Source: Candidatus Helarchaeota ASGARD archaeon Hel_GB_A (GTDB lineage: Archaea > Asgardarchaeota > Lokiarchaeia > Helarchaeales > HEL-GB-A). From it: a DNA stretch of 7,206 nucleotides. The number at the start of each line of letters is the position of its first letter. Positions within the stretch are counted from its first letter, which is position 1. The DNA lies in NCBI GenBank assembly GCA_005191415.1, contig SUPS01000213.1, positions 1 through 7,206 on the forward strand, in the 5' to 3' direction. Under the pieces are notes generated by a model, which saw only the letters and a program-made list of their open reading frames with translations, was not told where the DNA came from and made no database searches. The position numbers and the translations under genes are program-made. Positions 1 through 7,206 of this stretch are shown piece by piece.

Positions 1-1
1 G

Positions 2-727
2 GTCATAACAGGTATTCCTGAATATTCAAGGCGTTTTGTAGAACTCATTAATGAATACATCGAAAAATCGCGAAATCGATTACATCAAACGCAAGATAGC
101 TTGAAGAAAACAGTAAAAAAACTCAATAAAATAACACCATCCGAACCACCTGCCCCTGAGGTCTTTGTTTCGGTCGATTCTTACGACGATTGGGGGTTAT
201 ACATCACACCGGACGGAACCCTTTTGAGAATTTGTACCGCTAAATTCCATATAAATCCAAGTGGTGTTAGAATTCAGCGAATTCTTCAATCAATCCCATC
301 TAACACTCTTAATAAATTCATTACAATTGCAAAAAATAAAACATTCCAATATCTCTACACCGCTGATGCCTTTCTCCAACTAATCCACTACTTTAAAGAT
401 AAATTAGATAACTATCAAGTGCTAATATCCTTTTTAAAGGAATGGCGAGATGAAATTTTCGCTAATCTCGAAACCCGCATCACGGAAGTCCCCGTAAATA
501 CCGACTTTGTCATTATGGACGATTCCTTCATCTATCTCTCTATATATGACCCTCTTCACCCTCTCATCATGGGCGGAAAAAAAGTTTCAAACCACCCCAT
601 CATCCAACGATATATTCAAGAATTTGATAGACTTTGGCAAAACGCCATCCCCAGCGACGAATATATCAAAACTATAGATATCGAAGAGGATATCCTTCAA
701 GAACTACGACTTTTACTATTTTTTTAA
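2..727 (+). CDS. hypothetical protein, 5'-partial (frame open to the left window edge); C-terminal part faintly resembles the C-terminal domain of TrmB-type archaeal regulators
   Basis: Frame 2 has no stop from nt 2 to TAA at 725-727. The TTG at 101 in the ORF track is only the first start-like codon. The 33 upstream codons (VITGIPEYSRRFVELINEYIEKSRNRLHQTQDS) read like real protein, so the gene probably starts left of the window. The tail DFVIMDDSFIYLSIYDP...NHPIIQRYIQEFDRLWQNA recalls the end of TrmB-family C-terminal domains; this is recollection-level similarity only. Confidence 0.55.
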   Translation, partial: VITGIPEYSRRFVELINEYIEKSRNRLHQTQDSLKKTVKKLNKITPSEPPAPEVFVSVDSYDDWGLYITPDGTLLRICTAKFHINPSGVRIQRILQSIPSNTLNKFITIAKNKTFQYLYTADAFLQLIHYFKDKLDNYQVLISFLKEWRDEIFANLETRITEVPVNTDFVIMDDSFIYLSIYDPLHPLIMGGKKVSNHPIIQRYIQEFDRLWQNAIPSDEYIKTIDIEEDILQELRLLLFF

Positions 728-741
728 GAAGAAGCTTCAAA

Positions 742-844
742 TGGGCGGGAGGGGATTCGAACCCCCGACCTCTGGGTCCCAAACCCAGAATCTTGACCAA
801 TTTTTATTCTGATAAACCTTATAGCCAGACTAGACTACCCGCCC
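742..844 (-). tRNA. tRNA-Pro (anticodon UGG) with a ~28-nt intron inside the D loop
   Basis: The reverse complement folds as GGGCGGG-TA-GTCT-[D loop]-AGAT-T-CTGGG-TTTGGGA-CCCAG-AGGTC-GGGGG-TTCGAAT-CCCCT-CCCGCCC-A. The anticodon TGG is at 781-779. T8, T33, G37, T54-T55-C56, A58 and G53-C61 are all present. The D-loop region is 38 nt (AGTCTGG CTATAAGGTTTATCAGAATAAAAATTGG TCA) instead of about 10. Removing 28 nt gives a canonical 75-nt tRNA with A14, G18G19 and A21. CCA is not encoded. Confidence 0.85.
797..824 (-). other. non-canonical tRNA intron in the D loop of tRNA-Pro (boundaries uncertain by a few nt because of the CTGG/TTGG repeat at its edges)
   Basis: This is the excess 28 nt between AGTCTGG and TCA of the D loop. 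It contains a small hairpin, TTTAT-CAGA-ATAAA. I could not draw a clean bulge-helix-bulge by eye. Confidence 0.6.
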
Positions 845-883
845 ATTACTGAAGATGGGGCTGAGGGGACTTGAACCCCTGAC

Positions 884-915
884 AATTACCTGAAACGCTT
901 TTAATAGTCGCATTT
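884..915 (-). other. second, non-canonical intron of tRNA-Trp in the variable loop (boundaries +/-3 nt)
   Basis: There are 37 nt between the anticodon-stem 3' strand CCCAG and the T-stem AGGGG, where 5 are expected. Removing AAATGCGACTATTAAAAGCGTTTCAGGTAATT leaves AGGTC, identical to the variable loop of the neighbouring tRNA-Pro. The insert forms a hairpin, GAAATGC/GCGTTTC. Confidence 0.55.
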
Positions 916-923
916 CTCTGGGT

Positions 924-987
924 CTCGCCAGGGACGCTCCAAAAGCTCGTCATCCTTACGTCAGCAGACCCTATTCTGCAAATCCTT
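924..987 (-). ncRNA. tRNA-Trp canonical-position intron carrying a box D' (CTGA) / box C' (AGGATGA) pair; candidate intron-encoded 2'-O-methylation guide
   Basis: The intron reads AAGGATTTGCAGAATAGGGTCTG-CTGA-CGTA-AGGATGA-CGAGCTTTTGGAGCGTCCCTGGCGAG. CTGA is at 964-961 and AGGATGA at 956-950, separated by 4 nt (CGTA), a K-loop-like spacing. GGGTCTG, immediately 5' of CTGA, is complementary to CAGACCC (tRNA positions 35-41 after splicing). No convincing terminal C/D pair was found. Confidence 0.4.
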
Positions 988-1268
988 CTGGAGCCCAGCA
1001 TCATACCTGGCTAGATTACAGCCCCACGAAATATAGAAATTTCTGGGGGATTTTGCCTGTGAATTGACAATTTCCTTATTGCTTGTTCATTATAAATTGT
1101 ATTTAAACAATTCTAAATGACATTTCTCTAGAGGCATTTGAATTTAATTATCCTCCTTATAAAAATATAATGGAGCCTTTCTAGAGATTTCTTTGAGATT
1201 AAATTTAAATTTCACATAAAACGAATTTTTAATATCACTAAATAAATAGGCGATTAGCTCTGTGGGAT

Positions 1269-1841
1269 TTGATTTTTTCAAGGATTCTTGCGATTACTGT
1301 ATTGATAGCATATATCCTGATTCTTATCTTAGAAATTCTGAAAATTCGCTATTCTCGAACCAGTAAGAGTTCCAAAATTATTGAATTATTCACACTTCAC
1401 ATTGTTTTTATTCCTTTATTTCTCTCATTTCTATTTGGATCAGTCGAGCTTGGCTTATCAGTTCTCTTCATTATGGTTGGCATTTTACTCACTTTCTATG
1501 GACTATATGAGCTTATCTCACCAGAAGATGTTGATCCATTTCACTCAGATAAACATGAAATTAAGCAATCGCATCCTCGAAATATCATTGAAACTATCAG
1601 TATTATTGGTATAGGAGTACTTTCCATCATCACGTCTTCTTTCTGGTTGCTCTTTCCAGATGACTTCCTTATAATTTCTGGCTTTATGGTCGCCATCCTG
1701 TTAATTTTAATTGGTGCCCCACTGATACTGTACCCAAAAGAATCGATGGAAAGATCCCGAAAACACTGGGGTTATGCCTTTTTAGTCATTGGAATCATAT
1801 TACTTTTAATTTTATTATTAGGAATTTCTGGTAAATTATAA
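1269..1841 (+). CDS. hypothetical integral membrane protein (about 5-6 predicted hydrophobic helices)
   Basis: 190-codon ORF with repeated 20-residue hydrophobic stretches (ILAITVLIAYILILILEIL, LHIVFIPLFLSFLFG, LSVLFIMVGILLTFYGLY, GIGVLSIITSSFWLLF, ISGFMVAILLILIGAPLILY, AFLVIGIILLLILLLGI). The start is uncertain: TTG at 1269, with the first in-frame ATG only near 1473. A TATA-like TAAATAAATA at 1239-1248 would put a transcription start close to 1269. I recognise no family. Confidence 0.55.
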   Translation: MIFSRILAITVLIAYILILILEILKIRYSRTSKSSKIIELFTLHIVFIPLFLSFLFGSVELGLSVLFIMVGILLTFYGLYELISPEDVDPFHSDKHEIKQSHPRNIIETISIIGIGVLSIITSSFWLLFPDDFLIISGFMVAILLILIGAPLILYPKESMERSRKHWGYAFLVIGIILLLILLLGISGKL

Positions 1842-1969
1842 GTTCATCTATTAAAATTGTTTAATTTTCAAGTTTTCATTTCTCTTAGATTTAATTTATT
1901 AGATAAATTAATTTCTCGTATAGAATCAAATTTTTCTCCCAAATTATGGTTTGATCCTCATACATAACT

Positions 1970-1978
1970 TTTTTAAAA
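1970..1978 (+). promoter_or_regulatory. candidate TATA-like box for the 5S precursor
   Basis: TTTTTAAAA is centred about 26-28 nt upstream of G2000, the first base of the flanking stem. A second TATA-like element, ATTAAATA (1992-1999), would instead start transcription near 2022 and exclude the stem's 5' arm. The two cannot be distinguished from sequence. Confidence 0.25.
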
Positions 1979-1999
1979 CACAATATCTTCCATTAAATA

Positions 2000-2022
2000 G
2001 GTTTAGATTTGCATTGAGGTTC
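2000..2022 (+). other. 5' arm of the processing stem flanking the permuted 5S rRNA
   Basis: GGTTTAGATTTG (2000-2011) is perfectly complementary to CAAATCTAAACC (2169-2180). GCAT (2011-2014) pairs with ATGC (2162-2165). GGTTC (2018-2022) pairs with GAACC (2155-2159). Confidence 0.65.
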
Positions 2023-2028
2023 GTGTCG

Positions 2029-2154
2029 AATTAAGCTCGTATACGTTCTTGTTGGTACTGCAGTGCGAGAGCCTGCGGGAAGACAAGAAAGCTGAACTTC
2101 GGTTCGGTCATAGCTACGAGGTAACACCCGTTCTCATCCCGAACACGGCAGAAT
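2029..2154 (+). rRNA. 5S rRNA, circularly permuted gene order (3' portion 2031-2097, UUCG linker 2098-2101, 5' portion 2102-2154)
   Basis: All canonical archaeal 5S elements are present on the + strand, in swapped order.
- Helix I: GTTCGGT 2102-2108 with GCTGAAC 2091-2097.
- Helix II: TACGAG 2115-2120 with CTCGTA 2036-2041.
- Helix III: CCGT 2128-2131 with ACGG 2145-2148.
- Loop C: TCTCATCCCGAAC.
- Helix V: TTCTTGT 2046-2052 with ACAAGAA 2083-2089.
- Helix IV: CTGCAG 2058-2063 with CTGCGG 2073-2078.
- GTACTG...GGGAAG loop-E-like region.
From memory, the sequence is close to haloarchaeal 5S (..CCCAUCCCGAACACGGAAGAUAAGCC.. and ..GUACUGGAGUGCGCGAGCCUCUGGGAA..). Confidence 0.8.
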
Positions 2155-2180
2155 GAACCCCATGCGGACAAATCTAAACC
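2155..2180 (+). other. 3' arm of the processing stem flanking the permuted 5S rRNA
   Basis: The arm reads GAACC-CC-ATGC-GGA-CAAATCTAAACC and is complementary to 2000-2022 (see the 5' arm). It is followed by a short T-run (2184-2187) that could contribute to termination. Confidence 0.65.
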
Positions 2181-2483
2181 ATATTTTCATTCTTTCAGAG
2201 AGCTAAGAAAATAAATTTACCGAATTATTTCTCTCTTTACTTCTTAACTCCTGATTTTAGTAATGCCAAAATAATTAAAGATCAAACATTTCATAATTCA
2301 CGGTTTCTTTGAATTCATGCGTTGTTTTAATCTAAAAGGTATTTGTTCAGATTCCTTAAAGATAAAAACTTTTGCCACAATTTTTTAATAGAAGGTTAAA
2401 TTTATTCCATTAAATTATAGTAATATGTTTTCCATATCTATAGAAATAGAAATCTACAACTTTCTAGCAATTTGAGTGGATTA

Positions 2484-2499
2484 GGCGTCAATTAACGCC
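2484..2499. promoter_or_regulatory. GC-rich near-palindrome GGCGTCAATTAACGCC abutting a TATA-like box; candidate operator
   Basis: Arms GGCGT (2484-2488) and ACGCC (2495-2499) flank an AATT-centred spacer. It is the only GC-rich block in about 350 nt of AT-rich spacer. It sits directly upstream of TTAAATAA (2502-2509) and 39-54 nt upstream of the ATG at 2538. Confidence 0.3.
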
Positions 2500-2501
2500 A
2501 C

Positions 2502-2509
2502 TTAAATAA
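2502..2509 (+). promoter_or_regulatory. candidate TATA box for the DUF1512-like / zinc-ribbon operon
   Basis: TTAAATAA is centred about 32 nt upstream of the ATG at 2538. This implies a very short leader or a leaderless mRNA. No Shine-Dalgarno-like motif precedes the ATG. Confidence 0.3.
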
Positions 2510-2537
2510 TAATTTCCAGTCGTTCGATGTGAAGTAA

Positions 2538-3659
2538 ATGATGCAATATTATAATGAATGGTCTTGGATTTTTCAAATCATATTTTTAGTACTCTTTATT
2601 GTTATTTTCTTTTATAATCAGCGAATCCAGCTATGGATGATGCAGAAACAAATTGAAGTCGCAGTGCGCGAGTTAGAACAAATGACTAAGGAAGGAAAAG
2701 ATGTTTTAGTGAAGCTAATCAATGAAAGAGGAAAGCCCAAAGAAGATCCGCGTCCAATATTAAATTCCTTACTAGATTTCTTCACTGTGCAGCCAGTAGA
2801 CTTAGATCCCGCAGGGATTATCTATAGGCTTGAGCACATACTAGATGTTAGAAAATCACGTTGGGAACAGCACGTTAAACAAATTGCACCTGCCGCTTCA
2901 CGCGATGTAGCGGCAAATATTGAAGGTACCATTGAAGCTACTTCGGCAGTTAATATGATTTTCAAAATTGTTCGGCATTATCTTCTATTAGGGAAAAAGA
3001 CCAAAAGTCTTATATTGATTATGCAAATTCAGATGCAATTGCCTTTAATTATGCAAATTGCCAAAGCTATTTTCAAAGCCTTAAAATCCTTTAGTCAAGG
3101 CATTCCTATTGGGGATAGCATCGGTCCACTGGTGGTGACCACCCTCGTTCATGATTACAAAAAACAATCCCCTCCAAAAATTACACGCGATTACACAAAG
3201 GATATTACTCTATATGAAATGGAAATTGAGGGACGAAATGTGTTCATTATTAGAGCAACAGGACCTGGTGCGACTGTCGGAAAACCTGGTGAAGCCATTA
3301 AAAAATTGGTAGAAGAAAAAGAAGGTAAAATTGCGCGGCTCATTATGGTGGACGCTGGATTGAAATTAGAAGGTGAAAAAACTGGGACTGTTATTGAAGG
3401 TGTTGGAGCGGTAATCGGCGGTCCGGGTGTTGAAAAATACAAGATTGAAGAATCTGCAGGTGTGAAATATAGTGTGCCAATGGATGGTATCGTTATTGAA
3501 GAAGGTCAAGAAGATGCCTACGGAACTATGGTAAAAGATTTAGTAAAAAGTGTTCCAAAAGCAATCGAAAAGATTAAAAACGCTATATTGACCCGCACCG
3601 TAGAAGGCGATAATGTTATTATTGCAGGGATAGGAAATTGTTGCGGAATAGGTGATTAA
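2538..3659 (+). CDS. DUF1512-like archaeal protein of unknown function, N-terminally membrane-anchored
   Basis: 373-aa ORF with an N-terminal hydrophobic helix (WSWIFQIIFLVLFIVIFFY). Its size and architecture match my recollection of Pfam DUF1512 (archaeal proteins of about 370 aa). Gly-rich conserved-looking blocks are present: GDSIGPLVV, ATGPGATVGKPGEA, MVDAGLKLEGEKTGTVIEGVGAVIGGPGVEKYKIEE. The family assignment is from memory and was not searched. Confidence 0.8.
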   Translation: MMQYYNEWSWIFQIIFLVLFIVIFFYNQRIQLWMMQKQIEVAVRELEQMTKEGKDVLVKLINERGKPKEDPRPILNSLLDFFTVQPVDLDPAGIIYRLEHILDVRKSRWEQHVKQIAPAASRDVAANIEGTIEATSAVNMIFKIVRHYLLLGKKTKSLILIMQIQMQLPLIMQIAKAIFKALKSFSQGIPIGDSIGPLVVTTLVHDYKKQSPPKITRDYTKDITLYEMEIEGRNVFIIRATGPGATVGKPGEAIKKLVEEKEGKIARLIMVDAGLKLEGEKTGTVIEGVGAVIGGPGVEKYKIEESAGVKYSVPMDGIVIEEGQEDAYGTMVKDLVKSVPKAIEKIKNAILTRTVEGDNVIIAGIGNCCGIGD

Positions 3660-3680
3660 TGATTATTGAAGGTGTAGGTT

Positions 3681-4163
3681 ATGAGTGAAGTAAAATATAC
3701 AACTGCTGCCAAAATTTTGAAAGTATTAGGCTATATTTTGATGATGGCTTCTGTATTTTTGATCATGATAGGGATTTCTGGCTTTTTTATGGGACCCATC
3801 CATCCCGCAATAGATCCTCTCTATATGCTATTCTCAGGACTCCTGCTTTTTATGGCAAGTCTTCCTATTTTAATGATGTCCCAAACAGGAATTGTCAAAC
3901 CAGAATTCGACGTCATCTCGCTTCTACGATGCTCTAATGCCGATTGTAAATTTACAAAAGGAAGAAAATTTGAAAAAGATGAATATGTGTTTAAGGAACT
4001 CGATGAAAAATGTGAGAAATGTAATAGCAACTTCTACATTGCCGCCATTTTTGAAGTGGAACGCAAACCAAGCAAGAAGAAAGAAGAAAAAACAATGAAT
4101 ATGAAAGAAGTCGAGAAAGATTCAAAACAAGAGGAATCTCCAGCCCCAAAAACACCAAGCTGA
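3681..4163 (+). CDS. small membrane protein with two predicted TM helices, a C-terminal CX4C...CX2C zinc-ribbon-like motif and a Lys/Glu-rich tail
   Basis: The ATG at 3681 is preceded by AGGTG (3669-3673) at Shine-Dalgarno distance, 21 nt after the upstream stop. Hydrophobic segments are ILKVLGYILMMASVFLIMIGISGFFMG and LYMLFSGLLLFMASLPILMM. The cysteines are CSNADC (X4 spacing) and CEKC. Confidence 0.7.
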   Translation: MSEVKYTTAAKILKVLGYILMMASVFLIMIGISGFFMGPIHPAIDPLYMLFSGLLLFMASLPILMMSQTGIVKPEFDVISLLRCSNADCKFTKGRKFEKDEYVFKELDEKCEKCNSNFYIAAIFEVERKPSKKKEEKTMNMKEVEKDSKQEESPAPKTPS

Positions 4164-4174
4164 TTTTCAAATCC

Positions 4175-4180
4175 TTTTTT
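4175..4180 (+). terminator. oligo-T tract, candidate archaeal terminator for the 2538-4163 operon
   Basis: TTTTTT lies 12 nt after the stop at 4161-4163. Confidence 0.3.
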
Positions 4181-4194
4181 AAGTTAAAATTCAA

Positions 4195-4204
4195 TTTTTA
4201 TTAA
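4195..4204 (+). promoter_or_regulatory. candidate TATA box for coaD (leaderless or near-leaderless transcript)
   Basis: TTTTTATTAA is centred about 27-28 nt upstream of the ATG at 4228. Confidence 0.3.
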
Positions 4205-4227
4205 TTTAATCAATAAAAGGGCGATAT

Positions 4228-4689
4228 ATGTTACGTCTTGTGGGAGTTGCAGGGACTTTTGGTCCCCTCCATAAAGGACACTACAAGCTTTTGCGAAAAG
4301 CTTTCGAAGTTGGCGAAAAAGTCCTTGTTGCACTGACTACAGAAGCAATGCTCGAGCATAAGACTGCCAAGGACAAAATCCCCCCCTACAATGTAAGAAA
4401 GCAAAAACTCGAAGAGTTCTTGAATAGTCAAGGATATTATGGTCGTTATGAAATTATTCCTCTCGACGACCCTTACGGTATAGCAATTACCCTCGCTGAA
4501 CAGGAGGGCATCGTTGTAAGTGAAGAAACCAAAAAAGGGGCGGAAAAAATCAATCAAATCCGAAAAGAACGCGGTCTAAATCCTCTCAAAATTTTCGTTA
4601 TTAAAATGGTATTGGCAGAAAACGGCAAACCCATTTCTTCCACACGAATTCGCAAAGAAGAACTGGATCTTGAAGGTCATCTAAAATAA
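4228..4689 (+). CDS. coaD: phosphopantetheine adenylyltransferase, archaeal type (cytidylyltransferase-fold nucleotidyltransferase; CoA biosynthesis)
   Basis: The 153-aa protein has the N-terminal nucleotidyltransferase signature GTFGPLHKGH (the GTFDxLHxGH type) and the C-terminal ISSTRIR motif. Its length and the central block YEIIPLDDPYG...IVVSEET are typical of archaeal PPAT (COG1019-type) as I recall them. Confidence 0.8.
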   Translation: MLRLVGVAGTFGPLHKGHYKLLRKAFEVGEKVLVALTTEAMLEHKTAKDKIPPYNVRKQKLEEFLNSQGYYGRYEIIPLDDPYGIAITLAEQEGIVVSEETKKGAEKINQIRKERGLNPLKIFVIKMVLAENGKPISSTRIRKEELDLEGHLK

Positions 4690-4696
4690 TATCCTA

Positions 4697-5386
4697 TTAT
4701 TTGCGAAAAAAACAACAGTGAAACGCATATCCATCAAGAAAAGCTAACTTTTTTACAGCAGGGTTCACGTTCATGGCTAAAACATTTATTATCAATTGTT
4801 CTGGCGAAATTAGGAAGATACCATTTAGATCGGAACAATCAACTACTCGAAATAATCGATTTGTATATCCTCCCAATACAATACAATGCGTAAACCATGG
4901 CACAATTGCCTGATATTTGTTGTCCCCTATTTTTCTTATATTTTTCCAATCTGCATAAGGTGTAAATCGGAATCCGCCCGCACCATAGGGCACCCATAAA
5001 ATAAGTGGTCCTTTTTTAAGATGCATTACTAACTCTTCTTCTAACTTCTCTAATTCGCCTTCCGCTAATTGAATAAAAAAACTCATGCCATATCCTCTTT
5101 CTCCATTTTTCTGAGCTTTTAATTCAAACCAAGTACAATCGAGATCCTTCACTTGGTGCGCATTCCATTTCAGTTTCTGAGATTTCACCATATAACCTGT
5201 ATAAGGCGCCCAACCAAACAATCCTGCCATCTTCGATGGGAGCGCTCGCTTAAAGTCTTCCTCAGGGGGATATTCATCTGGTACTCCATAAAAATAATCG
5301 AGAATTGTTGCTAAGTTATTGAAAGAGCATTGCGAATACCGCCCTTCCCACTTTACTTCATATTGAATTTCAATTTTCTTTTGCAT
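4697..5386 (-). CDS. hypothetical protein; candidate papain-fold (C39-like) cysteine peptidase or transferase
   Basis: 229-aa ORF. An N-terminal SQCSFNNLATILDYFYG block resembles the nucleophile-Cys helix of C39/phytochelatin-synthase-like papain-fold enzymes. The distal THCIVLGGY...VVDCSD block resembles the His and Asp/Asn strands. No signal peptide is obvious. Motif-level inference only. Confidence 0.65.
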   Translation of the reverse strand: MQKKIEIQYEVKWEGRYSQCSFNNLATILDYFYGVPDEYPPEEDFKRALPSKMAGLFGWAPYTGYMVKSQKLKWNAHQVKDLDCTWFELKAQKNGERGYGMSFFIQLAEGELEKLEEELVMHLKKGPLILWVPYGAGGFRFTPYADWKNIRKIGDNKYQAIVPWFTHCIVLGGYTNRLFRVVDCSDLNGIFLISPEQLIINVLAMNVNPAVKKLAFLDGYAFHCCFFRK

Positions 5387-5446
5387 AATCTATTCAATTA
5401 GCGTCATCATTCTTTCATAAAATGGATTAAAAGATATCAAAACTCG

Positions 5447-5452
5447 AAAAAA
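5447..5452 (-). terminator. oligo-T tract (T6 on the minus strand), candidate terminator after hdrB
   Basis: The minus strand reads TAA-TTTCTTTATTTCTTTTTTCGAG downstream of the hdrB stop (5467-5465). Confidence 0.3.
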
Positions 5453-5464
5453 GAAATAAAGAAA

Positions 5465-6370
5465 TTATAATCCGAGTTTATCAAAAAATGATTGAACTGG
5501 AGTTTGGTGTGTTTCGAGCCCCATTTCAAGAGGAGACATTCCTAAAGCAAGACCAATCAACTGAGTATAAAAAACCACAGGAAGATTAAAGTTAGTGCCA
5601 CGTGCTTTATTGAGTTCTTGTTGTCCCACATCAAATTGAAAGTGACAAAATGCACAAGGCGTAGTTAAAACATCCGCGCTTGCATCTAGCATATTCTGTA
5701 TTTTTTCGGCTGTAAAATCTAATGCTACATCTTTAAATTGTGCTCGGACACCTCCTCCTGCACCACAGCACATATTCCGATCTTTATACATAACCGATTC
5801 TGCCCCAATTGCTTCCATTAAATCATCAAGAACTCTTGGACGTTCTGAAGATCCTTGCTTCCTTACCTTACTTGGTTTTAAGAAGTGACATCCATAATGG
5901 ATCGCCACTTTAATTCCCGTAAGAGGCCGCACTACCGCATCACGGATTTTATCAAATCCAATATCATCTCTCAAGACTTCAATTGTATGTTTTACTTCTA
6001 CAGTACCTTGATACTCATACCCTGTCGCTTCTTTTAGAATCTTATTTACCCGTTCTTTTAACTCTGGTTTCTCATGAAGTAAATGATTTGCTTCTTGCAA
6101 AGACCCATAACACCCGTTACACGTCATGGTTATGTTATTTCCTTGGCGCTCGGCGATCAGAAGATTTCGGGTAGCGATTGTTGCCCATGTAAAGAGATCG
6201 AAACTTCCAAACACCCCTGGTGCAGGACAACAACTTGCGCCTTTCAACTCCACAATTTCAACTCCTAGCCGTCTGAATACTTCAATAGTAGTATATTCAA
6301 TTCCTGGGTAACGATTGGGGGTCAAACATCCTAAAAAATACGCATATTTTTTCTCACTTTCTACTGCCAT
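5465..6370 (-). CDS. hdrB: heterodisulfide reductase subunit B (two CCG domains)
   Basis: Both cysteine-rich CCG motifs fit CX31-39CCX35-36CXXC exactly by my count. The first runs FLGC-31 aa-CC-35 aa-CNGC. The second runs HYGC-39 aa-CC-36 aa-CAFC. I place the start at the ATG 6370-6368 (MAVESEKKYAYFLGC...). It overlaps the hdrC stop as TAATG and is preceded by AGGAGG (complement of 6379-6384). The track's longer ORF to 6412 would overlap hdrC by 43 nt. Confidence 0.9.
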   Translation of the reverse strand: MAVESEKKYAYFLGCLTPNRYPGIEYTTIEVFRRLGVEIVELKGASCCPAPGVFGSFDLFTWATIATRNLLIAERQGNNITMTCNGCYGSLQEANHLLHEKPELKERVNKILKEATGYEYQGTVEVKHTIEVLRDDIGFDKIRDAVVRPLTGIKVAIHYGCHFLKPSKVRKQGSSERPRVLDDLMEAIGAESVMYKDRNMCCGAGGGVRAQFKDVALDFTAEKIQNMLDASADVLTTPCAFCHFQFDVGQQELNKARGTNFNLPVVFYTQLIGLALGMSPLEMGLETHQTPVQSFFDKLGL

Positions 6371-6954
6371 TATTTTTGTGCCTCCTGTGCCTTTTTCCAT
6401 TGTTTTTCCCATATTTCTTTAAATCCCGTCTTCTCGCATATCGCATTAACCTCTTTCAGCCCCTCGGGATACGAATGTACCGTAGGAGGTAATTCGCTTA
6501 ACCCCAACTTCTTTCGAAGCTCCTTTACAGGCTCATTGATGGGAACGGCATGTCCAAATTTAAATAATAATGAACAGACAAAAAGATGATTCTTTTTTGC
6601 ATACCCTTCTCGAAATGCTACATTTCTGATGACCCGAACCGTATCAGTTGTTGAGATGCCTCGAGGACATCGTTCCTGACACGTATAACAGGTAGTGCAA
6701 CACCATAAATCATCCGTATCAAGCACCTCTTCTTTTAAGCCTATCATTGCCTTCTGAAACAGCGTTTTAATTCGCCATGCTGTGCGCCGTCCAGAAGGAC
6801 ATCCACCTACACAAGTGCCACATTGAATACAAGTCCTCACTTTATCTATTTCTGGAAAAATCTTCTCGCCAATTTCGATTACATCATCAAGAAATTTCGT
6901 ATCTCGTACGCGCACGACTTTTTCCTTATCAAGAACCATATTAATTACCTTCAT
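6370..6954 (-). CDS. hdrC: heterodisulfide reductase subunit C (2x[4Fe-4S] ferredoxin-like)
   Basis: The 194-aa protein has two CX2CX2CX3CP cluster motifs (CIQCGTCVGGCP and CTTCYTCQERCP). It lies immediately upstream of, and is translationally coupled to, the CCG-domain subunit. An alternative start at Met6 (6939) is possible. Confidence 0.9.
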   Translation of the reverse strand: MKVINMVLDKEKVVRVRDTKFLDDVIEIGEKIFPEIDKVRTCIQCGTCVGGCPSGRRTAWRIKTLFQKAMIGLKEEVLDTDDLWCCTTCYTCQERCPRGISTTDTVRVIRNVAFREGYAKKNHLFVCSLLFKFGHAVPINEPVKELRKKLGLSELPPTVHSYPEGLKEVNAICEKTGFKEIWEKQWKKAQEAQK

Positions 6955-7206
6955 ATTTCCTAATTTATGTTCGTTGTCAAAACGCCTCTTTTATCTTGGG
7001 CTATCAAGACGGAAGGGAATAATTTTCCTTCTTTTAGGCTTTATTTTCAATTACTCTCTCTTGATAAATTATTGATCTTCAACAAAACATTCTACAATCA
7101 TTTTTTATATTTTTGGATAATTTATTGCCGAAATATAATGAGGATTTTAAGGATAATTTAAGATCTCTCAATAAATCAGTAAATTATTTCAATCGGAACT
7201 ATAAAT

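What the first reader, a model, noticed from the sequence alone, without database searches (positions are those of the whole stretch)
2000..2180. Bulge-helix-loop processing stem brackets the permuted 5S: possible splicing-endonuclease cleavage and circularisation
The new ends of the permuted 5S are clamped by long-range complementarity.
- GGTTTAGATTTG (2000-2011) pairs perfectly with CAAATCTAAACC (2169-2180).
- A 4-bp helix GCAT (2011-2014) / ATGC (2162-2165) follows. It shares G2011 with the outer stem, so one of the two is 1 bp shorter.
- The 3' strand has a GGA or GGAC bulge (2166-2169).
- The 5' strand has unpaired TGA (2015-2017) opposite CC (2160-2161).
- An inner helix GGTTC (2018-2022) / GAACC (2155-2159) completes the structure.

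Helix, bulge, 4-bp helix, loop, helix is the relaxed BHB/BHL architecture cut by archaeal splicing endonucleases. These enzymes act in 16S/23S processing stems and on permuted tRNA precursors, and cleavage is followed by RtcB-type ligation into circles.

If that mechanism is used here, the product would be a covalently closed 5S of about 150 nt. It would carry a small extra hairpin (GGTTC/GAACC) at the loop B side. Alternatively the stem may only hold together a linear permuted 5S with trimmed ends.

The motif is not a strict 3-4-3 BHB, so this is a hypothesis.
Basis: inference. Interest (0 to 1): 0.8.

Follow-up and report, generated by a model that had tools for sequence, protein, structure and literature searches.

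The report
Terminal helix of a permuted 5S rRNA
The long-range pairing is real and conserved: it is the new paired end of a naturally rearranged (circularly permuted) 5S ribosomal RNA found in several Asgard archaeal lineages, but relatives give no support for the idea that it is a splicing-enzyme site that turns the RNA into a circle.

Summary
The sequence features are all present. GGTTTAGATTTG (2000-2011) pairs perfectly with CAAATCTAAACC (2169-2180), and the inner helix is 6 bp (2018-2023/2154-2159).

Together they bracket a genuine circularly permuted 5S rRNA gene on a Helarchaeota-like Asgard contig. Rfam 5S positions 46-114 lie at 2024-2094. Positions 1-53 lie at 2100-2154. Helix I is closed by a UUCG tetraloop.

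I found 14 distinct permuted 5S genes, from Helarchaeota-like, Freyarchaeota and unnamed lineages. A Thorarchaeota contig carries a canonical 5S in the same slot upstream of the DUF1512 gene.

- **Stem:** outer and inner helices covary. The ends emerge at the conserved helix III bulge, a known solvent-exposed site for 5S expansion segments.
- **BHB-like middle:** the GCAU/AUGC helix is only 57% paired in the seven closest relatives. Seven more distant homologs have plain, essentially uninterrupted 10-16 bp terminal stems.
- **Control:** intron-containing tRNAs on two of these contigs do show near-canonical 3-4-3 BHBs.
- **Transcript ends:** a conserved TATA box 20-26 nt upstream and T-runs just downstream place the stem at the ends of the primary transcript.

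Best reading: a linear permuted 5S whose new terminal helix does the job of helix I. Circularisation is unsupported but not excluded, because no RNA data were available.

The parts
1966..1978 (+). Archaeal-type promoter: purine-rich BRE-like AAC followed by the TATA-like TTTTTTAAAA (1969-1978). It lies 21 nt upstream of the 5' arm.
   Evidence: The same box sits 20-26 nt upstream of the 5' arm in 10 of 12 homologous loci. The canonical Thorarchaeota 5S has TTTTATAG 20 nt before its helix I. The transcription start at about 2000 is inferred, not mapped.
2000..2011 (+). 5' arm of the outer (distal) terminal helix, GGUUUAGAUUUG.
   Evidence: Perfect 12-bp complement of 2169-2180. 93% paired with compensatory changes in 7 relatives.
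2012..2017 (+). 5' side of the asymmetric internal loop, CAUUGA. U2015-G2016 can pair with C2161-A2162, and A2017 faces C2160.
   Evidence: GCAU/AUGC is 57% paired in relatives. UG/CA is paired in 13 of 14 cells but is invariant.
2018..2023 (+). 5' strand of the inner (proximal) extension helix, GGUUCG.
   Evidence: Pairs with 2154-2159. 97.6% paired with 4 of 6 pairs compensatory in 7 sequences. 9 of 9 pairs compensatory over 12 sequences.
2024..2035 (+). Relic copy of the helix III 3' strand plus the loop B 3' side, UGUCGAAUUAAG (Rfam 5S positions 46-57).
   Evidence: Truncated Rfam 5S match covering model 46-114 at 2024-2094.
2036..2041 (+). Helix II 3' strand, CUCGUA.
   Evidence: Pairs with UACGAG 2115-2120 in the MFE fold. 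Helix II has 5 of 6 pairs compensatory.
2046..2089 (+). Gamma domain: helix V (2046-2053/2082-2089), loop E, helix IV (2058-2066/2071-2078) and loop D.
   Evidence: Helix V has 6 of 7 pairs compensatory and helix IV 5 of 8.
2091..2108 (+). Helix I closed into a hairpin: GCUGAAC-UUCG-GUUCGGU. The native 5S ends are joined by a tetraloop.
   Evidence: The hairpin is conserved in all 14 homologs with UUCG, UUUG, UACG, CACG or UUCG-like loops.
2109..2148 (+). Loop A (CAUAGC), helix II 5' strand (2115-2120), loop B, and helix III with loop C (2124-2148, ending ACGG).
   Evidence: Rfam 5S alignment of model positions 1-53. RNAalifold recovers the standard helix III.
2149..2153 (+). A-rich linker CAGAA at the position of the conserved helix III bulge. 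The chain leaves the 5S core here.
   Evidence: Alignments A2 and A3. The site matches the bulge insertion site described in PMC7812874.
2154..2159 (+). 3' strand of the inner extension helix, UGAACC.
2160..2168 (+). 3' side of the asymmetric internal loop, CCAUGCGGA.
   Evidence: Its length varies from 9 to 14 nt and its sequence is not conserved in the 7 close relatives.
2169..2180 (+). 3' arm of the outer terminal helix, CAAAUCUAAACC.
2184..2187 (+). T-run (TTTT) 4 nt after the 3' arm. Likely archaeal terminator.
   Evidence: A run of three or more T's begins within 14 nt after the 3' arm in 10 of 12 loci. Function is inferred.

Best explanation
The complementarity is the distal part of a new terminal helix of a naturally circularly permuted 5S rRNA.

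Gene order: a relic of the helix III 3' strand, the loop B 3' side, the helix II 3' strand, loop A, the gamma domain (helices V and IV), helix I closed by a UUCG tetraloop, loop A, the helix II 5' strand, then helix III and loop C. The chain therefore begins and ends in an extension helix that sprouts from the universally conserved bulge of helix III.

[quoted passage not shown] That the same holds in an archaeal ribosome is my inference.

How it most likely works:
1. Transcription starts at about 2000 from the conserved TATA box.
2. It stops at the T-run just after 2180.
3. The two ends of the primary transcript pair with each other.

The stem then does what helix I does in an ordinary 5S. 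It brings the two halves together so that helix II and the three-domain core can form, and it buries the 5' and 3' ends in a duplex. No endonuclease or ligase step is required, and the product stays linear and permuted (about 181 nt here).

Likely origin: tandem duplication of the resident 5S gene, followed by loss of the outer parts.

Shown: the permuted order, the conserved fold, covariation of the stem, and synteny with a canonical 5S.
Inferred: the transcript ends, the linearity of the product, incorporation into ribosomes, and the tandem-duplication origin.
For: Permuted order.
- Rfam 5S model positions 1-53 align at 2100-2154.
- Positions 46-114 align at 2024-2094.
- The full model fails the gathering score (31.6 against 38).
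- The de-permuted core aligns colinearly with a canonical Thorarchaeota 5S: 76 of 121 columns identical, score 89 against 23 for the sequence as encoded.

Fold.
- The RNAalifold consensus over 12 distinct homologs recovers helices I to V plus the extension helix.
- 92.9% of cells are paired, against 74% in shuffles and 35-45% in slid controls. 28 of 40 pairs have compensatory changes.

Stem.
- The outer and inner helices covary.
- All 14 homologs end in a terminal helix.

Orthology.
- The permuted gene lies beside the DUF1512-PPAT gene cluster in 9 loci.
- A Thorarchaeota contig has a canonical 5S (78.4 bits) about 100 nt upstream of the DUF1512 gene, the slot the permuted gene occupies in the window.

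Transcript ends.
- TATA-like boxes lie 20-26 nt before the 5' arm, and T-runs follow the 3' arm.
- The canonical Thorarchaeota 5S has the same spacing before its helix I.

Structural tolerance.
- The helix III bulge is a documented expansion site on the solvent side (PMC7812874).
- Closing helix I with a tetraloop is tolerated in engineered E. coli 5S (PMC7283268).
Against: - No RNA-level data were available. The ends, the linearity and the presence in ribosomes are all inferred.
- In the window the BHL-like fold is thermodynamically accessible. Base-pair probabilities of the GCAU/AUGC pairs are 0.58-0.83.
- All seven close relatives keep an asymmetric internal loop whose longer side is always the 3' strand, next to the outer stem. 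Its function is unexplained.
- The distal stem core UAGAUUUG/CAAAUCUA is more conserved in sequence than a purely structural helix needs to be.
- I could not check whether the same genomes also carry a canonical 5S gene.
Confidence: 0.7

Rival explanations
1. Reader's headline reading. In this lineage the outer stem, GGA bulge, GCAU/AUGC helix, UGA/CC loop and inner helix form a relaxed bulge-helix-loop. The archaeal splicing endonuclease cuts it, and RtcB ligates the inner fragment into a covalently closed 5S of about 150 nt carrying a short capped hairpin at the helix III bulge.
For: - The motif exists in the window with the correct BHB polarity.
- It lies within about 2 kcal/mol of the MFE, and its pairs have probabilities of 0.58-0.83.
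- All close relatives keep a 3'-strand bulge next to the outer stem.
- Circular archaeal 16S and 23S rRNAs, and permuted 23S made through BHB circularisation, are documented (PMC7758197, PMC12918454).
Against: - The motif is not strict 3-4-3. The second 'bulge' is a 3x2 loop, and G2011 is shared with the outer stem.
- The central helix is 57% paired in 7 relatives, near the 44-46% of controls slid by one column.
- No other homolog has a BHB or BHL in its terminal stem.
- Seven homologs have plain stems.
- tRNA introns on the L017 and L020 contigs use BHB-type motifs, near-canonical 3-4-3 in L017.
- PMC12918454 states that 5S, unlike 16S and 23S, is not processed through circularisation in the archaea studied.
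Confidence: 0.08
2. The outer stem is a transient processing stem. Other nucleases (not the BHB endonuclease) trim the precursor within or near the internal loop. This leaves a linear permuted 5S that ends in the 6-9 bp inner helix.
For: - The two-part extension with a variable 3'-strand loop is specific to the window's subclade.
- More distant homologs manage with 10-16 bp stems, so the extra distal helix is dispensable for the core.
- Archaeal 5S 5'-end processing by other enzymes is known from established knowledge of Haloferax (tRNase Z). I did not test this here.
Against: - The promoter and terminator positions leave almost no leader or trailer to remove.
- The distal stem is the best-conserved part of the extension. 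That is unexpected for a discarded spacer.
- No conserved sequence motif is present in the loop.
Confidence: 0.15
3. The locus is a non-functional 5S-derived relic, or a dispensable paralog, and the flanking complementarity has no role.
For: - It is below the Rfam gathering score.
- I could not show that a canonical 5S is absent from the same genomes.
- Expanded 5S genes sometimes coexist with normal ones (PMC7812874).
Against: - 14 distinct homologs in at least 3 lineages keep all 5S core motifs, a promoter and a terminator.
- 28 of 40 pairs show compensatory changes.
- The gene occupies the syntenic slot of the canonical 5S of Thorarchaeota.
Confidence: 0.04

Closest known systems
Canonical archaeal 5S rRNA (Rfam RF00001), e.g. 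the Thorarchaeota gene at L032 524-642
   Same: - Same universal core: loop A CAUAG, helix II, helix III with loop C (CCCGUUCUCAUCCCGAACACGG), loop E with helix IV (GUACUG...GGGAA), and helix I pairing.
- Same genomic slot next to the DUF1512 gene.
- Same TATA-to-start spacing.
   Different: - The domain order is circularly permuted.
- Helix I is a closed hairpin.
- The ends lie in a new helix at the helix III bulge.
- The RNA is about 150-215 nt instead of about 120.
- It is not detected at the Rfam gathering score.
Expanded 5S rRNAs with an insertion at the conserved helix III bulge (Thermoanaerobacterium and relatives; Stepanov and Fox 2021, PMC7812874)
   Same: An extra helical module is rooted at the same universally conserved bulge of helix III. 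In the thermoanaerobacterial RNAs that module sits at the top of the central protuberance, and the 5S core is left intact.
   Different: - Those insertions are closed hairpins in an RNA of normal order, and they are bacterial.
- That survey found only one archaeal insertion site (104.1-105) and no permutation.
- Here the module is open-ended and carries the RNA termini.
Permuted mitochondrial 5S rRNA of brown algae (mtPerm-5S; Valach et al. 2014, PMC4267664)
   Same: The final RNA product, not only the gene, is proposed to be permuted. The conventional open helix I is replaced by a hairpin.
   Different: - There the ends lie at the alpha/gamma junction in loop A, and the beta-then-gamma order is kept.
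- Here gamma precedes beta and the ends are in helix III.
- There was no match to that Rfam family in the window.
- That case is organellar. This one is cellular and archaeal.
Engineered circularly permuted 5S in E. coli (Huang et al. 2020, PMC7283268)
   Same: The native ends are joined by a 4-nt connector and new ends are opened elsewhere. Ribosomes carrying it are functional.
   Different: - It is artificial.
- The new ends are in loop C or loop D and are fused into 23S rRNA, not free and not at the helix III bulge.
Permuted RNA genes matured through BHB cleavage and circularisation (Cyanidioschyzon merolae permuted tRNAs; Pyrococcus furiosus permuted 23S, PMC7758197)
   Same: Long-range pairing of the flanks brackets an RNA gene whose order, or whose product, is permuted. 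The host domain has the EndA/RtcB machinery (established knowledge).
   Different: - Those systems have conserved BHB motifs at the bracketing stem.
- They also have a second processing step that re-opens the circle.
- Here no conserved BHB exists.
- The native ends are joined by a conserved 4-nt tetraloop with nothing to excise.

Membership tests
5S rRNA (RF00001) | Scores at or above the Rfam gathering threshold (38 bits) as one colinear match. | tested here: not met
   No hit at gathering. The best colinear hit is 31.6 bits, and only its 5' half truly aligns. None of 14 related loci passes. The cause is the permutation, not divergence.
5S rRNA (RF00001) | All core elements are present: helices I to V, loop A, loop C and loop E consensus. 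| tested here: met
   Model positions 1-53 lie at 2100-2154 and 46-114 at 2024-2094. The de-permuted core is 76/121 identical to a canonical Thorarchaeota 5S.
5S rRNA (RF00001) | The secondary structure is supported by covariation. | tested here: met
   92.9% paired, 28 of 40 pairs compensatory, and 0 of 500 shuffles reach the observed values.
5S rRNA (RF00001) | The RNA is a component of the large ribosomal subunit. | not testable with these tools
   This needs RNA or ribosome data. Indirect support: the gene occupies the syntenic slot of the canonical 5S.
Archaeal BHB / relaxed BHL splicing-endonuclease substrate | Two 3-nt bulges on opposite strands separated by exactly 4 bp (strict hBHBh'). 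| tested here: not met
   No strict motif was found in the terminal stem of the window or of the 11 other transcripts scanned. In the window the second element is a 3x2 internal loop, and G2011 is shared with the outer stem.
Archaeal BHB / relaxed BHL splicing-endonuclease substrate | Correct polarity: 3'-strand bulge on the outer side, 5'-strand bulge on the inner side. | tested here: met
   The window has GGA(C) 2166-2169 on the outer side and UGA 2015-2017 on the inner side. The polarity rule comes from established BHB geometry.
Archaeal BHB / relaxed BHL splicing-endonuclease substrate | The motif is conserved in orthologous loci. | tested here: not met
   The central helix is 57% paired in 7 relatives, against 44-46% in controls slid by one column. 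The relaxed motif occurs only in the window. Seven homologs have plain stems.
Archaeal BHB / relaxed BHL splicing-endonuclease substrate | Cleavage by EndA and ligation by RtcB (circular junction). | not testable with these tools
   No RNA-seq or enzymology was available.
Permuted genes expressed through a circular intermediate (C. merolae tRNA type) | An intervening sequence between the native 3' and 5' ends is removed to regenerate normal termini. | tested here: not met
   The native ends are joined by a conserved 4-nt tetraloop on a 7-bp helix I, with no spacer.
mtPerm-5S (permuted mitochondrial 5S) | Match to the Rfam model, with ends at the alpha/gamma junction and beta before gamma. | tested here: not met
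   Only RF00001 was reported in 1850-2350 at E up to 10. Here gamma precedes beta.
5S expansion segment at the helix III bulge | An extra helical module is rooted at the conserved helix III bulge and leaves the core intact. | tested here: met
   The extension leaves the core after ACGG plus an A-rich linker (2145-2153). It re-enters before the AAUUAAG loop B strand. The site is as described in PMC7812874.
5S expansion segment at the helix III bulge | The inserted module is a closed hairpin inside a colinear 5S. | tested here: not met
   The module is open and carries the transcript ends. Helix I is the closed element.

The most novel reading that the evidence does not exclude
In the Helarchaeota-like subclade, the conserved asymmetric internal loop between the outer and inner helices is a processing site. 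Cleavage on both strands, followed by RtcB ligation, yields a covalently closed circular 5S rRNA that is built into ribosomes. This would be the first circular 5S, in the closest prokaryotic relatives of eukaryotes.
Probability: 0.07. Interest if true: 0.9.

Novelty: new variant of a known kind. Interest (0 to 1): 0.6.

Why it matters
- **A very invariant RNA, rearranged.** 5S rRNA is one of the most invariant RNAs known. A cellular lineage in which the gene, and most likely the mature RNA, is circularly permuted shows that the ribosome tolerates moving the 5S ends from helix I to the top of the central protuberance. So far this had only been shown by engineering. In the paper library I could search I found no description of a permuted 5S in archaea or bacteria.
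- **A dated event.** It occurs in several Asgard lineages and replaces a canonical 5S in a conserved syntenic slot. That offers a datable evolutionary event and a possible phylogenetic marker.
- **Annotation.** These genes are invisible to Rfam-based annotation. Such genomes will therefore be scored as lacking 5S in MAG quality standards.
- **This finding specifically.** The stem is the element that makes the permuted molecule viable. Whether it is also a processing site is a sharply testable question.

Tried and rejected
- **Strict and relaxed BHB scans** of 12 terminal stems. Only the window gives a stem-associated relaxed hit. The other hits were small alternatives that break established helices or perfect stems.
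- **K-turn reading of the internal loop.** A conserved GA lies 5' of the inner helix (2016-2017), but no partner GA exists on the other strand in any relative. Rejected by inspection.
- **ATTAAATA (1992-1999) as the TATA box.** It is not conserved in relatives, whereas the AACTTTTTTAAAA box is.
- **Break point in loop A,** which was my first reading. Rejected once helix II was seen to form between 2036-2041 and 2115-2120, and Rfam placed model 46-114 at 2024-2094.
- **Alternative pairing UGUCG 2024-2028 with CGGCA 2146-2150.** It competes with helix III and is 88.6% paired, but it shows no covariation. RNAalifold prefers the standard helix III. Left as unexplained.
- **Genome-collection scan.** It returned four haloarchaeal 5S genes with long insertions (irrelevant) and only one permuted locus.
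- **Synteny look-ups.** Look-ups through DUF1512 and TrpRS homologs gave no 5S in L001-L003, L023, L026-L029.
- **mtPerm-5S membership.** No match.
Full report
**What is in the sequence**

Reading 1800-2400 confirms every base-level statement of the finding.
- GGTTTAGATTTG (2000-2011) is the exact reverse complement of CAAATCTAAACC (2169-2180).
- GCAT (2011-2014) can pair with ATGC (2162-2165), sharing G2011 with the outer stem.
- GGA(C) (2166-2169) is then a 3'-strand bulge.
- TGA (2015-2017) faces CC (2160-2161).
- GGTTC/GAACC pairs and extends to 6 bp (2018-2023/2154-2159).

This 12-bp repeat is the only perfect inverted repeat of 12 nt or more with arms within 300 nt in the window. The 1995-2185 transcript folds better than shuffles (z = -4.06). 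A single such repeat in 7.2 kb of AT-rich DNA is not improbable on its own. The case for it rests on the comparative data below.

**What the stem brackets**

Rfam reports nothing at gathering thresholds. In E-value mode the 5S model matches at 31.6 bits. Only model positions 1 to about 53 truly align: helix I 5' strand, loop A, helix II 5' strand, and helix III with loop C, at 2100-2154. Searching 2024-2099 alone gives a truncated 5S match of model positions 46-114 at 2024-2094. That covers the helix III 3' strand, the loop B 3' side, the helix II 3' strand, loop A, helices V and IV, and the helix I 3' strand.

The two halves are therefore swapped. Helix I is closed by a UUCG tetraloop (GCUGAAC-UUCG-GUUCGGU, 2091-2108).

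The break is not in loop A. It lies in the 3' strand of helix III at the conserved AA bulge. Model positions 46-53 are present twice, which is the footprint expected from a tandem duplication followed by loss of the outer parts.

The de-permuted core (2102-2148 plus 2029-2097) aligns colinearly with a canonical Thorarchaeota 5S. 76 of 121 columns are identical, and the score is 89 against 23 for the sequence as encoded.

**Organism and relatives**

The neighbouring DUF1512 protein (2538-3659) has its best named hits in Candidatus Helarchaeota MAGs. I collected 14 distinct permuted 5S genes by three routes:
- synteny look-ups;
- one pattern scan of GTDB genomes;
- one pattern scan of JGI metagenomes.

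They fall into these groups:
- seven close relatives: window, L024, L014 (= L009), L017, L020, L004 and L007;
- two more distant loci whose DUF1512 homologs sit among Helarchaeota-labelled proteins: L025 and L031;
- L030, of unnamed lineage;
- a GC-rich group, L015, L019 and L021. L019's TrpRS is 100% identical to a Candidatus Freyarchaeota protein;
- L016, of unnamed lineage.

None reaches the Rfam gathering score.

The last look-up was decisive for orthology. A Thorarchaeota contig (L032) has a canonical 5S (78.4 bits) about 100 nt upstream of its DUF1512 gene. That is the slot the permuted gene occupies in the window. The permuted gene is thus the positional ortholog of an ordinary 5S gene.

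**Is the fold conserved?**

RNAalifold on the 12-sequence alignment A2 recovers helix II (formed between the upstream and downstream pieces), helices V and IV, the helix I hairpin, the standard helix III, and an extension helix at the ends.

Counting that structure:

| Measure | Value |
|---|---|
| Cells paired, observed | 92.9% |
| Cells paired, shuffled | 74% |
| Cells paired, slid controls | 35-45% |
| Pairs with compensatory changes | 28 of 40 |
| Shuffles reaching the observed values | 0 of 500 |
| Extension helix | 98% paired, 9 of 9 pairs compensatory |

**Is the stem of the finding conserved, and is it a BHB?**

| Element | Cells paired | Compensatory pairs |
|---|---|---|
| Outer helix | 93% | 3 |
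| Inner helix | 97.6% | 4 of 6 |
| Central GCAU/AUGC helix | 57% | not conserved (controls slid by one column: 44-46%) |

The central helix is the only element that makes the motif BHB-like, and it is not conserved. An alternative in which U2015-G2016 pair with C2161-A2162 is kept in 13 of 14 cells. It is invariant, so it carries no covariation signal.

What is conserved in this subclade is:
- a 6-bp inner helix;
- an A-C mismatch;
- two further pairs;
- an asymmetric loop whose 3' side varies from 9 to 14 nt, with no sequence conservation;
- an outer helix of 8-13 bp (10-13 bp in six of the seven).

A motif scanner found no strict 3-4-3 BHB in any terminal stem. It found a stem-associated relaxed bulge-helix-loop only in the window.

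The seven more distant homologs close the molecule with plain or nearly plain helices of 10-16 bp. Examples:
- L019: CUGGGCACCGUGG/CCACGGUGCCCAG
- L016: GAUCCCCCAAGAA/UUCUUGGGGGAUC
- L025: GAGGAAAUAAUAU/AUAUUAUUUUCUC
- L030: GGUAGUAUCG/CGAUACUACC

As a positive control, L017 and L020 carry the permuted 5S and also encode tRNA-Thr(UGU) with an intron at 37/38. The scanner recovers a near-canonical 3-4-3 BHB in L017: CAGA | CUUG | UAU | UUUGCCG ... CGGCAAA | CAGU | AAA | UCUG. It did not recover the equivalent motif in L020, whose intron is slightly non-canonical by my reading of the sequence. The lineage therefore uses an ordinary BHB where it does splice.

It scores -20.8 kcal/mol against an MFE of -22.6 in a mini-construct. 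Pair probabilities in the full transcript are 0.58-0.83.

**Transcript ends**

A TATA-like A/T octamer preceded by a purine-rich element lies 20-26 nt upstream of the first base of the 5' arm in 10 of 12 loci. In the window this is AACTTTTTTAAAA, 1966-1978.

A run of three or more T's begins within 14 nt after the 3' arm in 10 of 12 loci. The canonical Thorarchaeota 5S has TTTTATAG 20 nt before its helix I.

By the usual archaeal spacing (TATA centred near -26, from established knowledge), transcription starts at about the first base of the 5' arm.

The stem is therefore made of the very ends of the primary transcript.

**Most likely mechanism**

The stem is the terminal helix of a linear, permuted 5S rRNA. 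It plays the role that helix I plays in ordinary 5S. It holds the two halves together so that helix II and the three-way core can form, and it sequesters the 5' and 3' ends.

The extension leaves the core at the universally conserved helix III bulge.
- Stepanov and Fox (PMC7812874) describe that bulge as a least-obstructed insertion site in bacterial 5S rRNAs. [quoted passage not shown] Their survey found only one archaeal insertion site, elsewhere, and no permutation.
- Huang et al. (PMC7283268) showed that closing helix I with a 4-nt connector is compatible with functional E. coli ribosomes.

Shown here: permuted order, conserved fold, covarying stem, synteny with a canonical 5S.
Inferred: transcript ends, linearity, ribosomal incorporation, and origin by tandem duplication.

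**Rivals**

- Circularisation through a relaxed BHB cannot be excluded without RNA data. It lacks the conservation expected of a processing signal and is impossible by that route in half of the homologs. I give it about 0.08.
- Trimming of the outer stem by other nucleases in the Helarchaeota-like subclade is possible (about 0.15). [quoted passage not shown]
- A pseudogene is very unlikely (about 0.04).

**Comparison with known systems**

- It is a 5S rRNA by content and fold, but it fails the colinear Rfam model.
- It shares its rooting site with the helix III bulge expansion segments, but the module is open-ended.
- It differs from brown-algal mitochondrial 'permuted' 5S, where the ends are at loop A and the domain order is retained (PMC4267664).
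- It differs from the C. merolae tRNA and P. furiosus 23S systems, which have conserved BHBs and a re-opening step.
- Literature searches for permuted 5S in archaea, Asgard or Helarchaeota found nothing. PMC12918454 states that archaeal 5S, unlike 16S and 23S, is not processed through circularisation in the species studied.

**Limits**

- No RNA-level data were available.
- Most contigs are short, so I could not test whether a canonical 5S coexists in the same genomes.
- The lineages of L016 and L030 are unnamed.
- The collection scans used a strict pattern, so the true distribution is certainly wider than sampled.
- E-value-mode Rfam matches below the gathering score are used only as alignments of the two halves, not as detections.

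Noticed in passing
window 2024-2028 and 2146-2150: The upstream relic UGUCG is complementary to CGGCA, which is the 3' strand of the standard helix III. The pairing is possible in 88.6% of cells in 7 relatives but shows no covariation. Similar complementarity exists in L025, L015 and L016. ViennaRNA prefers it in the window, while RNAalifold prefers the standard helix III. It could be an alternative conformer, or it could be only a relic.
   Followed up: partly
L004 about 3640-3690 (-) and L007 about 3425-3455 (+): Two relatives carry additional lineage-specific hairpins inserted in the loop B 3' strand of the permuted 5S. In L007 this is a perfect 10-bp hairpin, CUAAAUUCGG-CGAA-CCGAAUUUAG. 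This is a second expansion site.
   Followed up: no
L032 524-642: A Thorarchaeota MAG contig has a canonical 5S rRNA (78.4 bits) about 100 nt upstream of its DUF1512 gene. This is the syntenic slot that holds the permuted 5S in the window.
   Followed up: yes
L009 (DATKTP010000169.1) 2000-2260: A contig of a MAG labelled as the bacterium Candidatus Deferrimicrobium sp. carries an Asgard-type permuted 5S. The roughly 300 nt spanning it are identical to those in JGI contig L014. The contig is probably mis-binned.
   Followed up: no
L010-L013 (e.g. L010 4060-4330): Haloarchaeal 5S genes of normal order with an insertion of about 100 nt after loop E matched the first pattern by chance. I inspected L010 only. 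This is the known Halococcus-type expansion (PMC7812874).
   Followed up: partly
L017 2317-2420; L020 6351-6453; L025 1075-1180 (-); L030 5317-5482: Intron-containing tRNA genes lie near the permuted 5S. tRNA-Thr(UGU) of L017 has a near-canonical 3-4-3 BHB at 37/38. The L030 tRNA match spans 166 nt, which suggests a long or multiple intron.
   Followed up: partly
window 2000-2180 versus L004, L024, L025, L031: The permuted 5S gene is inverted relative to the adjacent DUF1512 gene in some relatives. In L030 it lies downstream of the PPAT gene. The small gene has therefore moved or flipped locally while staying linked to the cluster.
   Followed up: partly
window 2005-2011 / 2169-2175 and alignment A3 columns 12-19 / 216-223: The distal stem core UAGAUUUG/CAAAUCUA is almost invariant among the seven close relatives, while the inner helix covaries freely. 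This suggests a sequence-specific constraint, such as a protein site or the initially transcribed region.
   Followed up: no
L029 2136-2304 (-): There is a weak 'tmRNA' Rfam match (18.9 bits, far below gathering) next to two tRNA genes in a Lokiarchaeota contig. It sits in the 1.2-kb non-coding gap upstream of DUF1512. It is probably an intron-containing tRNA or noise. No 5S was found in that gap.
   Followed up: no
window 4228-6954: The gene neighbourhood holds phosphopantetheine adenylyltransferase-like (4228-4689), HdrB-like CCG-domain (5465-6412, -) and HdrC-like 4Fe-4S (6370-6954, -) genes. It is conserved in order across the Helarchaeota-like relatives.
   Followed up: partly

What the first reader, a model, noticed from the sequence alone, without database searches (positions are those of the whole stretch)
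2029..2154. Circularly permuted 5S rRNA gene: 3' portion precedes 5' portion, with natural termini fused by a cUUCGg tetraloop
The two parts of a canonical archaeal 5S rRNA are both on the + strand but in swapped order.

- 3' two-thirds, 2031-2097: ATTAAGCTCGTATACGTTCTTGTTGGTACTGCAGTGCGAGAGCCTGCGGGAAGACAAGAAAGCTGAAC. This carries the helix II 3' strand, helices V and IV, the loop-E-like region and the helix I 3' strand.
- 5' third, 2102-2154: GTTCGGTCATAGCTACGAGGTAACACCCGTTCTCATCCCGAACACGGCAGAAT. This carries the helix I 5' strand, the helix II 5' strand, helix III and loop C with the conserved CCCGAAC.

The two helix I strands (GCTGAAC and GTTCGGT; 7 bp, two of them G-U) are joined by TTCG (2098-2101), closed by C2097-G2102. 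That is a textbook hyperstable tetraloop exactly where a normal 5S has its free ends.

The discontinuity lies at the helix III / helix II junction (loop B side). A normal 5S reads ACGG-AAG-UUAAGC there. Here both edges carry GAAT (2028-2031 and 2151-2154).

The parts are mutually complementary, so they can assemble a complete 5S fold. I know of permuted 5S only from some organellar genomes, and of permuted or circular 23S/16S intermediates in archaea. I know of no archaeal permuted 5S gene. Standard rRNA finders would report it as fragments or miss it.
Basis: partly seen in the sequence, partly recalled or inferred. Interest (0 to 1): 0.95.

Follow-up and report, generated by a model that had tools for sequence, protein, structure and literature searches.

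The report
Permuted 5S rRNA gene with splice-site flanks
An Asgard archaeon (Helarchaeota-like) encodes its 5S ribosomal RNA with the two parts in swapped order, flanked by a tRNA-intron-type cleavage motif that should cut the RNA out and join its ends into a 121-nt circle with a normal 5S sequence; this has not been described for 5S rRNA, and standard gene finders miss it.

Summary
Window 2031-2097 is the 3' two-thirds of a 5S rRNA, and 2102-2151 is the 5' third. The natural ends (helix I) are joined by a cUUCGg loop at 2098-2101.

- flanking helix 2016-2024/2153-2161
- 4-bp central helix 2025-2028/2146-2149
- 3-nt bulges 2029-2031 and 2150-2152

The standard BHB cleavage rule excises 2031-2151 (121 nt). 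Ligation would give CACGGCAG-UUAAGC, which has the canonical loop B spacing.

A covariance model built only from canonical 5S sequences permuted in silico hits exactly 2031-2151 (68.9 bits, full length). The same sequences in normal order give a partial 32-bit hit, and Rfam's 5S model stays below its threshold.

Nine further loci carry the same architecture with abundant compensatory changes: eight Helarchaeota-type contigs and one Jordarchaeia MAG. One of the nine has a disrupted BHB.

I found no prior report. Cleavage, ligation and the final form (circle or reopened) are inferred, not shown. Absence of a normal 5S gene elsewhere in these genomes could not be tested.

The parts
1966..1978 (+). 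Promoter-like box AACTTTTTTAAAA (archaeal TATA/BRE-like). It ends 22 nt before the leader stem, which predicts a transcript start near 2000.
   Evidence: Read. The same box sits at the same distance in L013 and L138. The promoter role is inferred from the usual archaeal TATA position (about -26).
2000..2011 (+). Outer leader-trailer stem, 5' arm (GGTTTAGATTTG).
   Evidence: Perfect 12-bp inverted repeat with 2169-2180. Compensatory changes occur in L001 (G-C to A-U), L003 and L138. A different but still complementary sequence is present in L143.
2169..2180 (+). Outer leader-trailer stem, 3' arm (CAAATCTAAACC).
2016..2024 (+). BHB flanking helix h, 5' strand (GAGGTTCGT). It pairs with 2153-2161, with an A2017 x C2160 mismatch.
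   Evidence: Present in the minimum-free-energy fold. All 9 pairs show changes on both sides across 10 loci.
2025..2028 (+). BHB central 4-bp helix H, leader strand (GTCG). It pairs with C2146-C2149.
   Evidence: The pairing is GCCG/CGGC in most relatives and CGTG/CACG in Jordarchaeia.
2029..2031 (+). BHB 3-nt bulge on the 5' strand (AAT). Predicted cleavage between 2030 and 2031.
   Evidence: Geometry. The cleavage rule (after the second bulge nucleotide) comes from established knowledge of archaeal BHB substrates.
2031..2151 (+). Excised 5S rRNA, 121 nt, in permuted order. Predicted to be circularised by joining G2151 to U2031.
   Evidence: Model R2, built only from in-silico permuted canonical 5S, hits exactly 2031-2151, positions 1-121/121, 68.9 bits. 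These are the same ends as the BHB prediction.
2031..2097 (+). The 3' two-thirds of 5S: loop B 3' side, helix II 3' strand (2036-2041), helices V and IV with loop E and loop D (2046-2089), helix I 3' strand (2091-2097).
2098..2101 (+). UUCG tetraloop capping helix I, where a normal 5S has its free ends.
   Evidence: The loop is UUCG in 8 of 10 loci, UUUG in L003 and CUCG in L061.
2102..2151 (+). The 5' part of 5S: helix I 5' strand (2102-2108), loop A, helix II 5' strand (2115-2120), helix III and loop C (2125-2151, includes CCCGAAC).
2146..2149 (+). BHB central helix H, 3' strand (CGGC). In the mature fold, three of these four nucleotides (C2146-G2148) form the base of helix III, so the precursor and mature pairings exclude each other.
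2150..2152 (+). BHB 3-nt bulge on the 3' strand (AGA). Predicted cleavage between 2151 and 2152.
   Evidence: The 3-nt bulge appears in the minimum-free-energy fold. It is AGA in 8 of 9 Helarchaeota-type loci.
2153..2161 (+). BHB flanking helix h, 3' strand (ATGAACCCC).
2184..2196 (+). T-rich stretch (TTTTCATTCTTTC) just after the trailer stem. Likely an archaeal oligo-T terminator.
   Evidence: Read. T-runs sit at the same place in L003, L013, L138 and L061. The terminator role is inferred.

Best explanation
Window about 2000-2190 is a stand-alone transcription unit for a circularly permuted 5S rRNA of a Helarchaeota-like Asgard archaeon.

Proposed pathway:
1. The primary transcript folds so that leader and trailer pair. 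This gives the outer 12-bp stem, then a 9-bp helix, and presents a bulge-helix-bulge motif exactly at the permutation junction.
2. The archaeal splicing endonuclease (EndA) cuts after the second nucleotide of each 3-nt bulge, at 2030^2031 and 2151^2152.
3. The RtcB ligase joins G2151 to U2031. This releases a covalently closed 121-nt 5S rRNA.

In that product loop B reads CACGG-CAG-UUAAGC, which has the canonical spacing. Helix I is closed by a UUCG tetraloop instead of having free ends. After ligation, nucleotides C2146-G2148, which paired with the leader in the precursor, re-pair to form the base of helix III.

I favour the circle itself as the form that enters the ribosome, because the cap is a conserved, hyperstable tetraloop with no known processing signal. 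Reopening at the cap is not excluded.

Shown here: the permuted order, the 5S identity, the BHB geometry, its conservation and covariation, and the exact coincidence of the predicted ends with 5S homology.

Inferred: transcription, cleavage, ligation and the final form.
For: 1. 5S identity in permuted order.
- Rfam gives partial hits in swapped order.
- A sequence-only HMM of 81 canonical 5S genes matches positions 7-52 in the native sequence and 7-99 in the re-permuted sequence.
- The re-permuted RNA is 117 nt in five lineages, the length of the canonical profile, and folds into the canonical three-armed shape.
- Matched covariance models from the same 36 non-Asgard sequences behave reciprocally. 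The permuted-order model gives 68.9 bits, full length, at exactly 2031-2151. The normal-order model gives 32.1 bits, partial. For canonical loci the result is reversed: 111-132 bits against 35-45 bits.

2. BHB motif.
- The 9-bp helix, the 4-bp helix and the 3-nt bulge appear in the minimum-free-energy fold of the precursor (z = -4.1).
- The same geometry is found at the homologous position in 9 of 10 loci, with 7-13 contiguous flanking pairs and products of 121-124 nt (153 nt in L003).

3. Conservation.
- A model of the BHB plus 5S, built from 5 loci, finds full-length copies in L011, L143, L006 and L008, and in a Jordarchaeia MAG (L061, 85 bits) that was not in the seed.
- Canonical 5S loci score only 13-26 bits with that model.
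- Across the 10 loci 94.5% of cells are paired and 32 of 44 pairs have changes on both sides. All 9 pairs of the flanking helix covary. 0 of 500 shuffles reach the observed values.
- A MAFFT alignment not fitted to the structure gives 93% paired and 16 compensated pairs.

4. Junction restoration.
- Helarchaeota-type loci give CACGGCAG^U(U/C)AAGC. Jordarchaeia gives CACGGA^AGUCAA.
- The break point is shifted by 2 nt between the two groups, yet both restore CGG-NNG-U(U/C)AA.

5. Enzymes.
- Asgard archaea carry the (alpha-beta)2 EndA with the L1 insert, which confers broad BHB specificity (PMC5829648).
- BHB cleavage followed by RtcB circularisation is the established route for archaeal 16S and 23S (PMC10515664).
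- The same window carries two intron-bearing tRNA genes.
Against: - There are no RNA data. Transcription, cleavage, ligation and circularity are all inferred.
- The second flanking helix (h') of a strict hBHBh' motif is essentially absent, with at most one pair (U2032-A2145). The second bulge opens into the 5S multiloop, so this is a relaxed form.
- The central helix competes with the base of helix III.
- The flanking helix has an A x C mismatch in the window.
- One relative (L006) has a 31-nt hairpin inserted in the BHB and a degenerate loop C. Another (L003) would carry 32 extra nt in loop B.
- I could not search the rest of these genomes for a canonical 5S gene.
- With loose criteria, BHB-like candidates are common in shuffled sequence (1230 of 2000 shuffles). 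The argument therefore rests on position, helix length and conservation, not on mere presence.
- The alignment behind one search was fitted to the model.
Confidence: 0.72

Rival explanations
1. Linear permuted 5S. The transcript is cut at the BHB, or trimmed by other nucleases, but the ends are not joined. The ribosome then carries a 5S whose free ends lie in loop B and whose helix I is a capped hairpin. The product stays permuted, as in brown-algal mitochondria.
For: - The permuted gene order and the capped helix I are equally compatible with this reading.
- Organellar permuted 5S rRNAs remain permuted in the final product (PMC4267664).
- No data here show ligation.
Against: - In archaea, BHB cleavage products are routinely ligated by RtcB, as for tRNA introns and for 16S and 23S (PMC10515664).
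- The two ends are held together by the fold.
- The nucleotide count across the junction is exactly canonical in two lineages with break points 2 nt apart. This is most simply explained if the junction becomes a continuous strand.
- A nick in loop B would lie in a protein-binding region of 5S (general knowledge; not tested here).
Confidence: 0.13
2. Circular intermediate only. The transcript is cleaved at the BHB and ligated as in the main explanation, but the circle is then opened at the UUCG cap to give a conventional linear 5S with normal ends. This parallels permuted tRNAs and circular pre-16S rRNA.
For: - Permuted tRNAs mature through a circle that is reopened at the acceptor end (PMC3978253).
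Against: - The linker is only 4 nt and is a conserved hyperstable cUUCGg tetraloop in 8 of 10 loci. That looks selected for closure, not for cutting.
- No RNase P or tRNase Z type signal exists in 5S.
- Circular 23S rRNA has been reported within archaeal ribosomes (PMC12918454), so a circular rRNA in a ribosome has precedent.
Confidence: 0.2
3. Relic or non-ribosomal RNA. The real 5S is a canonical gene elsewhere in the genome, and this locus is a decaying or repurposed rearranged copy.
For: - I could not scan the rest of these genomes.
- L006 shows a degenerate loop C and a disrupted BHB.
Against: - Ten loci across two Asgard classes keep every 5S helix by compensatory change and keep the invariant loop motifs.
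- They also keep a promoter-like box, the processing stem and a T-run. A relic would not be maintained in this way.
Confidence: 0.04
4. Assembly artefact of a tandem 5S repeat.
For: A tandem repeat collapsed by an assembler could in principle place a 3' part before a 5' part.
Against: - The same junctions occur in independent assemblies: the window, the NCBI MAG L001, the Logan assembly L002, and ENA and JGI contigs.
- They also occur in diverged relatives with unique flanking genes on both sides.
- The two parts are joined by a precise tetraloop, not by spacer.
- Leader and trailer are complementary to each other.
Confidence: 0.01

Closest known systems
Circularly permuted tRNA genes (Cyanidioschyzon merolae and other algae; Thermofilum pendens), matured through a BHB and a circular intermediate (PMC3978253)
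   Same: - The 3' part is encoded upstream of the 5' part.
- The natural termini are joined by a short intervening sequence.
- Leader and trailer form a BHB at the permutation junction.
- The splicing endonuclease plus a ligase are predicted to make a circle in which the junction becomes a normal continuous strand.
   Different: - The RNA here is 5S rRNA, not tRNA.
[quoted passage not shown]
- The organisms are Asgard archaea.
[quoted passage not shown]
   Same: A leader-trailer processing stem carries a BHB. EndA cleavage and RtcB ligation give a circular rRNA. A circular rRNA may be the functional form.
   Different: - Those genes are collinear with the mature RNA. Circularisation joins the natural ends or adds a few spacer nucleotides.
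- Here the gene is permuted and ligation is needed to create an internal loop.
- The cited papers state that 5S is not processed this way.
Circularly permuted 23S rRNA of Pyrococcus furiosus (PMC7758197)
   Same: An archaeal large-subunit rRNA whose ends are relocated by BHB-dependent circularisation.
   Different: In Pyrococcus the gene order is normal and the permutation arises after transcription, by circularisation followed by excision of helix 98. Here the permutation is in the DNA and processing would undo it.
Permuted mitochondrial 5S rRNA of brown algae and other stramenopiles (PMC4267664; Rfam mtPerm-5S)
   Same: It is a 5S rRNA in which helix I is a closed hairpin and the ends lie elsewhere. 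It is missed by standard 5S models.
   Different: - It is organellar.
- The ends lie at the three-way junction between the alpha and gamma domains, not in loop B.
- There is no BHB and no predicted ligation, and the product stays permuted.
Low-level circular 5S rRNA in Sulfolobus solfataricus (circRNA-seq, PMC3326292)
   Same: Evidence that an archaeal 5S can exist as a circle of about 123 nt.
   Different: The gene there is canonical and the circle joins the natural ends. It is a minor species, was not validated by RT-PCR and is of unknown meaning.

Membership tests
5S rRNA (Rfam RF00001) | Three-armed fold: helix I, the helix II-III arm with loops B and C, and the helix V-IV arm with loops E and D | tested here: met
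   The minimum-free-energy fold of the re-permuted sequence is the canonical shape in 5 of 6 lineages. 93-94.5% of cells are paired, with 16-32 compensated pairs.
5S rRNA (Rfam RF00001) | Conserved sequence motifs (loop A CAUAG, loop C CCCGAAC, GUACU of loop E, GGGAA) | tested here: met
   Columns are invariant across the loci. The window matches the Rfam consensus in both partial alignments.
5S rRNA (Rfam RF00001) | Score at or above the curated gathering threshold (38 bits) with the collinear model | tested here: not met
   31.6 bits, and 17.9 bits for the other part. My own collinear model gives 32.1 bits. This is expected for a permuted gene. The permuted-order model gives 68.9 bits, full length.
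5S rRNA (Rfam RF00001) | Incorporation into the large ribosomal subunit | not testable with these tools
   Needs ribosome purification or cryo-EM.
BHB substrates of the archaeal splicing endonuclease (strict hBHBh') | Central helix of exactly 4 bp | tested here: met
   GUCG/CGGC in the window. GCCG/CGGC, GCCG/CGGU or CGUG/CACG in 8 relatives.
BHB substrates of the archaeal splicing endonuclease (strict hBHBh') | Two 3-nt bulges on opposite strands, each 3' of the central helix | tested here: met
   AAU (2029-2031) and AGA (2150-2152). The same spacing holds in 9 of 10 loci. The 5'-strand bulge opens into a multiloop rather than being closed by a helix.
BHB substrates of the archaeal splicing endonuclease (strict hBHBh') | Flanking helix h of more than 2 bp | tested here: met
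   9 bp in the window (one mismatch) and 7-13 contiguous pairs in relatives. All pairs covary.
BHB substrates of the archaeal splicing endonuclease (strict hBHBh') | Second flanking helix h' of more than 2 bp | tested here: not met
   Only U2032-A2145 can pair (read). The motif is therefore a relaxed (hBH-type) form as defined in PMC3978253. Asgard EndA is of the broad-specificity type (PMC5829648).
BHB substrates of the archaeal splicing endonuclease (strict hBHBh') | Actual cleavage by EndA and ligation by RtcB | not testable with these tools
   Needs an in vitro assay or RNA ends.
Circularly permuted RNA genes matured through a circular RNA | The 3' part is encoded upstream of the 5' part on one strand, with the natural termini linked | tested here: met
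Circularly permuted RNA genes matured through a circular RNA | A BHB formed by leader and trailer at the permutation junction, whose processing restores the normal sequence | tested here: met
   The predicted junction is CACGGCAG-UUAAGC. Its ends coincide with the ends of 5S homology.
Circularly permuted RNA genes matured through a circular RNA | Circular RNA detected in vivo | not testable with these tools
   No transcriptome access.
Organellar permuted 5S (mtPerm-5S type) | Ends at the junction of the alpha and gamma domains, with helix I replaced by a terminal hairpin, and no ligation | tested here: not met
   The break here is in loop B, between helix III and helix II. In the Rfam scan of all families only RF00001 was listed in this region. 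One lower-scoring match from the same clan was suppressed and its identity is unknown.

The most novel reading that the evidence does not exclude
In Helarchaeales-type and Jordarchaeia Asgard archaea, the only 5S rRNA gene is circularly permuted, and the mature 5S rRNA in the ribosome is a covalently closed 121-123-nt circle made by the tRNA-splicing machinery (EndA and RtcB). Ribosome biogenesis in these relatives of eukaryotes would then depend on RNA splicing enzymes for all three rRNAs. The 5S genes reported as missing from such MAGs would be an annotation artefact.
Probability: 0.45. Interest if true: 0.92.

Novelty: new variant of a known kind. Interest (0 to 1): 0.87.

Why it matters
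- 5S rRNA is regarded as the one rRNA that archaea do not process through BHB cleavage and circularisation. No cellular (non-organellar) genome is known to encode it in permuted form.
- If this is right, permuted genes repaired by the splicing machinery extend from tRNA to rRNA. It would also predict the first obligatorily circularised, possibly permanently circular, 5S rRNA.
- The lineages involved are Asgard archaea, which are central to ideas about eukaryote origins.
- There is a practical consequence. Collinear 5S models score these genes below threshold, so they go unannotated. On one MAG a spurious ORF is called across the locus. MAGs of these lineages would fail the criterion that 5S, 16S and 23S are all present for high-quality drafts. 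A permuted covariance model fixes this.
- The locus is also a natural experiment on how tolerant the ribosome is to 5S topology.

Tried and rejected
1. I first tried to place the BHB between the outer 12-bp stem and the 9-bp helix (internal loop CATT / ATGCGGA). That region gives only a 3-bp helix with a 4-nt and a 1-nt bulge, and it is poorly conserved. I rejected it in favour of the inner motif at the junction.

2. The genome-contig scan with the loop C pattern CCCGTTCYCATYCCGAACACGG was a mistake. It did yield the Jordarchaeia locus L061, one Bathyarchaeia 5S and about 80 canonical 5S genes, which I used as controls.

3. The metagenome scan with the permutation-specific pattern gave three chance matches only. 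One of them was a bacterial 23S end followed by a 5S.

4. A viral-contig scan gave five chance matches. None was confirmed by model R2.

5. A simple motif search (CATYCCGAAC) missed four relatives whose loop C differs. The covariance model found them.

I replaced that test with the mirror experiment, models R2 and R3, and with an HMM test in Python.

7. ARAGORN found no tRNA in the window, although two intron-bearing tRNA genes are there.

8. A loose automatic BHB scan is not informative on its own, because 61% of shuffled precursors contain some candidate.

9. DUF1512-linked loci L009 and L014, where another gene lies upstream, carry no 5S.

Full report
**What is in the sequence**

On the + strand, 2031-2097 reads UUAAGC...GCUGAAC, 2098-2101 is UUCG, and 2102-2151 reads GUUCGGUCAUAGC...CCCGAACACGGCAG.

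Rfam's 5S model matches the two parts separately and in swapped order.
- Window 2020-2094 aligns to model positions 43-114 (17.9 bits).
- Window 2100-~2152 aligns to model positions 1-~52. This lies inside a nominally full-length 31.6-bit hit whose 3' half is unaligned filler.
- Neither reaches the gathering score of 38.

**Whose genome it is**

The neighbouring DUF1512 protein (2538-3659) is found on contigs of MAG GCA_054386375.1 and of an independent Logan assembly. Its closest named relatives, at 77-80% identity, are from Candidatus Helarchaeota, which is in the Asgard kingdom Promethearchaeati. Other genes in the window are typical archaeal genes: HdrB/C-like proteins, phosphopantetheine adenylyltransferase and others.

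**It is a 5S rRNA in permuted order**

Three tests were independent of the Asgard sequences.

1. A sequence-only HMM of 81 canonical 5S genes matches only positions 7-52 in the native sequence (35 bits). It matches positions 7-99 in the re-permuted sequence (55 bits). With the cap left out, the re-permuted RNA is 117 nt in five lineages, the same length as the canonical profile.

2. The re-permuted RNA folds by free-energy minimisation alone into the canonical three-armed 5S.

3. I could not run Rfam's model on a constructed sequence, so I ran the mirror experiment.
- I took 36 canonical 5S genes (35 bacterial, one Bathyarchaeia) and cut each after CGG+3 in loop B. I rejoined the parts in swapped order with a UUCG linker, aligned them and built model R2.
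- The same 36 sequences in normal order gave model R3.
- R2 hits the window at exactly 2031-2151, model positions 1-121 of 121, 68.9 bits, E = 2.7e-16.
- R3 gives only 32.1 bits over 2103-2225, which is a partial match.
- For canonical loci the picture is reversed: R3 gives 111-132 bits and R2 gives 35-45 bits.

**The flanks carry a processing stem with a BHB motif**

A perfect 12-bp inverted repeat (2000-2011 / 2169-2180) encloses the unit.

Inside it, 2016-2024 pairs with 2153-2161 (9 bp, one A x C mismatch). Directly next to this, G2025-G2028 of the leader pairs with C2146-C2149. That leaves two 3-nt bulges on opposite strands, A2029-U2031 and A2150-A2152.

Each strand therefore reads 5'-helix / 4-bp helix / 3-nt bulge, which is the geometry of the archaeal bulge-helix-bulge motif. 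The minimum-free-energy fold of the precursor contains the 9-bp helix, the 4-bp helix and the 3-nt bulge on the 3' strand. Its energy is 4.1 sd below shuffles.

The established rule is cleavage after the second bulge nucleotide. I derived it from the canonical tRNA intron at 37/38; this is knowledge, not something tested here. The rule puts the cuts at 2030^2031 and 2151^2152. The excised RNA is 2031-2151, which is 121 nt.

Joining its ends gives ...CACGG-CAG-UUAAGC.... This has the same spacing as the Rfam consensus CGG-AAG-UUAAGC, and the identical string CGGCAGUUAAGC occurs in several bacterial 5S genes. The predicted ends are exactly the ends of the R2 hit.

The motif lacks a real second flanking helix h', so it is a relaxed form as defined in PMC3978253. 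Asgard archaea are reported to have the (alpha-beta)2 endonuclease with the L1 insert, which accepts relaxed motifs (PMC5829648).

**Relatives**

I looked upstream of DUF1512 homologues and built a covariance model of the BHB plus 5S from five loci (R1). This found the same unit in nine further loci:
- L003, L011, L013, L138, L140 and L143 at 156-170 bits
- L006 at 108 bits and L008 at 88 bits
- L061 at 85 bits. This is a Candidatus Jordarchaeia MAG that was not in the seed and entered the session only through the loop C scan.

Canonical 5S loci score 13-26 bits with R1.

Across the ten loci 94.5% of cells are paired and 32 of 44 pairs have changes on both sides. None of 500 shuffles reaches the observed values, and partners slid by 1-3 columns drop to 27-40% paired. 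All nine pairs of the BHB flanking helix and four pairs of the capped helix I covary. That alignment was fitted to the model. A plain MAFFT alignment of seven sequences still gives 93% paired and 16 compensated pairs for the mature fold, and 82% paired for the flanks.

A close strain (L001) differs from the window in this region only by a compensatory G-C to A-U change in the outer stem.

A position-specific scan finds the strict geometry at the homologous place in 9 of 10 loci, with 7-13 contiguous flanking pairs. The predicted products are:
- 121 nt in six loci
- 124 nt in L008
- 123 nt in L061
- 153 nt in L003

In Jordarchaeia the motif is GGCGUCGUUG/CAGCGACGCC + CGUG/CACG, with bulges AAA and GAA. 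The junction is CACGGA^AGUCAA, so the break is 2 nt away from the Helarchaeota position. The ligated sequence is again canonical (CGG-AAG-UCAA).

The cap is UUCG in eight loci, UUUG in one and CUCG in one.

**Transcription unit**

A conserved AACTTTTTTAAAA box (1966-1978) ends 22 nt before the outer stem. A T-run follows the stem (2184-2187). Both are also seen in relatives. These look like an archaeal promoter and terminator for a transcript of about 190 nt. This is inference.

**Mechanism and its uncertain steps**

Shown: gene order, 5S identity, BHB geometry, conservation, and the coincidence of the predicted ends with 5S homology.

Inferred: EndA cuts and RtcB ligates, as they do for archaeal 16S and 23S precursors and for tRNA introns (PMC10515664). 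This would give a circular 5S.

The central helix uses three nucleotides (C2146-G2148) that later form the base of helix III, so a refolding step follows ligation.

Whether the circle is final is open.
- The conserved, very stable 4-nt cap argues for a permanent circle, as does the absence of any known processing signal there.
- Circular 23S has been reported in archaeal ribosomes (PMC12918454).
- Permuted tRNAs, by contrast, are reopened.

**Rival readings**

- An unligated linear permuted 5S is possible but less likely.
- A relic copy is unlikely given the covariation.
- An assembly artefact is excluded by independent assemblies and by diverged relatives with unique flanks.

I could not test whether these genomes also hold a canonical 5S gene.

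**Prior knowledge**

Full-text searches found:
- permuted 5S only in organelles (PMC4267664)
- permuted or circular 23S and 16S in archaea
- an explicit statement that 5S is not processed by circularisation (PMC12918454)
- three described archaeal 5S maturation routes, none using a BHB (PMC10515664)
- a minor, unvalidated circular 5S species in Sulfolobus that comes from a normal gene (PMC3326292)

I found no report of a permuted archaeal 5S gene. The library is incomplete, so this is absence of evidence.

**Verdict**

This is a real, conserved, circularly permuted 5S rRNA gene with a BHB at its junction, in at least two Asgard lineages. It is a new variant of the known class of permuted RNA genes repaired by the splicing machinery. 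Interest is high, and the decisive evidence (RNA ends and junction reads) is straightforward to obtain.

Noticed in passing
window 856-1025 (-): A tRNA-Trp(CCA)-like gene of about 170 nt, with a roughly 97-nt insert after the anticodon loop. The insert contains GAUGA and CUGA words that resemble C/D boxes. ARAGORN finds nothing here, and Rfam reports the region only as a weak 'tmRNA' hit with a 132-nt gap.
   Followed up: partly
window 742-844 (-): A tRNA-Pro(UGG)-like gene of about 103 nt, with roughly 28 extra nt inside the D-loop, which is a non-canonical intron position. Rfam matches only model positions 9-63 and ARAGORN misses it. The same pair of unusual tRNA genes lies near the 5S unit in L003, L006 and L013.
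   Followed up: partly
window 634-852 (+): This 72-aa ORF overlaps the two tRNA genes on the opposite strand and is almost certainly spurious.
   Followed up: no
L001 2490-2624 (-), equivalent to window about 1993-2127: On the NCBI MAG copy of this locus a 44-aa ORF is called right across the permuted 5S. Annotation pipelines do not recognise the RNA.
   Followed up: no
L003 9651-9682 (-): 32 extra nt lie directly after the predicted 5' cleavage site. They look like a diverged duplicate of the helix II 3' strand and helix V 5' strand segment (there is a second GGTACTG). The product would be 153 nt, with an insertion in loop B.
   Followed up: partly
L006 9400-9600 (+): A 31-nt insertion, most of it a perfect 24-nt hairpin (CUAAAUUCGG-CGAA-CCGAAUUUAG), is inserted in the leader strand of the BHB, and loop C is degenerate (CUUCUCGAAC). 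The strict BHB scan finds nothing. This may be a variant processing route or a decaying copy.
   Followed up: partly
L061 5301-5450 (-) compared with window 2016-2161: The break point of the permutation differs by 2 nt between Jordarchaeia (CACGGA^AGUCAA) and the Helarchaeota-type loci (CACGGCAG^UUAAGC). Either the permutation arose independently or the BHB slid along loop B.
   Followed up: partly
window 2028-2031 and 2151-2154: The GAAT/GAAT repeat allows a second BHB register shifted by 1 nt (helix UGUC/GGCA, bulges GAA/GAA, product 2030-2152, 123 nt). The same is possible in L008. Only the 121-nt register is conserved in all lineages.
   Followed up: partly
window 2000-2180 compared with L003, L008, L011, L013, L138, L140, L143: The 5S unit is on the same strand as the DUF1512 gene in the window and in L006. 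In the other Helarchaeota-type loci it is on the opposite strand. The small unit has been inverted during evolution while staying next to the same gene.
   Followed up: no
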